Below, one piece after another: positions 1 through 64,000 of a DNA stretch of 64,000 nt. The translations under genes and the position numbers were made by a program. The stretch lies in IMG/VR virus record IMGVR_UViG_3300031951_021468, one strand, 5' to 3'. This stretch comes from an uncultured virus (IMG/VR IMGVR_UViG_3300031951_021468) (taxonomy: Duplodnaviria > Heunggongvirae > Uroviricota > Caudoviricetes). The notes under the pieces were generated by a model. That model saw nothing but the letters and a program-made list of their open reading frames with translations, was not told the DNA's origin and searched no databases. Within the stretch, counting starts at the first letter, position 1; every line of letters begins with the position of its first letter.

Positions 1-639
1 GCCAGCAACGGCAGTTGGCGAGGTTACTACAAAGTTCTGACCCGAACTTGCAATGGAAGCAGAAGTTGTTGCCGACGCAAGACTTTCAATTCCATCAGGA
101 TAAACATAAGTTATAGAAAAATGACAAGTATTGCCTGAGGAAAAGGCACTCCCTGAGCCACTAACGTTTACTGTGGGGGCAGGGGGAGCAGCAGGGAGGG
201 CATTGTTGGGAGATGATTTAACATAAAATCTTTGACCAGCTGGAACCCCTATATAAACGGGGTCAGAAATGGCAATTTTGCCACGGCCCAGCCAAATATA
301 ACTCTTGCCACCAAAGGTAACAGGAATTGTTGGATCGCCAGCGACTTCATTGACCGTGGTGACTCTTGGTTGAACAGTAGCGGTGATGCAGATTGGGTTT
401 GTGTTCGGGGTTTCTCCAGTGCCGCCCGTATACCAGTTAGCATACACAAGTCTTACAGCGACTATATCAAACGGAGGGACAACTTCAATTCTTCCTGTTT
501 CTGTAAAAAAAGAAGATGAGGAAATTCTAGCAGACGGACGAATCGGGTTATTAGAAATAACACTCCATGAGCCAGCTTTTAAAGCTGCATTGAGCCCATT
601 GATATCTGTGATTTGAGAAGGTACGTAGTTTGCGCCCAT
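1..639 (-). CDS. Partial CDS running off the window start; possible SGNH/GDSL-hydrolase-type N-terminal domain or virion protein
   Basis: Hand translation: ATG at 639 after AAAGGTG, open to position 1 (MGANYVPSQ...VRLVYANW...PVTFGG...AISDPV); absent from the ORF track because no stop falls in the window. Confidence 0.6.
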   Translation of the reverse strand, partial: MGANYVPSQITDINGLNAALKAGSWSVISNNPIRPSARISSSSFFTETGRIEVVPPFDIVAVRLVYANWYTGGTGETPNTNPICITATVQPRVTTVNEVAGDPTIPVTFGGKSYIWLGRGKIAISDPVYIGVPAGQRFYVKSSPNNALPAAPPAPTVNVSGSGSAFSSGNTCHFSITYVYPDGIESLASATTSASIASSGQNFVVTSPTAVAG

Positions 640-697
640 GACACCTTTTGAATTCAATTACGATAGCACCACGCCCTCTAAATGATTGCGTATATAT

Positions 698-1357
698 TTA
701 AATTGAATTATTTTTAAGCCAATCTTCAAGCGCAGTAACACGAAGGGTATGCTCTGGCCGCAACATTACAGGTCCAATAAATTCATCTATTCTTGGGTTA
801 TCAACAAGGTCTTTAGCAAACTTAAAAGCCTCGCCAAAACTATAAAAATCCGAATATAGCCTCTTGGGTCGCCTCGCCGTGTGCCCCATCTTGTTGACAC
901 TCACGCGCCAGGCCTGATTTTCACTATTATAGACCACTCTTGTTGTTTCAAGCAATAATTTAATGTTCTGGGACGCCTCGCCATAAAAATGCGACTTATC
1001 CCCAAGAAAGTAATTACAATCAAAGCACATAGTGTGTGAGTTTGCAAGATTGTCTTGTCCGCCTTGGTTTAGCGGAGTTACGTGATCGTGTGTGAATAAC
1101 AACCCGTCAGGCCCCATTAAATTTAAATGAGCCTTATCCTCACTTGTGTAAGTCAATACCCAATGTGTTGCCTGCGCTTCGCAGAGTGGGCACATCACTC
1201 CCGTTTCTTTAAATGTTCGAAGTCTTAAAGAATTGCCCTTAACTGAAACAACATCGCCCTTTACTGAAGTCACCAAGATTGTTTGTGATCCAATTTGAGC
1301 AAGAACCTTCTCAATAGTGTCAGACACCAAAACATCAAATTGTTTGAACTTTTTCAT
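698..1357 (-). CDS. HNH endonuclease domain protein
   Basis: CPLC...THDHVTPLNQGGQDNLANSHTMCFDCN motif; start moved to MKKFKQ because the track start overlaps a tRNA-like element. Confidence 0.75.
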   Translation of the reverse strand: MKKFKQFDVLVSDTIEKVLAQIGSQTILVTSVKGDVVSVKGNSLRLRTFKETGVMCPLCEAQATHWVLTYTSEDKAHLNLMGPDGLLFTHDHVTPLNQGGQDNLANSHTMCFDCNYFLGDKSHFYGEASQNIKLLLETTRVVYNSENQAWRVSVNKMGHTARRPKRLYSDFYSFGEAFKFAKDLVDNPRIDEFIGPVMLRPEHTLRVTALEDWLKNNSI

Positions 1358-1395
1358 AATGGCTTTTCGAATAAATAGGTTTAAATGTTTAAAAC

Positions 1396-1464
1396 TGGTG
1401 CCGTCGGCGGATTCGAACCACGTCTCCCTGTGCACTGGCGCTCTGCCTCTGAGCTACGAACGGC
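1396..1464 (-). ncRNA. tRNA-like element with shortened anticodon arm
   Basis: Acceptor stem with a bulge, D arm GCTC/GAGC, TTCGAAT loop and encoded CCA; anticodon arm is only about 13 nt. Confidence 0.5.
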
Positions 1465-1469
1465 AAAAT

Positions 1470-1552
1470 TGGTGCCCCGTCCTGGTCATTCTCCAGGTGC
1501 TGTATTATCAGTAAGCTCCTCAACAACATCGCTGTCTTCGAGGTAACGGGGC
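1470..1552 (-). ncRNA. Non-canonical tRNA-like RNA (GAT anticodon loop, aberrant T loop, enlarged D loop)
   Basis: Perfect 7-bp acceptor GCCCCGT/ACGGGGC+ACCA; CCTGG-AGAATGA-CCAGG T-arm equivalent; CTGATAA loop. Confidence 0.55.
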
Positions 1553-1866
1553 TTTACCAATTATGAGGCGCTTGGGCCTATCCATTCTTCATGGTCCGCA
1601 CGGGGAGCGCGGTGAGCATCCCTCCCTAACGGAGAGCCTCTATTCCCCAAATCTTTCCCTAGCGTGTGCCCTGGTAAATCTGGTTGTTCGTCTCTCCGAA
1701 CTGTCACGGATATTGCGCAATATGGTTTATTACACCGTTTTTGACCATTAGTTGCTTGTTGCGCTTCAAGTCCCAGTCTACAATCAGCCAACTGAGCATC
1801 CATCGTGTTTCCACGATCTGATCGGACAACATTTATATTACGTTAACCGAAAGCAAAAAGTTGCAA

Positions 1867-2079
1867 TTAAGCAAAGCATACACTTTCGGCCAAGCCGCTA
1901 CTTTCAACTTTTTTGGCAGAAGAGGGATGCATCTCAATGACAGCCCTGTGTCTTCCAAAGTACCAAAATTCTTTTATGTTATGGGATATTCCCATTTTGT
2001 CAAGAGTAGCCGAGAGCTGCGCACGACCAATCTTGTGATCATTGGGCGCAGGTTTTAATGTTACTAGATATGTTTTCAT
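1867..2079 (-). CDS. Small hypothetical protein
   Basis: 70-aa ORF with GAGG upstream, co-oriented with neighbours. Confidence 0.55.
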   Translation of the reverse strand: MKTYLVTLKPAPNDHKIGRAQLSATLDKMGISHNIKEFWYFGRHRAVIEMHPSSAKKVESSGLAESVCFA

Positions 2080-2390
2080 AGTTTTCTATACCTCGTCCTT
2101 AGTGGAATCTTTCATCCACCATGCCGTAAAAGCGATTTTCATGCTTACGGCCACGATTGTGTTTTCGGTGCCCGTAAGCATCATGATTGTGATCCTCATT
2201 ATAAACACCATTTTTAAAATATTCACCACATTCATCAAGTGCTTTTTCTAAAGCCTGTTGTTGGCGAATAGTTCTGTTTGACTCGCAATAATCGCAAAGA
2301 CATTTAGAGCCTAATATCGTTGTTTTGCCTTCATTTTTATAATGATTTCTAACAACTTTGTCTCTGTAGGCCTTGTTGACCCACGTATAA

Positions 2391-3726
2391 CCGTTCCTGT
2401 AAATCTACAAAAATCTACAAGTTTATGTCTTAATCAGCTAAGTGTGTTGCTCGCAGCCGTTAGGCTGCGCACACTTGTCTTAATGGATTAACGACAACTG
2501 GCGTTTCGGCAACGCTCCTATCCCATTCAACGCCGAAGGCGTCGTTTGGGAATACTTTTCGTCCAATGTTTGCACTGCCATTTGCATCTGCATTAAGCAG
2601 AGTGCCTTCGGCACTGCGATACAAGCCTCTTTTAATACGAGTTCCAGAGAACTCATATTCATTCTGCCTTCCTTTCTTCCAGACAGGGATTTCATCCCTA
2701 TCCAGAAATGATGCTTGACTTGTGTAGGATTCTTCAGTAAAGATAACATCAATTCCCAATGCGTTAGCCTTGTACTGAATCTTCTGAAATAAATTACAGA
2801 AGGGAACAGAACAGAAATTCTGATTTGTTTTCTTTCCAAGTTTCATCCCTGTTTTCCATCCATCATTTTTGCCAATGACAATAGTTCCTAGATTGTGTTT
2901 AACACAATTTTCCACAATGATTTTACTGACATGATGGAAGTAATTTTCCAGTCTAAAATATCTCTTTCGAGATGATTTCTTACTGACGTTCTTGTTGTAT
3001 TGTTGATTGAATGATTTAACTATACGACCGTTGATAAGTATTGGACTATGCTTATCTGAAGTTATCGTTGCTAGATTATTCAATCCTATGTCAATGCAAC
3101 AAAAATTGTTTTTCTTAGTTTTCGGCTTTGGGATATTAGGAAGTTCATATTGAACTTCTATCATAAAACCAAAAGTTTTTGGAGTAACTACTACTTGTTT
3201 GTACTGTTTATCTGATTTAATACTGAAGCAATTATTTGTTGGAGTAAGGAAAGCCTTTGGCTTTCCGCTCTGTCCTCCTTTAATTGTTTCATTATAGAAA
3301 ATCACTTGAGATAGTTTCTTTTTATAGTGAGGAGGCTTAGGACATCCTAAGAATTTAGATTTATCTCTGCCGTAGGCAGTAAGTGCCTTTCTATAGTTAC
3401 TCCAATCCGTCAATACTTGACGGATTGTTTGTTTTGCAGTTTTTGTATTATGTAGATTCTTGAAACAATTCAAATGTTGAGTTTCTTTAATAAGAATGCT
3501 AATATCTGGCAGTCTTTCTTTCTTAAACCATGCTTGTCTCATTAAGAAATTGCATCTATTATAGAGTTCTTTACTCAGGCTTGTCAGCCTGAGTAAATCT
3601 TTCGTTGCTTTAATATGATGTCTTTCTACTGCAATCACATTAGTTTATTAAAGGACATACCCTAAGTATTCCTGCATGATTTGAGAATTTTTTAGAAATT
3701 AGTAGATTTTTCAGAACAGTTTACAA
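2391..3726 (-). mobile_element. Non-autonomous tnpB-only IS200/IS605-IS607 superfamily element, probably IS607-type
   Basis: tnpB without tnpA; subterminal AAATCTAC motifs at both ends in inverted orientation; GG at both junctions; TGGG immediately 5' of the left end. Confidence 0.7.
2460..3638 (-). CDS. tnpB: RNA-guided endonuclease TnpB
   Basis: RuvC-I CIDIGLNN, IVIGKNDGWK with alternative Glu in EESYTSQ, RuvC-III NADANGSANI; 392 aa. Confidence 0.92.
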   Translation of the reverse strand: MIAVERHHIKATKDLLRLTSLSKELYNRCNFLMRQAWFKKERLPDISILIKETQHLNCFKNLHNTKTAKQTIRQVLTDWSNYRKALTAYGRDKSKFLGCPKPPHYKKKLSQVIFYNETIKGGQSGKPKAFLTPTNNCFSIKSDKQYKQVVVTPKTFGFMIEVQYELPNIPKPKTKKNNFCCIDIGLNNLATITSDKHSPILINGRIVKSFNQQYNKNVSKKSSRKRYFRLENYFHHVSKIIVENCVKHNLGTIVIGKNDGWKTGMKLGKKTNQNFCSVPFCNLFQKIQYKANALGIDVIFTEESYTSQASFLDRDEIPVWKKGRQNEYEFSGTRIKRGLYRSAEGTLLNADANGSANIGRKVFPNDAFGVEWDRSVAETPVVVNPLRQVCAA

Positions 3727-3923
3727 CCCATATCCTCAAAGATATCAAGCATGTTCATCGACACTTGAATGCGACGACGAATTTTTTTCTTAATCTTTTC
3801 GGATTGGTGACGACGATATGATCGGTTGTGTTTCAATTCGCAAGCTCCTGAAGCTTCCGTTAAGGAAGTTTACTAAAGCATGCGAATCGTAATATTTGTA
3901 TTTTTCATAATAGTTTATAATTT

Positions 3924-4008
3924 TGGTGGGAGCAGCAGGACTCGAACCTACGAACTGTTTCCAGAGGAGATTTACAGTCTCCCGCAATTGCCTCTATGCG
4001 ATACTCCC
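3924..4008 (-). tRNA. tRNA-Tyr(GTA)
   Basis: Cloverleaf, GGAGA-CTGTAAA-TCTCC, long variable arm, CCA. Confidence 0.93.
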
Positions 4009-4053
4009 TTGCTTTATCTGTTATGGTCGTTAATGCCTTCGCATTGAATGTCG

Positions 4054-4145
4054 TGGTGGGTGATGGAGGAATTTCACCTCTCGCCATATTTCCCCACGTT
4101 CTGATGCGGCACATGTTTTACAGACATGCAGGGGAGTCATCACCC
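4054..4145 (-). ncRNA. D-arm-less tRNA-Tyr-like RNA (GTA loop)
   Basis: 8-bp acceptor GGGTGATG/CATCACCC+ACCA; CATGT-CTGTAAA-ACATG arm; no D arm; TCCCC can pair with GGGGA in the long variable region. Confidence 0.65.
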
Positions 4146-4231
4146 AATGGTATAGTGATAGTCGCTTTCCATTGATTGTTTTATTTTATGATCGGGGCGG
4201 TCATCTCAGACCGCAATGTACGAGAAACTTG

Positions 4232-4373
4232 TGGGACCTATCGGAGTTGAACCAATGACTGATGCAGAAGTCTGACCTTCGGTCCCGATTGCAAGACAGG
4301 CAGGATTCGAACCTGCGATCTCTGGGGGTATGCATCGGCCCAGCGTTTCATCCGCAAAACTTCCGTCAAGCAA
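4232..4373 (-). ncRNA. Tandem pair of aberrant tRNA-like modules
   Basis: Module A (4289-4373) has D, T and acceptor stems with a 12-nt anticodon loop; module B (4232-4286) has acceptor and T arm but no anticodon arm; neither encodes CCA. Confidence 0.5.
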
Positions 4374-4434
4374 TCAAATTGTTTGTATATTTATTATACG
4401 CATACCGTTTGAATTTTGTTTCAATGTGTAAAAA

Positions 4435-4512
4435 TGGTCTGAGCGATTGGATTTGAACCAATGACCTCTACTCTCCCAGAGTAGCATTCTAACCAAACTG
4501 AACTACGCCCAG
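4435..4512 (-). tRNA. tRNA-Pro(GGG)
   Basis: Cloverleaf, CTACT-CTGGGAG-AGTAG, CCA. Confidence 0.92.
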
Positions 4513-4529
4513 ATTTAAACAAAATATTT

Positions 4530-4604
4530 TGGTGGGCGGTACAGGTTTCGAACCTGTGACCCCTACAATGTCAATGTAGTGCTCTACCACTGAGCTAACC
4601 GCCC
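4530..4604 (-). tRNA. tRNA-Val(GAC)
   Basis: Cloverleaf, CTACA-TTGACAT-TGTAG, CCA. Confidence 0.95.
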
Positions 4605-4696
4605 GCGTTTTTAGAACAGCAGCAGAGCCCTGAACTGAAATTACCTGGATGCTACTGTTCTAAACCTTTTCGGTTATTTAAAATTATACTAATCGG

Positions 4697-4771
4697 TGGT
4701 GGGCATGACAGGATTCGAACCTGCAACTTGATGCCTGTAATGCACCCACGCTACCATTGCGTCACACGCCC
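4697..4771 (-). tRNA. tRNA-Val(TAC)
   Basis: Cloverleaf, GGTGC-ATTACAG-GCATC, CCA. Confidence 0.88.
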
Positions 4772-4777
4772 ACATTT

Positions 4778-5539
4778 TTATTTTGCGGTTTCCAGCTTTC
4801 TCCAATAACCTCTTGGAGGCTTAGAAACTCCTAGCTTTTTACATCTTTTTTCAACAGCTTTGTCTGAAACACCAAATTCTTTTGCAATTTGACAAGTTGG
4901 CTTTTTCCATATTATCATCTCAAGTTCTTCTTTTTCTAATCCAAATTTTATGTACTTAGAAGGCTTTGGTGGCTGTGATCGATTGTTGTGTATATGGCAT
5001 TTTTTACATCTTGTAGATGTAGGCCTGCTAATTTTACCACCACAATCCAAACACTTCTTCGCTTTGTGTTTTCCGCTAAATGTTGGAGTTTGAGAGTGAC
5101 AATTTGGACACAAAATTCGAAGATTAACCAATCTGTTATCACAATTATTGCCATTAATATGATCAAGCTGTAATGAAATCGGCTTGCCATTCCATAATGA
5201 TCCTAATTTGCATTCACTACACTCATAAACAAAAATATTTTCTCTTAACAATCGTTTTTTTAAATCGTGTGATTGAATGGGCCGATTATTTGATAAATAT
5301 TCTTCCAAAGGAATTCGCTTATTTAATCTCTTGCAGCCTTTACTTGCTCCGATACCCAAAGGAATATGAGAAATATCTATACAATCCTGAGCAATGCGCT
5401 GTTTGATTCGGCTATGTTGAGCACCACTTATAGAAAGGCCAAAGCTGCGTATTATGCCCGCAATGCTCGTGCAATTATTAACTCGAAGTTGAAAATTTTC
5501 TTTGGATTCAGTCCATATTATAGATGTCTTTTTGTTCAT
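4778..5539 (-). CDS. HNH homing endonuclease with C-terminal zinc ribbon/HTH
   Basis: CSEC...LQLDHINGNNCDNRLVNLRILCPNCHSQT; start set at MNKKTS because the track ORF overlaps tRNA-Pro. Confidence 0.88.
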   Translation of the reverse strand: MNKKTSIIWTESKENFQLRVNNCTSIAGIIRSFGLSISGAQHSRIKQRIAQDCIDISHIPLGIGASKGCKRLNKRIPLEEYLSNNRPIQSHDLKKRLLRENIFVYECSECKLGSLWNGKPISLQLDHINGNNCDNRLVNLRILCPNCHSQTPTFSGKHKAKKCLDCGGKISRPTSTRCKKCHIHNNRSQPPKPSKYIKFGLEKEELEMIIWKKPTCQIAKEFGVSDKAVEKRCKKLGVSKPPRGYWRKLETAK

Positions 5540-5588
5540 ATTGTTTTTTGTACAATAAATATAATATGAACAAAGATTTTTTGAAAAA

Positions 5589-5665
5589 TGGTCGGGGATA
5601 CAGGACTCGAACCTGCGACCTGACGCTCCCAAAGCGCCCGCTCCACCAAACTGAGCTAATCCCCG
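5589..5665 (-). tRNA. tRNA-Pro(TGG)
   Basis: Cloverleaf, GGCGC-TTTGGGA-GCGTC, CCA. Confidence 0.94.
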
Positions 5666-5773
5666 ATTTTTTTCATTGATGCCATCAGACTTCCATGGTT
5701 TGGTTGGCACATTGACTTTTTATTGTCCGTTCGCCCCGCATCAATATTTAATGTCCTACCTTAGAACCGTTCG

Positions 5774-5849
5774 TGGTGGAGCCAGAGAGACTCGAACTCT
5801 CGACCCCCTGCTTGCAAAGCAGGTGCTCTCCCAACTGAGCTATGGCCCC
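5774..5849 (-). tRNA. tRNA-Ala(TGC)
   Basis: Canonical cloverleaf with G3-U70, CCA. Confidence 0.96.
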
Positions 5850-5921
5850 GAAAATGTTCTGTTATCTATAATACGATCAGAATCACAAAAAATTAGCGAT
5901 TTTATGAAATCTGATTAAAAA

Positions 5922-5998
5922 TGGTGACCCGCCAGAGTGTCGATCTCTGTTTGCCGCGCTGAAAACGCGGAGTCCTAGCCAACGTAGACGAGCGGGCC
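5922..5998 (-). tRNA. tRNA-Glu(TTC)
   Basis: CCGCG-TTTTCAG-CGCGG; T loop ATCGACA; CCA. Confidence 0.88.
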
Positions 5999-6103
5999 GC
6001 TCGATAAGGGAGGCTTCACCTTCTCGCCTCCCCCGACTTGAGCGCCTTTCCGCTCGGGTCAGATGTCTATCCATCAGTCATCGCAGTAGGTGTTTAATCA
6101 CTG

Positions 6104-6481
6104 CTAAGTCTTGGGCGGTGTGTCTTCGCCAAAAGTACGATAGAAGCTCACTTCGATAGAGTAGCAAGTGTCGAGTTCGCCACACCAGCGAATCACCACC
6201 GTCCCCTTGATTGTACCGATTCTATAGAACGTCCATTCTACAGATGTGTCTTCCGAAGAAGACTTTTCTGCGAAAAGAATCGGCGTTCCGACCAAATCGT
6301 TCAAGTCGCCACATATGTCTTCCACCCAAACTGCCTCGCAGCAATCCTGAAAGTGTGACATGTGATATGCTTCCTGATCGTCTACTATAAAGGAGATTTT
6401 TTCCTCTTTCTTGGAGTAAAAGACCTCTCTCAAAGTCTTGCCTTTCAGCACTTCGAAGTTTGCGTATTCCCATCTGTTCAT
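6104..6481 (-). CDS. Conserved phage hypothetical protein
   Basis: HFQDCCEAVWVEDICGDL...WTFYRIGTIKGTVVIRW pattern; GGAG SD; ends TAG-CAG-TGA. Confidence 0.8.
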   Translation of the reverse strand: MNRWEYANFEVLKGKTLREVFYSKKEEKISFIVDDQEAYHMSHFQDCCEAVWVEDICGDLNDLVGTPILFAEKSSSEDTSVEWTFYRIGTIKGTVVIRWCGELDTCYSIEVSFYRTFGEDTPPKT

Positions 6482-6534
6482 CTAATTATGTTCTCCATAT
6501 CAGTAGATTAGCACCAGACTAACAAATGAAAATT

Positions 6535-6611
6535 TGGTGACCCCACGGAGTGTCGATCTCCGTTTTCCACCGTGAGATGGTGGTGTCACAGCCATCGTAG
6601 ACGATGGGGCC
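6535..6611 (-). tRNA. tRNA-Glu(CTC)
   Basis: CCACC-ATCTCAC-GGTGG; T loop ATCGACA; CCA. Confidence 0.86.
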
Positions 6612-6619
6612 GAAAATTT

Positions 6620-6696
6620 TGGTGGGGCTAGAGGGAATTGAACCCTCACCCAAGGTTTTTCAGACCTTTGTGCTCACCAAATTACACCAATGCCCC
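6620..6696 (-). tRNA. tRNA-Phe(GAA)
   Basis: AAGGT-CTGAAAA-ACCTT, CCA. Confidence 0.88.
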
Positions 6697-6750
6697 ATTT
6701 GTTACACAAACCTCGCCCTCTTTCGGGGGTATGCTCTACCAAATACGTTT

Positions 6751-7161
6751 TTATGATGAAGTAAGCTTTAATCCATGCGGAGTATACTTGTCCCCCTGCA
6801 ATGTCACAAACACAAATTTTGCCGATGCCGTGTGAATGCGTTCAGGGAATTTTTGATCTCTTGGTTGTCGATACGCCTCTACTTGAACTGTGATTGAATT
6901 GTTTCTTAATTCAATAATTTCAGCTTCGAAGAAAATTTGATCTCCCATCTGAGCAGCTTTGTGAAAAGTTATTTCCAATACCTTATATGTTACTGCGTTG
7001 TCACAGGACGATTCTGAAAACTGAAGAAGTTCGCTACAAGCCGCGGCTGCACAAAGATCAAGCTTTGCCATAAAAGCTCCGCCAAAAATTTGTGGCATCC
7101 TAAAATTGCAATGTTCAGGCATTACAATAAAATTACTTTGGTATTTGGTTCTTAAATTCAT
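6751..7161 (-). CDS. Hotdog-fold acyl-CoA thioesterase
   Basis: VMPEHCN...IFGGAFMAKLD...FHKAAQMGDQI...FVFV motif. Confidence 0.85.
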   Translation of the reverse strand: MNLRTKYQSNFIVMPEHCNFRMPQIFGGAFMAKLDLCAAAACSELLQFSESSCDNAVTYKVLEITFHKAAQMGDQIFFEAEIIELRNNSITVQVEAYRQPRDQKFPERIHTASAKFVFVTLQGDKYTPHGLKLTSS

Positions 7162-7210
7162 AATGTTCCAACTTTAATACGATCATAATTCACAAAAGAT
7201 TTTGCAAACA

Positions 7211-7285
7211 TGGTGCCACCGATAGGATTCGAACCTATGACCCCGCCCTTATCAGGGGCGTGCTCTACCACTGAGCTACGACGGC
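7211..7285 (-). tRNA. tRNA-Ile(GAT)
   Basis: CGCCC-CTGATAA-GGGCG, CCA. Confidence 0.94.
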
Positions 7286-7299
7286 ACTTTACTTTCCTC

Positions 7300-7475
7300 A
7301 TACTGTTTCGAAGATCGGCGTGGAATTGCGACGCCGCGTTTTACTTCTGATCACGTGCGTGATCCTTCTCTACCCCACGGGGCGTCCTACCATTAAACGA
7401 CCAGACACAAGTGCCTGCGTGGGACTCGAACCCACATTTCCCCTCCGCATCCGATTAGAGTTCTCTTCGAACTGA
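7300..7475 (-). ncRNA. Y-RNA (YrlA)-like circularly permuted tRNA mimic
   Basis: Order T arm (7419-7435), loop-closed acceptor stem (7402-7417), D arm (7383-7399), enclosed by nested long-range stems. Confidence 0.55.
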
Positions 7476-7580
7476 TTACCGATCAGATTTTATCGGAAAA
7501 TATCATCGGGGGCTATTTAACAACGGCTGCTCAGCAAAGAAGTTGTGCTTCCGTGGCGTTTAGCCCCTTCAAATTGCCAA

Positions 7581-7743
7581 TACGTTGTGCGTTAGGGAAT
7601 CGAACCCCATGCGCCGCCGCTATTTGCTGCCTTTCAACACATTCCTGTTGGCTCAGAAAATCATGTTGTTGTGGACTCGAACCACTCACCCACCAAGGGA
7701 ACTTCAGAATCGAACTGAATACATACCATTTGCGCACAACGTA
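7581..7743 (-). ncRNA. Structured RNA with three T-loop hairpins inside an 11-bp closing stem
   Basis: TACGTTGTGCG/CGCACAACGTA ends; three hairpins with TTCGATT, TTCGAGT and TTCGATT loops. Confidence 0.55.
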
Positions 7744-7822
7744 AATCACTGAGGGCTTTTGCCCTCATATTACATTTAAACCTATTTAATTTTCAATATA
7801 CATACGAATCTCTTCGATAATT

Positions 7823-7909
7823 TGGCAGAGGCAGGGGGACTTGAACCCCCACTTGCATTAACTGTCCCTGGTTTTGGAGACCAGTGTTTTGCCATTAAAC
7901 TATACCCCT
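7823..7909 (-). tRNA. tRNA-Trp(CCA) with extended variable region
   Basis: CTGGT-CTCCAAA-ACCAG; 17-nt variable region; CCA. Confidence 0.85.
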
Positions 7910-7981
7910 ATTTGATTTTAGTTCACCCTTTAAAGATGCCGCAGGTTGTAGTCTTTACGGAGTTAACTCCTGCCCGAAGCA

Positions 7982-8024
7982 ACAAAAAAGGCTCGATCTG
8001 TTTTGATTTCAGACCGAGCCTTTT
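7982..8024 (-). terminator. Intrinsic terminator (attenuator) upstream of tRNA-Trp
   Basis: AGGCTCGGTCTG/CAGATCGAGCCT stem followed by a T-rich tract (TTTTTGTT). Confidence 0.75.
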
Positions 8025-8044
8025 CGCTTTTAAGCTAATGCTTT

Positions 8045-8176
8045 TTACGTTAGAGTTTCGGTCTTTCGTCCTGGTTCAAAATACCAGGGGCTTGCTGGGA
8101 TGGCGAAAACCACAGCGGTAGCATTAAATGCGCCCGCGGCGATAATCTCCATATTGTTTACTTGCATAGCCTTCAT
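8045..8176 (-). CDS. Putative 43-aa leader peptide
   Basis: MKAMQVNN...PWYFEPGRKTETLT* ends about 20 nt before the terminator and contains the antiterminator strand AGACCGA. Confidence 0.5.
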   Translation of the reverse strand: MKAMQVNNMEIIAAGAFNATAVVFAIPASPWYFEPGRKTETLT

Positions 8177-8406
8177 AACTTATCTCTTTGTTAAATTACA
8201 TTCACTAAAAAGGGTGAACTTGATCTTGTTTCTATTTTTGTAAGAATATAACCTGCTGAATTTTCAATTTTTTTGATTTTCAGAAAATAATTCCTACATC
8301 TCTTATACGATCAGGAGCAATATTTTGTTGCATCATTCTATAAAAATAAACAAAAAACTCAACATTTTTTTATTTGTTAAGTTTTTTAATCTAATATTAT
8401 ATATTT

Positions 8407-9162
8407 TTAGTTGTTTGATCGGAGCTTTTTGGTCAGCGTCTCAATTGTGGCCAAAAGCTCGTGTTGTTCAGCTACATGATTGGCCTCCATGTCTACAACT
8501 TCTTCCAAGGTATAATGAGTTTTTTCTTTCGGAATATTTTTTCTTTCATAATCTCTCCTGGCATCTTTGTACTGAGCAGTGAGAGATCGCGCCACGTCCA
8601 TAAAACGAATAAGCCTGAGTTGTTCGGCAGAATTTAAAACAACCATATCAGCGTGGGGGTGACCGCGAGTGATAATTTGCCAAATTTGGCGTAATCTTTG
8701 TGTCCAGCTAGTTTTGCTTCCTTCGTGACCGAAGTTCCAAAAAGCCATTTCGATCTTCCCGTCATTGTTTCCTCCGCCCCAAACAGAAATCATATGTTGT
8801 CCACATTGGCACTTTATCACTTCTTCGGCGCAATAATCATCAGGATCGGGAGCGTCTTGGTCTCCAAATGCATCTTTTATAATATCATCAAAAATCAAAT
8901 CCATTTGTTGCCTGTCAAAGGCATATAACTTATGAAAGAATTCATCGTCTAGCAGCCTGGGAAAATCATTATCATTCTCGGCCAAAATCCAGCTCCCTTT
9001 TGGGACTTTCATGATAGAATCAGAACCCCAAACATATTGGCATTCTTCGTCGGCCTTTAATGCATGCACAACATCGGGGAAGTTTGTTAGTCCATCAGCC
9101 TGTCCGTCTTTTTTTATATATTTGTAAGCAGACATAATGTCTGCATTGGTGATAACATTCAT
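8407..9162 (-). CDS. Hypothetical protein
   Basis: 251-aa ORF, AAGGA SD. Confidence 0.75.
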   Translation of the reverse strand: MNVITNADIMSAYKYIKKDGQADGLTNFPDVVHALKADEECQYVWGSDSIMKVPKGSWILAENDNDFPRLLDDEFFHKLYAFDRQQMDLIFDDIIKDAFGDQDAPDPDDYCAEEVIKCQCGQHMISVWGGGNNDGKIEMAFWNFGHEGSKTSWTQRLRQIWQIITRGHPHADMVVLNSAEQLRLIRFMDVARSLTAQYKDARRDYERKNIPKEKTHYTLEEVVDMEANHVAEQHELLATIETLTKKLRSNN

Positions 9163-9328
9163 ATTTAGTCCTTGTTTTCTTTGGTTATTTTTTCTAAGAA
9201 TTTTCGAATAGACGACATTTCTTCAAGTATGCACAATAATAGCACTGATTGAACATCATGATCTTTTGGGCAACATTCTTGATACCGATTAAGGCGATTA
9301 AAAATTTCTTGTTGTTCAGAGTTTTGGT

Positions 9329-9709
9329 TCATTCTATACCGTCAGTCATGCTCCAATCGCATGAATTAATAATTTCTTGTACAGCATTGTTTCCAATTTG
9401 TTCGCAAACAGAGGCCCAGGCCAAAGGATTGTACAAGAATAGGATGCTCAAAACATGATGTTGATCATCGCAAAACATGATGCCATTTTCATCGTTGCCG
9501 ATCCAGATGTTTAAATCTGAATCTACAGCATATCTAATCACAGGAGACGGACAAGATTTATTTGTTGCGGTGCCAAAGTGTTTAATCGGAAAAGTAGGCG
9601 ACATGATTTTAACACCTGGAACTTCGGCAAAAGACCAAAGCTGGTTATTCAAAATTATCGAAACAACATTGTATCTTTCAGCATGTTGTGGATTAGAATC
9701 AAATAGCAT
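9329..9709 (-). CDS. Hypothetical protein
   Basis: 126-aa ORF directly after a CGTATTAA promoter-like motif. Confidence 0.65.
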   Translation of the reverse strand: MLFDSNPQHAERYNVVSIILNNQLWSFAEVPGVKIMSPTFPIKHFGTATNKSCPSPVIRYAVDSDLNIWIGNDENGIMFCDDQHHVLSILFLYNPLAWASVCEQIGNNAVQEIINSCDWSMTDGIE

Positions 9710-9763
9710 TATCTTTAATACGATATTAATTCATCTGAAATTAGCGCAAGAATTCTTCGCAAA

Positions 9764-10213
9764 TTAATATCGCTCTATATACGATATATCAACCGACCAT
9801 GTGTTTCTAGACCTTTTCGACCATTCATAAAATGCCTCTTCTCTGTCGGCCCAAAATTCGTCATTTGTGCATTTGTTGATTTTGCAGTAATGATTAACAA
9901 CACGCTGAAAGTTTAGTTTTCCCTGATTGGCTAAAACTTCAGCGAATCCAATGTGCTTAACATGATGACACAAGCCACAAAGCGCAATCATACCAATTAG
10001 TGTCTGCTTTGAAGACGAATCATCATAATTCCATATTTCATGGGCGGCAAGAGCGCCTTTTGAGTTGCATATGCCACATTTATGCTGATAATCTTTGTAA
10101 ACTTGTTTTCTAATTCGGTCCCATGAAGATTTCTTGACATGAGATCGAACATTATTGCACCATGATGATTCTGGAACAAGTTCTATGTTAAGCAATCGAT
10201 CTTGATAGCTCAT
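9764..10213 (-). CDS. HNH-like nuclease
   Basis: LNIELVP...WDRIRKQVY...CGIC...HEIW...LCGLCHHVKH. Confidence 0.8.
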   Translation of the reverse strand: MSYQDRLLNIELVPESSWCNNVRSHVKKSSWDRIRKQVYKDYQHKCGICNSKGALAAHEIWNYDDSSSKQTLIGMIALCGLCHHVKHIGFAEVLANQGKLNFQRVVNHYCKINKCTNDEFWADREEAFYEWSKRSRNTWSVDISYIERY

Positions 10214-10416
10214 TTATCAGGAGTAATTTTTTCCAAGTTCGATCCAAGTTTGCCCCACAGTCTTCTGGCCTGTCCACCTGATAAGAGTATTGATTTTCTC
10301 CCTACGGTGATTCTTACACATGGCTCTTGAACATCAGATGGGTTGATTTCAACTAGGGGCTCAGATTTGTGATAGATTTTTTCGCGCTTAAATAATGATT
10401 TAAACAATCTTAACAT
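10210..10416 (-). CDS. Small hypothetical protein
   Basis: 68 aa, stop overlaps next start. Confidence 0.6.
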   Translation of the reverse strand: MLRLFKSLFKREKIYHKSEPLVEINPSDVQEPCVRITVGRKSILLSGGQARRLWGKLGSNLEKITPDK

Positions 10417-10427
10417 AGCATTATATA

Positions 10428-10871
10428 TTATACACTGTTTTTAAATCCACGGGGGATTGCAGTGATTTGATAACTTTCGGCCTCTAGAAACTTCATTATG
10501 TGTTCAATGGCCAAAGATATTTGCACTTCATCGCTGCAATAGAAAAAATCAATCGCGGCATAACCATGTTCATCCCACCCATGATAGGTCAAATGGCTCT
10601 CGCTTATTACAACAACTCCTGAAACGCCATGGGGCTCAAACTCATGAAACGCTTCTGTGACGATGTTGCACTTGGCCAGCTTTGCTGCATCATGAAAAGC
10701 TTGTTGAATTTTCTCAACCCCGCTCATATTATTGGGGTTGCATCCAATAAGCTCCAGAATTACATGCATACCTAATGAATTACAGGATTTTATGGTCGGG
10801 ATTTCACATGTATTGGCATTAAAAAATTCAACCGATAAGTATTGACTATTGTTAGCAGAGAGGTCTTTCAT
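10428..10871 (-). CDS. speD: S-adenosylmethionine decarboxylase proenzyme
   Basis: HEFEPHGVSGVVVISESHLTYHGW...IDFFYC; ATGA-coupled start. Confidence 0.9.
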   Translation of the reverse strand: MKDLSANNSQYLSVEFFNANTCEIPTIKSCNSLGMHVILELIGCNPNNMSGVEKIQQAFHDAAKLAKCNIVTEAFHEFEPHGVSGVVVISESHLTYHGWDEHGYAAIDFFYCSDEVQISLAIEHIMKFLEAESYQITAIPRGFKNSV

Positions 10872-11431
10872 GTGTTTTGTTTTTCCAATGGAGAGGTCCA
10901 TGTTTTAAGGCTCATAATTTCTTTTACACGATCATATGAAATCGGAGTGTAATCGTGGCAATCAACACCCACGTCAAAAGAAAGTGAGTTTGGATCATCT
11001 GGGAGCAAGCCATGGCTGTGTCCGTAAAGATGCCATGCCCCGTAGTGAGATTTGTTCCAGACGCGCATAGCATAGTGATTCAAGGTTATGTATCGCTTTC
11101 CATGAGGAGCATCATTGTCTAATATGCAAATTTCTTCCATCTCTCTGACCCATTGAAAATATTGCCGAAGATTAGAGAGCACTGAGGGATTATCGTGGTT
11201 GCCTCTAATCCAATACTTAAGGCCATTTAGCTTTTCCACCCATTTCGCAGCAGAGCTAGGGTGAAATGCCAAGTCTCCAAGAAAATACACACGGTCTTTG
11301 TTAGTGACGACGGAGTTCCAATTGTCTACCAAAGCCCTATCGTGCTCTTCTACTGAGTTAAATGGCCTAGAATTGTATTTAATGACATTTGCGTGACCGA
11401 AGTGTAGGTCCGCCGTAAAGTAGGTTTTCAT
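10868..11431 (-). CDS. Calcineurin-like metallophosphoesterase
   Basis: DLHFGH, LGD, GNHD, HY, GHSH motifs. Confidence 0.9.
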   Translation of the reverse strand: MKTYFTADLHFGHANVIKYNSRPFNSVEEHDRALVDNWNSVVTNKDRVYFLGDLAFHPSSAAKWVEKLNGLKYWIRGNHDNPSVLSNLRQYFQWVREMEEICILDNDAPHGKRYITLNHYAMRVWNKSHYGAWHLYGHSHGLLPDDPNSLSFDVGVDCHDYTPISYDRVKEIMSLKTWTSPLEKQNT

Positions 11432-11486
11432 ATTTATTATACGATCATAAAAGCAATAATTTAACAAATCCACGTGGTGGGCTAAA

Positions 11487-12158
11487 TTAATTCTTTTCTC
11501 CGCGAGCTAACTGTGAGTATTTGGTCCAAATTTCAAGGTCAAGATCATCAACAGTTTTCCCAAGAGAATCACAATGATCGCAAAATATTTTTTCTAATCT
11601 GGCATACTGTTTGGGATTACTTGGTGTAGCCTTGGGTATATTTTCTAATCCCATTTCATTTCTCATGTATTTTAGTATGTGTGTATCTAAAACCGCAAGT
11701 CTAAGATTAGGCCTTGTTCTTAGTAAGAAAAATCTACTGGTTTTCATGCCTATGCCATGAATAGATTCAAGTTCCTCCACAGAGCATGTTTTTAGGCATA
11801 TGTTGCTTTTAATCAATTCTCGGTATGATCGTTCAATTTTATTGTATTGTCCAAGTTTAGAATGCCGAATGAATTGCCCAAGAAGACCCTCCCTTTCTAA
11901 AAATCTTAGTCTTTCAAAAGGAGAGTCTTTTTCCACAGGCCCGCCATATAGCCTTGGGTCAGGAAGGTCGAGCAAACAAGTTATCATCCATCCATGATCT
12001 TTGCAAAAATCAACATGCATGTACTCATAAAGCAACTTGTGCAGTAACCTCGATTGTGTTGAGGCATTCTTCCCTGCCACTGCGACGCAGAAAAGAATGA
12101 ATTCCTCAAGCTCATGAACATCAGATTCAAAAAAATAAACTTCTTCTGGATTAATCAT
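11487..12158 (-). CDS. HhH-GPD DNA glycosylase-like protein (Ogg-like)
   Basis: LESIHGIGMKTSRFFL...AVLDTHIL...YARLEKIF...LDLEIW. Confidence 0.75.
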   Translation of the reverse strand: MINPEEVYFFESDVHELEEFILFCVAVAGKNASTQSRLLHKLLYEYMHVDFCKDHGWMITCLLDLPDPRLYGGPVEKDSPFERLRFLEREGLLGQFIRHSKLGQYNKIERSYRELIKSNICLKTCSVEELESIHGIGMKTSRFFLLRTRPNLRLAVLDTHILKYMRNEMGLENIPKATPSNPKQYARLEKIFCDHCDSLGKTVDDLDLEIWTKYSQLARGEKN

Positions 12159-12166
12159 TGTAATTA

Positions 12167-12718
12167 TTATTGTCTAACCTTGCGAATAATTTCCGCAAGA
12201 ACCCTAGCCTGATTAAATGCATCGTCTGCGCCATCGTGTCTCCGACCTTCAAAAGAAATGCCAAAGTCAGCAAGAGTTTTGTCAAGTCCATTATTTACGG
12301 GTAATCCCAAGAACAAGCTTGCTAAAGCGCTAATATCCAAGAACTGATCGTTGAAGGGGTATTCCACCTGCTTTCGCTCACAGTCTGCATAGAATGGCTG
12401 TCGTTCGTTGCCCCATCCAGCCCACGCAAATCTTCGGCTACCAGCTTTGCGAATTAAGTTTTTACAAGCTGCTTCATAGGTCATCCCGCCATAGGCACGC
12501 TTTCGGGTGATGCCTGTTAAATTAACGCAGAAGTCAGAGACTTCCGAAAAAACAGGCTTGACATAAATAGCTTTTTTGTTTTCAATCTCTAATGTATTAG
12601 TGTCTAACCAGCAATATCCAATCTGAATGATCTCGGGGACTTGATTTTCTGGGATGAAAAACTCCCAACAAGTCATTTCAACATCCACGCAAAGAATTTT
12701 CGATATATCTCTAAACAT
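12167..12718 (-). CDS. DEDDh 3'-5' exonuclease
   Basis: VDVEMTC...EIIQIG...HDGADDA. Confidence 0.88.
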   Translation of the reverse strand: MFRDISKILCVDVEMTCWEFFIPENQVPEIIQIGYCWLDTNTLEIENKKAIYVKPVFSEVSDFCVNLTGITRKRAYGGMTYEAACKNLIRKAGSRRFAWAGWGNERQPFYADCERKQVEYPFNDQFLDISALASLFLGLPVNNGLDKTLADFGISFEGRRHDGADDAFNQARVLAEIIRKVRQ

Positions 12719-12758
12719 TTTTTATGTATTAGTCTTGGATGTCAAAAAAGGGGATTTT

Positions 12759-13343
12759 TCATTCTTCGTCTAGATTATCGTCTTCTGGATCAGCCAGCCA
12801 GCCTATCACAAAATCAGCATCTTCCCATGGCTGCATTCTTTTTGGAGATGATTGCCAAGCGTCTGAATAATTTGTTTCTGGCTGTGGTCTTTTAACTTCC
12901 TCCGCATATGGGGCGACATCGTCCCATTCGAGGTTGCCATTCACCCAATTGATTAAATCTTCATCGTTTTCCAAAAATGAATCCCTTAGATCAAATATAG
13001 TATCGTTAGTAGAGTCTTCTTGATCGTTAAGTAATTTTTCTGCATACAGCGTGGCAATATCAACTGCGCGAACACTCCATTCGCTTCCATCAGGAAATGT
13101 AACCACTAAATCTCGACAAAATGGCTTGTTTTTTTCTTTTTTCCAATCAAAAAAATTATCAATCCAAATATCTCCAAATAAATCAATACTAAATTGTGGA
13201 TCGAGATGCCGCGATTCTTTAAGGTATTCGATAATGTCAGGAATATATAATTTAAACGTACTGTAATACGTCAGTCCCGTAGGCAAAGAAGATCGTCCTA
13301 CGAGCTGTCTCGCCATTGACGCAGCGATAGTGTCAATAGGCAT
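12759..13343 (-). CDS. Hypothetical acidic protein
   Basis: Start moved to MPIDT to avoid overlap with the iscA-like gene. Confidence 0.65.
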   Translation of the reverse strand: MPIDTIAASMARQLVGRSSLPTGLTYYSTFKLYIPDIIEYLKESRHLDPQFSIDLFGDIWIDNFFDWKKEKNKPFCRDLVVTFPDGSEWSVRAVDIATLYAEKLLNDQEDSTNDTIFDLRDSFLENDEDLINWVNGNLEWDDVAPYAEEVKRPQPETNYSDAWQSSPKRMQPWEDADFVIGWLADPEDDNLDEE

Positions 13344-13377
13344 TTCTAATGTTCTTCCCGCTATCAAAAGGGGGAAA

Positions 13378-13773
13378 TTATCTTGATCCACAGCCGCCGC
13401 ACCCTTTGCCATCATTAAGTTCTGAAATTCCTTCTTCATCTGTAGAAAACGATGAGCCGCAGCCACAGCTTTTTACGGAATTCGGATTAGAAATTCGAAA
13501 GCCACCAGACATCATGTTATCATCAAATTCAATTATGCTTCCAGATAAGTATTTTGCTGACATGGCATCGACAACAATCGTGGCCCCATTGTTTTCCACT
13601 ACAATATCGTCTTCTTCGGGGTCATTTGGGTCAAGGGCCATGCCATACGAAAGCCCAGAACAACCACCGCCAGCAACCCAAACGCGCAACTTGGCATCCT
13701 CAAGTGATTGGCTTTCGCGCAGCGATAATACTTCTTTTGCTGCTGATTCTGTTATTGTTATTGTAAAGTTCAT
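13378..13773 (-). CDS. iscA: A-type Fe-S carrier (IscA/SufA/ErpA, HesB family)
   Basis: GGGCSGLSY and NPN..SCGCGSSF motifs. Confidence 0.92.
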   Translation of the reverse strand: MNFTITITESAAKEVLSLRESQSLEDAKLRVWVAGGGCSGLSYGMALDPNDPEEDDIVVENNGATIVVDAMSAKYLSGSIIEFDDNMMSGGFRISNPNSVKSCGCGSSFSTDEEGISELNDGKGCGGCGSR

Positions 13774-13774
13774 A

Positions 13775-14227
13775 TTATTTAAGTTTGTTTACGGCCTCGG
13801 CCAAAAGAGATTGCAAATTGTCGTATGGCTTCATTCCAGTTTCAATTTCGTACATGGAATCCAAGTATCTGTTTTTAATAGACCAGTCGGGGCGACCATA
13901 TAAGATTTTCCCACTTCGAAGCCAGTAACCAAATTCAACGTTTGTTGTGAAACCAGGCATCAGTTCTGATCGGGGCACCCAAAAAACAATAAGACCACAG
14001 GCATGTAAGGCCTCGTATTCCCAGCCTACTTGTTCTTCATAATGCTCTGGCCAGCGACCGTCAGAGGGCTCTGGAATAAAAACATTGTCTTTAAATTCTA
14101 GTTGATCCAAAATTAGCAACGCTTCTTTTCTCCAGGACTCTGGTCCGCCAGCGCGAGGGGTCGGACCAGCTAAGAAAATTGAAGGCTGGTTGTATAGCAC
14201 AGATTGATCAGAATATACGGGTTTCAT
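13775..14227 (-). CDS. Nucleoside 2-deoxyribosyltransferase-like protein
   Basis: SIFLAGP...SWR...QVGWE...IVFW...TNVEFG. Confidence 0.8.
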   Translation of the reverse strand: MKPVYSDQSVLYNQPSIFLAGPTPRAGGPESWRKEALLILDQLEFKDNVFIPEPSDGRWPEHYEEQVGWEYEALHACGLIVFWVPRSELMPGFTTNVEFGYWLRSGKILYGRPDWSIKNRYLDSMYEIETGMKPYDNLQSLLAEAVNKLK

Positions 14228-14241
14228 TATGTTTACATTTG

Positions 14242-15627
14242 TTATACGGTTAAAATTTTATGAATATTAGGTGTTTTAGACCATTTTTTAAAAAGCTTTT
14301 GTCTATTTGCTGAAATCACATCAGCGATGTCGGGTATTTCTGTCGATGTCGCAGAGCCCTTGTGTGCTATACTATTGGGGACAATAGCACATTTAATGCC
14401 TGCTAATAACATTCTAATACCATAATCTGCGTCTTCTGAATACGCAGGCCAAAATCTTTCATCAAATGGGCCAACTTTTTTATATGTATCTCTTGTTAAA
14501 ATAAGTGCAAATGCCTCGGGATAATGCATTTGGTCGGTATTTTCAGTAATTGGGCCGCAAGTAAAATTGGGGTTCAACATTCTTCCCACAACTGTTGATG
14601 CACCGACTCTTCTGGCCTCACGGACAAGCATCCGCATTCCGTCTGGTTGAACAATCGTATCATTGTTTAAAAAACAAATTAAATCTGTGTCTGATAATGC
14701 TGCCCCCTGATTCCACGATGCGGCAACACCAGCATTAAATGTATTTTTTACATATTTAACCCACGGAAAATCCCTCTTAATAACAACAGATGTATCATCA
14801 AGACTATTGTTGTCAATAATAATTACCGTGGCTTGAGGAACATCTTTTTTTAGTGACTCCAGGCATTCTTTTGTGTGTTCTATCTGATTCAGAACGGGTA
14901 TAACAACTGTTAAATCACTTCCGTCACAATCATAAAGACCCTCTGAGTGCCAAAAAGCCTTTGCAGGATCGAAAAGATCATCTGGAAAAGAATCTTTATA
15001 TTTCTGGGATATGAACCTTAAAAGATAATCAGAATTTACATCAATATCTGGGCTTCCAGTGTCTCCTTCAGACCAATGCCTGATAGCCAAAGGAGTAATC
15101 CAATTTCTCAAACCTTGTGATTCTGCTTGCATACACATCATAGTGTCTAAACAGTGAATTCCAGGAAGAAATTCTGGAAAATCCATACGCTTATCTGTAA
15201 TCATCATCAGCCCGTCAAGCAATCTTGCAATTCCATTGTAATTACCGCAGCCAGTGATTCGATTACCCTGAAGTATCCATCCACGTGAATTTTCATGACC
15301 TTCATTAAACCAAAGTCGTTTTCGATGATTTGTTATAGAACCAATGGGGCCTAAAAATCCAATATCTTTATGGTTCTCAAAAACAAACCTAACCTTATCA
15401 CAAAACTGTGTGTCTAATATCTCAACATCTTGATGACAATAAACCAAGAATTTCCCCCTTGCCTTATCCGTGGCAAAGTTATAGGCTGATGACATGTTGT
15501 TAAATTTCTGATCAACACATATAAATTCACAATCAATATGCGAGCAACTTTTGACCAACCCATCATATAATTCAGGTTTATTAACCCAAGTTATAATGCT
15601 AAATTCTGGATTGTTTTTTGATGCCAT
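14242..15627 (-). CDS. Two-domain GT2-type glycosyltransferase
   Basis: N-terminal YCHQDV domain and C-terminal VVIPVLN...IDNNS...FLNND...EDADY. Confidence 0.88.
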   Translation of the reverse strand: MASKNNPEFSIITWVNKPELYDGLVKSCSHIDCEFICVDQKFNNMSSAYNFATDKARGKFLVYCHQDVEILDTQFCDKVRFVFENHKDIGFLGPIGSITNHRKRLWFNEGHENSRGWILQGNRITGCGNYNGIARLLDGLMMITDKRMDFPEFLPGIHCLDTMMCMQAESQGLRNWITPLAIRHWSEGDTGSPDIDVNSDYLLRFISQKYKDSFPDDLFDPAKAFWHSEGLYDCDGSDLTVVIPVLNQIEHTKECLESLKKDVPQATVIIIDNNSLDDTSVVIKRDFPWVKYVKNTFNAGVAASWNQGAALSDTDLICFLNNDTIVQPDGMRMLVREARRVGASTVVGRMLNPNFTCGPITENTDQMHYPEAFALILTRDTYKKVGPFDERFWPAYSEDADYGIRMLLAGIKCAIVPNSIAHKGSATSTEIPDIADVISANRQKLFKKWSKTPNIHKILTV

Positions 15628-15630
15628 TTG

Positions 15631-16119
15631 TCAAATTATACAAACGAAAACATTGGCGTCTTTAAGTGTGTCCTCTACCATCTGTTTCACATCATCAATG
15701 CGGTCAGAAAAGCCACCAAGCCCAATTAACGGGCAATTAAGAACACATTTACGGTTCGGATTTTTTGACAAATGTCTGGCCAAGGTTTTGAGGCTTGTTT
15801 CAGTAAGTTTCCAGTCTCCATCATCTTTCCAATGTCTTTTTACTTGAACTGCGGCAACCCACAAACCATTAGTTTTTGATGCAACAACATAATAGTCTGC
15901 TGAATTATTGTTGTCAATACTTCTTGACTCTATGATTTTTTCAGCAAGCTGAACATCAATACCAGGAAAAGCATCTCGAACACGCTTAGCTGCGCCGCCG
16001 CCCATAACTAAAGCTTGACTTCCGTTGATGCTTTTAAGCACGGAGTTTGCAGTGAAGGCAATAATTTCGCATTCTTCTTCCCTTGCTACCTGCAGCATAT
16101 CACCACTACGCCATTCCAT
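15631..16119 (-). CDS. Macro-domain-like protein
   Basis: GDML...TANSV...LVMGGGAAK...PLIGLGG. Confidence 0.7.
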   Translation of the reverse strand: MEWRSGDMLQVAREEECEIIAFTANSVLKSINGSQALVMGGGAAKRVRDAFPGIDVQLAEKIIESRSIDNNNSADYYVVASKTNGLWVAAVQVKRHWKDDGDWKLTETSLKTLARHLSKNPNRKCVLNCPLIGLGGFSDRIDDVKQMVEDTLKDANVFVCII

Positions 16120-16600
16120 TTTTTCTCACCTTAATTTTCTTAATTGGGGCATTTTTTTCATAAATTGGACACACATTTCCTAGCATTTTATTTAGTGTTA
16201 AAATTTGTTCGGGGCTAAGAACTTGTATCGCTTCCATAAAAGAATCTAAGTCTTTGTCAAATTTTTGTTGTTGCGCTTTAATCTTTTGTTTTTCAGCGTC
16301 ATAGTATGCCTTAAACATCTCTTTGGGGCCGCGGCCAGAGCCACTGCACGATTTACATGTATAAAGCGGAGCCAGTTTGTAGCCCTCTATAATGTCTCTA
16401 TCTTCAAACTTATGATAAGTGCCTGCCCCATCGCAATTAAGACATGGATAATCAGAGTCATCTCTTTTCCATTTCTTGTAAATACTTGAATAATTGTCGC
16501 GAGCTTCATTTATACTTTTGTAAGCTTCTGGGCGAGTAAATCGACTAATAACTTTGCCGTTCACGATCACTTCAATGTATTTATGTGTGTGTTTTCTCAT
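16106..16600 (-). CDS. Hypothetical protein with DnaJ-type CxxCxGxG zinc motifs
   Basis: CLNCDGAG and CKSCSGSG; ends TAG-TGG-TGA. Confidence 0.7.
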   Translation of the reverse strand: MRKHTHKYIEVIVNGKVISRFTRPEAYKSINEARDNYSSIYKKWKRDDSDYPCLNCDGAGTYHKFEDRDIIEGYKLAPLYTCKSCSGSGRGPKEMFKAYYDAEKQKIKAQQQKFDKDLDSFMEAIQVLSPEQILTLNKMLGNVCPIYEKNAPIKKIKVRKNGMA

Positions 16601-17132
16601 TTTTTATTTTCTCCATTAAAACATCAAAGACACGACTAGACATGTGTCTGTCAGCTGGGATGGTGACATAATCAATTTGATATTGATTCAAGAAGTCTAA
16701 AGTTCTTTGATCGGCACTTATGCATTCTTCAAGTGTTTGGGTTCTGCCAATTGGCTGATACCATTCATTATTTCTTTGAATAAATATGTTGATGTTGTTG
16801 AAATAATTATGCATTTCAATAACATGTTCTTTCCAAACGGGAGTGCAGCATGGGCCTGGATAAACCATGCCCAGAATTAAGGGGCCATCAGTGACCGTTA
16901 CGGACACCTTATCATAAACAGTTAGTATGTCGTCAAATTGTGTTGCTGTAACAAACACTTGGTTTGATCTGGTGTTTAAGTCAGATTTCCAAGTTAATTT
17001 TTTTGCAAATTCGGGAACATATTCGTTTGATATACCGAATTCACTCAATAATGAACAAAGCGATCTTGCGCAATTGCTTTTTCCAATTGCTGGGCCGCCA
17101 AAAAAATTTACAAGTATGTTTGGATGATTCAT
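16581..17132 (-). CDS. P-loop kinase/ATPase (AAA_28, NadR-like)
   Basis: GGPAIGKS, VPEFAK, TDGP, GRTQT. Confidence 0.75.
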   Translation of the reverse strand: MNHPNILVNFFGGPAIGKSNCARSLCSLLSEFGISNEYVPEFAKKLTWKSDLNTRSNQVFVTATQFDDILTVYDKVSVTVTDGPLILGMVYPGPCCTPVWKEHVIEMHNYFNNINIFIQRNNEWYQPIGRTQTLEECISADQRTLDFLNQYQIDYVTIPADRHMSSRVFDVLMEKIKNEKTHT

Positions 17133-17149
17133 TGAGTATTTTCCCCGTT

Positions 17150-17446
17150 TTATTCTGTGTGAATTTTATGAGGGTCAATGAAATACACTGTTTCCAATTC
17201 TTCGTCTTCGTTGTTTTTGTTATTAAAAGCAACTTTGCCCCATCTTTGACCCATGTCACCTTTGTATCGGCTGGCGAAATTTCCTTCGACTTTAATGATC
17301 GGAGCAAATCCTTCATGCCCGTTGGCAAAAAATGCTACCCATCGACTGGCATTTTGTTCACCAAGCTCTGACCATAGTGCCAGCATATCTTCAATGGCTG
17401 CCGCCTGAGATTGGGTAATATTATCAATTTCAATATTTAATTTCAT
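17150..17446 (-). CDS. Hypothetical protein
   Basis: 98 aa, coupled to the sigma gene stop. Confidence 0.7.
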   Translation of the reverse strand: MKLNIEIDNITQSQAAAIEDMLALWSELGEQNASRWVAFFANGHEGFAPIIKVEGNFASRYKGDMGQRWGKVAFNNKNNEDEELETVYFIDPHKIHTE

Positions 17447-18141
17447 AAATCTTCTCTTCCTAAATTATTATAATGCTTCTCAAGTTTATCTAATGATATT
17501 TCTTCTTTTTTTCTCTCTATCCGATCATAATTTTGCATTTTCTTAATCGAAGTGTCAATAATTTGATAAACCCTTGAGTCGCAAACGTCAATAGATTTTG
17601 CAATAGAAGATATAGATTTTCCAGAAATGTATTCACGTATGACTTCTTGTTCACGTTTGTTTAGCCGCTGTAAATATTCTTCAATCTTTTGTCTTTCCCA
17701 GTCTTTATGTAACAAATCGATGATATCAACCGATGAAAAAGATTGTGATTCTGATATAATATCTTCTATTGATATCATGTCTCCTGTGCCATCTGATACA
17801 CACTGATCAAAGCTAACCCATCGTATATTGTTGCCTTTTTCCTGCATGCTTCTGGTGGCATGAGAATTTTTTCTTACAGCGTCTCTGATAGAAAGTTTAG
17901 CCTGGGACGTGGCCCATGTGGAAAGCTTAGCCCCGTGTGAAGGGTTGTATGTATCTACGGCCTTTACAATTGCCATGGCAGCCACTTGATAAATATCATC
18001 ACTATCCATAGTCACAAGGCCATTGTCTACTGATTTCCAGTGCTTGGATAAATAAAAAGCAATTCCCATTAAGTTTTCAATTTTTTTCTCTCGGGGCCAA
18101 TGATCGGGGATATGTGATGGGATTTTAAGTTCTGCTGTCAA
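17443..18141 (-). CDS. Sigma-70 family sigma factor (FliA/SigF-like)
   Basis: Region 2 DDIYQVAAMAIVKAVDTYNP...LSTWA...IRDAVR; region 4 LNKREQEVI...IAKSIDVCDSRVYQI. Confidence 0.88.
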   Translation of the reverse strand: MTAELKIPSHIPDHWPREKKIENLMGIAFYLSKHWKSVDNGLVTMDSDDIYQVAAMAIVKAVDTYNPSHGAKLSTWATSQAKLSIRDAVRKNSHATRSMQEKGNNIRWVSFDQCVSDGTGDMISIEDIISESQSFSSVDIIDLLHKDWERQKIEEYLQRLNKREQEVIREYISGKSISSIAKSIDVCDSRVYQIIDTSIKKMQNYDRIERKKEEISLDKLEKHYNNLGREDL

Positions 18142-18196
18142 TTTTGATTCGCCTCGTTTGAAATTGGTTTGTAATTTATTATAGTGTTGTTTTCAT

Positions 18197-18847
18197 TTAT
18201 TTTTTTAAAAGAATCTCCATTACATAAGTAATTGCGTGAACGACCTCTGAAGCTGTCATATGCTCTTCTACACCAGTGCCCCTTAGTCCAGGGGAAATAT
18301 TAAAGTCAATAGCCACAACCTCTCCATTGTTTAGTGGTATATAATCTATCGCCCACAAAGGGTAAGGCACTTTTCTTATTGGGCCAATAAGATCGCTGAC
18401 TTGGAGAATTTTGATATTAACATCTCCGCAATTTGATCTCCAGTCATCATCGCTAGAATATTCAAGAAGAAATGGTTGATATCCGACCTGAAGCCATCGT
18501 AAAGTAATCGGATTTTCTTGTTGGCGCGGGATATATGAAGATGCAAAAGAATCAACAGGCTCTTTTAAGGCTTGTTGATAATCTACAAGCCTTTTCCCAT
18601 CTCCAGCATGAGCGTCTAAATCATCATAAATAACAAATTTTTGCGTATCGTCTTTCGTTTCGTCTAGCAAATCACTAATTTTCCCATAAGAAGGAGTATT
18701 TTGTCCCAGACTTACTAAAAAATCAAATTGTTGCTCTTTGTTTGGCCCGCTACGCGATAGTCTTTCAAACACGACAAGGTCATCGCCAAACATATGAAAC
18801 ATATGATCGTAATAATCTCGCCAATCTGATTTAAGTGATAATTTCAT
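18197..18847 (-). CDS. Hypothetical protein, possible ATP-grasp fold
   Basis: WRSNCG...WAIDYI...AIDFNISPG. Confidence 0.55.
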   Translation of the reverse strand: MKLSLKSDWRDYYDHMFHMFGDDLVVFERLSRSGPNKEQQFDFLVSLGQNTPSYGKISDLLDETKDDTQKFVIYDDLDAHAGDGKRLVDYQQALKEPVDSFASSYIPRQQENPITLRWLQVGYQPFLLEYSSDDDWRSNCGDVNIKILQVSDLIGPIRKVPYPLWAIDYIPLNNGEVVAIDFNISPGLRGTGVEEHMTASEVVHAITYVMEILLKK

Positions 18848-18848
18848 G

Positions 18849-19298
18849 TTATTTATTCAGAAAGCTTGCCATAAGCCTCACTGCTTCTTCAATGTCGTTG
18901 ACTATCGCCCAAGCGGCTTCTCTGACCATAGCATGATCGTGTGGGTTCCCAACACCCCTGTCCATAACTAGAATAATTGGTTTTTTAAGTGCATAAGCAA
19001 TCCCAACTTCTATACATGTTCCAACGCTGACTTTTTCCGCCCCTTGAAAACATACAATCATACCACTAGACTGCTCTATATCTAAAGCGTCTCGTCTCAT
19101 GATAATCTTTTCAAGGGCGTGAATCGTATCATTTAGTTCAGTCATGGCGCTTGTGTTCATGAGCATTTGCTCTTTATGACGAAGAGGGTTGAGGCCAATT
19201 AAATTATGATTTTCTAAGGCTTGTTCTGCTTCTTTGCGCCAATCGGCGCATTTGGCGAATCCCCCAATAGGGCCAGCTAAATATATGGTTTGTGTCAT
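18849..19298 (-). CDS. Nucleoside 2-deoxyribosyltransferase/dNMP hydrolase family
   Basis: IYLAGPI...RD...SVGTCIEVGIAYALKKP. Confidence 0.85.
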   Translation of the reverse strand: MTQTIYLAGPIGGFAKCADWRKEAEQALENHNLIGLNPLRHKEQMLMNTSAMTELNDTIHALEKIIMRRDALDIEQSSGMIVCFQGAEKVSVGTCIEVGIAYALKKPIILVMDRGVGNPHDHAMVREAAWAIVNDIEEAVRLMASFLNK

Positions 19299-19303
19299 TG
19301 TTT

Positions 19304-19540
19304 TTATTTATTTTCTTGGTTGGGTACAACTTCCCAGTCGGTAGCAGTGAGGTCTTCCTCGGTGACATACGTAGTGATTACGGTATTACCCACCCACATT
19401 TGTATAAGAGTTGGGTAATCATCCTGCTTGGACGACATCTTCCATGAAGTCGCTTCAGTCCACGCTGCTCGACGCACTCGCTTGCCTGCCAGCAGGGCGT
19501 CAAAAGCCTCATAACATGTCATCCTGTTCCTCCTGGTCAT
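19304..19540 (-). CDS. DUF2829/Tad2-like small protein
   Basis: EAFDALLAGKRVRRAAW...EDLTATDWEVV. Confidence 0.6.
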   Translation of the reverse strand: MTRRNRMTCYEAFDALLAGKRVRRAAWTEATSWKMSSKQDDYPTLIQMWVGNTVITTYVTEEDLTATDWEVVPNQENK

Positions 19541-19805
19541 CAGGCCAAATATGAATTAACTCAACACCTTCGCTTTCGCACATTATACTAAGAAGGTCTT
19601 CCGTAACTTCTAAAAGCGGCACTGTGTGCCCAGTAGAATCAATATCTTGTGGCCTAATCACGTCCTTATTCCCTTGCGCTTCATTAAGTAAGCGTTCCCA
19701 TTCACTATCATCAATAATATGAGCATGTTGCCAGTAATCACCGCCAATTTCTTCACAGTTGGCCCACAAAACCAGCTGTCCGTAAGACTTATAGAGAATT
19801 GTCAT
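19509..19805 (-). CDS. Hypothetical protein
   Basis: 98-aa ORF in operon context. Confidence 0.6.
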   Translation of the reverse strand: MTILYKSYGQLVLWANCEEIGGDYWQHAHIIDDSEWERLLNEAQGNKDVIRPQDIDSTGHTVPLLEVTEDLLSIMCESEGVELIHIWPDDQEEQDDML

Positions 19806-20035
19806 TTCTCATCATCCCTCGGCATTGGCGGAAATGGGTCGGTCCCCAAACTATCTTTTGAGCGCATCGTACCGTCTACCCGATAGACAATCAACTCACA
19901 ACCTCGGTTCATGGCAATTCTGCGGCCAATTTTAATAGCGTCCGCCAACGTATGACGCACTGTTGATGGCCTCTTACATCCTTCGGAAATCACAATCCAT
20001 TGTTCCCCTCTGGGCCGAACATATGCGTTTTTCAT
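19802..20035 (-). CDS. DUF2188-like protein
   Basis: YVRPRGEQW...AIKIGRRIA...ELIVYRVDG..RSKDS.G.DPFPP. Confidence 0.7.
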   Translation of the reverse strand: MKNAYVRPRGEQWIVISEGCKRPSTVRHTLADAIKIGRRIAMNRGCELIVYRVDGTMRSKDSLGTDPFPPMPRDDEK

Positions 20036-20776
20036 TTATTCATCCTCCGTTCGCTTGAAATCAATAACCCATACCCATGGATTATCATCCCATGCCTTCG
20101 AACCGTATTTGGTATTCCATAAGTTCATAAACCATTCTGTTGGGCAGGTAAACTCACCACCTTCTCCCGCACCGTCAGGCAAAAGATTAATGTCACATCC
20201 TTCGTCAAGAGCGTCGGCTTCGGACAGGTCATGCAATCGTTCCACGCGAACATTTACAATTTCAAGTGTAAGTCTTGAGGCCCATCGGGGCATGTGGATG
20301 GAGGGCTTCCAGCGATAGCCGTAGCTGGCGCGGATTTCTTCGCCCTCCGCGCTGCAATTGGCGCGATACGCCGCCCCGTTGCGACGCGGGTCGTCGTAAC
20401 GAGTAACAAGCAGGTCACGCGGGAGGCCAAGCTCGTTGAAGTGGCCCACGCGCAGCTCACACCACGTCTCGCGCACCCAAAGGCGGTCGCCAGGAATGCC
20501 GTAAGGACATGAAATTTCATGTCGCGGCCCCAAAATAGGCAAAGCGCATGGGGGAATAAAACAATCTTGTTGATAGAATTTGCCGTCTGATTCAAACACT
20601 CGTTGGGTATGATTGCATGGACCAGGAGCAGGCTTACCAAAGTCGGTCATCTTCACGATCAGCCGCGTCTGCGTCTTGCGGCCATCAAGGACGGCCTGCA
20701 CCATTGCTGAATTTAGAGAAAGCGGGTGCTCTCTAACAGAAGTGTTTTTGTCTTTTTGAAATAATTGGTTCATCAT
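20036..20776 (-). CDS. Phage ASCH/PUA-like protein
   Basis: MVQAVLDGRKTQTR...GDRLWVRETW...WKPSIHMPRWASRL...NPWVWVIDF. Confidence 0.85.
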   Translation of the reverse strand: MMNQLFQKDKNTSVREHPLSLNSAMVQAVLDGRKTQTRLIVKMTDFGKPAPGPCNHTQRVFESDGKFYQQDCFIPPCALPILGPRHEISCPYGIPGDRLWVRETWCELRVGHFNELGLPRDLLVTRYDDPRRNGAAYRANCSAEGEEIRASYGYRWKPSIHMPRWASRLTLEIVNVRVERLHDLSEADALDEGCDINLLPDGAGEGGEFTCPTEWFMNLWNTKYGSKAWDDNPWVWVIDFKRTEDE

Positions 20777-20791
20777 ATAATTTGTATCATG

Positions 20792-21184
20792 TTAAAATAT
20801 TCTTAATCGCTCTTCTATATCTTCAAATTTAAGAATCAAATTGTGGATTTTATTTTTATATTCGTTTTCCAAAATGTCTTGATATATCTTTTGTGGCAAA
20901 ATTTGACAACAATGAAAGAAAACTTCATCAATCATAGTGTTTGTGGCAGGGTAAGAGCCGCGCTCGAAACCTCCGTCTCTTAATATCATTTCTTGTTGTC
21001 CAGGGCTACAGTAAAGATAATACCTAAAACTTAAACGGTGGCCATCTTCTGGCATCGGCAAGCCAATCTCATTCATTATTTCAGAAACAGAATTTTTGTC
21101 AGAAACTGAAATAAATTCAATATCTAGATATTCCATGGTTTTTTCGATATACTTAATCTTGCGCTCTTTCATTCTTTGTGTCAT
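20792..21184 (-). CDS. Hypothetical protein
   Basis: 130 aa, AGGAG SD. Confidence 0.7.
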   Translation of the reverse strand: MTQRMKERKIKYIEKTMEYLDIEFISVSDKNSVSEIMNEIGLPMPEDGHRLSFRYYLYCSPGQQEMILRDGGFERGSYPATNTMIDEVFFHCCQILPQKIYQDILENEYKNKIHNLILKFEDIEERLRIF

Positions 21185-21196
21185 TGTAAAATCTCC

Positions 21197-23002
21197 TTAA
21201 GAATTATAGTAGTTTAAAATTGTCTCTCTTGAACTAAAGCCTCTGCTTCTGGGAGAAACAATAAGTGTTGGGGATGATTGTGCGCACTTAAATACACTCC
21301 TCTTTGATCGATTCCAGGCATCACGTGCCGCCGACACAAAAACATCCTTGGGATAATTGTATGGGTCGCATTCGCAAAAATAATCAGTAGTTAACGTGTG
21401 ATTATCATAGGCTTCTTCCAGGTCTCTTACAGTCATCCTGCGTCGGATAATTTCGGCACAAATTCCAGAATACAGAGGATAATCAAATGGGTCTTCGCTA
21501 CTGTCTGCAAGCTCAGCCATGGGCTTGGTGCTTCCATCATAAAGATTGATTGGAATGATTTCATCCTCATATATTTCATTGATATATTTCGCCAAGCAAT
21601 TTACCTCTGATTTTGTCAGGTCACCAAGCGGCTGGAAAAGACCCACGCTGCCCACGTCATGGAAAGTAAACCATCCAAGTACATTTTCAGTGTGATTGCC
21701 CGTGGAAATAATAGCCGATTTAAAATAATGACAGATTGACAGGCCAAGCAATGTTCGACCTACAGCATCTAATGTAGTGTCCACCATCTGGGGAAGCTCT
21801 TCGCTGGCAAGGGGCATGCGACAACCATCTTCTGCAGATTCCAAGTAAGCATTTTGGAAAATCGACTTGGCATGATTTGTAAGATCGCCCACGGGCATCC
21901 AATACAGGGGGACCCCGAGCTTGTCAGCAATGTACTGAGCATTATTTTTAGTAATATCTCCATTATATTGGGAGGGATTACTAATGAAAACACAACGATC
22001 AGGCCCAAGCGCCTTGGCGCAAAGCGCTGCCACAACGGCGCTGTCTATGCCACCAGAAACGTGAACTTGGGCACGCTCTATGCCAGTTTGGTCCATCAAC
22101 TGACGCAAAGCATATTTCAGGGCACACCAGATAGTCTGGTATTTATCATTCTTTGAATATAGAAATCTCCTTTGATTACGCTTGTCAATTCCATCCCAAT
22201 CATTGTCAAACCAATTGAAAATTTTCCCCTTTTTTAAGGAGCAAGATATAATTTTTTCTTCGAAAGACGGAAGGATGTCAAACAGATTGCCCAAGGCATC
22301 ATAAACCATCGACCTACCGTCATAAACCATAAAGTTCTTAACAATATCTCCCACCCCCACGGCGTTAACATAAAAAATTCCTACTTTATGATCTCGTGCA
22401 AGATTAGAAAGCAAATTTTGACGAGCTGAATGCTTCTCATAAGTGTAGTAACTATAGTTGATGCAAAAGATCATGGAAAGATCAGGATTGAGGGCTTTAA
22501 GCTCTGCAACCAAGTTTCGGTCATGATCGGGTGCCCAGATATCCTCACAGATAAGAACGCCCGCCACCTGATCGCCAACCTGGAATGTGAATAGATTCTC
22601 ACCAGGAATAAAATATTTTCGATCTTCATGCTGAAAATCATTAGCCAACAAAATCTTGTCGTAAACAGCAAGAAGTTTTCCGTCTCTTGCGATCATAGCA
22701 CTGTTGTGGAGTCTGATGTTACCGTTAGGTTCTCTATCAGGCGTGGCAAATCTCGGTGCTCCAAAAATAGCAGTTTTGTTTGTGCCCTTAGTCGCTTTAA
22801 CAATTTGATCCACACACTCAAGGGCGTCATTGATAAAGTCGTCACTTTCAAAAAGCGACCCGCAATTATACCCAGTGACAGCAAGTTCTGGAAATATAAT
22901 CACGGAATTGTCGCTTGATTCTTCCACGGTGTTGATAATTTTCGCAGTATTCCCGTATAGGTCGCCCGTGCGGAGTTCTAATTGAGCAATAACAATGTTC
23001 AT
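21197..23002 (-). CDS. nadE: Glutamine-dependent NAD+ synthetase
   Basis: CN-hydrolase domain (FPEL, K, ICED) fused to the SGGIDS synthetase domain. Confidence 0.93.
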   Translation of the reverse strand: MNIVIAQLELRTGDLYGNTAKIINTVEESSDNSVIIFPELAVTGYNCGSLFESDDFINDALECVDQIVKATKGTNKTAIFGAPRFATPDREPNGNIRLHNSAMIARDGKLLAVYDKILLANDFQHEDRKYFIPGENLFTFQVGDQVAGVLICEDIWAPDHDRNLVAELKALNPDLSMIFCINYSYYTYEKHSARQNLLSNLARDHKVGIFYVNAVGVGDIVKNFMVYDGRSMVYDALGNLFDILPSFEEKIISCSLKKGKIFNWFDNDWDGIDKRNQRRFLYSKNDKYQTIWCALKYALRQLMDQTGIERAQVHVSGGIDSAVVAALCAKALGPDRCVFISNPSQYNGDITKNNAQYIADKLGVPLYWMPVGDLTNHAKSIFQNAYLESAEDGCRMPLASEELPQMVDTTLDAVGRTLLGLSICHYFKSAIISTGNHTENVLGWFTFHDVGSVGLFQPLGDLTKSEVNCLAKYINEIYEDEIIPINLYDGSTKPMAELADSSEDPFDYPLYSGICAEIIRRRMTVRDLEEAYDNHTLTTDYFCECDPYNYPKDVFVSAARDAWNRSKRSVFKCAQSSPTLIVSPRSRGFSSRETILNYYNS

Positions 23003-23030
23003 TAATTATTCTACGAAAAGAAATCAATAT

Positions 23031-23357
23031 TTATACCACGGGTTTCCATGTGTTAAATTTTCTAAAAGCCTTTCTTTTTTCTCCCCAGATTGGTTCCGTG
23101 CAAATTGCAGTGTCTCCCATCTGGTCATCAGGCTCGTAAAAAGTAACAAATTTTATGTCATTCTCTTGGCAAACATAGCTTATTTTTTCCAATTCAAATG
23201 TATTTTCAACCGAGCAAAGAACAAGGTGGCAAGAATCGGGGCAGCCAAATTTAGCTCCCGATTCTTGCGCAGCATGACAGGCCTGAACCATCTGGTCCGC
23301 TACGCCAATGTCTTTTCTAACGAAAATATATATATAAGGCGCGGTAGTCTAGCTCAT
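23031..23357 (-). CDS. PTH2-like peptidyl-tRNA hydrolase with in-frame TAG at codon 3
   Basis: ATG-AGC-TAG-ACT...YIYIFVRKD...QMVQACHAA...FYEPD...TAI; ATG overlaps the upstream TGA; the track ORF (start 23291) lacks the conserved first strand. Confidence 0.75.
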
Positions 23358-24079
23358 GATTTTTCACCACTATCTATGGCACCAAGAGTTTCGTCAGTCC
23401 ATCCATTGTTTCCGCATTTTAAGCCCGTTGACGTTGAAGCATACTCTACTGTGGCGATTGCAAATGCAGGGAAGCTTTTATCCCAATAGGATATTTGCAC
23501 AATTTGATTTAAATCAAGCCACTGCGGACATTCATGCCAATATTCTTGCTTAAATTTAATTTCTCCGATCTTAATATTTGAAAGATCAACAATATTTACG
23601 TAATTAGGCGAATTACAGAACGGGTCATACCCCATTACAAAAGCAAAATCTGCATGGCACCATGCTTCATTATCCTTATAATCTTCTTCAATTTCTTTGT
23701 CCACAAGAGTAAAAGCAACTCCTTTATATACTACATGATGAAATCTGGGTATATAAAATTCTAAAAACTTAATGCAACCCTGTGGTTCAAGTTCAGCTAA
23801 TAATTTCATTTCTGGCAATGAATAGACAAATATTTTTTTGCTTTCACTTACTAGTGCGTACCATTCACCGTCATGTCTAAACGGATGAAACACAACACGC
23901 GGGGACTTAAAATCGGAAACCTCGTATGTTCCTATTTTAGTTTCTGAGTCCTCATTAACCTCATAGACATCAACATAGTGATATTTAATCTTGTGAACTT
24001 TTCCGTCACTAAACTTGCAAGGCTTTAAAAAACCTTCACCAAGGCGAGCAACATATGGCGGTTTGTATTCGGTAGTCAT
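23354..24079 (-). CDS. Hypothetical protein
   Basis: Start MTTEYK after AAAGGA, coupled to the upstream stop. Confidence 0.75.
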   Translation of the reverse strand: MTTEYKPPYVARLGEGFLKPCKFSDGKVHKIKYHYVDVYEVNEDSETKIGTYEVSDFKSPRVVFHPFRHDGEWYALVSESKKIFVYSLPEMKLLAELEPQGCIKFLEFYIPRFHHVVYKGVAFTLVDKEIEEDYKDNEAWCHADFAFVMGYDPFCNSPNYVNIVDLSNIKIGEIKFKQEYWHECPQWLDLNQIVQISYWDKSFPAFAIATVEYASTSTGLKCGNNGWTDETLGAIDSGEKS

Positions 24080-24080
24080 T

Positions 24081-24674
24081 TTAGTTTCCTTTGTATTTTT
24101 CCATAAGCCGATGATATTCTTTAAGTTCATTTTCTTCTCGTTCTTTTTTACGTTGTCTTTCGCGGTCGCGGGCATCTTTAATCTCTTGTGCTTTTTTCTC
24201 TTGCGCGGCTTTTTCTTTTTCGGTTTTCATATTGTCAATAACGCTGGTGTCCCAGAGTGCCTGTATAGGAATATCATAAGAATATTCTTCATCGGGACAG
24301 CACCCCCTCAAACATCCACGAGAAGAATATTCAACCGTGATATGGTCGTCGCCAATAGCATAAATTCGTTGAAACCTTTCTCCGCTTTCTCCCATTGTGA
24401 GCACGTAATAATCAGAAACCATTTTAATTTTTTCTTCAAAAGCTTTATATAGCTTTGACATTAAAATAACAGACCTTTCGGTCCAATTTTCGGATTGTTT
24501 ATCATAGTCTGCTGGCACCCAGGTCTCTGGGTCAGCAAGGGTTACAAGCTCGACGCCATCCCTAATACGAGGCGCTTGATAGTGGTCGAATGCCTGAGCC
24601 AGACTTCGTGATCCATAAGTTTCCAAAGTCTCAACCACTTGCAAATCTTCATTTATTACAATTTTAGGCCACAT
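24081..24674 (-). CDS. Hypothetical protein with C-terminal coiled coil
   Basis: Start MWPKIV overlapping the end of the upstream gene. Confidence 0.7.
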   Translation of the reverse strand: MWPKIVINEDLQVVETLETYGSRSLAQAFDHYQAPRIRDGVELVTLADPETWVPADYDKQSENWTERSVILMSKLYKAFEEKIKMVSDYYVLTMGESGERFQRIYAIGDDHITVEYSSRGCLRGCCPDEEYSYDIPIQALWDTSVIDNMKTEKEKAAQEKKAQEIKDARDRERQRKKEREENELKEYHRLMEKYKGN

Positions 24675-25107
24675 TCTCGGAAGAATCCTCCAAAATATAA
24701 GCGCTTTGCTTAAGTATATTTTCCCTTCTATCAAGACGATAATAAAATTTAGAAATAGATTTTGCAGTTTCGAGATTTAAAATATCCCCGAAATTATCAG
24801 CCCAAAATTTTTGACTCTTTGATACTGGACAAGCCATTGATCTCAGGATTGTACTAGAAGTATACATTGAGTTTGAAACAATAATTGGAGTCTCGTACTC
24901 CCAAGATGGGTCTTGCTTTTTGGGCATTGTAAATCCTTTTCTCCAATCTTTTCCACGAAGAATTGCATAAAGCATGTAATCTGCTGCAGTAAGTTTGTAT
25001 TCTGAGTTAGAATTTACAATTTCACTCCATTTAGACCGAAGCTTTTCGTAGCCATCAGGAGAGTTAAAGAACGTCGATGTTATGTTTTTATTAAGTGTGT
25101 TTTTCAT
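24664..25107 (-). CDS. Hypothetical protein (LYAILRGK motif), first gene after the amber minigene
   Basis: 147-aa ORF; start region complementary to 25171-25181. Confidence 0.8.
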   Translation of the reverse strand: MKNTLNKNITSTFFNSPDGYEKLRSKWSEIVNSNSEYKLTAADYMLYAILRGKDWRKGFTMPKKQDPSWEYETPIIVSNSMYTSSTILRSMACPVSKSQKFWADNFGDILNLETAKSISKFYYRLDRRENILKQSAYILEDSSENVA

Positions 25108-25223
25108 ATTTGTATTTCTGTTTGTAATCGTGGGCTATGCAAAGCCATGAACGAAGTTAGTGAATGGAATTACAAATATGATTAAGGCGGACGAATGACC
25201 TACAACATAGGTGAGACCTCCTT
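25104..25223 (-). promoter_or_regulatory. Amber-containing minigene with anti-start helix (translational switch)
   Basis: SD AAGGAGGT 25216-25223; ATG TTG TAG GTC ATT CGT CCG CCT TAA 25208-25182; TCATATTTGTA pairs with TACAAATATGA over the downstream ATG. Confidence 0.7.
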
Positions 25224-25378
25224 TTTAATTGAGCCGTTAATTTGCCCAATAAAATAAATCAATCTTGATGAAATTATCAGGGGACGAGCCTGAACATCTC
25301 TGCAAATATGGATGGGTTTTTCCATCGTCTTTTTCCTGTGGCGCAGAGTTAATCCACTTGTACCAGAACACCATATAT

Positions 25379-25454
25379 TGGTGAAGGGAGTGGGGATCGA
25401 ACCCACGACATGCTGATTAAGAGTCAGCTGCTCTACCGACTGAGCTATCCCTCC
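25379..25454 (-). tRNA. tRNA-Lys(CTT)
   Basis: GCTGA-CTCTTAA-TCAGC, CCA. Confidence 0.95.
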
Positions 25455-25465
25455 ATGAAAAATTC

Positions 25466-25541
25466 TGGTGGGCCAGGCGGGGCTCGAACCCGCGACCCGC
25501 GGTTTAAAAGACCGCTGCTCTACCAACTGAGCTACTGACCC
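25466..25541 (-). tRNA. tRNA-Lys(TTT)
   Basis: GCGGT-CTTTTAA-ACCGC, CCA. Confidence 0.95.
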
Positions 25542-25609
25542 AAAATTTAAAGTTTTGGCCCCGAAGGTTTTCTGATCGCAGGAAAAGTTAAAAATAACTT
25601 TTGATTTGC

Positions 25610-25700
25610 AGACACATACGCAAAGAGGCCAGATTCTAGCCTCGGAAAGAACTAGAACCTAGTAATGTTTAGGTTTGCGTTTAAGAATGTTGTGTCTCAT
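25610..25700 (-). promoter_or_regulatory. Lys-rich leader ORF with alternative hairpins upstream of the tRNA-Lys genes
   Basis: MRHNILKRKPKHY-TAG (25700-25659), three AAA codons, overlapping 1:2, 2:3 and 3:4 pairings. Confidence 0.45.
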
Positions 25701-25757
25701 TTTGAATTACCTTAATTCTCGTGTTATATCTTTAATACCTGCTTTTCAACAAAAAAG

Positions 25758-25973
25758 TTAGCATCTTTTCCGAAAAATTTCAAAAAATAAAGCAATTAAG
25801 AAAATAGCAAGCACGGAAATGCCCAAGCTGGCAAATATATTTAGGCTCAAAATCAATGATAAGGCCTTTGCTATAATTAAAATAAAAATGCTTATGACGG
25901 CCCCATACATGACCCCTTTAAGAAATACGCCGTCTGGTTGATCAGATTCTTGATAATTGTTTTTGTTTGACAT
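25758..25973 (-). CDS. Small membrane protein (two TM helices)
   Basis: MSNKNNY...two hydrophobic stretches; track start overlaps a tRNA. Confidence 0.65.
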   Translation of the reverse strand: MSNKNNYQESDQPDGVFLKGVMYGAVISIFILIIAKALSLILSLNIFASLGISVLAIFLIALFFEIFRKRC

Positions 25974-25997
25974 GACTCTGTATTGTTTTAGAAACCT

Positions 25998-26072
25998 TGG
26001 CGCTCTAGGCGGGACTCGAACCCGCGACATGCCCTTTTAGAGAGGGCCACTCTACCACTGAGTTACTAGAGC
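25998..26072 (-). tRNA. Amber suppressor tRNA (anticodon CTA) #1
   Basis: Full cloverleaf, GCCCT-CTCTAAA-AGGGC, G73, CCA. Confidence 0.9.
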
Positions 26073-26093
26073 GCGTATTTTTAATATATTGTC

Positions 26094-26164
26094 TGCTCCA
26101 CACGGGAATCGAACCCGCGACCAAGGTTTTAGAGACCCCAGCTCTACCATTGAGCTAATGGAGC
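26094..26164 (-). tRNA. Amber suppressor tRNA (anticodon CTA) #2, no encoded CCA
   Basis: Cloverleaf, GGGGT-CTCTAAA-ACCTT, acceptor GCTCCAT/GTGGAGC, A73. Confidence 0.82.
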
Positions 26165-26238
26165 AAGCAATATAATTATAATACGTATTTTTAAATAAAA
26201 AGTAGGCAATTTGGGACTAAAAACCCAAAAAAAATCAT

Positions 26239-26403
26239 ATGAACCGAAAAGTTTTTTATGTAGAATGCAGTCGGCCTGGAGTTTATAGCGGAGTCAAATT
26301 TAAAGCAGGAGATATTAAAAAATTCTATTCACTTTTGGCTGCTCAGCATTTTATTAAAAAAGCCCCTGTGGGCATGTTTAAGTTGAGTCCGCCCAAAAAA
26401 TAA
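26239..26403 (+). CDS. Small basic hypothetical protein (54 aa)
   Basis: Hand-translated MNRKVFYVEC...SPPKK*, ends at the hairpin shared with tmRNA. Confidence 0.45.
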   Translation: MNRKVFYVECSRPGVYSGVKFKAGDIKKFYSLLAAQHFIKKAPVGMFKLSPPKK

Positions 26404-26405
26404 AA

Positions 26406-26428
26406 GCAGTATGAAAAAATCATACTGC
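26406..26428. terminator. Hairpin between convergent small ORF and tmRNA
   Basis: GCAGTATGA/TCATACTGC. Confidence 0.6.
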
Positions 26429-26433
26429 AAAAT

Positions 26434-26791
26434 TGGTGGAGGCAGCGGGATTTGAACCCGCTTGTTGTCCGTACAGAGCCTATGCTCGCCACAAGGTTCT
26501 CCTCATATTAATCTTAAGTCAAGCTTTGGCTAGAGGCCAGCACTTTCTTGACAGCAGCTTGATTAATATCGCTTTTTCAACTACAAGCCGAAGTTTCAAA
26601 GCTAAGTCTGATTTATTTTACAATCCCCATTAACTACAGACTCGTCTCAGGTTCATGCGCCAGCTTAATTAAGCAGCGAAAGCGAAGTTGTTTTCCGCAT
26701 TTACTTTTTGCATCCTTTGTTATCGCGGCCAAGGATACATCCGCGCCTTGCAAACATAAGATAGCAACGTCAATCGATCCCTTATGCCCCC
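26434..26791 (-). ncRNA. ssrA: tmRNA, tag peptide (A)AENNFAFAA
   Basis: GGGGGCA/TGCCTCC-ACCA acceptor with G3-U70, T arm, tag ORF 26698-26669. Confidence 0.93.
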
Positions 26792-26838
26792 GTAGTGTTT
26801 TATTATTCTACGTTTGTTGATCAACACCTGTTGCAAAT

Positions 26839-27600
26839 TCACTCTAAATCAAAAAGTTCATCAGTTGAAAGATTACCATCTTTATCTATTTCCCCAAGAT
26901 TATATGGGGCAAACTGAGCCCCGTTATATCCCCAGCCGAAGTCCCCAGTCCTCAAAATAGGCTTTTGCGCCTTGGCATGCCCGTCAGACCAAAGTACTAC
27001 GCCATGCTTATTGTGTCGGCCCTGAAATGTTGGGAAATCGAAAGAAGGTGGCTCTAAGTATCCCGTGCCCTCTAAAACAGGATTGTCATAAGCCCATGTA
27101 TTTAGTCTCGCATTTGATGCAAAAGCGACTGTCTCAGATGGAAACTCAATCGATGAAGCATTTACGGGAATGGGATTTTCTTCCCAGTTCGGAGGAGAAT
27201 AAGTTGACGGACTCAAATAAGCATAATTATATCCATACCCAGAGAAATTCATACTTCCCGTAACTTGAGCATTAAAAGATGAATCCTTGTAAATACCATT
27301 GTTTCGAGTATAAGGATATAAAAGGCCTTCCTCAACTCTAAGTTCTTGTTCGTCTTCTTCCCAACATCCCCACCAATAAACCACACCATGCTCATCAGGC
27401 ACAGAAACTCTCATTAAGGTATCATCGTAGTCAGTATTGTAAAGCTGCCAGGAAATACCAAGTTGGCGCATGTTGGAAATCGACTGAGTTTTCTTGGCAG
27501 CTTCCTTTGCTTGTGAAAAAACTGGGAAAAGGATTGCAGCCAAAACCGCGATAATTGCGATCACAACAAGTAATTCAATAAGTGTAAAAGCCTGTCTCAT
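26839..27600 (-). CDS. Prepilin-type N-terminal cleavage/methylation domain protein (H-X9-DG C-terminus)
   Basis: [25 protein letters not shown]...[16 protein letters not shown]. Confidence 0.92.
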
Positions 27601-27677
27601 AATAATTCTAATATAATTGGCCCAACTACAATCAGTTGAGCCAATTATTATACGTTATATAATGCAGTTTTGTTGCA

Positions 27678-28553
27678 TTACGGACATGGAGTGTTGCCGA
27701 GTTTGTATGGGTCCCAAAATGATTCTGCGCCCCGATCTCTCAGGTTGTTCAGAATTGCATTAGCTGCAACGGCTCTTGAACTAGTGTCGCCCTGAACCAT
27801 ATTCAATGGTCCATTATATCGGTTATTAATCAATCGCAGAGCTTCAGCGTCAGATGGCGTGTTTGGTCCACCATTCCATCTAAAGAGATAGGAGTTGCCG
27901 AGATTCTTCCAATACAACGGGTAACTGCTGCTGCACACATTAAATGTGCCAGTGTATCCATTAAGTCTTCCAACGAATCGGGGAAGAACATTATAATAGC
28001 TTGCATCAACCATAATCAAAGTATTGCTTGGTTCTGCTATTTCGCCCATATTAAGCCCCCCGCCGATTGATGACGTGCCCGCCTGAGATGTAAACACATA
28101 ATTGTTAACACCATAGCTGTTTTGTCCGCCGTAAGATCGGAATGCAGGTTCAGTGTCAGAACCGAAAGTATCAACGCCAGCCCAGGCATTTGGCTTGGTA
28201 GGTGCCTTGAAAATATCATTATTTTTCATATATGGTTGCAGAAGCTGGTTAAAGAAAATAACATTTCTTGCACTAGTTCCTACAACGCTATCGGCATACG
28301 CCTGCCCCCGAGCAGCAATGGCGCGGGCATAATCGGGGTTTTGTGTACCATTAAGTCGGTACGGAAACAGCATGTCATCATAATCGCCGACATACAGCTG
28401 CATTGATGTTCCAATCTGTTTAACTTGGGTTAAACCAACAGTTTTCTTGGCGGCAAGCTTGGCCTGAGAAAAGACGGGGAAAAGAATCGCAGCTAAAATA
28501 GCAATAATTGCGATAACAACAAGAAGTTCGATGAGCGTAAAGGCTTTCTTCAT
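27678..28553 (-). CDS. Prepilin-type N-terminal cleavage/methylation domain protein
   Basis: [32 protein letters not shown]...YVGDYDD. Confidence 0.92.
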
Positions 28554-28581
28554 ATATGTTTACCTGGGATATTTTCAAAGC

Positions 28582-28615
28582 CAAGAGGACAAACTAAATT
28601 TAGTTTGTCCTCTTG
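28582..28615. terminator. 34-bp perfect palindrome after groEL
   Basis: CAAGAGGACAAACTAAATTTAGTTTGTCCTCTTG equals its own reverse complement. Confidence 0.65.
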
Positions 28616-28638
28616 AGTCAAATATTGTTATACAACAA

Positions 28639-30282
<1,644 letters not shown>

Positions 30283-30351
30283 TTAGTAATTCCTTCTGTT
30301 TAAGAACTAATTGAACTTATACAGATAAAACAAACATAGTGTTCATATTAA

Positions 30352-31251
30352 TTATGGCTTTGTGAATTCTTTTTTCCAGTTTTTAATGTATTCAATGATA
30401 TTATGTTCCGCAACCCACCCAAGCTCTTCTTCGGCTTTTGATGGATATGCTTGTCCAGAAAATCTTTCGCCTTTGCGCTCTGGAATTATCATATAAGGAT
30501 GATCAAAAGCTTCGGCAATTTCTAAAAGAGTATAGTTTTTACCTGTTCCAAGTAAATATCCATCGCCTGATCCTTTTTCTGCGGCGAGAACAATGCCTCG
30601 GACAATATCTTCAACGTTGGTAAAATCTCGCCTTTGAGTTCCAGGGGCAACCACAGTGATCGGCTGATTGTCAATAACTTGCTGCTGAAATCTTCCGATC
30701 ACAGCAGCATAATCTCCGCTCATAATTTGACCAGGACCATATACATTATAAAAATATGTGATTACGAAATCAAGCCCATACCAATGATGCCAATTATTTA
30801 TAAGTTCTATATTTTTGGCTTTCATCCAGGCATAAGGGGATAAGTGCTGGTCTTCGCCATTGTTGCCAAATTTTGATGAAGAAGCTGCATAAACTAAACG
30901 AGCATTAGTTTTTCGGCAATAGAGAAGCACCTGAAAAGTTCCAGCCATGTTAAATTTATGACATTCTTCAATATCGTCAAAACTTTTAACTATTCGACTG
31001 AATTCACCTAGATGAAAAACAATATCGGGGCTGAAATTTACAGTAGACGCATTTTGATTTATCTCTGTCGTGCAGCATGCCAAGTAAGTAACTCTTGGGT
31101 CTGTGATATGGTTTTCAATAAGGCCTGTGAAATAATTATCAACTGAAAGTATAACACAGTCTTCGTATTTATTGAGCAGATGCTTTATAAGTTGCGTGCC
31201 TATAAAGCCTGCTCCGCCCGTCACCAAAAACCGCTTCGTATTAAACATCAT
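30352..31251 (-). CDS. NAD-dependent epimerase/dehydratase
   Basis: GGAGFIG, YAWMK, YNVYGP, RDFT. Confidence 0.92.
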   Translation of the reverse strand: MMFNTKRFLVTGGAGFIGTQLIKHLLNKYEDCVILSVDNYFTGLIENHITDPRVTYLACCTTEINQNASTVNFSPDIVFHLGEFSRIVKSFDDIEECHKFNMAGTFQVLLYCRKTNARLVYAASSSKFGNNGEDQHLSPYAWMKAKNIELINNWHHWYGLDFVITYFYNVYGPGQIMSGDYAAVIGRFQQQVIDNQPITVVAPGTQRRDFTNVEDIVRGIVLAAEKGSGDGYLLGTGKNYTLLEIAEAFDHPYMIIPERKGERFSGQAYPSKAEEELGWVAEHNIIEYIKNWKKEFTKP

Positions 31252-31278
31252 AATTTACTAGATACAGCAAATGGGATT

Positions 31279-31893
31279 TTAACTGGCAATTATCTGATCG
31301 GCGGTTGCGCCACATCGGGACCGAACTGCATCGATCCAGGCTTGAGTTTTTGCTTTGGCCATAATGAGCTTGTGACCCTCGCCAGCCTTGCCAACCACTC
31401 CCTCAAAAGTCACTCCTTCAAGTTCGCCCTCTCGCACACGCTGTACTAAGTCGCGTGTCCATTTCATCTGGCCTAGAAGCTTAGGAATTGGAAGGTGGTC
31501 GAACTTCTTCAAAAACTCTTGTGGGCCGAGTAAACCCTTCTTGTGAGGTGCGACATCAAAGAGTGTTAGGACTTTAGGATCACCAGGTTCATGTAAGCCA
31601 GCAAAACTTTTCTCGCCCCAGAACTCGGCATATACTGTGACACGTTCCCATTTTTCCATGCTCGCAACTCTCTCGATGGGCTCGGCAAGAGTATCAAAGA
31701 AGATGGGTATTGCCGAGCCAAATACAGGATCGCTCTCGTCAAATAACCGATTACGTGTCCCAAACTTGCCCCAGCCCGATTTTCGCGCCCATTCAAAGCG
31801 CAAGTTCGATCCGTCAAGTTTGTCAAAAACATACGCCTGAAACTCACAAAATGACTGGCCTGTACTTTGCGGAATAGATGGATAGGATTTCAT
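31279..31893 (-). CDS. RNA-ligase-family nucleotidyltransferase
   Basis: YPSI...DKLDGSN...AEFWG...LFDV...FEGVV...KAK motifs, no OB domain. Confidence 0.75.
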   Translation of the reverse strand: MKSYPSIPQSTGQSFCEFQAYVFDKLDGSNLRFEWARKSGWGKFGTRNRLFDESDPVFGSAIPIFFDTLAEPIERVASMEKWERVTVYAEFWGEKSFAGLHEPGDPKVLTLFDVAPHKKGLLGPQEFLKKFDHLPIPKLLGQMKWTRDLVQRVREGELEGVTFEGVVGKAGEGHKLIMAKAKTQAWIDAVRSRCGATADQIIAS

Positions 31894-32285
31894 TGTTCTC
31901 CGAACTTGGCTTTGAGGCGCTCATATTCAAGGCGTTCCGCTTCCTCGGACTTATGACGGCGAATTGTCTCGATCTGCTCTTTTTCGGAATTGTCAAAAAT
32001 ATCTTTTGTCTGAAGCATCTCGCTTATGATGTTTCCTGAGCACGAGTCAACCTTGAACAGATACACCTCGCCAACACGATTGTCGGGATTATGTAACCCA
32101 GAGCTTACCCAGCATTTTCTATCTTCACACCACTCGCCAAATAGAAGTTCAAACAGCCCCTTGTGTGCCTGGTCATCTGTTTCTGCCACGATCTCAAAGA
32201 GGCTGCGATTACAACCCATCGTGTAATCACAACCCTCCCCTGCTCCGACCACAAAAGCGATGTATTTACTCTGATACTTACTCAT
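31890..32285 (-). CDS. Hypothetical protein
   Basis: GEGCDYTMGC...EYERLKAKF; coupled overlaps. Confidence 0.7.
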   Translation of the reverse strand: MSKYQSKYIAFVVGAGEGCDYTMGCNRSLFEIVAETDDQAHKGLFELLFGEWCEDRKCWVSSGLHNPDNRVGEVYLFKVDSCSGNIISEMLQTKDIFDNSEKEQIETIRRHKSEEAERLEYERLKAKFGEQ

Positions 32286-33592
32286 CCCTGCACATCCACA
32301 TCACGTTGATTAATAGCGCGGCCAAATTGTGGTTTTCGATCTTTGGTCCAGGCCTGGAAGCGCACCGTCCAGTAAGACCCGATTACTTCATGAGAATTTT
32401 GGAAATAATATTGTCTTTGCTCCATTGTCCCAATCGGCACAGTGTCAAACACGGCTCCATCATTAGTCTGGCAGATAAAAATTGCCGCACCCGCAAATTT
32501 TCCGCCGCCTTCTTTTACTCCGATCACAAGAAATTCTTCTTCAAGAAAGTCTTTAAGCTTTAATAACTGGTGAGTGCGTTGACCCACTTTGTAACCCATG
32601 CCATGTAATCGGATCATGGTTCCCTCCCAGCCCTCCGCTACATACCGCTCATGTACAGGATGCATTTCTTCTTCACTTTCAATAACATGAATAGGCGCGG
32701 CTACGATCTGGGGATGATTTGATTTCGCTACAATTTCTTGTACGATTTTGTATCTCTCAGTATAGCATAGATCGGGTTCAACAACGTCGTAGATTCGATA
32801 CAAAAGTTTGGGAGACAAATCGGGGTAGAATTTCTTTGCCGCGCTAACCGTCTCTTGCAAAGAGTAACCTTCGGGGAGAATTAGTTCGCCGTCTACAATA
32901 TAACCAAGTGTATCCAATCCGCCTACAATACTTTCACTATCATTATCTGAGAGTAAATCAGACAAGGTGACCTGGCCTACTTTAATTTCATTTTTCTCTA
33001 GATCATTGTTTTTAAAGAAATGAGCAACGATATTTGGGGAAAATTCCTTGCCCTTTCTACTCCACATCTTTTCACCATCACAAATTGCCCTTATTCCATC
33101 GTATTTTGGCTGTAATGTTAATGGGAATTCCACTTTATGAGCCTTGTCGGGAAATGGGTACGCAAGCATAGGTAAGACCAATGCTCCTTCTCTTGCCGTC
33201 TTCTCGCCAATAGGATAATAGCCTTTATCAATTTGCTTTTTATATGTAGAATCAATCTCGAATAATGCTTGTTCTTTCGGGGTTGTCTCATTCGATCTGC
33301 CAATGTTTTTACCCTTAATTACCGTTGGGGCACTAATAGTAATCTTTGAAATGTCAGACCCTTGTAAAGATGGCCAGTTATTTTCATCTGCGGAAATCTT
33401 TCCCCCTGCAAGAAGTTGGCAATAAGTAGTGTATGTCACCCATGTAGATTCGTCATGTGTACAAGCAACATGCCCTTGCCAAAACTTGAGGCCGTCTTTA
33501 CTTGTGACAGCCTCAAGAATACCCGTTGAAAATACAGTTGTGTACATCTTGGGATCAATCATGTCCATAGTGACTTGTGTGTTTTGCGTCAT
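32282..33592 (-). CDS. lig: ATP-dependent DNA ligase
   Basis: PMLA, QPKYDGIR, DGEL, EGTMIR, LLKLK, OB domain. Confidence 0.92.
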   Translation of the reverse strand: MTQNTQVTMDMIDPKMYTTVFSTGILEAVTSKDGLKFWQGHVACTHDESTWVTYTTYCQLLAGGKISADENNWPSLQGSDISKITISAPTVIKGKNIGRSNETTPKEQALFEIDSTYKKQIDKGYYPIGEKTAREGALVLPMLAYPFPDKAHKVEFPLTLQPKYDGIRAICDGEKMWSRKGKEFSPNIVAHFFKNNDLEKNEIKVGQVTLSDLLSDNDSESIVGGLDTLGYIVDGELILPEGYSLQETVSAAKKFYPDLSPKLLYRIYDVVEPDLCYTERYKIVQEIVAKSNHPQIVAAPIHVIESEEEMHPVHERYVAEGWEGTMIRLHGMGYKVGQRTHQLLKLKDFLEEEFLVIGVKEGGGKFAGAAIFICQTNDGAVFDTVPIGTMEQRQYYFQNSHEVIGSYWTVRFQAWTKDRKPQFGRAINQRDVDVQG

Positions 33593-33626
33593 ATTAGTCT
33601 ATACCTTATTGGTTTTAGTGTGTTTT

Positions 33627-34676
33627 TTAAAAAGTCAACGACTCGTTATTAAACCATCCAGATTCTTTTTGAAGATTTTGGCAAGCCAGAATATAAGCTT
33701 CAGCCACTTCGGTAACAACTCGACCCTTCTTCGTCGGTCGGGCCATGGGACCAGAAAAGTCCTGACCGTTGTACGAAAGAGTGGTATCAGAGAACAAGAA
33801 GGGCTCAATCATGTAACTAATCGTGCTTTCCTGTTCATTAATCATCGTGGCCAAAGACTTGATACCCATGGGCGAAGGATCGCGCAGAATAGCAACAAGA
33901 TACTTGCGTGAAGCAACGTCAAGGCCAAGGATTGGGTCAATGCGCTTCATGCGAAGTGTCTTTTCCAGCAAGTCAAGGGCAAGATCATTTGCAGTAACAT
34001 TTCCAGGGGTCATAGCCTCAACAACTTCCATGTAACTCTTGAGCAAACTATACGCATGGCGGGCAGTTCGTCGAGAAAGTCTAGCAAGATTATCAGCAAT
34101 AATCACAGGAATATCAATCATGTACATGCGCTTCCCAGCCTTAATAATCATTTCGGTCAACTGAGCACGAGAGTAAGGCGAAAGTTCAATACGATCTTGA
34201 AACCGTGCAAGAAGCGGAGCGTTAAGATCGCCAGCATGAGTAGTGGCACCAATCAGAGTAAATCGCGGAACAGTTCGGCGAATACTCTTGCCATAGTGGT
34301 GACTAAAGTGATCGTAAGCAAAATCTTCCATCAAGATATACAACTCTTCCTGAATACGAGAATTCAAGGCGTGAATTTCGTCAATGAAAACAATATCATT
34401 TTCCTTAATGTTTTGAACGATATTGATAATATCCTGAAAAGACTTGATGCGAGTGCCCATCAACTGATGAAATCGAACACCAAGTTCATTCGCAAAGATC
34501 GTAGCAATCGTAGTCTTACCAAGACCCGAGGGGCCAAGGAAAAGCACGTGCCCTGCCGCCTGGCGAGTCTTCTTGAAAGCCGAAACTTTAAGCTGCAGGT
34601 AGGTCTTGCTTTCTTCCTGGCCCGAATAGTCAGCGAAGGTAAGGGGACGAAATTCAGTGTTAATTGTGGTACTCAT
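33627..34676 (-). CDS. ruvB: Holliday junction helicase RuvB
   Basis: RPLTFADYSGQ, GPSGLGKTT, FIDEIH, FTLIGATT, IEPFL. Confidence 0.93.
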   Translation of the reverse strand: MSTTINTEFRPLTFADYSGQEESKTYLQLKVSAFKKTRQAAGHVLFLGPSGLGKTTIATIFANELGVRFHQLMGTRIKSFQDIINIVQNIKENDIVFIDEIHALNSRIQEELYILMEDFAYDHFSHHYGKSIRRTVPRFTLIGATTHAGDLNAPLLARFQDRIELSPYSRAQLTEMIIKAGKRMYMIDIPVIIADNLARLSRRTARHAYSLLKSYMEVVEAMTPGNVTANDLALDLLEKTLRMKRIDPILGLDVASRKYLVAILRDPSPMGIKSLATMINEQESTISYMIEPFLFSDTTLSYNGQDFSGPMARPTKKGRVVTEVAEAYILACQNLQKESGWFNNESLTF

Positions 34677-34749
34677 TTTAAATGTGCCTTGATGTCTATT
34701 ATATCTTATCTAAGGCTTGAAAAAAGGGGATTTTTTTAGGTGCGCTTAG

Positions 34750-35322
34750 TTATTGTAGATATAAATTTTGAGACGCAATATATTCTCTCACTAAGGGGTC
34801 AAGACCAGATTCCCATATGTCTTTATTTTCTCTAATCACAGTGGAAGACAGGCTAATTCCGTGATCAGAGTCAAAGAAGTCAATTTTATTAACAAGCCAG
34901 TCAGGTAAATCATCTTCCTGCCTCTTGCAAAACCCAGGCCTATTGCCTATCGCAAAACGACAAGCACCAGCCATCTCTTCGATTTTGTGCCATTTTGTTA
35001 ACCCTGATAATAAATCAGTGCCCCCTATCCACCAAAATTCCCCGTTTATAATCTTTTGAAAATCAAGCAATGTGTAATATGAAAAACTTGGTTCTGGGCG
35101 AGCTATCTCTATGTCACTTACCGATGCATTCGGAAATGCCAACTGAGACATTCTGAGTCTGTGCTCTGGGGGTGTTTTTGTGGAACCAATTTTAAAAGGA
35201 CTCACTTTCGCGGGTACAACAATCACTTTATCAAGATTTATTGCATGAACAGCATCGCAAAGAATTTGCGCGTGACCCAAGTGAGGAGGATCAAAGCTCC
35301 CACCGAAAATACCAACTCTCAA
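34750..35322 (-). CDS. nadD: Nicotinate-nucleotide adenylyltransferase
   Basis: GIFGGSFDPPHLGH, SPFK, GTD, SSTVIR; TTG start overlaps the prs stop. Confidence 0.92.
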   Translation of the reverse strand: MRVGIFGGSFDPPHLGHAQILCDAVHAINLDKVIVVPAKVSPFKIGSTKTPPEHRLRMSQLAFPNASVSDIEIARPEPSFSYYTLLDFQKIINGEFWWIGGTDLLSGLTKWHKIEEMAGACRFAIGNRPGFCKRQEDDLPDWLVNKIDFFDSDHGISLSSTVIRENKDIWESGLDPLVREYIASQNLYLQ

Positions 35323-36284
35323 ACTCTCCACTCCGAAAACAAACTGCTGACAGATTCCCCTCTTGTATGCAACTTGATAGATTGCGCAATCAAATCGGCA
35401 CAAGATAGAATTTCAGCCTTGTTATTTAATTGATTAAGCTTTTGTGGACTAATGGGTATCGTATCTAAAACCAAAATCTTTTCAATGGACTGGCTTTCTC
35501 CTATTTTTTTCGCTCCATTCCCCGACAAAACTGGATGAGTGCAACAAGCCATAGAAGAAACGCCTCCAGCATCAATAAGCATGTCAGCCGCCTGACAAAT
35601 AGTTCCACATGTATCAAGCATATCATCCAATATGATACATTTTTTGCCTTTTACATTACCAATAAGCTTACCTGGTGTAACAGCATTTGGAGACGGCCTG
35701 TTTTTTGTGATGATAGCAAAATCACAATTTAAATGTTTGGCAAGATTTTCCGCCCTTTTCGTTCCAGAAGCGTCAGGGCTGACAATCACATAATCATCTG
35801 GAGTTTTCTCGACATATGACAGGGCATTGGCAAAAATTGGACCAGCATAAAGATGGTCAAATGGACCGTCGAAGAAGCCTTGAATTTGTTCAGCATGAAT
35901 GTCAATGGCCATTATTCTATTTACACCAGTGGCTTTAAGAAAATCGCACACCATTCTGGCAGTAATTGGTTCTCTGGGTTTCACTTTCTTATCTTGTCGG
36001 GCATATCCAAAATAAGGCATTACAGCTGTAATTGTTCTTGCCGAAGCTCGCTTGAAAGCATCAGCCATGATAAACAATTCCATAAATGTGTCATTCACAG
36101 GAGCGCAAGTCGGCTGAATGATGAATACGTCTTTCCCACGAGCCGAATCCTCAATGATTACCCTCGTTTCGCCATCAGAAAATCGAGTTGTTAAAGTTTT
36201 ACCAGGAGACAATGACATTATTTTACAAATATCATGTGTTAATTGGGGATGAGACCCACCGCCGAAAACCATAATATTGTTCAT
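35319..36284 (-). CDS. prs: Ribose-phosphate pyrophosphokinase
   Basis: FSDGE, PYFGYARQD, DIHAEQIQGFF, SPDASG, LDDMLDTCGT. Confidence 0.95.
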   Translation of the reverse strand: MNNIMVFGGGSHPQLTHDICKIMSLSPGKTLTTRFSDGETRVIIEDSARGKDVFIIQPTCAPVNDTFMELFIMADAFKRASARTITAVMPYFGYARQDKKVKPREPITARMVCDFLKATGVNRIMAIDIHAEQIQGFFDGPFDHLYAGPIFANALSYVEKTPDDYVIVSPDASGTKRAENLAKHLNCDFAIITKNRPSPNAVTPGKLIGNVKGKKCIILDDMLDTCGTICQAADMLIDAGGVSSMACCTHPVLSGNGAKKIGESQSIEKILVLDTIPISPQKLNQLNNKAEILSCADLIAQSIKLHTRGESVSSLFSEWRV

Positions 36285-37057
36285 AATGAATATTCCTCTT
36301 GTTTTTGTTCCGCCAAAATAAGACTTGGCAATCTATCTACGCTCCAGCCGTGCGGGAGATATTTTGGTTTTAATGTTTCAATAAAATGTGAACGCCAAAA
36401 TTTATTAAATTCATCCAGGTTTTCTAAATTGGCAATGTACTCGGCCCACCAATTTTTTTGATATCCACTATTTATGTTGGCTAAATTTCTTAATGCTTCT
36501 TGGCTAAAATCATTATCTAAATAGTTTTCAATGATATGAAAATAATGTTGAAATCTTTCAAAGCTTAAATTGTCATAGTTGTTAAGTATGGCGCGGGCGG
36601 CACTGCTGGCTTTTCTTACTTCGCTATAGTTTTGTGCAAATGGTTCAATCATTTGCATTTTAATAGCAGTGGCAGAATCTTCGTACTTTTCGTGGCACAC
36701 ACGACACAGCAGTAGAACATCGTGCGACGAGTGCTTTGTGTATTTTGCTGGCATATACCTGCTAAAACACTTAGGTATGACATGATGTCTTGTTAGTTCA
36801 CAAGATGAACCACAACATACACAAATATTGTCTTTTTCATTAAGATAAAAATCATCACCGTGATGGCCAAGCTGATTCGGCTTAAATTTCAGCTTAATTG
36901 ACGACGCATCCCCGATGATATCTTCGGCAATGCCTTTTTTAAGATACCAGTTAGCCTTCCTTCTTGAAGTTAAAAACATCAAAATATCATCGGGCGAAAA
37001 CACCTTGATATTATCGTAGTGTTTTCGCTCTAGTGTTTGGGGATTAGTATGACTCAT
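36281..37057 (-). CDS. HNH-like protein (EXD2 C-terminal-like)
   Basis: KANWYLKKG...CVCCG...TRHHVIP...HSSHDVLLLCRVCH. Confidence 0.7.
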   Translation of the reverse strand: MSHTNPQTLERKHYDNIKVFSPDDILMFLTSRRKANWYLKKGIAEDIIGDASSIKLKFKPNQLGHHGDDFYLNEKDNICVCCGSSCELTRHHVIPKCFSRYMPAKYTKHSSHDVLLLCRVCHEKYEDSATAIKMQMIEPFAQNYSEVRKASSAARAILNNYDNLSFERFQHYFHIIENYLDNDFSQEALRNLANINSGYQKNWWAEYIANLENLDEFNKFWRSHFIETLKPKYLPHGWSVDRLPSLILAEQKQEEYSL

Positions 37058-37067
37058 GCGGCATTAA

Positions 37068-38294
37068 TTAATCTTTATACGGGTCTCTGATTTCCGATCC
37101 CGCCATACACACAATTAGTGGGCTCAATTGGTGAACAACCTTGATCGTATTTCCATGATGCGCAAGCACTTCGGGTAATCTCTTGTAAACCTCTGGCGCT
37201 TCGTCAGCACCACCGCCACGAAGGATTACACCACTTTCGGAAAGATTCTTTAAAACATTATCCATGTTCACAAGGCCTTCAGAAACTCTGATTTTTTCTC
37301 CGTTCACCCATCTTGTTTTGCCTGCGGCTTGAGTTCTTGACAGTACACGGCCTGCGCCATGTACTGTAGAATAAAGCATTTTCGCAGATTCTTCAGTGTC
37401 AACACCCTCAAGGATCACAGAGTTTTCGCCCATTGATCCGCCGACAAATCCCTTCTGCCCAGGAGCCGCGGGAGTAGCTCCCTTTCTGACTACCCAATAA
37501 TCCGAGCCAAAATGATTCTCCTTCCATGCAAAATTATGGTGATTATGAATCTCTTCCACGATCTGTGCTCCAAGGATAGAAGCCACCTTCTGACACACCC
37601 AGTCTCTTCCTGCATAAGCATACCGTCCTGCTAAATTCATAGCTTGAATATAGTCTTCCCCCAGTGAAGTGTTTACATCCAAAAGACAAGGAGGATCATC
37701 CATGTTACCATTGGGATTTGCACCAGCTTGAGTAATGAACTCAGTGGCAATCTTGTGCCCAAGGCCTCGGCTACCGAAGTGAACACCCACCCATACACAA
37801 TCCTTTTCATCTTTGAACACATCTACATAATGATTACCAGAGCCGATAGTACCAAGTTGTTCTCTAGCAAGAGGCATCAACGATTGAGTTTTACGAAGAA
37901 AGTTAACGTTGCGCCACGCAGCATCATTAAATACATCATGCTCGACACGCTCATTATTCACCCTTCCCACTCCGAATGATAAAGATGCAAAAATTTCATC
38001 AGCGATTTTGGCCAAATCGTCCTTAATTTGATCGTATGTTACATTGAGCTGCACGGCCTTATTACCACACGCAATGTCAAACCCAACTCCCGCAGGGCTG
38101 ATGTGATTTTCATAAGCCACTACGCCGCCAATGGGCATATTCCAACCTTTGTGTCCATCTGCACACAGCACAGCATGCTGCGCATACTCATCTGTAGCGC
38201 AATTCTGAATCTGCTTTATTGTAGCCTCATCGTGGTCGCCTTTGTAAATTATATTTGAAATATGCATACCACTAATACGAAATATTTCTGGCAT
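37068..38294 (-). CDS. rtcB: RNA 2',3'-cyclic phosphate/5'-OH ligase RtcB
   Basis: DGH.G..MPIGG, VGFDIACG, LGTIGSGNHY, HNHHN, RKGAT, HGAGR, DEAPEVYK. Confidence 0.95.
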   Translation of the reverse strand: MPEIFRISGMHISNIIYKGDHDEATIKQIQNCATDEYAQHAVLCADGHKGWNMPIGGVVAYENHISPAGVGFDIACGNKAVQLNVTYDQIKDDLAKIADEIFASLSFGVGRVNNERVEHDVFNDAAWRNVNFLRKTQSLMPLAREQLGTIGSGNHYVDVFKDEKDCVWVGVHFGSRGLGHKIATEFITQAGANPNGNMDDPPCLLDVNTSLGEDYIQAMNLAGRYAYAGRDWVCQKVASILGAQIVEEIHNHHNFAWKENHFGSDYWVVRKGATPAAPGQKGFVGGSMGENSVILEGVDTEESAKMLYSTVHGAGRVLSRTQAAGKTRWVNGEKIRVSEGLVNMDNVLKNLSESGVILRGGGADEAPEVYKRLPEVLAHHGNTIKVVHQLSPLIVCMAGSEIRDPYKD

Positions 38295-38302
38295 TTATCA
38301 GC

Positions 38303-39109
38303 ATGATGTATAAAATACTCATGCTATCTGTCGTCATGGTCACTTATAATCGTGCTCACTTGCTTGAAAGATCACTCAAAGTATACGAATCTCAGCCATA
38401 TAAAGATTTTGAACTAATCATCATAGACGATGATTCAACTGACAACACTCAAGCTGTAATAAAGGAGTATGCTAAAAAGATAGATATTAAGTCGATCATT
38501 GTGAGAAAGCGGGAAAACGTTTGGCGCGATTGTGCAAGAAATATCAACCTTGGTATTCGAGCCGCGAAAGGGAATTTTATTGTGGCAACTCATCCAGAAG
38601 TTATTCCAGGATGGATGACCTTGCAGCATGTTGCCGCAGCCGCGAGAGACGAAGTATATGTAGCAAGTAAGATATATTATCTAAGTCCTCAAGAGCAAGA
38701 AAATTTAGACACCGTGAAATGGTGGGAGAACCCACTGGAAGTCAGAAATCTTGAAGGTTTTTACTCTTCTGATCCTGCTTATAATATGAGTGACTATTCC
38801 CACTCGGCAATGGACAAACATACAGAATGGCAATCCTGGGTTTTCGGAGGTTTATCAAAAAACACGTGGAGACGCATCGGGGGCATGACTGAGTTTGACA
38901 CCTGGGGTTCTATTGATATGGACTTTCTTGGAAGAAGACATCTTCTGGGTATACAAACGGACACATTGATGGACGAAAGAACAATATGTATCCACCAAAA
39001 TCATGATAATCCCGAAAAAGACACTTTAACGCCAAGAGACATGGATGCTGCCCATGCTGCCCTTATTAATTACAGAAGCGCAGCGGAAGCTATTCACAAT
39101 CATGTCTAA
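38303..39109 (+). CDS. GT2 glycosyltransferase
   Basis: SVVMVTYNR...IIDDDSTD. Confidence 0.85.
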   Translation: MMYKILMLSVVMVTYNRAHLLERSLKVYESQPYKDFELIIIDDDSTDNTQAVIKEYAKKIDIKSIIVRKRENVWRDCARNINLGIRAAKGNFIVATHPEVIPGWMTLQHVAAAARDEVYVASKIYYLSPQEQENLDTVKWWENPLEVRNLEGFYSSDPAYNMSDYSHSAMDKHTEWQSWVFGGLSKNTWRRIGGMTEFDTWGSIDMDFLGRRHLLGIQTDTLMDERTICIHQNHDNPEKDTLTPRDMDAAHAALINYRSAAEAIHNHV

Positions 39110-40507
39110 TCATCCCCAGGCAGGAGAACAATTTCTCCAACAAGTCCCATACTGATCTCCACTTCCGCAAGGACATTGGTCAGTTAGCTTGTATTCTTTT
39201 CGGGGTTTGGGTACGCCGATGCTTCGATCATTTAAAATAGTAGCGTCTGGCGCTTTCGTATAGCTAAAGCTATTTTCTCTTATTGTTTTCAGCGTGTATA
39301 CAAGGCTGCTTGCCGAATTACTTACATCACAATTATTATAAACATAGTTTTTAAGCGTCAATCCTCGTAGCTCTCTCTCTTGAGTTTTTCTAATTAACAA
39401 GCTTGTTTTTTCAACCCACTCTTCGGTTGTTTCCGCTATGTATCCTCCGACCCCCTTGGTCTGAAGATGAAATCTATAATAAGGGGCGACTTTACTGGCT
39501 ACATAAGGCACTCCCATTGCTCCCATTTCTATGAGCCTTAAGTCACTTTTGCATCGATTAAATGCACAGTTTTTAATCGGCGCTAAACCAATATCAAAAT
39601 AAGATAACTTTTCTGGATAATATTTGAATGATGTTGGCGGGATTAAAAAATATCTGTTTTCTGCCAACCCCCAGGAGTTCAAACAAAAATGCATAGCCAT
39701 TTCTGGATCGCAATACATTCCTATTAAAGAATTTGGATTCTGTTGAAGAATTGTATTTATTGCATCTGACATTGGCTCCAAATCAGCAATATGCGTAATG
39801 CTGCCCGCCCAGCCCACAACAACTGTGTTTTCATCTACATAGCATCCTTGAGATGCGGCAATTTCATTTCGCTTGGCCTTGGAGGAAGGCGACCAATTTC
39901 TGCACTTAAGGCTCAGGTCCAAGCCATTATGAAGAATGTGACTATGCGGGAATTGTTCTTCATAATAACCTTTAAGCTCTCTGGTTGAGAAAATAACCCC
40001 ATCTGATTCTGCAAGAAAATATTCAAAGTTCCTTAAATTTTTATTCCCAAATTCCGTGTTTATATCAAAAAATCCAAAAGCTGGGTTTTTTACATTAATC
40101 TCATGAAAACAATCATCAATGTCATAAATCAACGTAATGTCATATCTTTTACAGCATGCCCTTATCGCTTCGAACATGTCTCGATCAGAACAACGCGAAA
40201 GAATAACATGGGTTGCTCCCTTGAAAATAATCATATCTAAATCAGATATGTCACCGATGTCAGATATTCTTATTTCTACTCCAAGTTTTTCCAAATGCAT
40301 TAACGGAAATTTCAATCTGTAATGACCACACGCGCCCTTATCAGCAGCAATACCAACAACGCAAAAATTCTCATTAGAAAAACGAGATGCTATTTTATAC
40401 GAATCTTTATTATATAAATTTGGGTCGTCGGGTGCGCCAAATAGTTTTTGCGCAATTCTGCTTGCACCATCTGGTAAACTGCCCTTTATATTTCCCGTAA
40501 TATTCAT
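39110..40507 (-). CDS. GT-B glycosyltransferase with C-terminal SEC-C motif
   Basis: GHYR...YDIDD...VGWAGS.TH..D...DIGLAP...FN.CKS..RLIE; CPCGSG..Y..C. Confidence 0.8.
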   Translation of the reverse strand: MNITGNIKGSLPDGASRIAQKLFGAPDDPNLYNKDSYKIASRFSNENFCVVGIAADKGACGHYRLKFPLMHLEKLGVEIRISDIGDISDLDMIIFKGATHVILSRCSDRDMFEAIRACCKRYDITLIYDIDDCFHEINVKNPAFGFFDINTEFGNKNLRNFEYFLAESDGVIFSTRELKGYYEEQFPHSHILHNGLDLSLKCRNWSPSSKAKRNEIAASQGCYVDENTVVVGWAGSITHIADLEPMSDAINTILQQNPNSLIGMYCDPEMAMHFCLNSWGLAENRYFLIPPTSFKYYPEKLSYFDIGLAPIKNCAFNRCKSDLRLIEMGAMGVPYVASKVAPYYRFHLQTKGVGGYIAETTEEWVEKTSLLIRKTQERELRGLTLKNYVYNNCDVSNSASSLVYTLKTIRENSFSYTKAPDATILNDRSIGVPKPRKEYKLTDQCPCGSGDQYGTCWRNCSPAWG

Positions 40508-40555
40508 ATTGATTATTTGCTTCTTTATACAATCAATAATTTGTAAAATAAACAT

Positions 40556-41392
40556 ATGGCTTCTAATTTAATAATTATTTTTTGCCGAACTCATGAAGAG
40601 GCTTCTTATGCTGGCGCAAAACTTGGCCATATTGAAAACACAGATAGGTTTTTTATATTTCTTGGTCACACGCCAAGTGCTTCGGAAATATCATGGATGA
40701 CCGAGGCGGACAGGACAATGAATCTTGAAAGGGTTATTGAACATCCATTGTGCGAGGAATTGGCTGTAAAAACTGGAGTAATATATTCAAATTTTACTCA
40801 TTGGAATTTGTTGTTTTGCTGGGCTCATGAATGTCCGTCCAAGGATAACATTCTCGATTGTTTAAAACAAATAAGCTCTTCATCAGCTTATTATGAAAAT
40901 GAGTTTGTTTGGGGCAATATTAGAGAAAACATTATCATTGATGGATTTGAAGCCGTATATAGAAAAAAACAAATCTTAGAAAATCAAAATAATCAATCGG
41001 ATAGCGAGTTTGATTTTATAATGGCGATGAATGGCATAGAAGCTAGCACAAATTCGGTTATAAAATCAATCGCAGAAACAGCATCAATGACAAGTGTTGG
41101 ACTGCACCCATTGAGTAAATCAAACACTAAATTTATAAACGAAATTCAAATGATTTCCCTAATAGCAGGGAATTTTGTTCAAGAAAATCCATCAACATAT
41201 ATCATCTGCCATTCTGGTAACGTGAGCGCCACTGCCGAAACAATCGCCACCTTGCCGCCCCAAAAAACGGCTATAGTTTTTACTGAAATTTCGGATGAGG
41301 CAAGTATTATAGCCTCATCCGAAATCAAGCCCTATCGAGTACTGAAAAGCAAAGACGGGTTCAGTGTGCTTCTGTTCAAGATTCAATCATGA
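40556..41392 (+). CDS. Hypothetical protein
   Basis: 278-aa ORF. Confidence 0.7.
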   Translation: MASNLIIIFCRTHEEASYAGAKLGHIENTDRFFIFLGHTPSASEISWMTEADRTMNLERVIEHPLCEELAVKTGVIYSNFTHWNLLFCWAHECPSKDNILDCLKQISSSSAYYENEFVWGNIRENIIIDGFEAVYRKKQILENQNNQSDSEFDFIMAMNGIEASTNSVIKSIAETASMTSVGLHPLSKSNTKFINEIQMISLIAGNFVQENPSTYIICHSGNVSATAETIATLPPQKTAIVFTEISDEASIIASSEIKPYRVLKSKDGFSVLLFKIQS

Positions 41393-41394
41393 AA

Positions 41395-42945
41395 TTATTC
41401 TGGCTCTGCAGTACCTTCCAGAACTAATCCTTTAAGCTCTGGGAATTCTTCATAAAATAGTTCAAGCATATCAAAACAATGCTTTGCGTATCTGTAATGC
41501 GAACCTATTCCTGTTCGAAGTTCCATTTCATAAATGAATTTATCTGCAGTTGTTTGATGTTCAAATGGAAACTGAGTCCCAAGGTAAGTCCAATAAATAT
41601 AATGATATGATCCGTGAATTAACATCTCAGCAGCATCTAAAGAGGCATTACGCCCCCAAAAAGCTGCTTCTATCATATCGTTATCATTGACTCCTTCGGG
41701 AATTTGATCTAGGGCAGCATAAAAACCTACGGGTACAAGTGGGCAATATTTGTTTCCCGTCCTGTGTCTATTTAAGTCACGAATTTCAGCCATTGCAACA
41801 GCGTCCCACCAGAATGTAACCCATGTTCTTTCTAAAGCGCTGCCGACCAAAGAATAGCGATTCGTTCTATGCACAAGAGCTTTTTGAAATTCGCTCTTAG
41901 TAAGAGGCGGGGCGGATATTCTAATATTTGCCTTTGGATTAGCAGCGGAACCAACGCCATGTTCTAATTCTAATGGATAAAGCAAAATATCTAGGATCAT
42001 GTCTTTCCAATTGTTAATTTCATCAATCAAGACCAATTTAGTTGATTCTGTAGGCTTCGTGTGCTTAAGTAGTCTCGGGGTGGCAAGAGCCATTTCTTTG
42101 GCGATATTCTCGCCAAGAGTTACTAATTCGGGCCAGGGAGTAGACTGCAAATAAGATGCTGTAGAGGCCCAGGCACGAGCTGATTGAATCATCATGACAT
42201 TCGTTGCAGCTGCAACAGGTAAGTAAACTCTGGCCCTATCGAACGCATAGTTCCTCAGCATTCGATCAACTTTCTTCTTGTCTTTTTCATCTGTACTCTC
42301 AAGAAGAGATTTTGGTATTTTTGTAATTTCTGGATTTTCTTGAGCTAATTTTTCCCAAAACTCCAATGCTTTTTGATACAACTCAAAAGCCTTAAGCATT
42401 TCTTTCTCCCATTCTTCATGAAGGTGTTCAGGTATTCCTAGTACATGGGGTGAGACTAAGCCAGAGGCGTTTTGTTTAATATATCTAGTCGAAGATTCTT
42501 GCCCACTTGCAACAGGGCATATAGACCATAGATAATATGCAGCAAAAATTGATATTCCATCTATGAAAATCGCCACAGGAGCCATATCGGCAATACTGGC
42601 GTGGCCGTAGTCCACCATCTTGAAAATTGAATCCACCCCCTTGTCCAGCTTAGCATCGCGAATCTGTCTTATACGCTGCGCATGTTCATCAAACGCAATC
42701 ACCAAGTCATTGAATTCGCAATCTCCCTGATCATGGCGCTCTGATTGCTCAAGCATCCATTCTGCAACACTAGACATGACTTCGTCTCGATTTCCAAAGT
42801 CGATATTGGCAATGATGGAATCCAATCCCTCGTTATTGCGAGAATATCTGGCCCCTGTCGCAGCAAGTAATTCAGGAGTAAGAGCGGGTCGGCCAGCTAG
42901 TGCAGCTTGTTCTGATGGAATTATAGATACTTGAGTAACTTTCAT
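41395..42945 (-). CDS. thyX: FAD-dependent thymidylate synthase-like protein (duplicated ThyX)
   Basis: ARYSR, YGHASIA, ESSTRY, DRAR..LP, RDLNRHR. Confidence 0.8.
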   Translation of the reverse strand: MKVTQVSIIPSEQAALAGRPALTPELLAATGARYSRNNEGLDSIIANIDFGNRDEVMSSVAEWMLEQSERHDQGDCEFNDLVIAFDEHAQRIRQIRDAKLDKGVDSIFKMVDYGHASIADMAPVAIFIDGISIFAAYYLWSICPVASGQESSTRYIKQNASGLVSPHVLGIPEHLHEEWEKEMLKAFELYQKALEFWEKLAQENPEITKIPKSLLESTDEKDKKKVDRMLRNYAFDRARVYLPVAAATNVMMIQSARAWASTASYLQSTPWPELVTLGENIAKEMALATPRLLKHTKPTESTKLVLIDEINNWKDMILDILLYPLELEHGVGSAANPKANIRISAPPLTKSEFQKALVHRTNRYSLVGSALERTWVTFWWDAVAMAEIRDLNRHRTGNKYCPLVPVGFYAALDQIPEGVNDNDMIEAAFWGRNASLDAAEMLIHGSYHYIYWTYLGTQFPFEHQTTADKFIYEMELRTGIGSHYRYAKHCFDMLELFYEEFPELKGLVLEGTAEPE

Positions 42946-42957
42946 ATTTTTCTCTTT

Positions 42958-43947
42958 TTACTTTTTAATTAATTGTTGATTTTTGACACATTTAAGCATA
43001 TCATTAAGTAGGGCGATAGGGCCTTCTGTGAAATGCTTGGAGGAACAGGCTGCTCCAGCGGCACAGGGGTGACCGCCACCATTTTGATGAATAAATGATG
43101 CGATTTTATTTACCCCAAATCCGACAATTTCTATTGTTTCTTCATTTGTTCTAAAAGATATTTCCTTTCTGTTCAAATCAATAAAACCAATAAGACTAGG
43201 ACCTTTTTCTTTGAGGATTCTTTCTCCAGTTTCTGAAATTGCACCCAAGGCAAAACATGCACAAACATTAACCCCATTAACAACTTCCGTCAAAAGTGTT
43301 TTTTGGGCCATGTCATATGATAAGTTTAATTTTTCTTCAAACTTACTCACAGAATCAGTCCATTGTTTCGGGAAATTAGATATGTGTATTTTTTCTGGAT
43401 TTTTAATAAGTTCAAAAAAAACATGTTCTGCGCCCAAATCATCAATAACACATGATATAGCACAGCCATTTGGGTCATCTTTAATCCATAAGTCTCTGCT
43501 ATGAGTTGCTGAAACTATGGGGGCCATAAGCTTTAAAAAATCTTCAGTTGGCGGTGGAAGCTCCGTGGATTCAGACAAACTACTCAAATAAGCGTAAATT
43601 ATATCCGCCGTGCACATTTTTCCTGAATCATCAAAAAAAATACTTGCGGAGTTAGCCCAATGCTCAAAACATTTTCTTGAACTTGAATGATGATCGAAAA
43701 AAAATATTTTGATTGATTTTAGTTTATCAATCAAATCAATATTATTTTCCTTCCATGATAAATCACATATCCAGATTTCATCTGCAAAATCAGAATTACT
43801 CAAAACTTTTTCTTGAGCATTTTCGTAATCTGCAAACACAACATTGGGCAATATCCCTCTGAACTCCTTGAAATATGCAGTTAACAAAACTGCTGAAGCG
43901 ACTCCATCAAGATCAGCGATATGCGATACTATTAATACACTTGACAT
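42958..43947 (-). CDS. DHH/DHHA1 phosphoesterase (NrnB-like)
   Basis: SH.ADLDG, CDL, FDHH, RDLW, GGGHPCAAG. Confidence 0.88.
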   Translation of the reverse strand: MSSVLIVSHIADLDGVASAVLLTAYFKEFRGILPNVVFADYENAQEKVLSNSDFADEIWICDLSWKENNIDLIDKLKSIKIFFFDHHSSSRKCFEHWANSASIFFDDSGKMCTADIIYAYLSSLSESTELPPPTEDFLKLMAPIVSATHSRDLWIKDDPNGCAISCVIDDLGAEHVFFELIKNPEKIHISNFPKQWTDSVSKFEEKLNLSYDMAQKTLLTEVVNGVNVCACFALGAISETGERILKEKGPSLIGFIDLNRKEISFRTNEETIEIVGFGVNKIASFIHQNGGGHPCAAGAACSSKHFTEGPIALLNDMLKCVKNQQLIKK

Positions 43948-44189
43948 AAATTAAAACCAAGGGGTATCCACATGGAACTCAGAGCGCCTCATGCCTTTTT
44001 CAAGACGATAATTCCAGAGTATACCCCCTCAGCAACCATGATTACCCAAAGCTGCTAAATCTATATACGTTAATTTTACAGCAAAATAATCACGTGATGA
44101 GCCAAAAATAGTTATTTTACAAATAACAGGATCGGTTCGCAGAAAAGCAGAACAATAATGACGTATCCAAGGCTGGAGAAAAAGGTTTC

Positions 44190-45134
44190 ATGAATTACAT
44201 TCAATCTATAATAAATCAAAATTCCGTCATAAGTAAAGTTGCCAGTGCGCCAGCTTCATTGGCGGGGGCAACGGAAGTATACATTAGCATCGGTGGATGG
44301 CCAAAAAGCAGCACTGTTGATAGAATTATTCTGTCGGCAAATAACAGCATTGCCAACGTAACGGTGACAGTGTTGACAGACTCTGCGCTCTACAGAGCCG
44401 CCAGCGCAACGAACAAGCCACTTTACATAGCAGGATCAGCCTCGGGAAGTATGGCTAATAATATGCTTGTATTAGATTTAAGTGAATGTTTTGTTGAAGA
44501 TGTAAGAAATGTTGGTGTTCTACATCTTAGGATTTCTGCTGCATCGATCACAACAGGCACTGTATTTACTGTTCGAGCCGAAGGGAAGAGAAGCTTCCCA
44601 ACAACTGCCAACAGGGGGGATAGCACTGGGATAGCACGTGATCTAAGCTTCAAAGTCGTTCATGAAGATAGTGGCACGGGGGCGCTGACTGACATCACAA
44701 GCGCCATGACCCTACATGGGGGAGAAAATTTTCCACTTAATAATGCAAATGATTATGTTTATGTAGGGTCAGAAAAACCTCAAAACAAATGGCTATTTGA
44801 ATTTTCAACCGTATCCACAGGTTCAAATTCTGCATTAACTGCGGAGGTATGGAATGGGTCCGCATGGGTAGTGGCAGGTTCGGTTCTTGATAATACGTCG
44901 GACGGTATGTCTTCTCCAGGATCATTTAGATTTGACGGAGTTGTTTTGATTAATGCTGCTACTTGGGTGAAAAGGCAAATTAATGATTCGATCAATGATA
45001 TTATTAACGATGTAACTAACGGGAACACGCAGCCACCTACGCTTTTAAGCAATCCATTAAGGTTTTGGGCAAGATTTAAAATCAATATCACAAGTGGCGA
45101 AGCAAGATTTCAGTCCATCAGACCAGTTGAATAA
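44190..45134 (+). CDS. Hypothetical protein, probable virion component
   Basis: 314 aa, beta-rich, EVWNGSAW motif. Confidence 0.7.
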   Translation: MNYIQSIINQNSVISKVASAPASLAGATEVYISIGGWPKSSTVDRIILSANNSIANVTVTVLTDSALYRAASATNKPLYIAGSASGSMANNMLVLDLSECFVEDVRNVGVLHLRISAASITTGTVFTVRAEGKRSFPTTANRGDSTGIARDLSFKVVHEDSGTGALTDITSAMTLHGGENFPLNNANDYVYVGSEKPQNKWLFEFSTVSTGSNSALTAEVWNGSAWVVAGSVLDNTSDGMSSPGSFRFDGVVLINAATWVKRQINDSINDIINDVTNGNTQPPTLLSNPLRFWARFKINITSGEARFQSIRPVE

Positions 45135-45306
45135 TGATCATTAATAAATGATTAGAATAATGATCATTATTAATATGCCTTAAGTAGGGTGTAAAAAAAC
45201 AGACAAAATTTCTGATTTTTTACACAAAATATTTTCACATTAAAAAAATAATGAAAATACACGATGATAAAATATCCATTCTTGACCCAATGGATATTTT
45301 TTAACT

Positions 45307-45660
45307 ATGATACACATCGTACACAGAGGAACTGGCGGTAAGTACACTAATTACGCAAAAGACTCAATAAAGAAAATTTCACGACTTCGGCAAGCAGATT
45401 TAAGTAGTGATATGCCAGCCAAACCAGGTTTTAAAGTTTCTATTTGCAACTCGGGGCAGCCATTAACAGAAAACAAGATCAAAGAAATTCTTGCACGAGA
45501 TTGTGTTACATTTTTTGTTGGAGATTCGCGAGGCCTGCCAAAAGAAATTATAGAGTCATCAGATGAAGTGGTCTCTGTAAGTGAATTGTCTATTCCCCAC
45601 CAGATTCAAACCGCGATCATTCTTGATCAATTGGAAAATTTAATTATCCAAGGACATTAA
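45307..45660 (+). CDS. Minimal SPOUT methyltransferase, RlmH-like
   Basis: TFFVGDSRGL...SDEVVSVSELSIPHQI..AIILDQL. Confidence 0.65.
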   Translation: MIHIVHRGTGGKYTNYAKDSIKKISRLRQADLSSDMPAKPGFKVSICNSGQPLTENKIKEILARDCVTFFVGDSRGLPKEIIESSDEVVSVSELSIPHQIQTAIILDQLENLIIQGH

Positions 45661-45684
45661 GTTTAATGTATAAGAGAAACAATT

Positions 45685-46032
45685 ATGAAATCAAATAATA
45701 AAACTTCCGAAATTTTTCTTGACGCCGCTGATGCCACTGATGATATTACTGAATCTCAAAATCGTCAGGTATTGGAAGCAATCAAAAACCTCAACGCAGA
45801 AGAATTCCTGGAATTAATTGAATACTGCCTTGATACAACTGAGGTTGTACTTGAGGGTATCGAAATGGCAAATCAGGTAGACGTCGGTGCAGCGGCTTTA
45901 ATTTCTGCGCTTGTCAGAACGAGAAATGGACTTGCAAATACCGTGACTTGGGTATCTTCAAGATTTGAGACTGAGTTAAACGATGTCACAGAAGCCAATC
46001 AAAAGAACACGTCAACTGACGAATACCTTTAA
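45685..46032 (+). CDS. Hypothetical protein
   Basis: 115-aa ORF. Confidence 0.7.
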   Translation: MKSNNKTSEIFLDAADATDDITESQNRQVLEAIKNLNAEEFLELIEYCLDTTEVVLEGIEMANQVDVGAAALISALVRTRNGLANTVTWVSSRFETELNDVTEANQKNTSTDEYL

Positions 46033-46035
46033 ATC

Positions 46036-46383
46036 ATGATATTTAAAGAGCAAGATATAGAATTTTTAACAAAAGTTGCACAAATTAGCAAAAAAATGGG
46101 CGGAGAACATTTTGTTAGTAATTCCACTGGGCTTACTATAGTAAAAGTTAATGATTCTAATTATGTTCCGATTGGCTGTCCGCTTTGCTTAATGGGTAAA
46201 AGGGGACAGGGGTCATTGGGGCAACCTACAATTAACAATATTAATCTAATCGCGGGAGAAAATGCAGAAGAAATTTCTTCAGAAATCCCACAGGAAATTA
46301 TGGTAAATATTTGGCTGTGTCCTCAGTGCAGAATGCCCCAAAAAGAGTTTGTTCCAAATTTCAAAGGCCCAGGTTTTAATTAA
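46036..46383 (+). CDS. Hypothetical zinc-binding protein
   Basis: CPLC...CPQC. Confidence 0.7.
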   Translation: MIFKEQDIEFLTKVAQISKKMGGEHFVSNSTGLTIVKVNDSNYVPIGCPLCLMGKRGQGSLGQPTINNINLIAGENAEEISSEIPQEIMVNIWLCPQCRMPQKEFVPNFKGPGFN

Positions 46384-46399
46384 ATGGAAGTAAAGTGTT

Positions 46400-46831
46400 A
46401 TGTCAGCCTATAAAAGAATAGAATGCAGCCTAGTAGACAAAGATGCTTTGTTATCGGCCTTAAAAGAGCTGGGATTAATCCCTAAAGTTTATGAAAACCC
46501 TCAGTCCCTCAGCGGCTTTGAAGGCACACTAAGAGAACAGAAGGCAGAAATTATAGTGGGTAAACATCAGCTGAACAAGGCTTTCACTGGGGCTTCAAAT
46601 GATCTTGGCTTTGCTTTTGACGAGCAAAAGGGAGAGTTTGTGATGTTTTGTTCTGATTATGATAAGGCATGCATGATCGATCAAAGAGTAAAGCAAGCTT
46701 ATGCAAAAGTTGTCATTGAAAAGGCGCTAAAGTCACAAGGCTTTAAAACGAAGGTCACGCTTAAGGATGATATCGGTTTAACGTCTAGAACAAGGACAAA
46801 AATAAATATGCGCAGCAAAAAGGTGATATAA
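46400..46831 (+). CDS. DUF1257-like protein
   Basis: MSAY..IE...D...L..AL.ELG...NDLGF...QAYA...QGF. Confidence 0.7.
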   Translation: MSAYKRIECSLVDKDALLSALKELGLIPKVYENPQSLSGFEGTLREQKAEIIVGKHQLNKAFTGASNDLGFAFDEQKGEFVMFCSDYDKACMIDQRVKQAYAKVVIEKALKSQGFKTKVTLKDDIGLTSRTRTKINMRSKKVI

Positions 46832-47034
46832 TGGCTAAAGAAGTTTATCTTGAAGTTGAAATAGATGAAAAAGGAAATGTACATGTTGTGCCCAATGGTA
46901 CTCAAGGCGCAGAGTGTATTGAGTTAATGGCTTTTCTTGATAAAATAAAAGGTTTTAACGTGCTTGAAACAACACCAAATGAGGACATGAAAGAAAAGAA
47001 AGTCCAAAGAGTTGGAAAACAAAAAAGAGCTTAA
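46831..47034 (+). CDS. DUF2997-like protein
   Basis: EIDEKGNV...G..G.EC; usual neighbour of DUF1257. Confidence 0.7.
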   Translation: MAKEVYLEVEIDEKGNVHVVPNGTQGAECIELMAFLDKIKGFNVLETTPNEDMKEKKVQRVGKQKRA

Positions 47035-47630
47035 AATGCCAAAAACATACTTGATTGATTAGCTGAGTAAGGTGGTGTGTAATACACTCTTGACTCAACA
47101 ATATCTATGAAGTGTGACTGGCCTGGCACACCGATTCTCCCAGTGGCCGTAGTTACGCCAACGGCTACTCCAAAACCACTACTCAAAATATCCGATTGTG
47201 TAAAAGTCGTGCCACCAAGATAAGTTGAATTACCAAGCGTGTCTTCGATCTCAGAGGTGGTCCAGTCGCCAGATTTTGTTGTATTTGTCGTTTGGACAGT
47301 TCCTCCCTTAACAACTCTGTAATTTGTATCCACGACCACAGGTTCGGTTCCAGAAACTCTATACCTTCGAAGCCTAATTTCTATGCCATCAATTGTTGAC
47401 CCCGATGGGACATCACTTGATGTGAACCCAAAATTTGTGCATCTTAGTAAGTGCGACGTTTCGCCTTGTGATGCAGTCGTGGCTGCGAAAACATCATTGT
47501 TCGAAGACACTTCTGTTCCAACAAGTGTCCCCGAAGATGTTGTAAGCCACGATTTTGTTCCCATCGTGCTATCTGTGGCACACGTTCCAGCGGGCTTCCA
47601 AACGGTTACGGCCATGGCCTGGACCTCCAT
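47031..47630 (-). CDS. Hypothetical virion-associated protein
   Basis: TNFGF...PSGSTIDGIE...SSGFGV pattern. Confidence 0.7.
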   Translation of the reverse strand: MEVQAMAVTVWKPAGTCATDSTMGTKSWLTTSSGTLVGTEVSSNNDVFAATTASQGETSHLLRCTNFGFTSSDVPSGSTIDGIEIRLRRYRVSGTEPVVVDTNYRVVKGGTVQTTNTTKSGDWTTSEIEDTLGNSTYLGGTTFTQSDILSSGFGVAVGVTTATGRIGVPGQSHFIDIVESRVYYTPPYSANQSSMFLAF

Positions 47631-48185
47631 CTATCTTCTATGCTAATGGCAATGTCATACCAATTAAAAACCTTTGTTTGGTTATATGCACGATCAAGGA
47701 CCTCTAGTTCAGCTTGTACATTTGGTGTGTGATCGATAAATGTACAATCAAAATTACTGAAGTCAAATTTATTAGCATCGGCAATAATTAATTTTGCTTT
47801 ATGAACATTTTTTAAGTCTAAATGCATATTCCAAACAGCATTGGCTACTCTCATATCGTTTTCTATAATAGTTATATTGCTGATCCTCGGATTCGCCTCA
47901 GCAAATATCAGACCAACTCCAATCCCAAGTCCTGTTAAACAAACATCACCATACATGTCGTCTAATATGCATTTATGGGCGTACAGATCAATCGGAGCTG
48001 TGGCCATCCAGCACATTTTGTCGATGTCTAATATCCAAAAAGGATCGCAATAGTGCTTACCTGCTCTTAAAATAACTCCATCACATTCAGCAGGTTCGAT
48101 CTTGTCGCGAATTAAATCATAGGCAGCGTTCAACCACGATCTTTCTTCGTCAGTATATGGCGTAATGTCTCCAGGTAAAATCATC
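47606..48185 (-). CDS. SAM-dependent methyltransferase-like protein (spermidine-synthase-like)
   Basis: GDVCLTGLGIG...ITIIEND...IIADA. Confidence 0.7.
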
Positions 48186-48186
48186 T

Positions 48187-51100
48187 TTAGAATCCCTTGA
48201 CAAAACTCACAACCATCCATCGACTAAGCGATGATGAATAAACACATCCGATTAAATCGCGCAGGCCACCAGTCGTGGTAAGTGTTATTCCTGTTATATC
48301 TGTCCCAAAAATGAAACTTCCGCTACTCCCCGTGGTTAGAGTTAATGTCCTATTTCCGCCACCGTCTTGAATGACTTCAATCGTAATCTTTTGTCCATCG
48401 ACTGGATTTGTCGGAGCCAGTAGTGTTCTGTTACCCCCTAAAGTCACCCTGAAGTGGTTGCCCAAACTGGCATCTAGTGAGATATTCGCCCCGTCTGTCA
48501 ACACGACAACGCCTGATGTAGCTCTTTGCCCAACGACTAGTTCATCATCCGTTCTCAGTGTGTTTGCTGCTGAGCGATAAAGATTTGTGTCAGCATTCCA
48601 CCAGATGCCTTGCCTTGCCAGCCCTGATGTACCATCAAAGTAGATACCGAAGTTGTTTGTTCCCCGCGTTAGGTCAGCGATCCGAATGCCATAAAGATTT
48701 GTTATCGTTTGGCTTCCCGACGGGTTTTGTATTCGGTAGCCTGTTAGATTTGCAATCGTTCCCGATCCGCTTAATGAAAAGATCGTATCGTAACCTAATG
48801 CATTTGTGGCAGAAGCACTTCCGCCAACAGAGGTATTAAGCTGTGCAGAATAGCCAATCCAATCAGTAATGGTTCCATTAGATGTATTTGTTAGTGTAGC
48901 AAAAGCTCTGGACGCTGCCATGGTGCCAATATTTGCGGTGCCCTGATGCCATACATCGAAATCCATACCGTAAAGAGCGGTAATAGTCCCGCTTTGGCCC
49001 GAAAGTGTTCTTGCTGATCCAAACAGCCCTGCTGCGTATGAAATTGTGTTTGCGGCAGCATTAATCTCTATTCTTCCTGATATACCAACGGGAAATGTTG
49101 AGGTAATTGATCCCGTAACCGAATTTAAGCCCTGTATCGCACGTCGAGTTAAGTTTGAGGAAGTGGTAATAAAACTGAACAACATGTTGTTGTCATCTGG
49201 GACCAAGCCCAATCCCACAGAGCCGTTAAATCTTGACCAACCAGCGTCTACCCATAGAGCATACCTGTTGGTAATTGTCATATTAGCCCCAGCCGCTGGA
49301 GAGTTAGCTATAAATACGGTTGCTGCGTTTGTGGTTGTGACGCCAGTGTTCGTGGCCGCTAAGGTTGGTTGCGCAAATGAGTTAAACACTGCCCATGTAG
49401 CTGTTCCAGATGTTGCGGTGCTGTTGTTTGTTCTTGTTCCAGCCTGAACCCTAAAGAAAGCACCTTCTTGTAACCATGACGCCTGAGAGCCAGTTGACGG
49501 GTTAATATGAAGTGTAGCACCTGGTGTATTAGTTCTTATTCCTAAGCGGTCGTTTGTGTCATCCCAGAAAAGATTTGCATTGTCTTGCGAATATGTTCCA
49601 CCAGAACCTGCAAAAACAACACTCCCCGCCGTAAACGCAGTTCCAGTCCCAGTCCCACCGTTTCCGACCGCAAGTGTGCCCGTGACCGCGGCGGCTTGTG
49701 CAAGATCAATTGCACCAAAAACTGGCGCTCCGCCAGCCCCAGGAATTCGTAAGACTTGGTTGGCAGTGCCAGCAGCTGTCACATTAAAAGGAGATGCTCC
49801 ATTCCCGAGCAAGACACCATTTGAGGTGAACGTTCCCGCACCACTTCCACCGCGGCCAACAGAAAGCTGGCCGCTCCACCCAAGTGTATGAGTGTTAGAA
49901 CCTGATGTAATTGTAACGTTTGTATCATTTGCAAACGTTTGTGTGTTTCCTGTCTGACTATTAAGGCTTGTAATTCCTGTATCAGTATCTGCAGCCCATC
50001 CCAATGCAACTGTGACAGGGTCAGTTCCCGACACTGACGTCGCTTTTAAGACATCATTGAGAGAGGGCGCAGACGCTGGAAGAGTATAGTTAATCGTGAC
50101 CGTCTGTGACCCAGGCACAAAAGAAGTGAATTTAGTATCAGCAGAGTTGTTGAAACGTAATTCATTTGCTGAGCGAATTTCAACAATGTCTGGAATCCCA
50201 AGAATATTGGCTCCAGAACGATATAACTGGACATCACCGCCGATGAGCACGCCTGCTGCAGCGCCTGTTGTCGAAAGTGCCAGTTGTCCTGTTGATGAAG
50301 TAAATGCAAAAGCATTACTCTGTGAATATACGCCCGACGATCCAGCGAAAACAACATTGTTTTCTGTAAATGCTGTCCCCGTGCCCGTGCCGCCATTGGT
50401 TACGGCAAGCGACCCTGTAACAGCCGCGGTTGATGAAATATCAATTGCCCCGAATGCGGGAGCGCCACCCGCTCCAGGAACTCTCAATACTTGGTTAGAC
50501 GTCCCCGCCGCCGTGGCTGTAATTGCCGATGTGCCACTTCCGAGTAAAACACCGTTGGAAGTAAATGTACCAGCACCTGTGCCGCCACGAGACACTGCAA
50601 GTTGCCCAGTCCATCCAAGAGTATGAGTATTAGATGATGAAGAAATAGTAACATTTGTATCATTGGCAAATGTCTGTGTTCCTCCTGTTTGGCCATTTAA
50701 GCTTGTAATTCCTCCACCAGACGGGGTTCCCCAGCTTAAAACAACCTCATATGGGCCTGAGCCAGATATGCTTGAGGCTGTGAGCACTTGGTTAGTGCTT
50801 GGGTGTGCCGATGGTAAAACATATGTGACATTATTTGCAATTGCGTCAGGGGATTTAAAAGATATGAAATTAGAGCCATTCGCATCAAGCTCTCTAAAGC
50901 GCAACTGGCCAGTTTCTCCTGCTCCAACACCAGGTGGATATATGTCTATGCCATGGTCGACTCCAGACAGTAATTGTATCGAACTAACTGAAGAAATTTC
51001 GAGTCCGCCAGCTTCTTCTCCTGAACCATAAATTCTTCCGCCCAGCAAACCTGACAAAGATGAATGCCCGAGCTGTATTGATGTTACGCCTCCTTGCTTA

Positions 51101-53001
51101 ATAGAAACATGATCTGAATAACCGTCGCCATCAATAATTAATTTGCTTGTATCTGCATGCCATAAAATATTTCCAGTGTTGCCATAAATGGTTATATCCC
51201 CATGGCTAGAAATAACAAATCTATCGCTGTGGGCATTTGCCCCCGACCCTGATCCACCTGGGGTAGCTGTCTGAAAAACTATATCTCCACTTTGGCCAGT
51301 GCCAGTTCCAGAGCCACTTCTTATGGTTAAATTTGCGCCACCGATATTAGTTCCTAAGCCAGAGGTTGCTGATATCGTAGTTGAAATAGGCGAGGCTGAT
51401 GCTGCACCATTACCAAACCAAATAATTGGGCCAGCGTCAATTCTCATTCGTTCAACACGACTTGCAGAGCCCAATGGCGTGGTTTCAAAAGTTAAATAAG
51501 AGCCTTCTGACGAACCAAAAGACCAAGTTTGGCCAGCAAAAGCCTGTATTGCTGCTGCATTATGCTGAGATGAATAATTGGCTCCATCAGCCCCTCCCAT
51601 CATGATACCACCAAGTCTATTACCATTAACGATCAATCCAACATCGCCTTGGTGAAGTGATATTACCGAGCCCTCATTCAGCCCTGAAGATGTCGTGTTT
51701 AACGCTCTAATAATTGAGCTTGCTCCAGTTCTGACATCTAGCGGCATTTGCGGCGTAGCATTGCCAAGTCCCAGGCGATTATTAGAGTCGTCCCAAAATA
51801 AATTCGCATTATCTTGTGACAATGTGTTACCTGATCCCACGAAAATAACCGAACCCACAGTTCCGCCACTTAATGGATCGCCTATAGTGCTTCCTATAAG
51901 ATTATATATAGTTCCACTTGATCTAAAATTAAGCGCACTGCCAGTATACCAAAGGTCTCCATTAGACGGAGAGCTTGGAGCAGAAGCATTTCCAAAGAAG
52001 ATTTGCGGGCCTGACGCCCCTCCTGGGTTTAAAAGAGAAAGGACGCCTTGTCCACTAATTTTAAGTCTTTCGCTGTAGCCAGCGCCCGCGGCAAGGCCAA
52101 AATTTAAAAAATCACCCGTGTACGAAGAAGCAGCATTAATCGCAATGTATGTGCCACTAGAACTTCCATTGAAAAAACCAGCGGTTGATCCATCAAAGGC
52201 ACTTGTGGCACCTATTTCGATGGCCGCGCCACTTGATTGTCCAAAAGGCGCACCAGTAATTGATAATATATGATTAGTGCTAACGCCTGATGTTGGATTA
52301 TAACTAAAGGTATGTCTACTAGACCAAGACGGCGAATATGCCACATCTAGCTGCAAATTACCTGATGAAGTGATTGGTGCATTTGATATTAAATCAGTTA
52401 TAATCCCATTACTGCCACCAATAGAAGAAACTGTTCCAGCGCCTTTGTTTCCTATATATCTGTAACCTACTATTTTAAAAGGCGCTCTTGACGACACGCT
52501 TCCGCTATCTGTGCTTGCATTTCTAAAAATTAGAATACCAGTTTGATAATCAAAGTACCACTGACTTGCATCTCCCTTTGGAATTAATATGTCATCTTTA
52601 TCATACACTTTGATTTCATAGCCTAAACCAGGGGCCGTGCCAGGGGCATCATATTTATCTGAAACCCAATCCATTAATCGAGAAGACTCAGATAAAGTTG
52701 TGCCGTTGTTAGCAGTCACAGTATTTGTGATTGTCGTCGCAAACCATGCTTGTTGATTAGGAACTGATAGGTCTTCTATCAAAGTAAGTCTATCGGCATA
52801 ATCATAGACTTCAATTACAGATGTGGTTGATCCAGGCGGCACACCAGGAACACTATCTGTCCAAATTTCATCAGCACTCACATTGATGGTTTTTGCGCCG
52901 CGTTCTTCATTAATCCCCTTTCCAAGATTAGTGGTTACTCTTTTGTTATTAAGCTTCTTAAAAGCAATATCTGTTTCGTTCCAAGGCATAAAATTAAGCA
53001 C
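48187..53001 (-). CDS. Long tail-fibre-like virion protein
   Basis: 1604 aa, G/S/T rich, GGTG repeats, FWDD.N.RLG, ERMRI, internal duplication. Confidence 0.8.
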   Translation of the reverse strand: MLNFMPWNETDIAFKKLNNKRVTTNLGKGINEERGAKTINVSADEIWTDSVPGVPPGSTTSVIEVYDYADRLTLIEDLSVPNQQAWFATTITNTVTANNGTTLSESSRLMDWVSDKYDAPGTAPGLGYEIKVYDKDDILIPKGDASQWYFDYQTGILIFRNASTDSGSVSSRAPFKIVGYRYIGNKGAGTVSSIGGSNGIITDLISNAPITSSGNLQLDVAYSPSWSSRHTFSYNPTSGVSTNHILSITGAPFGQSSGAAIEIGATSAFDGSTAGFFNGSSSGTYIAINAASSYTGDFLNFGLAAGAGYSERLKISGQGVLSLLNPGGASGPQIFFGNASAPSSPSNGDLWYTGSALNFRSSGTIYNLIGSTIGDPLSGGTVGSVIFVGSGNTLSQDNANLFWDDSNNRLGLGNATPQMPLDVRTGASSIIRALNTTSSGLNEGSVISLHQGDVGLIVNGNRLGGIMMGGADGANYSSQHNAAAIQAFAGQTWSFGSSEGSYLTFETTPLGSASRVERMRIDAGPIIWFGNGAASASPISTTISATSGLGTNIGGANLTIRSGSGTGTGQSGDIVFQTATPGGSGSGANAHSDRFVISSHGDITIYGNTGNILWHADTSKLIIDGDGYSDHVSIKQGGVTSIQLGHSSLSGLLGGRIYGSGEEAGGLEISSVSSIQLLSGVDHGIDIYPPGVGAGETGQLRFRELDANGSNFISFKSPDAIANNVTYVLPSAHPSTNQVLTASSISGSGPYEVVLSWGTPSGGGITSLNGQTGGTQTFANDTNVTISSSSNTHTLGWTGQLAVSRGGTGAGTFTSNGVLLGSGTSAITATAAGTSNQVLRVPGAGGAPAFGAIDISSTAAVTGSLAVTNGGTGTGTAFTENNVVFAGSSGVYSQSNAFAFTSSTGQLALSTTGAAAGVLIGGDVQLYRSGANILGIPDIVEIRSANELRFNNSADTKFTSFVPGSQTVTINYTLPASAPSLNDVLKATSVSGTDPVTVALGWAADTDTGITSLNSQTGNTQTFANDTNVTITSGSNTHTLGWSGQLSVGRGGSGAGTFTSNGVLLGNGASPFNVTAAGTANQVLRIPGAGGAPVFGAIDLAQAAAVTGTLAVGNGGTGTGTAFTAGSVVFAGSGGTYSQDNANLFWDDTNDRLGIRTNTPGATLHINPSTGSQASWLQEGAFFRVQAGTRTNNSTATSGTATWAVFNSFAQPTLAATNTGVTTTNAATVFIANSPAAGANMTITNRYALWVDAGWSRFNGSVGLGLVPDDNNMLFSFITTSSNLTRRAIQGLNSVTGSITSTFPVGISGRIEINAAANTISYAAGLFGSARTLSGQSGTITALYGMDFDVWHQGTANIGTMAASRAFATLTNTSNGTITDWIGYSAQLNTSVGGSASATNALGYDTIFSLSGSGTIANLTGYRIQNPSGSQTITNLYGIRIADLTRGTNNFGIYFDGTSGLARQGIWWNADTNLYRSAANTLRTDDELVVGQRATSGVVVLTDGANISLDASLGNHFRVTLGGNRTLLAPTNPVDGQKITIEVIQDGGGNRTLTLTTGSSGSFIFGTDITGITLTTTGGLRDLIGCVYSSSLSRWMVVSFVKGF

Positions 53002-55432
53002 CAGTGAGTGAAGTTATTGTCCGAGTATTATTTCTGAATATAATTACAATTCGATATCTACCCAAATTACCAGACCCTGTGGGTCCTGTAGTATATGTTC
53101 CAAAAGAAAAGCCAACAGTACTGCCCGATGTTGTTGTGGAAACTCTGACAGGAATTGCCAAGGCCCTACTACTTCCATCGTTACTATTAGAACCCTGAAC
53201 AACACCGAGGTCAAACCATACAGCGTCATCGTCTAAATATAACAAAATGTTAACATCACCTGTGCCATAGGGAGAAATTTGCGCGGCTGTAAGTGTCCCA
53301 AATGTTATTGTTCCTGTTGAAGCTGATGTTTTGTAAATAAATCTTTGGTACTCTTGATCTCCCGTAAACCCTGGATAATCACTTGAGTCAGGATATTGCA
53401 AGGATGATACATTTGTGCCTGTTATTTTTTGCTGCGCATTTCCGTTGCTTAGTGCCGAAGAAGAAGTCCAGGAAGTCGTTGTGCCTATTACCAATCTTTG
53501 AGCCTCGTCCATAAACACGTCAGATGTATTTGTGGATACTGTTCCGTATGTACAAATGGGCCTGTTTATAGATGCGTTTGATGAAGCAGACGCACCATGT
53601 GCCTTATAAATAGTAACTGTTAAATATTTGTTCGGTGATGCCGAATTGGATGTACTTAATGTGGCCAGGGCAAAATTCACCCCTGTTCGATCATAAGCGT
53701 CAAGATAATTCGGCGTTGATCCTGGATTTAAATTCAGATTTGGCATTCCAGTGCCAGAAATTCTCGCAACTTGTGTGCTATTGTAACATCTGTTAAATAT
53801 GCCAGATGCGGCAGCGAATCGAACTTCAAAAGTGCTGTTTAAACCATAGTGATTAATCCCACTTAAATATTTATTTACGGGAGTATCCTCAGTGGCCGTC
53901 GGGCTTGTAGAAAAAGACGGAGTTGGGTTAGAATTAGAGTGCGTATCGCGCCACACATCTAATCTAAGCGTTTCCCCAGCCTCGGTGGACGAAATACTAT
54001 GCCCTTCCCAACCTTCGGCGGTTTGAGTATAATTAACTTCTGCATTAGCTTTCATCCAAATTGAATTATATATGCCATGATCAGTCACGGTTAGGGACCC
54101 AGATGTTGCTGGTATAGATGGTTCTGTGGTGAGATCAATTGTCGCTGCTGTGGCACCAGATGGGTTCGTGTTGTTATGAATTCTATGATTTACACTTCCA
54201 AAAGTTAATGGCTGTAATTTTCTGCCTGCTCTAAAAGCGCTAGAAGCAGAGGGAGAAGTAAGCTCAATATTGCCACTTAAGTAATAAGTATTGATCGTGT
54301 CACCTGCTGCCACACCAGATGGATACCAATCTGCTGTTAAGCCTGATGAAAGCTTAACAGAGTAAAATGTAGGCATGGAAATTTGAGTAAGTGCATTACC
54401 TGTAAGTAAGCCAGCTTTGACTGGAGCGATATCTTTAAGTAATTCATTTACGTCGTCAAAGGCGTTAGATACATCAGTTGATGATGTCCAAGAATCAAAA
54501 AAGCCATCACTATAAACCCCATCAGATGGCGTACCAATTTGTCCTCCAAGCGCAGGCTCCCATTGTGGTGCGCCACTCACAACTGTTAAAACTTCGCCGC
54601 TTGACCCAATGGCGAGCCTGCTCCAAGCCGACCCTGAGTAATATAAAATGTCGCCAGTAGCCTGACTTCCTATAGTTAGTTTTGACGCATCAAATGTTTG
54701 GCCGCTGGCAAAACTGATCGCTTGAGAAAATGTGTGTGCTCCCGTCCAGTTAAAATTATAAGCCTGGTCTACAGAAAGAGTTCCAGTAGAAGTAATGGGG
54801 CTGCTGGGAGAAGCTGCAAGGCCATTGCCAGAAGAAATACTTGTGACGCCTGACGAACCCACGTCCACCCATGCAGAGCCATTGTGAAGCCTTAATTTGT
54901 TAAGACTTGTGTTGAAATACACGTCTCCCGCAGAACCAGAAACAGGGTCTCCTGCTTTATTCCCAAATCTAAGCGTGGCAACACCCATGGAGATATCCCC
55001 AGTGATAGGATCGTTGCTGCCATCAAGTTTTAAGTACCTGAGGTCTGCTTGTGCCTCGGTAAGAGACCCCATTTGCCCCACATCCAGCCAAGACCCGCCA
55101 AGATAAATTTTAAGAGTTCCATCAGATGTGTTGACGTATGCGGCACCTTCAGCACTTTGGGATGGATCGGTGGTGGACGTGTGCAGCCTGAGCCCATAGG
55201 CTCCACCAGTCGGAACAAATTGAAGATTCCCAGTAAATGTGTCCCCAGATTTTAAAACATATGTGTTTGGTATGACAGAAAGAGTGAAAGTTTTGCCTGA
55301 CAAGCCAAGTTGTAAGCCATCTGTAGCCGAAAATATTAAATCGCCACGAACCCCGTTCACTGACGTTACAACATCAGTGCCAACAGAACTACCAACTATT
55401 AATCTTGGTGGTATTATAACGAAATTAGGCAA
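52994..55432 (-). CDS. Tail-fibre/virion structural protein
   Basis: 812 aa, VTSVNG, GDVYFNT...GSAW, GDILYY motifs. Confidence 0.78.
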   Translation of the reverse strand: MPNFVIIPPRLIVGSSVGTDVVTSVNGVRGDLIFSATDGLQLGLSGKTFTLSVIPNTYVLKSGDTFTGNLQFVPTGGAYGLRLHTSTTDPSQSAEGAAYVNTSDGTLKIYLGGSWLDVGQMGSLTEAQADLRYLKLDGSNDPITGDISMGVATLRFGNKAGDPVSGSAGDVYFNTSLNKLRLHNGSAWVDVGSSGVTSISSGNGLAASPSSPITSTGTLSVDQAYNFNWTGAHTFSQAISFASGQTFDASKLTIGSQATGDILYYSGSAWSRLAIGSSGEVLTVVSGAPQWEPALGGQIGTPSDGVYSDGFFDSWTSSTDVSNAFDDVNELLKDIAPVKAGLLTGNALTQISMPTFYSVKLSSGLTADWYPSGVAAGDTINTYYLSGNIELTSPSASSAFRAGRKLQPLTFGSVNHRIHNNTNPSGATAATIDLTTEPSIPATSGSLTVTDHGIYNSIWMKANAEVNYTQTAEGWEGHSISSTEAGETLRLDVWRDTHSNSNPTPSFSTSPTATEDTPVNKYLSGINHYGLNSTFEVRFAAASGIFNRCYNSTQVARISGTGMPNLNLNPGSTPNYLDAYDRTGVNFALATLSTSNSASPNKYLTVTIYKAHGASASSNASINRPICTYGTVSTNTSDVFMDEAQRLVIGTTTSWTSSSALSNGNAQQKITGTNVSSLQYPDSSDYPGFTGDQEYQRFIYKTSASTGTITFGTLTAAQISPYGTGDVNILLYLDDDAVWFDLGVVQGSNSNDGSSRALAIPVRVSTTTSGSTVGFSFGTYTTGPTGSGNLGRYRIVIIFRNNTRTITSLTGA

Positions 55433-55475
55433 TTACTTTCTCCGACTTATGTTTTTAATTTTACAGTTTTTTCAA

Positions 55476-57206
55476 TTAACAAAATTCTTCAATCAGAACC
55501 CATGCTGACCAAAAATTAGCTTCTCCGCTATTTTTTATAACAAGCCTTAAAGTCTCGTCGTCGCTTAAAACTGCTTGTTTAAACTCTACAGAGAATCCCC
55601 TTCTAGAATCCTTTTCTATAGTAATCGGAGACACTAGAACGCTAGAGCCATTTTCTAAAACAACATCTATTAGTGCGCCAGAGTCTTGTGTTGGACACTG
55701 CTCGCACAAAACATCAATTCGCGCAATTCTCCACTGAGCCCCAGAAATGATTTTATCTAAAGTATGAGGCATTAAAGTTCTGTTTTTTTGAATTTCCCCA
55801 TTGTCAATAGAATCACCAAACGCAATCCTAATATAATGGGATGTGCGCAATAATTTAGAATCATTTTCAGGTTGCGAAATGCAAATGGTTTTTGCGCCTG
55901 ATCGATAATACAAGTGGTCATTTTGTCGCCACAAATCTCCACTGGCATGATTTTCATAATCATTATTCTCTGCAATCGATAGCCCTTTAGCCATAATTGG
56001 AGGCTTGGAAAATCCAACTGTATTGTCAAAAACATGTTGTCCTTGCCACACGGGATTAAATTTTTCAGTTGAATCAACTTCCAATCTCACTAATCCATCT
56101 TTTTCAAAACAAAGTATGCCTTCATTAGCCTCAACTCTCATCACTGATGGCTCCCAAGCTGGAGGATTGCCCACACCCTTGCTAACTAAGACAAGCCCAT
56201 TGTTGCCCTGATCTAATCCTATCATCGAAGACTTGTCATTTAATATGACTAGAGAGCCAGCTGTAAAACTTGATAAATCCCTACCAGTCCCACCGCTCTC
56301 CAGATTTAAAATTCCATTTATCCCAGATGATTTCCCAGTAATATCTTCGCCATGCAAAACAATGGATTTACGTTTTTTACCATCAACATAAATTAGCCCA
56401 TTATCACCAAATTCAAAAGAATAAGATTTTTTAGCCAGCTTGTCTAATTCGGGTATTTTTTTCCAAACAGGCACGCCGTTTGAAACTTGTAGAAAGCAAT
56501 TTTCTTTTCCCTTTGTTGAAAGTTTTGACAACTTGTTTTCAGACGATGCATAAAGAATATCCCCCACGGCAAACTTGCTTATTCCCGTGCCACCCGCAGT
56601 AGTGTTAATTGTGCCTAAAATGTGTTTTGAGGGCACTAAGCCCTCGATTAACTCTCCGCTATCATTCCACTGTGCAACAAACTGATTCTCTTTTTCAGAA
56701 TTATCATTATTAATTTGAGACAAGGGCTCTATATAAGAATCATCATTTTGGTCAATATTTAAATTTATACGCTTCCACATTAATTGGCCATGTTCAACAC
56801 AAAGAAATGTTCCGCTTTCGCCCAGGGGCAAGCTCAATATTTTATGACCATCACTTACAAACAATCCTTTTTCAGGCGCAGATGACAACCCTGTGCCACC
56901 AAGATGCAATGGCAGAACACCAGTTACGTGAGACTCTAAATTAACATAGCCCCAAGTTGGCGAGCTGCCAGAAGAAAAAAGCACTGATCCTATTGGCCCA
57001 ATTTTTAGCAGACTAAAACCATTGATGTTGCCAAATAACATATCCCCCGCAGATAGTCTTGCGTTAAACAACGAGTCTGTTGAAATCTTTTGATCAGCGC
57101 AAAAAGACACAGGTCTGACAAAAGCATGACTACCCGTCCATGTGAAATTAGCACCCGTATCTATGGAAATCTTATTATTTGATATTTTTATGCCAAAATT
57201 ATCCAT
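55476..57206 (-). CDS. Tail-fibre-like protein
   Basis: GVLP..LGGTG and GDILYA repeats. Confidence 0.72.
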   Translation of the reverse strand: MDNFGIKISNNKISIDTGANFTWTGSHAFVRPVSFCADQKISTDSLFNARLSAGDMLFGNINGFSLLKIGPIGSVLFSSGSSPTWGYVNLESHVTGVLPLHLGGTGLSSAPEKGLFVSDGHKILSLPLGESGTFLCVEHGQLMWKRINLNIDQNDDSYIEPLSQINNDNSEKENQFVAQWNDSGELIEGLVPSKHILGTINTTAGGTGISKFAVGDILYASSENKLSKLSTKGKENCFLQVSNGVPVWKKIPELDKLAKKSYSFEFGDNGLIYVDGKKRKSIVLHGEDITGKSSGINGILNLESGGTGRDLSSFTAGSLVILNDKSSMIGLDQGNNGLVLVSKGVGNPPAWEPSVMRVEANEGILCFEKDGLVRLEVDSTEKFNPVWQGQHVFDNTVGFSKPPIMAKGLSIAENNDYENHASGDLWRQNDHLYYRSGAKTICISQPENDSKLLRTSHYIRIAFGDSIDNGEIQKNRTLMPHTLDKIISGAQWRIARIDVLCEQCPTQDSGALIDVVLENGSSVLVSPITIEKDSRRGFSVEFKQAVLSDDETLRLVIKNSGEANFWSAWVLIEEFC

Positions 57207-57431
57207 CTGATCGCCCTTATTGCTTACTTTTTGAAAGCAAAAGATGTATTTTATTATTCAGCAAATACAAGATCAGGGCCTACATTCAGAAAATTTGAAA
57301 AAAACAAAAAAAATAACTTTTGAGAAGGTATAGATTGTAAAGTTTAAGAAAAGGTGACAAAGAACATTTTCTAGAATGTGATAATGTGGCACGCTTCAGC
57401 GGGCTGCTTACTACAGGAGAACGAAACTTAA

Positions 57432-57863
57432 ATGCCTAACTACCCTTCATCTTTCATAAGCGGGACTGCTCCTGGCGAGCGTTCCGTAAATAACATCACG
57501 GACAATCGTGAAATTAAGAACATTACTGTCAACACAATTGGCCAGGCTGGGCCTTATCCCACCGACCAATCCAGAGGTACTACCGATCTGACAGATTCCA
57601 CGGCCACTATCGAAGATTTTGACACAGTTATTCAAACTCTTGAAACAGAAATAAATGCTTATCAAGCTGCAATTGCTACTACTAGCGCAATTGAAAAGGA
57701 TTACATTGCTAACGCTCTTTCTTTGACACTTGTTACTCTGACGCAAAAAGCTGAAGAATTCGCTTTTGCGCTTAACCGCCTTACCGAAGATGTATCACTG
57801 ATTGATACCAAAGGCTCGCTTCCTGCATCTAGATACCCATCTGGATGGAATAGAGGCTATTAA
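57432..57863 (+). CDS. Hypothetical protein
   Basis: 143 aa, AGGAG SD, followed by a terminator. Confidence 0.75.
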   Translation: MPNYPSSFISGTAPGERSVNNITDNREIKNITVNTIGQAGPYPTDQSRGTTDLTDSTATIEDFDTVIQTLETEINAYQAAIATTSAIEKDYIANALSLTLVTLTQKAEEFAFALNRLTEDVSLIDTKGSLPASRYPSGWNRGY

Positions 57864-57884
57864 AAAAGCCGTAAGCCGTCCGTT

Positions 57885-57917
57885 AAAAAAGCCGAAAGTA
57901 AAACTTTCGGCTTTTTT
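57885..57917. terminator. Bidirectional intrinsic terminator
   Basis: AAAAAAGCCGAAAG-loop-CTTTCGGCTTTTTT between convergent genes. Confidence 0.8.
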
Positions 57918-57938
57918 AATTTTCAATTATTGGAAATC

Positions 57939-58667
57939 TTATTCATCAAGCATGGCCCTTGTTGCTTTTTTTGCAAAATCTCTTAGTAGATGCAACCGAA
58001 GACTTACAAATTCAGAGCCAATTTTACCGCCATACAAATCTCCTGGCGTGCTTGCGCACCATTCAATTTGCTCATCAGTAAGTGATTCAATTCGTGGAAT
58101 TATCTCTTTGATTTGAGGAAACATGCTGCTAATTTGAAAATAAACATCCACAGACATTGGCGAATATGGGGATTTGTATTCCTTATCGGTTCCTTCTAAA
58201 ATTTTTTTCAACTCAAATGAATAGAAACACTGCCCATTATTTGCTTTTACAAAAGATTTATCACCTTTAATATAGCCAGGTTTTTTATTTGTAAAGGGAT
58301 TAAATAAAAGCATAGACAATCCATAATTTTTTATAGCATCATTATTGGCCTGCCTTGAGCCCAGAGACACTACACTTGTTGGTGCTGGCATCCAAGAATC
58401 ATCATACTCTGAAGCGCTTACGATATTGGGTTTTACGCCATCTAGGCCTGTGGCATACTCTGATTGAACACATGACAAGCCAATCACATTGCAGAGGCGA
58501 CTATAAGTAACCTCTGCAATGGCTTCTGCAGCCTCGGTATAAACTGTATACCTAGCCTGACCCATCAAGTCCTTAGCCATTGTCTGCCCTCGTCCATGCG
58601 CAATTTTTTCAGGCATGGCATAGGACAAATATCCTCTTAGATCAAGAATCATGGGTTTGTTCAGCAT
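57939..58667 (-). CDS. Hypothetical protein, weak HipA-kinase-like pattern
   Basis: AIAEVTYSRLCNVIGL pattern; catalytic motifs not evident. Confidence 0.55.
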   Translation of the reverse strand: MLNKPMILDLRGYLSYAMPEKIAHGRGQTMAKDLMGQARYTVYTEAAEAIAEVTYSRLCNVIGLSCVQSEYATGLDGVKPNIVSASEYDDSWMPAPTSVVSLGSRQANNDAIKNYGLSMLLFNPFTNKKPGYIKGDKSFVKANNGQCFYSFELKKILEGTDKEYKSPYSPMSVDVYFQISSMFPQIKEIIPRIESLTDEQIEWCASTPGDLYGGKIGSEFVSLRLHLLRDFAKKATRAMLDE

Positions 58668-58668
58668 T

Positions 58669-59403
58669 TTAGTTCTTCCAGAGAGGACCTTTTGTGTTTA
58701 CATGCTTTTTCCAATCATCTGGGGTTAACTTTGTAACACGATTCCAAACAATCATAGCTTTTCTTTGATAAGCTCCATTCATTCCACTACCATTATATCT
58801 CCCCCAAGTTTGTCGCATAACGATAACTTGTTGATCAGGAGTTAAATTTGGCACGGATGCTGAAGAGCCAGTAGACCCGCTTCTACTAGTTGTGTTACCT
58901 CTGAGTCTAGAGTATGAACCAGCATATTTTCGATAATGGGTTGCCAAGTATCTCGACCCCATTTCAATATTGTCTTCGAGTTTATAAGGATCGAGACCGC
59001 TGTTTCCAAAAACTCTTCGAGCAGTTGAAGGAAGAATTTGCATAATTCCAATAGCTGGGCGGCTTACCATTCGAAATTCACTTTCGATATATCCTGTGGT
59101 TGCAACCATCATTGGAGGAAGGCCATTGCGTCGCGCCGACGTTACAATTGCCTTTGCAACTCTGTCGGCATACTCGCGGCCCAAACGGCTTTGAACAATG
59201 TAAACAAATTCACTAATGCGCTTTTGTTCCTGATCCACCGTGTTTGTTTGATGTACCTGTACAATGTTCGCCGCCTTAGTGCTAATTGGCTTTGAAGCCT
59301 GATTGGCAACAGTTGTGGCATCCGTGCTGTTGGGCACAAATGTAGCAGTGGCATACGACGCGAAAAGAATCGCGAATGTCAAGGTTATGTTTCTAATATT
59401 CAT
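58669..59403 (-). CDS. Lytic transglycosylase (SLT) with N-terminal signal/anchor
   Basis: IESEF...AIGIMQILPSTA...DNIEMGSRYL...RYNG. Confidence 0.88.
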   Translation of the reverse strand: MNIRNITLTFAILFASYATATFVPNSTDATTVANQASKPISTKAANIVQVHQTNTVDQEQKRISEFVYIVQSRLGREYADRVAKAIVTSARRNGLPPMMVATTGYIESEFRMVSRPAIGIMQILPSTARRVFGNSGLDPYKLEDNIEMGSRYLATHYRKYAGSYSRLRGNTTSRSGSTGSSASVPNLTPDQQVIVMRQTWGRYNGSGMNGAYQRKAMIVWNRVTKLTPDDWKKHVNTKGPLWKN

Positions 59404-59673
59404 ATTTTTTTTACCTTTATTCTCCCGCAGGTTTTATTTACGCAACGTCTTTGTGCTGGTACCGAAAAAAACCAGCAACGCAGGCGTGGCCGCGGGCGAC
59501 ACAATCGGTTTGCAGGCAGTGTCCGCCTTGTTTCCCCATATTTTAGCATTTTGCTTAAATAAATTTAGGGGATTTTTTTTGAGAACAATCTCAAAAAACG
59601 TTATATGTTGGCTGAAGTTCAACCAGGATTGATTATTTAAATTAGAGAAATAAAAACATAAGGTTAAGAAACC

Positions 59674-59982
59674 ATGCCAGGCGCACCAATTAAGAAATTC
59701 TATAGTGACCCGATTTGTTCTATCTGCAACAGACAGGTGAAAGGCTGGGCGCGGGCTTTCTGTGATAATTGTGGCAAAGCTGTTTGTCGCAAACACAGAC
59801 CTCTTTTTGTATCTTATTGGCAGTGCCCCACTTGCATAGATGCACAAAAATCTTTCCTTCAAAATAATCCAACCACTGAGCAAATGATGGAAAAAGCCTC
59901 TGCTATTATAGAATCTGGTCGATCTGCAGAGGCGTCTAAAATAATTGATCAAATATTTGTAGATATATTTACAAAGAGGTAA
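59674..59982 (+). CDS. Zinc-finger hypothetical protein
   Basis: CSIC, CDNC, CRKH, CPTC. Confidence 0.72.
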   Translation: MPGAPIKKFYSDPICSICNRQVKGWARAFCDNCGKAVCRKHRPLFVSYWQCPTCIDAQKSFLQNNPTTEQMMEKASAIIESGRSAEASKIIDQIFVDIFTKR

Positions 59983-59985
59983 ATC

Positions 59986-60270
59986 ATGATCAGTGTTGAT
60001 GTGATCAGAAGATTGGCCCAAATTGCAAACGACTTGGATGAATCGGGCTTCATTGACGAAGCTAACGAAATTGACGAGGCTATATCTTCTTATCCCGAAA
60101 GCAACAATCAAGACGACATAAGACTTAAGGACAAGAAGATATCCGATTTGATTAACATAATTTTGCAGAAACTTAGTCTTGATGGTGTCAGCAACGATGA
60201 AATTATGAGTACAAATGTCTTTGAAAATGAAGTTCAAGAAGCTCTTCATGGAGTTCAAAGAAAAAATTAA
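59986..60270 (+). CDS. Hypothetical protein
   Basis: LAQIANDLDESGFIDEANEID; GAGGT SD. Confidence 0.72.
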   Translation: MISVDVIRRLAQIANDLDESGFIDEANEIDEAISSYPESNNQDDIRLKDKKISDLINIILQKLSLDGVSNDEIMSTNVFENEVQEALHGVQRKN

Positions 60271-61049
60271 CAATTATTACCTAAGACAGCGTTAAGCCAA
60301 TCTTCAATTTCACTTAAGCCCTTATCGTTACCGATAATTTGAAACTTTTTATAATTTGGTCTTTGTGAAATTGCCTCAATTACAGGCAGTGTGTTCTGGT
60401 TAAATGCGCTTATTCTTTCATAATACTTTTCCTCGCTATCGTCCCATCGAGTAATCCAGTTGTTTTCTGATGTAGCAGCGCAAGAATCCGAGCACGAAAG
60501 CCACTGGGCTTCGTTTTCAAGACAAGTATTTGTTAAATAAGGTCTTGAAGCTTCACCGTCTATGCACGAAATGTTCGGACCCGTGATTTTTGGGGGAGAC
60601 TGCTTTGAAAACACCTTATTGCAACCAGAACAATATCTTCGATTGATTGCGGCAGCTAGTGTGGTTTCAATCGGCGCATCAAGATGAATAAATGCAGAAA
60701 CATTGAAATTTTTATCTAAATAATCCAATTGCTCAAAAGACCTTGGATAACCATCAAAAACAAATCTAGAATTTGGTAAATCCAAGAGTTGATTAATTTT
60801 TAGACAATCATCAACAGCTTTGTGAATAATTCTATTTGTTAAATCATCGGGACAATGATGGTACCTTTCAAGAGATTCTCTAACTAAAGCGCCCAGGTCG
60901 CTGTCTTCGTCGCGTATTTTTCTATAAATATCGCCAGGAACAATTGCATTCCAATTATATTTATCCAAAAAATAAGACACAACAGTGCCTTTTCCACTTG
61001 CTGGCGGACCTAGTAACACCACGTCTATAGAAATTTTGCCGTCGATCAT
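60267..61049 (-). CDS. adk: Adenylate kinase
   Basis: GPPASGKGT, GDIYR, DGYPRS, RRYC..C lid. Confidence 0.88.
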   Translation of the reverse strand: MIDGKISIDVVLLGPPASGKGTVVSYFLDKYNWNAIVPGDIYRKIRDEDSDLGALVRESLERYHHCPDDLTNRIIHKAVDDCLKINQLLDLPNSRFVFDGYPRSFEQLDYLDKNFNVSAFIHLDAPIETTLAAAINRRYCSGCNKVFSKQSPPKITGPNISCIDGEASRPYLTNTCLENEAQWLSCSDSCAATSENNWITRWDDSEEKYYERISAFNQNTLPVIEAISQRPNYKKFQIIGNDKGLSEIEDWLNAVLGNNC

Positions 61050-61096
61050 AATTTGACTTATTTATCTATTCGTAAAAAATAAGTCAAATTAACACA

Positions 61097-61417
61097 TTAC
61101 TTAAGCCTTTCATTAAATAATCTTGTGTACTCATCAGACTCAAGCTCAAAATCTTGTGAATTTGCATGCCTGAATTCAGAAAGTTGAGCCCGCAAGTCGT
61201 TTACACAATCGGGTGGTGGCACAACTATTCTGCAGTCTGGACAGTGTGTTTGTATGTGCATGACCCAGTCTGCCCATGTTGTTAAAGGATCACCACGCTG
61301 CCATTTTTTTACAGGCCGCATCGAGGGCATGACGCCAACTGCATCGCCTTTTTCATAAAACGACATTCCGCATTCTACACATTTGCAAGAAATTGTTGCT
61401 GGTTTTCTTTCTGACAT
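61097..61417 (-). CDS. Hypothetical zinc-binding protein
   Basis: CVEC...CPDC. Confidence 0.65.
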   Translation of the reverse strand: MSERKPATISCKCVECGMSFYEKGDAVGVMPSMRPVKKWQRGDPLTTWADWVMHIQTHCPDCRIVVPPPDCVNDLRAQLSEFRHANSQDFELESDEYTRLFNERLK

Positions 61418-61809
61418 TATGGTAGCTCCTGTACTGATGCTATTTTGTCCACAAAATAACCTTCCATTTCGTGTTTGTTAATAAAAAACACTGGCTTATA
61501 CGACGTTCTTTCATAAACAGCATAAAACTCAGGTATTAATCCATTTGTAGAAACTATTTGAGCCAATAATAATAATCTTGGATATTTCTTTAGCATTTCA
61601 TGGCCACTAAATTCACTGGAATTCATTATTAAGGCCTCTGTATTCTCAGGAGGATTGTCGCCAAACCATATATTAAGATCAAAGTTTGCTTGATCATCAT
61701 TAAGCGCAATCACATCGTGCTTTTCATGCAAGCCTATGGCTTTAAGTTTGTTTTTAAGGCCCGTTGCATCAATGTTATTATTGGCTCCAGAAATTACTTT
61801 AACGTTCAT
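61417..61809 (-). CDS. Hypothetical protein
   Basis: 130-aa ORF in operon. Confidence 0.65.
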   Translation of the reverse strand: MNVKVISGANNNIDATGLKNKLKAIGLHEKHDVIALNDDQANFDLNIWFGDNPPENTEALIMNSSEFSGHEMLKKYPRLLLLAQIVSTNGLIPEFYAVYERTSYKPVFFINKHEMEGYFVDKIASVQELP

Positions 61810-61812
61810 ATC

Positions 61813-62511
61813 TTATCGTGGCCTTGTCACAGGCGTTGCTTCATGGTTTTTTGGGAAATATTCAATTTTCAATGCATTAAATTGAGCCAGTGCCATAAGA
61901 ACTGCAATTAAAGCAGAAATGCCCGCAATTCCCCATCCAATTCTTTTTTTCCATTCGGTCCAACCTGTCTGAACTTGTTTAAAAGATTCGAGATAATTTG
62001 TTATTTGATCTAACTTTTCAATAACTTGTTTTCTTGCTTGGCTTTCACTTTCAAAATGAGCACGAGTATCCTTTGCCATTATTTCAAATTCAGAAATCAT
62101 ATCATTTAAAGCACTTTCGACAGCCTCTCTATTGGCACTGCCGAGCTTGCCATCGTCACTAATAAGCTGCTCAATTTTGGCCTTAAACAACTCCAATTCA
62201 GAGCCAAAATGAGACAAAACTGCATTAAACTCTTCAATTTCTTCCGACATTAATGCATCGCCTTCGCGTTGATACTGCTGATAAGTTTTCAGCAGTTCGC
62301 TCATTGTTGTTATTTTCTCAAAAATTTCGCGTACTTCTTTTGAGTCAGATTCGCTGAGTTTTTCAATGTCTGCTTTAATCTCTGTTTGCAGATCGTAAAT
62401 ACGGACGAGTGCATTAGAAAATTCCACATAAGCTTCAGTTTGCGCTGTGATTTCATTGCGCAACATTTTCAAATCTTCTATAGATGAATTATTTGAATTT
62501 TTTTCACTCAT
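61813..62511 (-). CDS. Coiled-coil protein with C-terminal TM helix
   Basis: Heptad-rich; GWGIAGISALIAVLMAL; start MSEKN. Confidence 0.7.
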   Translation of the reverse strand: MSEKNSNNSSIEDLKMLRNEITAQTEAYVEFSNALVRIYDLQTEIKADIEKLSESDSKEVREIFEKITTMSELLKTYQQYQREGDALMSEEIEEFNAVLSHFGSELELFKAKIEQLISDDGKLGSANREAVESALNDMISEFEIMAKDTRAHFESESQARKQVIEKLDQITNYLESFKQVQTGWTEWKKRIGWGIAGISALIAVLMALAQFNALKIEYFPKNHEATPVTRPR

Positions 62512-62608
62512 TGTATAACACTCTCTTTTGATTCTTTTATAATTAAAAAGAATCTTTGACCGTTTTGAAAACATGCCCAAGATTCTTTTTTCGAGTTCAA
62601 TTAATAAA

Positions 62609-62962
62609 TTACCTAGTAATCGCTTTTCTTAATTTAGCCGTAGATGCTTTAAGCCTCGCGGTGGATGGAGTTTCAAAACTCACCTCATGCAAAAATACAG
62701 TTCCACCATTTTTTATCATTGATTTTTTAATACTTATGTCTCTACCTTTAAAGCTCAAAATTTTCACTTCTCCGACATTCATGTTTTGCGATAAGTTCTG
62801 TATTACAAAACCCTGGCTTTCAAGCTCCTTCGCAGGTTCATTCATGAGTCGAATATGATCATCCTCTACAATCCAAACTGGATGCCTGTAACTATCCAAC
62901 ATAGCTTGCAAAATTTTCTGATAATTCTCAGATGATTTTGTTGTTTTAGCAGAGCCACTCAT
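62609..62962 (-). CDS. PAS-like small protein
   Basis: LDSYRHPVWIVEDDHIRLMNEPAKE. Confidence 0.55.
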   Translation of the reverse strand: MSGSAKTTKSSENYQKILQAMLDSYRHPVWIVEDDHIRLMNEPAKELESQGFVIQNLSQNMNVGEVKILSFKGRDISIKKSMIKNGGTVFLHEVSFETPSTARLKASTAKLRKAITR

Positions 62963-62982
62963 TGGTTTTCCTCTTTGTATTA

Positions 62983-63846
62983 TTAGAATATTCTATTAAA
63001 GTATTCCTGGAAAATATTAAAACTTTCTTCATCTTCCATAACAATATATACATGGGTGATTGATTTTGTTTCAACACTGTTTAAAAATGTATATATTGCA
63101 GATAGCTGCACTCTGGCCGTGTGAGCAATGTCATGAGTGCCACAATCACATGGAAGAATTACTACTTTATTTGCGCCTAATTCTTCGGCCATTAATAAAG
63201 ATTTTCTCATTGCTGTTTTTATGTCTTGCTCATTGACCAACCTGCTAAATCCAGCCACAACTGCATGAACGATAGCCTTGGGAACTACTAAGCTTTTTTC
63301 TCCACCATTGCTTGTTAGGTAAACGTGGCCCATCTTCACAGAATCTTCGGCAATTTTATCACATTCTTCTTGAATTAAGCCTTTTGAAAGGCGGTTTAAT
63401 TTATAGTCATCTATTGTTAAGCCAATGTTTGTAGGCAAAACCAAAATATCAGACTTCACAGCATAAGGATTATCAACCTGATGAATGCTAACTTGAACAA
63501 CTTCATGTTCATCTCCATCCTCGTAATCATCAGGCTCATCAGAATCGTCGTAATCTTCAGAATCTTCACTTTCTAGTTGATCTTCTTCTGTGATTTCTTC
63601 ATCATTGCTTTCGATATCTTCATCCATTTGCCAAATTATAGGCAAAACAGAACACTGGGAATATAAACCTTCGCAATCTTCCTTCCAGGTGTCTTCACTG
63701 AAATCTTCTGGCTCTAAAAAAGATTTTGAAAGTTTGTCTTGTGTTACAAAGAATTTAAAAACACACTTGTTATCACCAGATACATCCTGGAGGTAAAACG
63801 GGCACTCGCAAGCTTGGCCGACAGGTAATTTAACAAACTTTTTCAT
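62983..63846 (-). CDS. Macro-domain protein with acidic linker
   Basis: DILVLPTN...GHVYLTSNGG...AIVHAV...KSLLMAEELG.NKVVILP. Confidence 0.8.
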   Translation of the reverse strand: MKKFVKLPVGQACECPFYLQDVSGDNKCVFKFFVTQDKLSKSFLEPEDFSEDTWKEDCEGLYSQCSVLPIIWQMDEDIESNDEEITEEDQLESEDSEDYDDSDEPDDYEDGDEHEVVQVSIHQVDNPYAVKSDILVLPTNIGLTIDDYKLNRLSKGLIQEECDKIAEDSVKMGHVYLTSNGGEKSLVVPKAIVHAVVAGFSRLVNEQDIKTAMRKSLLMAEELGANKVVILPCDCGTHDIAHTARVQLSAIYTFLNSVETKSITHVYIVMEDEESFNIFQEYFNRIF

Positions 63847-64000
63847 TTAAGATTTTTATACAGCAAGTTAAGTAATTGGAGTTGGTGTTCCGCTCGCGCC
63901 CTGATAGCCAAGTAAGTTGGTTGTTGGCATGCTGTTATATGATTGGCCTGAATAATTTGCGCTACCACCCTGCATTTGCTGATTCGTTGATTGCATTTGC

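What the first reader, a model, noticed from the sequence alone, without database searches (positions are those of the whole stretch)
23031..26164. Candidate new system: amber-readthrough-gated operon next to phage amber suppressor tRNAs
Seen: within about 3 kb on one strand lie two CUA-anticodon tRNAs, a minigene with TAG at codon 3 placed to control the first gene of a translationally coupled 4-gene string, and a PTH2-like last gene that also has TAG at codon 3. Elsewhere TAG ends only two genes by my scan and never interrupts the long ORFs. Known: RF1 alone terminates at UAG, and peptidyl-tRNA hydrolases recycle drop-off peptidyl-tRNA. Inference: UAG works here as a conditional switch, not as a recoded sense codon. 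The operon would turn on only when UAG is read through (suppressor tRNA accumulation or RF1 impairment), giving a timer or termination-stress sensor. The 147-aa gene could act on termination; that part is speculative.
Basis: partly seen in the sequence, partly recalled or inferred. Interest (0 to 1): 0.92.

Follow-up and report, generated by a model that had tools for sequence, protein, structure and literature searches.

The report
Suppressor-tRNA-gated phage hydrolase operon
A giant phage that otherwise uses the normal genetic code hides a small operon behind two UAG stop codons that only its own UAG-reading tRNAs should be able to override, a design kept in scores of other phages that gives these puzzling tRNAs a natural target.

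Summary
The window is part of a 379-kb phage-like contig that uses the standard code. TAG ends about 35 of 405 predicted genes. I found no other gene interrupted by TAG.

The last gene has the Pth2 fold and starts ATG-AGC-TAG. Of 90 clusters of homologues, 56 have the same early in-frame stop. In all 41 of those 56 where the held DNA includes a suppressor tRNA, the anticodon matches the stop (TAG with CUA or UUA, TGA with UCA, TAA with UUA). Cultured jumbo phages CBB, GAP32, Arash, ME3 and RsoM2USA have the early stop too.

The minigene is also conserved. Before homologues of the 147-aa gene, 15 of 27 loci carry a short leader with an early TAG, an Arg/Lys-x-Pro-Pro end (RGPP or RAPP in some) and a stop. 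RNA just after that stop pairs with the next gene's start site.

Best reading: a switch that senses suppressor activity, with two checkpoints. What the proteins do is inferred only. My searches found no paper describing this. Earlier notes of this scan report the same kind of leader in other genomes.

The parts
26093..26165 (-). Suppressor tRNA 1, anticodon CUA. Discriminator A; no CCA encoded.
   Evidence: ARAGORN; Rfam RF00005 at 60.5 bits; sequence.
25998..26072 (-). Suppressor tRNA 2, anticodon CUA. Discriminator G; CCA encoded.
   Evidence: ARAGORN; Rfam RF00005 at 69 bits; sequence.
25216..25223 (-). Shine-Dalgarno sequence AAGGAGGT of the leader, 7 nt before its ATG.
   Evidence: Sequence. 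Only 5 of 405 predicted genes have AAGGAGG upstream.
25182..25208 (-). Leader ORF M-L-amber-V-I-R-P-P-stop. The TAG is at 25202-25200, Arg-Pro-Pro at 25193-25185 and TAA at 25184-25182.
   Evidence: Sequence. Equivalent leaders precede the U-family gene in 15 of 27 contexts elsewhere. The strict pattern occurs 18 times with TAG against 3 with TAA and 1 with TGA in 90 loci.
25171..25181 (-). 5' arm of the hairpin, starting directly after the leader's stop codon.
   Evidence: MFE fold. Duplex with the start region is -13.5 kcal/mol against a control mean of -3.9, and none of the control windows is as stable.
25104..25114 (-). 3' arm of the hairpin. It contains the ATG (25107-25105) of the 147-aa gene.
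   Evidence: MFE fold and duplex test.
24664..25107 (-). 147-aa gene, here called family U. It is the conserved partner of the PTH2-like gene; its function is unknown.
   Evidence: blastp to ORFs directly upstream of PTH2-like genes gives E 8e-18 to 5e-3. An HMM finds it in 30 loci. It is fused to the PTH2-like domain in L013. No Pfam family and no fold match.
24081..24674 (-). 197-aa gene. Its start overlaps the end of the 147-aa gene by 11 nt. It is not conserved next to the module.
   Evidence: Sequence. No family. No relative in the related loci.
23354..24079 (-). 241-aa gene. It starts 1 nt after the previous stop. It is not conserved next to the module.
   Evidence: Sequence. No family. 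No relative in the related loci.
23031..23357 (-). PTH2-like gene, 108 codons with TAG as codon 3 (23351-23349). Its ATG overlaps the TGA of the 241-aa gene.
   Evidence: Translation. AlphaFold2 model pLDDT 94.9. Foldseek matches to Pth2 structures at TM 0.70-0.78. PF01981 is matched by 34 of 36 family members at E<=1. The N-terminus aligns with homologues from the ATG.
26434..26791 (-). tmRNA gene directly upstream of the two suppressor tRNAs. It is a neighbour; membership of the module is not shown.
   Evidence: ARAGORN; Rfam RF00023 at 91.3 bits. A tmRNA also lies beside the module in L016 and L033.

Best explanation
This is a translational switch that senses suppressor-tRNA activity, and it has two checkpoints.

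Checkpoint 1 is the leader.
- Ribosomes start at its strong Shine-Dalgarno site.
- Without amber suppression they terminate at UAG after two codons. A hairpin then keeps the AUG of the 147-aa gene paired.
- When one of the phage's two CUA tRNAs reads the UAG, the ribosome goes on through Val-Ile-Arg-Pro-Pro to UAA.
- It pauses there, because the end is a RAPP-like arrest or slow-termination motif.
- The paused ribosome covers the 11 nt directly after the stop codon, which form the 5' arm of the hairpin. That frees the AUG.
- The 147-, 197- and 241-aa genes are then translated through coupling.

Checkpoint 2 is the last gene, a Pth2-fold protein. It needs a second suppression event at its own codon 3. 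Its output should therefore rise roughly with the square of suppression efficiency.

What is shown:
- the sequence features themselves;
- their conservation in related phages;
- the match between the type of stop codon and the anticodon of the neighbouring tRNA;
- the Pth2 fold.

What is inferred:
- readthrough, pausing, opening of the hairpin and coupling;
- that the Pth2-like protein, with its partner U, hydrolyses an ester-linked tRNA species produced by suppression or belonging to the suppressor. That would be either a clean-up of the side effects of readthrough or a negative feedback on the suppressor.
For: Genetic code:
- ORFs of 100 aa or more cover 88.9% of the contig under code 11.
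- Of 405 predicted genes, 297 end in TAA, 73 in TGA and 35 in TAG.
- None of 7 candidate TAG-spanning frames has a domain running across the TAG.

Early stop in the PTH2-like family (130 loci, 90 clusters at 80% identity):
- 56 clusters have a clean early stop 1-7 codons after the start. It is TAG in 52, TGA in 3 and TAA in 1.
- 41 of these 56 hold a suppressor tRNA in the fetched DNA, and all 41 are cognate: 36 CUA and 1 UUA with TAG, 3 UCA with TGA, 1 UUA with TAA.
- All 61 suppressor tRNAs in the representative loci lie on the gene's strand, at a median distance of 803 nt.
- The base after the early stop is A in 27, G in 26, C in 3 and T in 0 of 56. This genome's own TAG terminators are followed by T in 16 of 35.

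Cultured phages of standard-code hosts carry the early stop: CBB and GAP32 (M-A-Q-amber), Arash (M-L-amber), RsoM2USA (M-L-amber) and ME3 (M-T-amber).

Leader:
- Found in 15 of 27 contexts upstream of U-family genes, for example M-K-H-amber-L-I-R-P-P-stop...R-A-R-G-P-P-stop and ...P-R-A-P-P-Y-stop.
- The strict pattern occurs 18 times with TAG, 3 with TAA and 1 with TGA.
- The RNA from the second Pro codon onward pairs with the start region of U better than at least 96% of control windows in 12 of 15 cases (folds).

Published work: RAPP and RGPP near the C-terminus of small upstream ORFs are published arrest motifs that regulate downstream genes (passages of PMC12992588).

Reality of the TAGs: both stand unchanged in contigs of three other studies.
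Against: - No experiment of any kind. Suppression, pausing and induction are all inferred.
- This window's leader ends I-R-P-P, not the tested RAPP or RGPP. At 8 codons it is far shorter than the published arrest peptides.
- Pro-Pro codons always read CCNCC, which is also an anti-Shine-Dalgarno sequence. In the MFE fold of this window they pair with the leader's own Shine-Dalgarno site. RNA-level selection could therefore explain part of their conservation.
- 12 of 27 U contexts show no such leader, and 3 of 15 fail the pairing test. The control windows were not matched for composition.
- 15 of 52 early-TAG clusters show no suppressor tRNA in the held DNA. Nine of those are contigs under 3 kb, but L056, L114 and L127 have 10-12 kb.
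- The tree does not force more than one origin for the TGA/UCA pairs.
- The window's own protein misses Pfam's PTH2 cut-off (13.1 against 23 bits). The family has Gln or Asp where the Pth2 alignments have the Gly-Lys loop.
Confidence: 0.68

Rival explanations
1. The leader gates the operon without any peptide-mediated arrest. A ribosome that reads through the TAG simply runs on to the TAA and melts the hairpin in passing or while terminating, as in ordinary translational coupling. The Pro-Pro codons would then be kept as RNA, being CCNCC anti-Shine-Dalgarno sequence.
For: In L005, L080, L082 and L132 the Pro codons themselves lie in the 5' arm that pairs with the next gene's Shine-Dalgarno site. 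In this window they pair with the leader's own Shine-Dalgarno site in the MFE fold. The leader is only 8 codons long.
Against: In this window and in L064, L065, L066, L067 and L062 the 5' arm starts at or after the stop codon, so the Pro codons lie outside it. An Arg or Lys one to two residues before Pro-Pro recurs with different codons: R-P-P, R-G-P-P, R-A-P-P, K-S-P-P, K-A-P-P and K-P-P.
Confidence: 0.15
2. The early stops end tiny upstream ORFs. The real proteins start by re-initiation at the near-cognate codon just after the stop, independently of any suppressor tRNA.
For: The codon after the early stop is ATT, ATC, ATA, GTT, GTA, GTC or GTG in 36 of 56 clusters. In L024, L064, L065 and L067 an ATG follows the stop directly.
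Against: The type of stop follows the anticodon of the neighbouring tRNA in 41 of 41 clusters. TAA ends 297 of 405 genes in this genome but is the early stop in only 1 of 56 clusters. In this window the next codon is ACT, and no ATG, GTG or TTG follows until after the first strand of the fold.
Confidence: 0.08
3. The phage reads TAG as a sense codon throughout (code 15-like recoding), and these two TAGs are ordinary sense codons.
For: Two CUA tRNAs are present. Some relatives (L005, L017, L018, L026, L030) also have TAG inside the PTH2-like gene, so some of these phages are probably recoded.
Against: Code 11 already gives 88.9% coverage. About 35 of 405 genes end in TAG. None of 7 candidate frames has a domain across a TAG. 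The ATG-x-TAG pattern before open frames is no commoner than with TAA or TGA (7 against 11 and 12).
Confidence: 0.03
4. The TAGs are assembly errors, or the last gene is a decaying pseudogene.
For: Gene callers truncate the gene to 86 aa, and public records annotate it in pieces or not at all.
Against: Contigs of three studies show no difference at either TAG. The same early stop occurs in 56 of 90 clusters. The model is confident, with pLDDT 94.9.
Confidence: 0.01

Closest known systems
RAPP-like regulatory arrest peptides (ApdA, ApdP, ApcA; SecM with RAGP; RAPP/RGPP upstream ORFs of Streptomyces lividans)
   Same: A short upstream ORF ends in an Arg-x-Pro-Pro type motif close to its stop, on the same strand and just before a regulated gene. 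Relatives of this leader carry exact RGPP (L066, L082, L097) and RAPP (L005). RAPP and RGPP tolerate varied and short N-terminal contexts (passages of PMC12992588).
   Different: The input is new. The arrest motif is reached only if an in-frame UAG at codon 2-6 is suppressed. No secretion or membrane-insertion signal is involved. The leader is 8-17 codons long, against tens to hundreds in the published cases. This window has R-P-P, not RAPP or RGPP. The stop codon follows the motif directly.
Leader-peptide translational attenuation with a stalled ribosome (ermC/ermB, cat and cmlA leaders, secM-secA, mifM-yidC2; named from memory)
   Same: A hairpin hides the start site of the next gene. Its 5' arm lies where a ribosome paused at the end of the leader would sit.
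   Different: The pause is licensed by a suppressor tRNA, not by a drug or by failure of export.
prfB (release factor 2) autoregulation by an early in-frame UGA (from memory)
   Same: An early in-frame stop codon in a translation-factor gene measures the balance between termination and an alternative decoding event.
   Different: Here the alternative event is suppression by a dedicated tRNA, not a +1 frameshift. Whether the product feeds back on the sensed quantity is unknown.
Stop-codon recoding in phages with suppressor tRNAs (Borges et al., preprint 10.1101/2021.08.26.457843)
   Same: A phage-encoded suppressor tRNA is proposed to delay translation of genes that carry in-frame stops (passages read).
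   Different: That model concerns genome-wide recoding of late and lysis genes. Here the genome keeps the standard code and I found only one operon gated. The preprint's text does not contain the word hydrolase.
Peptidyl-tRNA hydrolase 2 (Pth2, PF01981; archaeal and eukaryotic)
   Same: Same fold: TM 0.70-0.78 to 3erj, 2zv3, 1rlk, 1q7s and 1xty. Shared Gln-x-x-His-Ala and Thr-Ala-x-x-x-x-Pro stretches in the alignments.
   Different: It is a separate, large phage-associated family, with 2593 representatives at E<=1e-10. It lacks the Gly-Lys loop and has Glu where the alignments put the Asp of the Asp-Ala-Gly stretch. It is linked to suppressor tRNAs. Its activity is untested.

Membership tests
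Pth2 (PF01981) | Scores above Pfam's gathering cut-off. | tested here: not met
   The window's protein scores 13.1 bits (E 0.12) against a cut-off of 23. Among family members, 34 of 36 match at E<=1 and the best reaches 1.2e-12.
Pth2 (PF01981) | Pth2 alpha/beta fold. | tested here: met
   The model has pLDDT 94.9. The 13 Foldseek matches at E<=0.001 are Pth2 structures plus Atu0240 (2gax), with TMq 0.70-0.78.
Pth2 (PF01981) | Catalytic residues. From memory, a Lys in the Gly-Lys loop and an Asp in Asp-Ala-Gly of the Sulfolobus enzyme. | tested here: inconclusive
   Profile alignments to 2zv3 and 24bt put Gln (Asp in this window's protein) at the Gly-Lys position and an invariant Glu at the Asp position. 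The residue roles are recalled, not read from any source here.
Pth2 (PF01981) | Hydrolyses peptidyl-tRNA. | not testable with these tools
   Needs an enzyme assay.
RAPP-like arrest peptides | RAPP or RGPP (or RAGP) motif at the arrest site. | tested here: not met
   This window's leader ends I-R-P-P. Relatives have RGPP (L066, L082, L097), RAPP (L005), ARPP (L060) and IRPP (L064, L065).
RAPP-like arrest peptides | Small ORF on the same strand just upstream of the regulated gene, with the motif near its C-terminus. | tested here: met
   The motif is the last three residues, and the stop lies 74 nt before the next ATG. The Pro-Pro motif lies 54-80 nt before the U start in 14 of 15 leaders.
RAPP-like arrest peptides | Ribosome arrest shown. 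| not testable with these tools
   Needs toeprinting or a PURE-system assay.
Leader-peptide attenuation | A structure hides the start site of the next gene and is opened by a ribosome paused in the leader. | tested here: met
   An 11-bp stem joins 25181-25171 and 25114-25104, which includes the AUG. The duplex beats all control windows here and at least 96% of them in 12 of 15 loci. The opening itself is inferred.
Code-15-like recoded phage | TAG inside many genes and not used as a terminator. | tested here: not met
   About 35 of 405 genes end in TAG. No domain spans a TAG in 7 candidates.

The most novel reading that the evidence does not exclude
The suppressor tRNA, the leader, family U and the Pth2-like hydrolase together form a self-contained homeostat for the state of the genetic code. 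The two UAG checkpoints measure how strongly UAG is being read as sense. The hydrolase, guided by U (or by the HD-like partner in other phages), then removes the acyl group from the suppressor tRNA, or from peptidyl-tRNAs left by readthrough, and so clamps suppression at a tolerable level. Such a module would let a standard-code phage carry a suppressor tRNA safely. It would be the stepping stone from the standard code to a recoded one. It would also explain the orphan suppressor tRNAs of cultured jumbo phages.
Probability: 0.25. Interest if true: 0.93.

Novelty: new variant of a known kind. Interest (0 to 1): 0.86.

Why it matters
- Orphan suppressor tRNAs. Many large phages of standard-code hosts carry suppressor tRNAs for which no target gene is known. 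The XacN1 paper says so explicitly (passages of PMC5852040). This finding supplies a conserved target whose stop codon changes together with the tRNA's anticodon.
- A new sensing input. It points to a natural RNA-and-peptide device that reports stop-codon suppression. That is a new input for arrest-peptide switches, and a ready-made part for work on genetic-code expansion.
- Annotation. Public records truncate or miss the gene in CBB, GAP32, Arash and RsoM2USA.
- Code change in phages. The model of how phages change their code becomes testable in phages that can be grown in the laboratory.

Tried and rejected
- Relatives of the 147-aa protein. A scan of viral contigs with it found none. tblastn of the operon proteins against L001-L044 found only NadE. 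Its relatives appeared only after the metagenome loci were added.
- Other TAG-interrupted genes. Seven frames with coding-like segments on both sides of a TAG turned out to be neighbouring genes or non-coding frames.
- Function of family U. It has no Pfam family. Foldseek gave nothing at E<=0.001, VIA-align's best Z was 4.2, and the Atlas gave only unnamed clusters.
- Binding of U to the PTH2-like protein. The complex prediction gave no answer, with a score of 0.00.
- Promoters and terminators. The promoter scan was no better than shuffles: 8 sites against 10.6 expected.
- Leaders with other stops. No convincing TGA- or TAA-type leader was seen in the loci that carry UCA or UUA tRNAs.
- Leaders in cultured phages. 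None was seen in the held stretches of XacN1, CBB, GAP32, RaK2, RsoM2USA, RAS14, Arash or ME3.
- Transcription. An RNA run holds two 151-nt contigs over 24890-25040 and 25060-25210. Transcription is not shown by this.
- Amino acid inserted at UAG. It could not be told from the tRNAs. Their nearest relatives in the genome are the tRNA-Lys genes, with discriminator A in one and G in the other.
- One search used the wrong frame and was repeated.


Full report
**What is in the window**

All features lie on the minus strand. In order they are:
- a tmRNA gene (26791-26434);
- two tRNAs with anticodon CUA (26165-26093 and 26072-25998);
- a 71-codon hydrophobic ORF;
- tRNA-Lys(UUU) and tRNA-Lys(CUU);
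- a 27-base minigene (25208-25182);
- four tightly packed genes of 147, 197, 241 and 108 codons.

ARAGORN and Rfam agree on the RNAs.

The window is part of a single 378,848-bp contig with 34 tRNAs and a tmRNA. The two CUA tRNAs are the only suppressors in it.

The minigene reads M-L-amber-V-I-R-P-P-stop behind AAGGAGGT. The last gene starts ATG-AGC-TAG, and its ATG overlaps the TGA of the gene before it.

Contigs of three further DNA runs from three studies cover both TAGs without a single difference. The TAGs are not errors.

**The genome uses the standard code**
- ORFs of 100 aa or more cover 88.9% of the contig under code 11.
- A simple gene set of 405 ORFs ends in TAA 297 times, TGA 73 times and TAG 35 times. 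In the window the counts are 54, 17 and 3 of 74.
- Eight frames had coding-like segments on both sides of a TAG. I scanned seven of them, and no Pfam or PHROG domain crosses the TAG in any.
- ATG followed by 1-5 codons, then a stop, then an open coding frame occurs 7 times with TAG, 11 with TAA and 12 with TGA. Early TAGs are thus not a habit of this genome.
- Among the TAG cases, only the last gene of the operon has clearly coding-like sequence between the stop and the next start codon.

**The last gene is a Pth2-fold protein that needs the TAG to be read**
- Pfam gives nothing at E<=0.01 for the window's protein.
- When the family is scanned member by member, 34 of 36 match PF01981, with a best E of 1.2e-12.
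- An AlphaFold2 model built on 36 sequences has pLDDT 94.9.
- Its Foldseek matches at E<=0.001 are archaeal and human Pth2 structures and Atu0240, at TM 0.70-0.78.
- In alignments the stretch between the TAG and the next ATG forms the first strand and the start of the first helix. The upstream ATG lines up with the start of full-length homologues.
- The family is large: 5197 representatives at E<=0.001 and 2593 at E<=1e-10.
- It differs from canonical Pth2 at the Gly-Lys loop. Its substrate is therefore open.

**The early stop is conserved and follows the tRNA next to it**

I collected 44 viral loci, 79 metagenome loci besides the window's own and 7 loci of cultured phages. That makes 130 loci, or 90 clusters at 80% identity.

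| Class | Clusters | Breakdown |
|---|---|---|
| Clean early in-frame stop, 1-7 codons after a start codon, with no ATG before the first strand | 56 | TAG 52, TGA 3, TAA 1 |
| Ambiguous | 7 | |
| No early stop | 27 | |

- In 41 of the 56 the held DNA contains a suppressor tRNA, and in all 41 it is cognate. With TAG there are 36 CUA and 1 UUA, which can read UAG by wobble (established genetics of ochre suppressors, from memory). With TGA there are 3 UCA, and with TAA 1 UUA.
- With these totals, the chance that the three UCA tRNAs fall on the three TGA genes by random pairing is 1 in 10,660 (my arithmetic).
- The family also sits next to CUA tRNAs when it has no early stop, in 10 of 27 such clusters.
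- All 61 suppressor tRNAs in the representative loci are on the gene's strand, at a median of 803 nt and 39 of them within 1 kb.
- The base after the early stop is a purine in 53 of 56 and never T. This genome's real TAG terminators are followed by T in 16 of 35. From memory, T after a stop favours termination and a purine favours amber suppression.

Results against:
- 15 early-TAG clusters show no suppressor in the held DNA. Nine are contigs under 3 kb, but three have 10-12 kb.
- A quick tree scatters the three TGA rows among TAG rows. Its well-supported branches do not force more than one origin.

**Cultured phages**

tblastn found the family in 35 phage records.
- Pectobacterium phage CBB and Cronobacter phage GAP32 start M-A-Q-amber, with a CUA tRNA 3-4 kb downstream.
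- Salmonella phage Arash starts M-L-amber. ARAGORN reads a CUA anticodon in a tRNA 1.3 kb downstream, which the record calls tRNA-Phe.
- Ralstonia phage RsoM2USA starts M-L-amber.
- Acinetobacter phage ME3 (the same length and position as L009) starts M-T-amber, with a CUA tRNA about 0.4 kb (411 nt) upstream.
- In XacN1 and RAS14 the domain is fused behind an HD-like domain and has no early stop. RaK2 has none.
- The public records annotate the gene truncated or not at all.

**The 147-aa gene is a conserved partner; the middle two genes are not**

A first search found no relatives of the 147-aa protein.

With the metagenome loci in hand, ORFs directly upstream of the PTH2-like gene match it at E 8e-18 to 5e-3. 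An HMM finds this family, U, in 30 loci. It is always on the same strand and adjacent to the PTH2-like gene, and in L013 it is fused to it.

U has no Pfam family, no fold match and a middling model with pLDDT 72.

The 197- and 241-aa proteins have no relatives in these loci.

**The minigene is conserved, and so is its geometry**

Upstream of U genes, 15 of 27 distinct contexts carry a Shine-Dalgarno site, a start, 1-5 sense codons in all (the start included), TAG, 3-40 further codons with Pro-Pro (one has a single Pro), usually directly before the stop, and then a stop. Examples:
- M-K-H-amber-L-I-R-P-P-stop;
- M-R-amber-L-R-P-P-P-Q-stop;
- M-L-amber-...-R-A-R-G-P-P-stop;
- M-S-amber-...-P-R-A-P-P-Y-stop.

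Twelve contexts have no such leader. One of those is cut by the contig end.

Over the 90 representative loci and both strands, the strict pattern occurs 18 times with TAG, 3 with TAA and 1 with TGA. Eight of the 18 lie within 200 nt of a U gene. Three others precede a further small family, in L022, L107 and L041.

Folding shows the same plan in most loci. RNA that starts at or just after the leader's stop pairs with the Shine-Dalgarno site or AUG of the next gene.

In this window an 11-bp stem joins 25181-25171 to 25114-25104, which holds the AUG.

I compared the duplex between the 33 nt from the second Pro codon and the start region with about 390 random windows of the same locus. It is matched by at most 4% of them in 12 of 15 cases. 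L062, L005 and L132 fail with my fixed windows.

From remembered ribosome footprints, a ribosome with Pro-Pro-stop in its P and A sites would cover the 5' arm. One terminating at the TAG would stop about 10 nt short of it.

**How it most likely works**

See Best explanation for the steps. RAPP and RGPP near the end of small upstream ORFs are published arrest motifs with loose demands on the preceding sequence (passages of PMC12992588). For PMC10951233, PMC7897499 and PMC10987492 I saw only titles and abstract starts.

This window's R-P-P is not one of the tested motifs. From memory, R-x-P-P and a C-terminal Pro before a stop also slow ribosomes. I did not read those papers here.

Gating of the same module has two solutions, a stop inside the gene or a stop in a leader, and this window has both. 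That argues that the selected property is expression only while the suppressor works. This fits a protein that deals with the results of suppression or restrains it. It does not fit one needed to set suppression up.

**Literature**
- Four term searches found no paper that links a Pth2-like gene, or an amber-gated leader, with phage suppressor tRNAs.
- The Borges et al. preprint does not contain the word hydrolase.
- The library lacks most subscription journals, and I opened no supplements.

**Earlier notes of this scan**

Read after my own analysis, these notes describe the same kind of amber-gated Pro-Pro leader in six other genomes. They are unchecked AI notes, not independent evidence. They do mean the scan has met this element before.

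What this report adds:
- the match between stop codon and anticodon for the PTH2-like gene;
- the examples in cultured phages;
- family U as a partner of the PTH2-like gene.

**Verdict**

The mechanism is well supported by comparison but untested at the bench. I rate it a new variant of a known kind: an arrest-leader switch with a new input.

Noticed in passing
window 26434-26791 (-): A tmRNA gene (tag AENNFAFAA) sits directly upstream of the two suppressor tRNAs. A tmRNA also lies beside the module in L016 and L033. From memory, tmRNA helps cells cope with readthrough caused by suppressor tRNAs.
   Followed up: partly
L009:6297-6857, L018:6518-7138, L058:5302-5835, L052:3464-4000: A second partner family with an HD-like motif lies just downstream of the PTH2-like gene in many loci. 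In XacN1, RAS14, L025 and L086 it is fused in front of it. The Pfam HD matches are only weak, E 0.006-0.016 and below the cut-off.
   Followed up: partly
L026:6314-6865, L111:6643-7272, L129:1997-2452: A third small family recurs downstream of the PTH2-like gene in at least 11 loci. It has Trp/Arg-rich motifs and no Pfam hit.
   Followed up: no
L022 from 6310, L107 from 595, L041 from 5617: Amber-gated leaders ending K-P-P-stop precede another conserved family of about 100 aa, 53-57 nt downstream. The leader device is therefore used for more than one gene family.
   Followed up: partly
Many metagenome loci, e.g. L111, L119, L127, L134, L138: In one large branch the peptide before the early stop is conserved as ...G-F-T-amber-V, with Phe two residues before the stop. 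This may tune termination against suppression.
   Followed up: no
L104 (early TAG; tRNA 391 nt upstream): Here the neighbouring suppressor has anticodon UUA, while its sister locus L008 has CUA at the equivalent place. This looks like an anticodon change that still reads UAG by wobble.
   Followed up: no
L005, L017, L018, L026, L030: These homologues carry a further TAG inside the PTH2-like gene, so those phages are probably recoded. The family spans both standard-code and recoded phages.
   Followed up: no
window 21197-23002 (-): A glutamine-dependent NAD synthetase gene follows the operon. NAD synthetase genes also lie near the module in L038-L040, L014 and XacN1.
   Followed up: no
window 25758-25973 (-): A 71-codon hydrophobic ORF is wedged between the CUA tRNAs and the tRNA-Lys pair. 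It has no family.
   Followed up: no
window 26839-28553 (-) and 3924-7909 (-): There are two pilin-like genes with an N-terminal methylation motif and an array of 12 tRNA genes. Only 90 of 405 genes have even a GGAG or GAGG upstream, so the leader's AAGGAGGT stands out.
   Followed up: no
L058 6301-6375 (Salmonella phage Arash): The record annotates this tRNA as tRNA-Phe, but ARAGORN reads anticodon CUA.
   Followed up: no

Follow-up and report, generated by a model that had tools for sequence, protein, structure and literature searches.

An in-frame leader TAG and an amber minigene point to probable control of a PTH2-like gene and its partner by a jumbo phage's own suppressor tRNA

Introduction

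Release factor 2 is autoregulated through an early in-frame UGA in prfB, and IF3 through an AUU start codon. In code 15 phages (crAss-like, Lak and jumbo phages), TAG is read as Gln by means of the phage's own suppressor tRNA (10.1101/2021.08.26.457843, PMC9523058, PMC13037316). Suppressor tRNAs are also reported from XacN1 and RsoM2USA. For XacN1, the authors of the genome paper extended the reading past 18 annotated amber stops and state that no target gene was identifiable (PMC5852040); for RsoM2USA, the genome paper only counts UAG triplets (PMC8504454). Synthetic gates combining an early amber codon with a co-expressed suppressor tRNA have been described (PMC7969014, in excerpt), and PTH2 has been noted in jumbo phages (PMC7824862, in excerpt).

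Here we analysed a window of 64,000 nucleotides of an uncultured virus (IMG/VR record IMGVR_UViG_3300031951_021468), which is part of a 379-kb jumbo phage using the standard code. Judged from the sequence and its comparison with relatives, expression of its PTH2-like gene, and of a partner gene preceded by a minigene, probably depends on the amber suppressor that the phage itself encodes. As in code 15 phages, a phage tRNA-CUA would serve UAG in a standard-code host, with expression control as the proposed role. However, code 15 phages use TAG as sense in many, often late, genes, whereas the conserved in-frame TAGs considered here sit in one small cassette, namely codon 3-6 of the PTH2-like gene, the HD partner gene and the minigene. 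Compared with the orphan suppressor tRNAs of XacN1 and RsoM2USA, the phages and the tRNA-CUA genes are the same, but the XacN1 ORF364 fusion and an RsoM2USA gene now emerge as candidate targets. Like prfB and the gene for IF3, the PTH2-like gene would bear, close to its 5' end, a signal on whose decoding its own product has an influence; unlike in prfB, the stop would be passed by a dedicated tRNA and not by a frameshift, and feedback by the PTH2-like protein is only proposed. The synthetic gates are engineered, and the phage cassette would be their natural, widely conserved counterpart. Our literature search found no description of an amber-gated PTH2-like cassette.

An in-frame TAG follows the start of the PTH2-like gene

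The initial annotation proposed that the true start of a PTH2-like gene is followed by an in-frame TAG and that its ATG overlaps the stop of the gene upstream. Re-reading of the minus strand agreed with this. The leader (23349..23357, minus strand) reads ATG AGC TAG, with the TAG at 23351-23349 and A as the next base, and its ATG overlaps the TGA of a 273-aa ORF (23354..24175, minus strand; ATGA), for which the searches found no family. The frame runs ATG(23357-23355) AGC TAG ACT ACC GCG CCT TAT ATA TAT ATT TTC GTT AGA AAA GAC, continues through CAG ATG(23291) GTT CAG and ends at TAA(23033-23031). The body of the gene (23031..23348, minus strand) thus has 105 codons plus the TAA. Between the TAG and the Met chosen by the ORF caller at 23291 there is no in-frame ATG, GTG or TTG, the first such codon being 19 codons past the TAG, again as originally stated. 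The mechanical ORF list reports only the 86-aa ORF 23031..23291 for this gene, and the public protein collection likewise holds the 86-aa form alone (P0002). The RBS of the leader is weak (GGTG), pointing to dependence on the ATGA overlap, through which coupling to the 273-aa ORF probably supplies the leader with ribosomes.

Positions 22900-25441 are covered by contigs of three DNA runs from different studies with no differing letter; therefore, neither the leader TAG nor the TAG of the upstream minigene described below is an assembly error. RNA contigs of the metatranscriptome run X15 cover the tmRNA and 24890-25210; no contig of this run lies over the PTH2-like gene, and contigs of this kind can show neither absence nor transcription.

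The read-through product has a PTH2-like fold

The assignment to the PTH2 fold was backed by structure-model, profile and Pfam matches. The modelled read-through body reached a pLDDT of 97 and a pTM of 0.89, and a Foldseek search against the PDB at E ≤0.001 gave 13 matches, consisting of 12 chains of six PTH2 entries (3erj, 2zv3, 1rlk, 1wn2, 1q7s and 1xty; TM by query 0.72-0.80) and 2gax, a protein of unknown function. Solved PTH2 chains were also matched by a profile of 75 relatives, with a best E of 2.3e-5, and 49 of these 75 matched Pfam PTH2 at E<0.1 (best 6.2e-8). The window protein by itself scored 13.2 bits against PF01981 (E 0.11), below the gathering cut-off of 23 bits, and XacN1 ORF364 scored 25.3 bits. 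The representative library contained 960 family matches, mostly of about 100-130 aa.

Of the 108-codon and 86-aa forms, only the former, which has the N-terminal extension, gave the Pfam PTH2 match. The strand YIYIFVR (residues 5-11, beta 1) does sit between the TAG and the ORF-caller Met (residue 20), as had been noted from the letters. R11 is invariant in the family and Y7, D13 and Q19 show 90% conservation or more, all four falling in the same interval, and 35 phage records align from query residue 4-5, upstream of that Met. Because beta 1 and these conserved residues precede the ORF-caller Met, the whole domain requires the extension that follows the TAG. All conserved family residues are kept in the window protein.

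With archaeal and eukaryotic PTH2 (PF01981), the phage proteins share the fold at the TM values given above, as well as the R-x-D strand, the Q-x-x-H-A helix, an acidic residue and the Thr-Ala strand. One difference is that, in the profile alignment, the Lys of the GKGK stretch of PTH2 (2zv3, 24bt) aligns with the near-invariant Gln19. This Lys of the G-K-G-K stretch, before the Q-x-x-H-A helix, we take to be catalytic in PTH2; with a near-invariant Gln in its place, peptidyl-tRNA hydrolase activity is not assured. A second difference concerns the company the domain keeps, since the phage partners are an HD domain or a new helical domain and not the canonical PTH2 partners. By these comparisons, the PTH2-like phage proteins are a separate branch of the PTH2 fold.

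The leader TAG is maintained in diverged relatives

Related loci were sought in several ways. A single protein as query gave one locus and a 12-row alignment gave more, a word-indexed protein search with the window protein gave six matches, and a second tblastn search with P0004 added no new lineage. The resulting set comprised 44 non-redundant loci in 30 clusters at 60% identity. A start codon followed by one to four sense codons and a stop was found in 30 of the 44 loci, belonging to 17 of the 30 clusters, and no cluster was mixed. The stop of these leaders is TAG in all 30, never TAA or TGA, indicating that the leader TAG is more than chance. The other 14 loci lack a leader; going upstream in frame from the gene, the first stop met there is TGA in ten, TAA in three and TAG in one. 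The base after the leader TAG is A in 19, G in seven, C in four and T in none of the 30 leaders; after the TAG at the ends of 40 ORFs of this genome it is T in 16, G in 11, C in seven and A in six. Among the 27 loci in which the leader gene stands alone, 22 are free of ATG, GTG and TTG from the TAG up to the conserved Arg. The XacN1 ORF364 fusion reads M K TAG, and an unannotated RsoM2USA gene reads M L TAG.

Conservation of the TAG had been proposed as a check, and the TAG is maintained in the 17 diverged clusters alongside tRNA-CUA. A sense codon at this place in close homologues had been named as a sign of recent pseudogenisation. One close homologue does carry it: P0008, the closest full-length relative (64% identity), starts normally without a TAG. 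The pseudogenisation itself was not borne out, because relatives far more distant than P0008 retain the leader TAG. On the comparison of loci, the leader TAG is not damage, and the proposal that the full-length enzyme would need amber read-through is supported.

Suppressor tRNA genes accompany the leader

Two predicted amber suppressor genes lie on the minus strand 2.7 kb upstream of the PTH2-like gene. ARAGORN predicted tRNA-CUA copy a (26093..26165) as a regular cloverleaf with the loop CUCUAAA, and copy b (25998..26072) with the same loop and an encoded CCA. The copies are 76% identical to each other; among the remaining tRNAs of the genome, tRNA-Lys(UUU) comes closest to tRNA-CUA, with 71-75% identity. 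Next to the pair lies a phage tmRNA gene (26434..26791, minus strand) with the tag AENNFAFAA, of which a 340-nt metatranscriptome contig covers 26440-26779 at a depth of 46.8. A tRNA-CUA gene was present in the same record for 27 of the 30 leader loci, often 0.1-3 kb away, where that of XacN1 was counted from the accessible text of PMC5852040. It was not found in the L044 contig, which is 13% complete, and L026 and L029 were searched by a strict pattern only; these three results do not speak for its absence. In RaK2, both the leader TAG and a regular tRNA-CUA are missing. Eight further loci have tRNA-CUA beside the gene and no leader TAG, so gating of the PTH2-like gene is not obligatory.

Two-codon minigenes, such as lambda bar, release their product slowly, and their peptidyl-tRNA is prone to drop-off. 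The leaders are very short as well (2-5 codons), and the UAG might be a sensor of termination capacity, read by near-cognate host tRNAs under a shortage of release factor 1 or peptidyl-tRNA hydrolase, with this stress inducing the enzyme. The peptidyl-tRNA-hydrolase fold of the product, the nearby phage tmRNA and the eight loci just mentioned would suit such a sensor. We nevertheless judge it quite unlikely, considering that the 27 leader records have a tRNA-CUA of their own, mostly adjoining the gene, that RaK2 is without both elements, and that TAA or TGA would be expected in some lineages and is seen in none.

Very unlikely, in our view, is termination at the TAG with re-initiation a few codons on at a non-standard codon (ATA or ATT), in which case the suppressor would be unneeded and the leader would only deliver ribosomes. 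Re-initiation in E. coli is the subject of an earlier study, available in excerpt (PMC2268962). In the window, ATA and ATT stand six and eight codons past the TAG; ATT directly follows the TAG in three of the 30 leaders, and a canonical start occurs close to the strand in five of the 27 stand-alone loci. However, the 30 leaders share no start-like codon at a fixed position, and a start at the ATA or ATT of the window would lose the conserved Pro-Tyr ahead of the strand. Re-initiation also leaves unexplained why every leader stop is TAG in view of a genome whose ORFs end in TAA in 290 of 401 cases, as well as the link with tRNA-CUA, the internal TAGs of the HD genes and the frame always shared by leader and body. 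A non-standard start past the TAG may apply to the single window copy; the in-frame ATG...TAG leader conserved among relatives would then be left without an explanation.

The genome is not recoded

Two tRNA-CUA genes could also mean that the phage reads TAG as sense throughout, or in a block of genes, in the style of code 15, and recoded jumbo phages with such tRNAs are described in the excerpt of PMC13037316. This is extremely improbable for the present genome. The large ORFs of the window have no internal TAG, and treating TAG as sense lengthens the ORFs of the gene strand little. Genome-wide, TAG still terminates 40 of 401 crude ORFs. Three pairs of ORFs that share a frame and are separated only by a TAG were considered as candidates and rejected, since no domain spans the TAG in any of them. 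The genome is therefore not recoded. A scan of the whole genome for ATG, up to eight codons, a stop and a long ORF gave 39 matches with TAG, 75 with TAA and 74 with TGA; most TAG matches are due to chance, and the scan of this genome brought up no other convincing case of amber gating.

Decay of the window copy, with the TAG as a nonsense mutation and an 86-aa remnant or nothing made, deserves next to no credence: the 86-aa public form and the Pfam score below the cut-off would fit it, but the body is intact and confidently modelled with its conserved residues complete, the TAG keeps its position in 17 diverged clusters, and three independent DNA runs agree on every letter.

An amber minigene precedes a partner gene with a predicted masking helix

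A minigene with TAG at the same codon position had been reported upstream of the leader, and it was found as described. It spans 25182..25225 (minus strand) together with its strong GGAGG-type RBS AAAAGGAGG (25225-25217) and reads ATG TTG TAG GTC ATT CGT CCG CCT TAA (25208-25182), i.e., M-L-TAG-V-I-R-P-P-stop with TAG as codon 3. The same design occurs in 21 of the 44 related loci. In a search of 623 kb, the combination of RBS, TAG and Pro-Pro was found nine times on the gene strand and never on the other strand; controls over the same 623 kb with TAA or TGA in place of TAG, or with five other dipeptides, gave none.

Directly 3' of the minigene TAA begins a predicted switch helix (25104..25181, minus strand), in which 25181-25167 pairs with 25118-25104, the latter holding the ATG (25107-25105) of the next gene. 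This partner gene (24664..25107, minus strand) encodes 147 aa and has no visible RBS. The helix was predicted at -30.7 kcal/mol with a z of -3.56, and none of 200 shuffles was equally stable. An analogous predicted helix would mask the RBS or start codon in 17 of 18 relatives, whose leader folds have modest z-scores (+0.8 to -3.5; -2 or lower in eight of 18). Other genomes carry fusions in which a further domain precedes the PTH2-like one, and residues 1-60 of the partner are homologous to this N-terminal domain (41% identity; E 7e-13 and 1e-10). The full 147-aa protein matched no Pfam family, the Atlas gave unnamed clusters only, and its model (pLDDT 69) had no PDB fold match at E<0.8.

The arrangement resembles that of the arrest peptides ApdA, ApdP, ApcA and SecM (RAGP) in that a small upstream ORF carries R-(A/G/S)-P-P in relatives and the sequence that follows is predicted to pair with the RBS of the next gene. 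At the minigene site, RAPP is found in four relatives (L051, L053, L054, L027), RGPP in three (L050, L055, L044), RSPP in two (L056, L057) and RPPP in L030. However, the phage peptides are far shorter, and their input would be the passing of an amber codon that lies 3-25 codons ahead of the motif, whereas RAPP, RGPP and RxPP arrest peptides are described in the available excerpts as responding to secretion or membrane insertion (PMC10951233, PMC12992588). Furthermore, the window minigene ends in I-R-P-P-stop, which differs from the tested R-x-P-P arrest motif, whose Arg position is irreplaceable according to section 7 of PMC12992588; the window sequence is thus a putative arrest sequence.

Proposed operation of the cassette

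Under control by the phage's own suppressor, the reading that we prefer, ribosomes would reach the leader ATG, probably by coupling from the 273-aa ORF, and would meet UAG after Met-Ser. Where release factor 1 acts at the UAG, only the dipeptide would be made; where either phage tRNA-CUA decodes it, inserting a residue there, the full 108-codon protein would follow. With the UAG as a gate, enzyme output would track suppressor activity. The minigene 1.8 kb upstream would be a second sensor, because its Pro-Pro-stop end would be reached only after read-through of its UAG. A ribosome held at this end would cover bases of the helix and so open the start of the partner gene. The substrate of the PTH2-like protein would most likely be a peptidyl- or aminoacyl-tRNA that is produced by, or belongs to, the suppressor, and through a hydrolase acting on such suppressor-linked tRNA, the cassette would regulate UAG suppression in a feedback or feed-forward loop.

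A bolder reading, which we offer as a tentative and rather doubtful extension, is that tRNA-CUA, the amber and Pro-Pro leader switch, a partner with either the new helical or an HD domain, and the amber-gated PTH2-like hydrolase form a self-contained homeostat of suppression that is mobile among phages of at least five bacterial phyla. Both protein genes would gauge UAG read-through, one directly and the other via the nascent-peptide switch, and their products would set the level of suppression by hydrolysing the aminoacyl or peptidyl ester of the suppressor tRNA or by trimming its 3' end. If true, the homeostat would be nature's parallel to the autoregulation of prfB, with a tRNA at its centre.

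The control by suppressor that we favour offers the suppressor tRNAs found in jumbo phages with the standard code, which are unexplained in the published genome papers, a concrete target. It also points to a natural circuit that places a tRNA-directed enzyme under the gating of a dedicated tRNA, through two different translational devices. The inputs known for RAPP-type arrest peptides would widen, and if the enzyme acts on the suppressor, a new mode of decoding regulation would be added. The annotation of the whole gene family is corrected as well, as its members are truncated or absent in many GenBank records.

A homologue of the HD partner was sought in this genome and none was found. In other genomes, the HD partner gene is amber-marked as well. 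Its TAG is internal in six genomes of the CBB group and in L032, and stands in a leader in RsoM2USA, in L005 and in the fusions of XacN1, Xoo-sp13 and CM1.

The PTH2-like gene starts with a leader TAG

The PTH2-like gene lies on the minus strand of the window at 23357-23031, and its 5' end reads ATG(23357) AGC TAG(23351-23349) ACT ACC GCG CCT TAT ATA TAT ATT TTC GTT AGA AAA GAC. The leader ATG shares bases with the TGA that closes a 273-aa ORF (23354..24175). The 105 codons after the TAG contain an in-frame ATG at 23291, the start chosen by the ORF caller, and are closed by a TAA (23033-23031); no in-frame ATG, GTG or TTG was found between the leader TAG and Met 23291. The ORF list and the public protein collection (P0002) both give the resulting 86-aa piece alone. 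Across 22900-25441, contigs from three DNA runs of separate studies show 0 differences. The leader TAG is therefore real, and the ATG AGC TAG reading of the initial annotation is confirmed. Directly downstream, a 601-aa ORF (21197-23002, minus strand) resembles glutamine-dependent NAD synthetase by eye.

A model of the 105 codons after the TAG had a pLDDT of 97 and a pTM of 0.89. At E <=0.001 it matched 13 PDB chains, 12 of them from six PTH2 peptidyl-tRNA hydrolase entries (3erj, 2zv3, 1rlk, 1wn2, 1q7s and 1xty; TM by query 0.72-0.80), the thirteenth being 2gax, a protein of unknown function. A sequence profile of 75 relatives also matched solved PTH2 chains (best E 2.3e-5), and 49 of the 75 matched Pfam PTH2 at E<0.1. 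The window protein itself reached 13.2 bits against a Pfam cut-off of 23, a match seen only with the N-terminal extension. The first strand (residues 5-11) and the opening of helix 1 lie upstream of the ORF-caller's Met (residue 20), together with the invariant R11 and with Y7, D13 and Q19, each at least 90% conserved. Model, PDB matches and profile thus bear out the PTH2 fold proposed from the sequence, including a strand ahead of that Met. The PTH2-like family forms a separate branch and is large, with 960 matches at E<0.001 in a set of 1.84 billion representative sequences. Whereas PTH2 has a lysine in its G-K-G-K stretch, which we take to be catalytic, the PTH2-like family has the conserved Gln19 at the aligned position.

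The leader TAG is conserved and linked to tRNA-CUA

A tblastn search of 50,697 phage records matched 35, all from jumbo or large phages, and every match began at query residue 4-5, i.e., upstream of the ORF-caller's Met. The presence of PTH2 in jumbo phages has been published (PMC7824862); the PTH2-like gene is unannotated or shortened in many of the matched records. We examined the start regions of 16 phage loci, 22 IMG/VR loci and 10 loci from metagenome-assembled genomes (MAGs), of which two more (L060 and L061) were excluded as partial matches; exclusion of the duplicates L033, L035, L036 and L043 left 44 loci. A leader, defined as a start, 1-4 sense codons and a stop in frame with the body, was present in 30 of them, and its stop was TAG in all 30. 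For the 14 loci lacking a leader, the nearest upstream in-frame stop was TGA (10), TAA (3) or TAG (1). The leader TAG, for which the initial annotation had proposed a conservation check, is kept in 30 of 44 loci and in 17 of the 30 clusters formed at 60% identity; the remaining 13 clusters lack it and none is mixed.

The base following the leader TAG was A in 19 loci, G in 7, C in 4 and T in none, and T is the commonest (16) after the TAG of the 40 TAG-terminated ORFs in this genome. In E. coli, suppression at UAG is favoured by a following purine. Among 27 stand-alone leader loci, 22 had a stretch from the TAG to the conserved Arg that was free of canonical starts. In XacN1, Xoo-sp13 and CM1, where HD and PTH2 are fused in one gene, the leader (M K TAG, M K K TAG) opens the fused gene.

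Of the 30 leader loci, 27 lie in a record that also contains a tRNA-CUA: the window, ME3, LR756511, RsoM2USA (also published, PMC8504454), CBB, Yen9-04, Arash, Xoo-sp13, CM1, GAP32, BF, XbC2, the contig loci L005, L027, L032, L037, L040, L041, L045 and L046, six MAG loci, and XacN1, counted from its paper (PMC5852040). The others were L058, with a tRNA whose irregular loop contains CUA, Kaldavass, left out of the tRNA check, and L044, a 13%-complete fragment. The tRNA-CUA was often very close, at 0.1-0.7 kb (ME3, L032, L037, L040, L046 and all ten MAG loci). In phage RaK2 the gene starts normally, and a regular tRNA-CUA is absent from its 8 tRNAs and one degenerate tRNA-like sequence. The degenerate sequence (L022 19542-19617; RaK2 record 195541-195616) has AUCUAAG in the anticodon region and no proper stem, and may be a decayed suppressor. 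A tRNA-CUA also lies 0.1-2.3 kb upstream in eight loci without a leader TAG (L028, L030, L039, L042, L047, L052, L055 and L056). The link between gene and tRNA is therefore wider than the leader TAG, which counts against a simple one-to-one rule.

An amber minigene and partner genes accompany the PTH2-like gene

The upstream minigene mentioned in the initial annotation was located at 25208-25182 (minus strand; ATG TTG TAG GTC ATT CGT CCG CCT TAA), with TAG as its third codon and a strong ribosome-binding site, GGAGG, 8 bases ahead of the ATG. The same design, namely a ribosome-binding site, a start, 1-3 codons, TAG, 3-25 codons, a basic or small residue and Pro-Pro, is present in 21 of the 44 loci. 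Pro-Pro ahead of a stop slows release. Over 623 kb of cassette loci, TAG plus Pro-Pro with a ribosome-binding site occurred 9 times on the gene strand and 0 times on the opposite strand; the count was also 0 with TAA or TGA instead of TAG, and with Gly-Gly, Ala-Ala, Thr-Thr, Val-Val or Ser-Ser instead of Pro-Pro. Many relatives have motifs for which ribosome arrest has been demonstrated (PMC12992588, PMC10951233), namely RAPP (L051, L053, L054, L027), RGPP (L050, L055, L044), RSPP (L056, L057) and RPPP (L030). The window minigene ends in I-R-P-P-stop, which is not among the tested motifs. In L052, positions 5922-6000, right after the tRNA-CUA, hold a TAG followed by I-R-S-P-P-L with no start codon ahead, perhaps a leader that has decayed or that uses a non-canonical start.

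Directly 3' of the minigene TAA, 25181-25167 is predicted to pair with 25118-25104, which contains the ATG of the next gene, itself without a visible ribosome-binding site (z -3.56; 0 of 200 shuffles equally stable). In the minimum-energy folds of 17 of 18 relatives, all except L055, a segment located on the Pro-Pro codons or immediately behind them pairs with the ribosome-binding site of the next gene; z-scores ranged from +0.8 to -3.5 and were negative in 16 of 18. By inspection, the paired segments diverge among lineages yet remain complementary (e.g., L051, L053 and L057).

Behind this predicted switch lies the partner gene (24664-25107, minus strand, 147 aa). In the related proteins P0135 and P0121, a domain homologous to its first 60 residues (41% identity; E 7e-13 and 1e-10, respectively) is fused N-terminally to the PTH2-like domain; the 147-aa protein had no match in Pfam, Atlas or the fold search. 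In the MAG loci, and in several IMG/VR loci, the partner has tRNA-CUA on one side and the PTH2-like gene on the other. In L059, a MAG contig, the minigene, partner and PTH2-like gene share one frame parted only by two TAGs (5518-6285), resembling a fusion of three parts with amber codons as punctuation.

An HD-domain protein replaces the partner in the CBB group, ME3, Arash, RsoM2USA, L005 and L032; its gene lies directly downstream of the PTH2-like gene, and in the XacN1 group it is fused to the PTH2-like domain. No HD homologue was found in this genome. Six CBB-group genomes (CBB, GAP32, Yen9-04, BF, XbC2 and Kaldavass) have a conserved internal in-frame TAG in the HD gene (L-D-T-G-TAG-G-D), which is annotated as two small ORFs; it lies at about 1050 or 1150 in loci L001, L002, L009, L010, L014 and L015. 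The IMG/VR contig L032 has one at 10470 (D-L-P-P-TAG), and RsoM2USA (M K S TAG) and L005 (M T TAG) have a leader TAG in the HD gene.

Proposed amber read-through in a standard-code genome

The window sits in a single virus record of 378,848 bp with 34 tRNA genes and a tmRNA. Its genetic code is standard: no large ORF of the genome has an internal TAG, and a crude set of 401 genes ends in TAA (290), TGA (71) or TAG (40). Three same-frame ORF pairs outside the window, each with one joining TAG, lie at 111321-113123 (the downstream ORF being a sigma-70-like protein), 40352-41068 and 226896-228926 of the record; no domain spans their TAGs, so there is no evidence of read-through there. Two tRNA-CUA genes (26165-26093 and 26072-25998, minus strand) lie 2.7 kb upstream of the PTH2-like gene on the same strand. 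Both adjoin two tRNA-Lys genes and the tmRNA, and their closest paralogue is tRNA-Lys(UUU) (71-75% identity). The tmRNA (26434-26791, minus strand; tag AENNFAFAA) immediately precedes the two suppressor tRNAs and is possibly a cassette member that rescues ribosomes after read-through.

In-frame TAGs are conserved, restricted to the cassette and co-occur with tRNA-CUA. This comparative evidence supports the proposal that the full-length enzyme is made by amber read-through. Phage tRNA-CUA would compete with release factor 1 at the leader UAG, the amount of PTH2-like protein would track suppressor activity, and failed read-through would cost one dipeptide. The minigene may sense the same read-through, a ribosome held at Pro-Pro-stop freeing the start of the partner gene. 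The loop could either feed back negatively on the suppressor or feed forward by supplying a clean-up enzyme. Three rival readings are translation restarting at a non-standard codon, a sensor of termination stress that host tRNAs read, and recoding of the whole genome. Each leaves unexplained at least one of four key observations: the TAG-only leaders, the tRNA-CUA link, the TAGs inside the HD gene and the ordinary role of TAG as a stop. Decay of the window's copy is contradicted by the intact PTH2-like body and the conserved TAG position, and does not account for three independent DNA runs having the same sequence.

Suppressor tRNAs of XacN1 and RsoM2USA have already been published (PMC5852040, PMC8504454), and the XacN1 paper states explicitly that no target of its suppressor tRNA was identified (PMC5852040). 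Searches of article full text turned up no description of a PTH2-like gene gated by an amber codon, nor of an arrest leader that depends on one. The window cassette is one instance of a translational circuit that is conserved and apparently unpublished, and that would supply a defined target for the amber-suppressor tRNAs found as orphans in large phages with the standard code.

One metatranscriptome run yielded a contig identical to the tmRNA at depth 46.8 and contigs identical to 24890-25040 and 25060-25210 at depth 2, all possibly from DNA carry-over; the minigene falls within the last, and the contigs are uninformative on read-through. Elsewhere in the window, a block of 12 tRNA genes (3924-7909) includes a tRNA-Trp(CCA) call at 7823-7909 (minus strand) of 87 bases, an unusual length given its short variable arm. 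The region 22900-26900 is nearly whole (92-100% of sampled words) in 14 public DNA runs dated 2017-2025 and labelled as freshwater or fungus metagenomes.

Follow-up and report, generated by a model that had tools for sequence, protein, structure and literature searches.

A stop-gated leader with a covarying helix: a candidate translational switch for suppressor tRNAs encoded in cis

What could a two-codon reading frame that ends in an amber codon be for when it lies downstream of two tRNA genes with the amber anticodon and immediately ahead of a gene whose start codon can be buried in a helix? The question is raised by the window analysed here, a stretch of 64,000 nucleotides from an uncultured virus (IMG/VR IMGVR_UViG_3300031951_021468), whose genome is a single 378,848-bp contig that has 34 tRNA genes and a tmRNA and looks like that of a jumbo phage. 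The answer we favour, with a probability of roughly three in four, is that this leader is a translational switch that takes as its input whether a cis-encoded suppressor tRNA decodes a stop codon, and that transmits this via ribosome arrest. The leader and the gene that it precedes (gene A) are made up of the following elements.

25216..25223, minus strand: Shine-Dalgarno (SD)-like AAGGAGGT, 7 nt ahead of the minigene ATG
25200..25208, minus strand: gate ATG TTG TAG (M-L-amber), by direct reading; a start, 0-4 codons and a cognate stop are found elsewhere too
25182..25199, minus strand: readthrough extension GTC ATT CGT CCG CCT TAA (V-I-R-P-P-stop), by direct reading
25171..25181, minus strand (read 25181-25171): helix 5' arm TCATATTTGTA, from the first base after TAA onward
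25115..25170, minus strand: 56-nt loop with an inner hairpin, in the MFE structure
25104..25114, minus strand (read 25114-25104): helix 3' arm TACAAATATGA, which holds the gene A ATG
24664..25107, minus strand: gene A, 147 aa, start ATG 25107-25105

An earlier note had singled out the SD-like motif followed by the minigene and its extension (25208-25182), as well as the 11 nt after TAA that complement the stretch carrying the ATG of the 147-aa ORF, and direct reading of the minus strand confirms both, TCATATTTGTA being the exact reverse complement of TACAAATATGA over 11 nt. The helix it predicted is also recovered by folding, since the MFE structure of 25090-25235 yields exactly these 11 bp (z = -3.15, with 1 of 200 shuffles equally stable). 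This helix closes the 56-nt loop and is AT-rich, with a single G-C pair. When the 277-nt leader was shuffled with its dinucleotides preserved, 4 of 2000 sequences had a perfect Watson-Crick helix of 11 bp or more that overlapped the start codon. How much weight AAGGAGGT deserves is uncertain because gene A is without an SD here and SD use is weak genome-wide, the first ATG having no SD-like motif upstream in 279 of 411 long ORFs; the motif occurs four times on both strands of the whole genome, against about 10 occurrences expected from base composition by a hand estimate. The TTG of the gate may itself be a start codon, as in the TTG-TAG forms of two other loci (L033 and L049). The start codon of gene A is real, given that M-(N/K)-T-L opens the protein at this point in 10 of 11 aligned members of its family. 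An N-terminal extension of gene A through the in-frame TAG at 25137-25135 was considered and rejected, as that frame has no start codon. When searched against Rfam, the leader matched no family at gathering, and what appeared at E<=10 was noise (11.9-18 bits, against gathering values of 35-75).

Upstream of the leader, the same strand carries a cluster of RNA genes.

26434..26791, minus strand: phage tmRNA, just upstream of the suppressor tRNAs (ARAGORN; Rfam, 91.3 bits)
26093..26165, minus strand: suppressor tRNA copy 1, anticodon CUA (amber) (ARAGORN; Rfam tRNA, 60.5 bits)
25998..26072, minus strand: suppressor tRNA copy 2, anticodon CUA (amber) (ARAGORN; Rfam tRNA, 69.0 bits)
25379..25541, minus strand: two tRNA-Lys genes (UUU, CUU), after the suppressors and ahead of the leader (ARAGORN, Rfam)

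The order toward the leader is thus tmRNA, two CUA tRNAs and two tRNA-Lys, with the leader 0.8-0.95 kb downstream of the CUA tRNAs. They are not directly adjacent, since the two tRNA-Lys genes and a small ORF lie in the gap. The same tRNA neighbours (Lys, Lys, then suppressor) are seen in locus L002. Both CUA tRNAs are canonical tRNAs by their sequence and are kin, by alignment, to the tRNAs that accompany comparable leaders in other genomes (discussed below), and they are predicted to be amber suppressors. The genome is not recoded and its code is mostly standard, TAG ending 32 of the 301 ORFs of at least 150 codons. Reassignment of TAG (code 15) was rejected: ORF coverage is 0.88 with code 11 and 0.91 with TAG as sense, this gain being smaller than for TGA or TAA as sense, and no domain was found across the TAG in the 8 long frames with an internal one. 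Among the long frames with an internal TAG that were checked, L022 is apparently two adjacent genes. A general habit of gating genes by ATG-NNN-TAG was likewise rejected, in the absence of enrichment, such sites being followed by at least 60 open codons in 10 of 161 cases, as compared with 14 of 309 for TAA and 12 of 231 for TGA. The in-frame TAGs for which there is support in this genome are confined to the cassette described below, and no TAG-gated RxPP or RPP-stop leader other than that of the window is present in the entire 379 kb.

Counts of promoters and terminators in 24900-26900 were not above shuffled expectation, close relatives were limited to tRNA matches in a phage GenBank collection, and a single-sequence scan of viral contigs gave no match. 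RNA cover came to small shares only in 8 runs, parts without cover being uninformative. The tmRNA is well covered, four freshwater RNA libraries containing it at 100% identity. The leader was covered by two 151-nt contigs of depth 2 in one metatranscriptome (X1), which may reflect DNA carry-over.

How such a leader would work can be outlined as follows. In the OFF state, a ribosome would start at the SD-led minigene and, with the release factor winning at the amber codon 3, would leave after M-L, so that the 11-bp helix would stay shut and bury the start of gene A. In the ON state, the suppressor tRNA would win, five more codons would be read and the ribosome would stall on R-P-P; the stall site proposed here has R-P-P in the P site and the non-cognate TAA (25184-25182) in the A site. 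The stalled ribosome would then cover the 5' arm, the helix could not form and the initiation site of gene A would be exposed. In most relatives, the stall would take place on R-x-P|P during elongation. Suppression by the tRNA, arrest at RPP-stop or RxPP and a block of initiation by the helix are inferred, whereas the comparison of sequences shows the anatomy and its conservation, the conserved frame, the match of anticodon and stop and the covariation of the helix.

Searches centred on gene A provided 2 viral contigs, 19 metagenome contigs (one being this genome) and 6 species genomes, a class-level genome search for A gave 1 new locus (with a match in 2 of 151 genomes), and a scan centred on a second gene of the locus (gene B, see below) gave 13 further viral loci. 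After exclusion of duplicates (L017, L036, L038, L041, L044, L045 and L047), of loci without A (L048, L050 and L051) and of L043, in which the start of A is unclear, the final set consisted of the window's locus and 30 others, all analysed by one script. These 31 loci include near-identical sets (L007-L010, L011/L012 and L018/L020), which brings the number of independent lineages nearer to 25, and locus counts overstate independent events because many loci are kin by descent. MAGs of Chloroflexia, Armatimonadota and Abditibacteriaceae account for six loci (the species genomes), the presence of the locus is sporadic (2 of 151 genomes in the class of G001), and the other loci lie in viral contigs of 100-440 kb. 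The flanks of several loci are ordinary cellular genes (GH5 cellulase, PxpB/C-like carboxyltransferases, EF-G, a ZipA_C-domain protein, an ABC transporter). Considered together, these properties make tRNA, leader and following genes look like a portable cassette.

In all 31 loci, a start codon, 0-4 codons and a stop are followed by an in-frame Pro-Pro with no stop of any other kind in between, and the order of gate, Pro-Pro and helix, the conservation of which the earlier note had put forward as a check, recurs in each of the 30 other loci examined. Of the 26 loci with a called stop-anticodon tRNA upstream in the same orientation, all 26 have a gate stop cognate to it: 24 TAG/CUA pairs, one TAA/UUA pair (L004) and one TGA/UCA pair (L046). 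No such tRNA was called in the other five of the 31 (L007, L020, L035, L039 and L040): the sequences of L007 and L020 are cut, the former beginning inside the tRNA, ARAGORN calls the tRNA of L035 oddly, and L039 and L040 lack one over a distance of 3 kb. For gates with a non-cognate stop, this procedure returned no candidates in 30 loci; in L046 it gave three, which overlap one another and lie within the tRNA gene. Synonymous variation is seen at codon 2 of the gate (TTG, CTG, TTA and CTC for Leu; ACG, ACT and ACA for Thr), a second in-frame cognate stop precedes Pro-Pro in nine loci (L001, L002, L013, L015, L018, L032, L034, L039 and L042), and in most other loci, purine runs resembling an SD lie ahead of the minigene. 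The loci added once the model had been set (L031-L035, L037 and L039) have the predicted gate, motif, helix and tRNA, except that the tRNA is absent from the L039 sequence.

What lies beyond the gate also behaves as a coding sequence. CCNCC between the gate and gene A is in the frame of the gate in 27 of 27 instances (20 loci), at a gate-to-Pro-Pro spacing of 24-84 nt, and the Arg and Pro codons of the motif differ at synonymous positions; by this comparative evidence, coding constraint acts on the readthrough frame. Of the 31 loci, 22 have R-[A/G/S/P]-P-P as their motif, five R-P-P-stop (the window's, L033, L035, L039 and L049) and four S-P-P (L002, L004, L040 and L042), the last two having a stop next to it. 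In the seven loci of the (R/S)-P-P-stop type, including the window's, this final stop is never cognate to the tRNA. Experiments have established RAPP and RGPP as arrest sequences; R-A-P is held in the P site while Pro-tRNA occupies the A site, EF-P does not relieve the arrest and the N-terminal context may vary (PMC12992588), and RxPP has been described as minimally sufficient for arrest (PMC10951233). In the 22 loci, R-x-P-P is near the C-terminus of a small, co-oriented upstream ORF, and the window presents the R-P-P-stop variant. This form is unlike RxPP stalling, an elongation event, and the nascent chain in the window at the stall would have only 7 residues, which may be too short for robust arrest; poly-Pro C-termini have been reported to slow termination (PMC6412442).

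Since a hairpin and a stall would function identically if the gate were always read, the leader might be an ordinary arrest-peptide leader in which TAG is decoded at all times and the input acts at the Pro-Pro stall (EF-P, proline supply or translation stress). We consider this unlikely. It leaves unaccounted for that the gate codon is a stop, never a sense codon, at codons 2-6 in all 31 loci, that it turns to TAA or TGA exactly where the anticodon of the tRNA changes, and that gene B bears the same cognate stop, and constant decoding of TAG sits badly with a genome in which 32 of 301 long ORFs still end with it.

In most loci, the stall site abuts or overlies the 5' arm of the helix. The first base of this arm falls in the range from 4 nt inside to 5 nt beyond the stall codon in 18 of 20 loci, the exceptions being L019, in which the arm is under the stall codons, and L002, in which the MFE helix is under K-S-P. 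The 3' arm masks the GGAGA Shine-Dalgarno of gene A in most other loci and the start codon here. For a ribosome with TAA in its A site and a footprint of -15..+15, 10 of the 11 nt of the 5' arm in the window are covered. The earlier note had proposed that stopping at TAG leaves the helix closed, whereas a ribosome at PP-TAA frees the start. Folding under footprint constraints agrees: the opening cost of the initiation site of A (-18..+12) falls from 10.9 kcal/mol to 1.0 with a ribosome at PP-TAA, as opposed to 11.3 with a ribosome at TAG. Together with the comparison between loci this supports the proposal, in which suppression, arrest and the ON/OFF output would be the functional steps. The cost is lowered by 7-13 kcal/mol in L006, L007, L013 and L014 and slightly in L035 (10.3 to 8.4 kcal/mol), and in the opal locus L046 the MFE structure puts the pairing partner of the start of A upstream of the minigene. 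In these models, a stalled ribosome would thus disrupt a structure that sequesters a downstream SD or start codon.

Whether the two arms have evolved together was addressed by comparing them across loci, and they covary; the earlier note had suggested this check. Among the arm duplexes of 17 loci, cognate ones have a mean of -16.4 kcal/mol and swapped ones of -10.4, and the pair of arms from the window (-14.0 kcal/mol) outranks every swap in its row and in its column. A single alignment of all 17 hairpins mixed registers, and pair counts were therefore made on a subset of 14 one-register loci, which is without the window's locus, L002, L004, L007, L008, L019, L033 and L035, and also without duplicates or near-duplicates (L009, L010, L012, L017 and L036). 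In this subset, 88.6% of cells are paired, compared with 30-54% when partners are slid, compensatory changes affect 5 of 12 pairs, and the observed covariation score was reached by none of 500 shuffles, which is support rather than proof because the sequences are related.

Downstream of the leader, gene A has no matches in Pfam, PHROGs, PADLOC or NCBIfam. It is one of a large family that counts 826 representatives at E<=1e-3 (382 at E<=1e-10) and in which the motif LRGKDWRK is invariant. Its AF2 model is all-helical (pLDDT 75.9) and gave no convincing fold match in structure searches, the Atlas returning hypothetical proteins only. A resemblance to mitoribosomal uS7m, suggested by PDB profile matches at E 0.14-0.6 and otherwise unbacked, was dismissed as noise. 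Gene A is followed by a second gene, separated from it in this genome only.

23354..24734, minus strand: two inserted ORFs (217 aa, 273 aa) that part A from B, as in no other locus
23031..23357, minus strand: gene B, PTH2-like; ATG 23357-23355, AGC, TAG 23351-23349, continuing in frame into the conserved protein

The ATG of gene B overlaps the stop of the 273-aa ORF. Elsewhere, B has ~100 aa and lies within a few tens of bases after A in 17 other loci; a first count placed it after A in 17 of 20 loci, and a profile search in 23. L033 lacks it, and the sequences of L005, L008 and L016 have it cut off. In 16 of the 19 loci listed, B opens with a start, 1-4 codons, the cognate stop (TAA in the ochre locus) and the conserved frame. 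This stop is usually in frame at codons 3-6, and at codon 3 here. B is gated likewise in L037, L039, L048 and L050, with a further TAG inside its conserved domain in L039 and L050, and is ungated in the L007-L010 lineage, L032, L040 and L043. PF01981 (PTH2) matches 6 of 13 members of B (best E 1.5e-4), with no match for the 86-aa piece in the window, and the full-length B profile finds PDB peptidyl-tRNA hydrolases at E 7.5e-4, 0.08 and 0.56. Gene B would be gated in a second, direct way, by the same cognate stop in its own frame, and tRNA, leader, A and B would constitute one portable cassette of jumbo phages and bacterial chromosomes, existing in amber, ochre and opal versions.

A peptidyl-tRNA-hydrolase-like gene in the same cassette in 23 loci, along with a strong SD and a two-codon ORF, brings to mind a bar-like minigene, M-L-stop causing peptidyl-tRNA drop-off that burdens the host, B handling the product and the helix being an unrelated element for translation or stability. 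We regard this as very improbable, since an in-frame and synonymously varying RxPP past the stop, the match between stop and anticodon and a stall site that abuts a covarying arm would all be without explanation, and the synthesis of B itself would need readthrough. A change of sign is about as improbable, namely that readthrough and stalling lower A or trigger mRNA cleavage and rescue, suppression turning the operon OFF. Stalled ribosomes are able to provoke cleavage and rescue, and a tmRNA gene lies ~1.2 kb upstream; however, the stall site is 47-106 nt upstream of the start of A and therefore cannot occlude it, the sole footprint effect in the models is an opening of the A site, and the need of B for suppression is consistent with co-induction. 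Finally, that the arrangement in the window has arisen by chance and has no regulatory role is strongly disfavoured, for although AAGGAGGT is not enriched in the genome and short uORFs and AT-rich inverted repeats are common, the shuffles rarely produced such a helix (4 of 2000) and, decisively, the entire architecture is found in 30 other loci, with covariation.

If the leader is indeed a switch operated by suppression, the role of the tRNA itself might have to be reconsidered. It is tempting, although we hold this rather less firmly than an even bet, to view the suppressor tRNA as the trans-acting signal of a portable switch that moves between bacterial chromosomes and jumbo phages, rather than as a recoding tool, with its own A and B as the sole supported clients in this phage and with A and B feeding back as a homeostat of suppression. 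A PTH2-like enzyme made only under suppression would suggest, speculatively, feedback on suppression or clean-up after readthrough; hydrolysis of the charged or peptidyl suppressor is one conceivable route. Should the switch be confirmed, it would be a natural device that gauges suppressor tRNA against release factor, with gene expression as its output, following the same logic as the amber leader peptides built by hand by synthetic biologists. RxPP arrest peptides would gain a new kind of input, a compact and ready-made reporter of suppression would be at hand in amber, ochre and opal forms, and some suppressor tRNAs in phages and bacteria with a standard code would turn out to travel with two uncharacterised partners, the A family and a PTH2-like protein. 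How cells and phages tolerate, time or limit the suppression of stop codons would thereby become testable.

Several known systems share parts of this design. The bar minigenes of lambda are SD-led two-codon ORFs that act through peptidyl-tRNA drop-off, but they have no conserved coding sequence past their stop. In the ermC and cat leaders, a ribosome stalled in the leader ORF melts a hairpin over the SD or start of the next gene, the input being an antibiotic on the ribosome, without a stop gate or a tRNA partner. In prfB (RF2), an early in-frame stop senses termination versus alternative decoding, and a +1 frameshift reports the level of RF2; this frameshift occurs inside the regulated gene, whereas here a dedicated tRNA would suppress the stop in a separate leader, the output of which depends on an arrest motif and a helix. 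There is also a likeness with ApdA/ApdP and leaders of the SecM/MifM type, in which a small upstream ORF ends in R-x-P-P with R-x-P held in the P site and the stalled ribosome is thought to open a structure hiding a downstream RBS (PMC12992588, PMC10951233). There, the motif is always reached and arrest is relieved by the force of secretion or insertion on a signal-bearing chain. Here, by contrast, peptides have 8-40 residues, reaching the motif would be set by a tRNA-cognate stop at codons 2-6, and seven lineages including the window's would stall at (R/S)-P-P-stop. The readthrough peptide in the window (8 residues) and the downstream genes (A and a PTH2-like B) do not resemble a monitoring substrate for Sec/YidC, which would have a signal or TM segment at its N-terminus, an arrest released by the localisation machinery and sec/yidC as the gene downstream.

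An engineered counterpart is the introduction of amber codons in trp/tna leaders, which made expression dependent on a suppressor tRNA (Liu, Qi, Yanofsky and Arkin 2011, as described in PMC6412442). Those leaders are synthetic, their output is transcriptional (rut/attenuator) and they use an orthogonal tRNA/synthetase pair (PMC6412442), whereas the present element is natural, translational and has its own tRNA. In the code-change modules of phages and their late genes recoded at stop codons, a suppressor tRNA of the phage permits translation of genes with in-frame stops, and it has been speculated that phages could respond to suppressor tRNAs; unlike the window's genome, these phages are recoded genome-wide, and the passages considered here describe no sensor in cis that would combine arrest motif and helix (bioRxiv 10.1101/2021.08.26.457843). 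Theta ribozymes beside phage suppressor tRNAs have also been described. In searches of the openly available full-text literature, no natural leader that senses a suppressor tRNA was found. The kind of device, translational attenuation by a leader peptide through an arrest motif, is a known one, while its input, its matched tRNA and its existence in three stop-codon versions appear to be new.

In the viral stretch studied here, the PTH2-like gene carries an amber codon as its third codon; the ATG of this gene overlaps the stop codon with which the 273-aa ORF before it ends. In the corresponding genes of two large viral contigs (L039:2926-3255 and L050:2932-3309), a second in-frame TAG interrupts the conserved domain midway, which, judging from the sequence, would make two suppression events necessary for the production of full-length protein. 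Between the PTH2-like gene and the 147-aa gene that follows the stop-gated leader, two ORFs are inserted in this genome only, the first of which (24081-24734) overlaps the end of the 147-aa gene by ~70 nt as listed. These and other features, all on the minus strand, are as follows (window coordinates).

3924-7909 (-), cluster of 12 tRNA genes
21197-23002 (-), glutamine-dependent NAD synthetase
23349-23351 (-), in-frame TAG, codon 3 of the PTH2-like gene (23031-23357)
23354-24175 and 24081-24734 (-), the two inserted ORFs
25758-26030 (-), small ORF flanked by the suppressor tRNAs and the tRNA-Lys pair; its product has a hydrophobic C-terminal half
26434-26791 (-), phage-encoded tmRNA, tag peptide AENNFAFAA
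26839-28553 (-), two pseudopilin-like genes with an N-terminal methylation motif
28639-30279 (-), GroEL

The tmRNA is matched at 100% identity by 309-341-nt contigs, at a depth of 30-57, in four freshwater metatranscriptome runs. The listed start of the small ORF overlaps a tRNA, and the actual start is therefore probably more internal. In the tRNA cluster, the tRNA-Trp (7823-7909, -) is 87 nt long and the tRNA-Ser(cga) is atypical in appearance, so both may contain insertions or introns. The pseudopilin-like genes, GroEL and the NAD synthetase are all carried by the phage genome.

The gate, i.e. the early stop cognate to a local suppressor tRNA, takes several forms in the comparison loci. It is opal in L046 and L047 (around 2283-2944), where a UCA-anticodon tRNA is followed by the leader ATG ATC AAC TGC TGA and then V-R-A-P-P. 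L051 (2801-3738) is likewise of the opal version: there the PTH2-like gene, which has ...GGG TGA ATG... at its start, comes directly after a UCA tRNA. The sublineage comprising L001 (717-2316), L014, L016 and L018 has an additional conserved gene of ~155 aa between suppressor tRNA and leader, and a PspA/IM30-family gene upstream. In L001 (2335-2376), two tandem ATG TTG TAG minigenes share one frame, and the RAPP motif is thus preceded by two amber gates.
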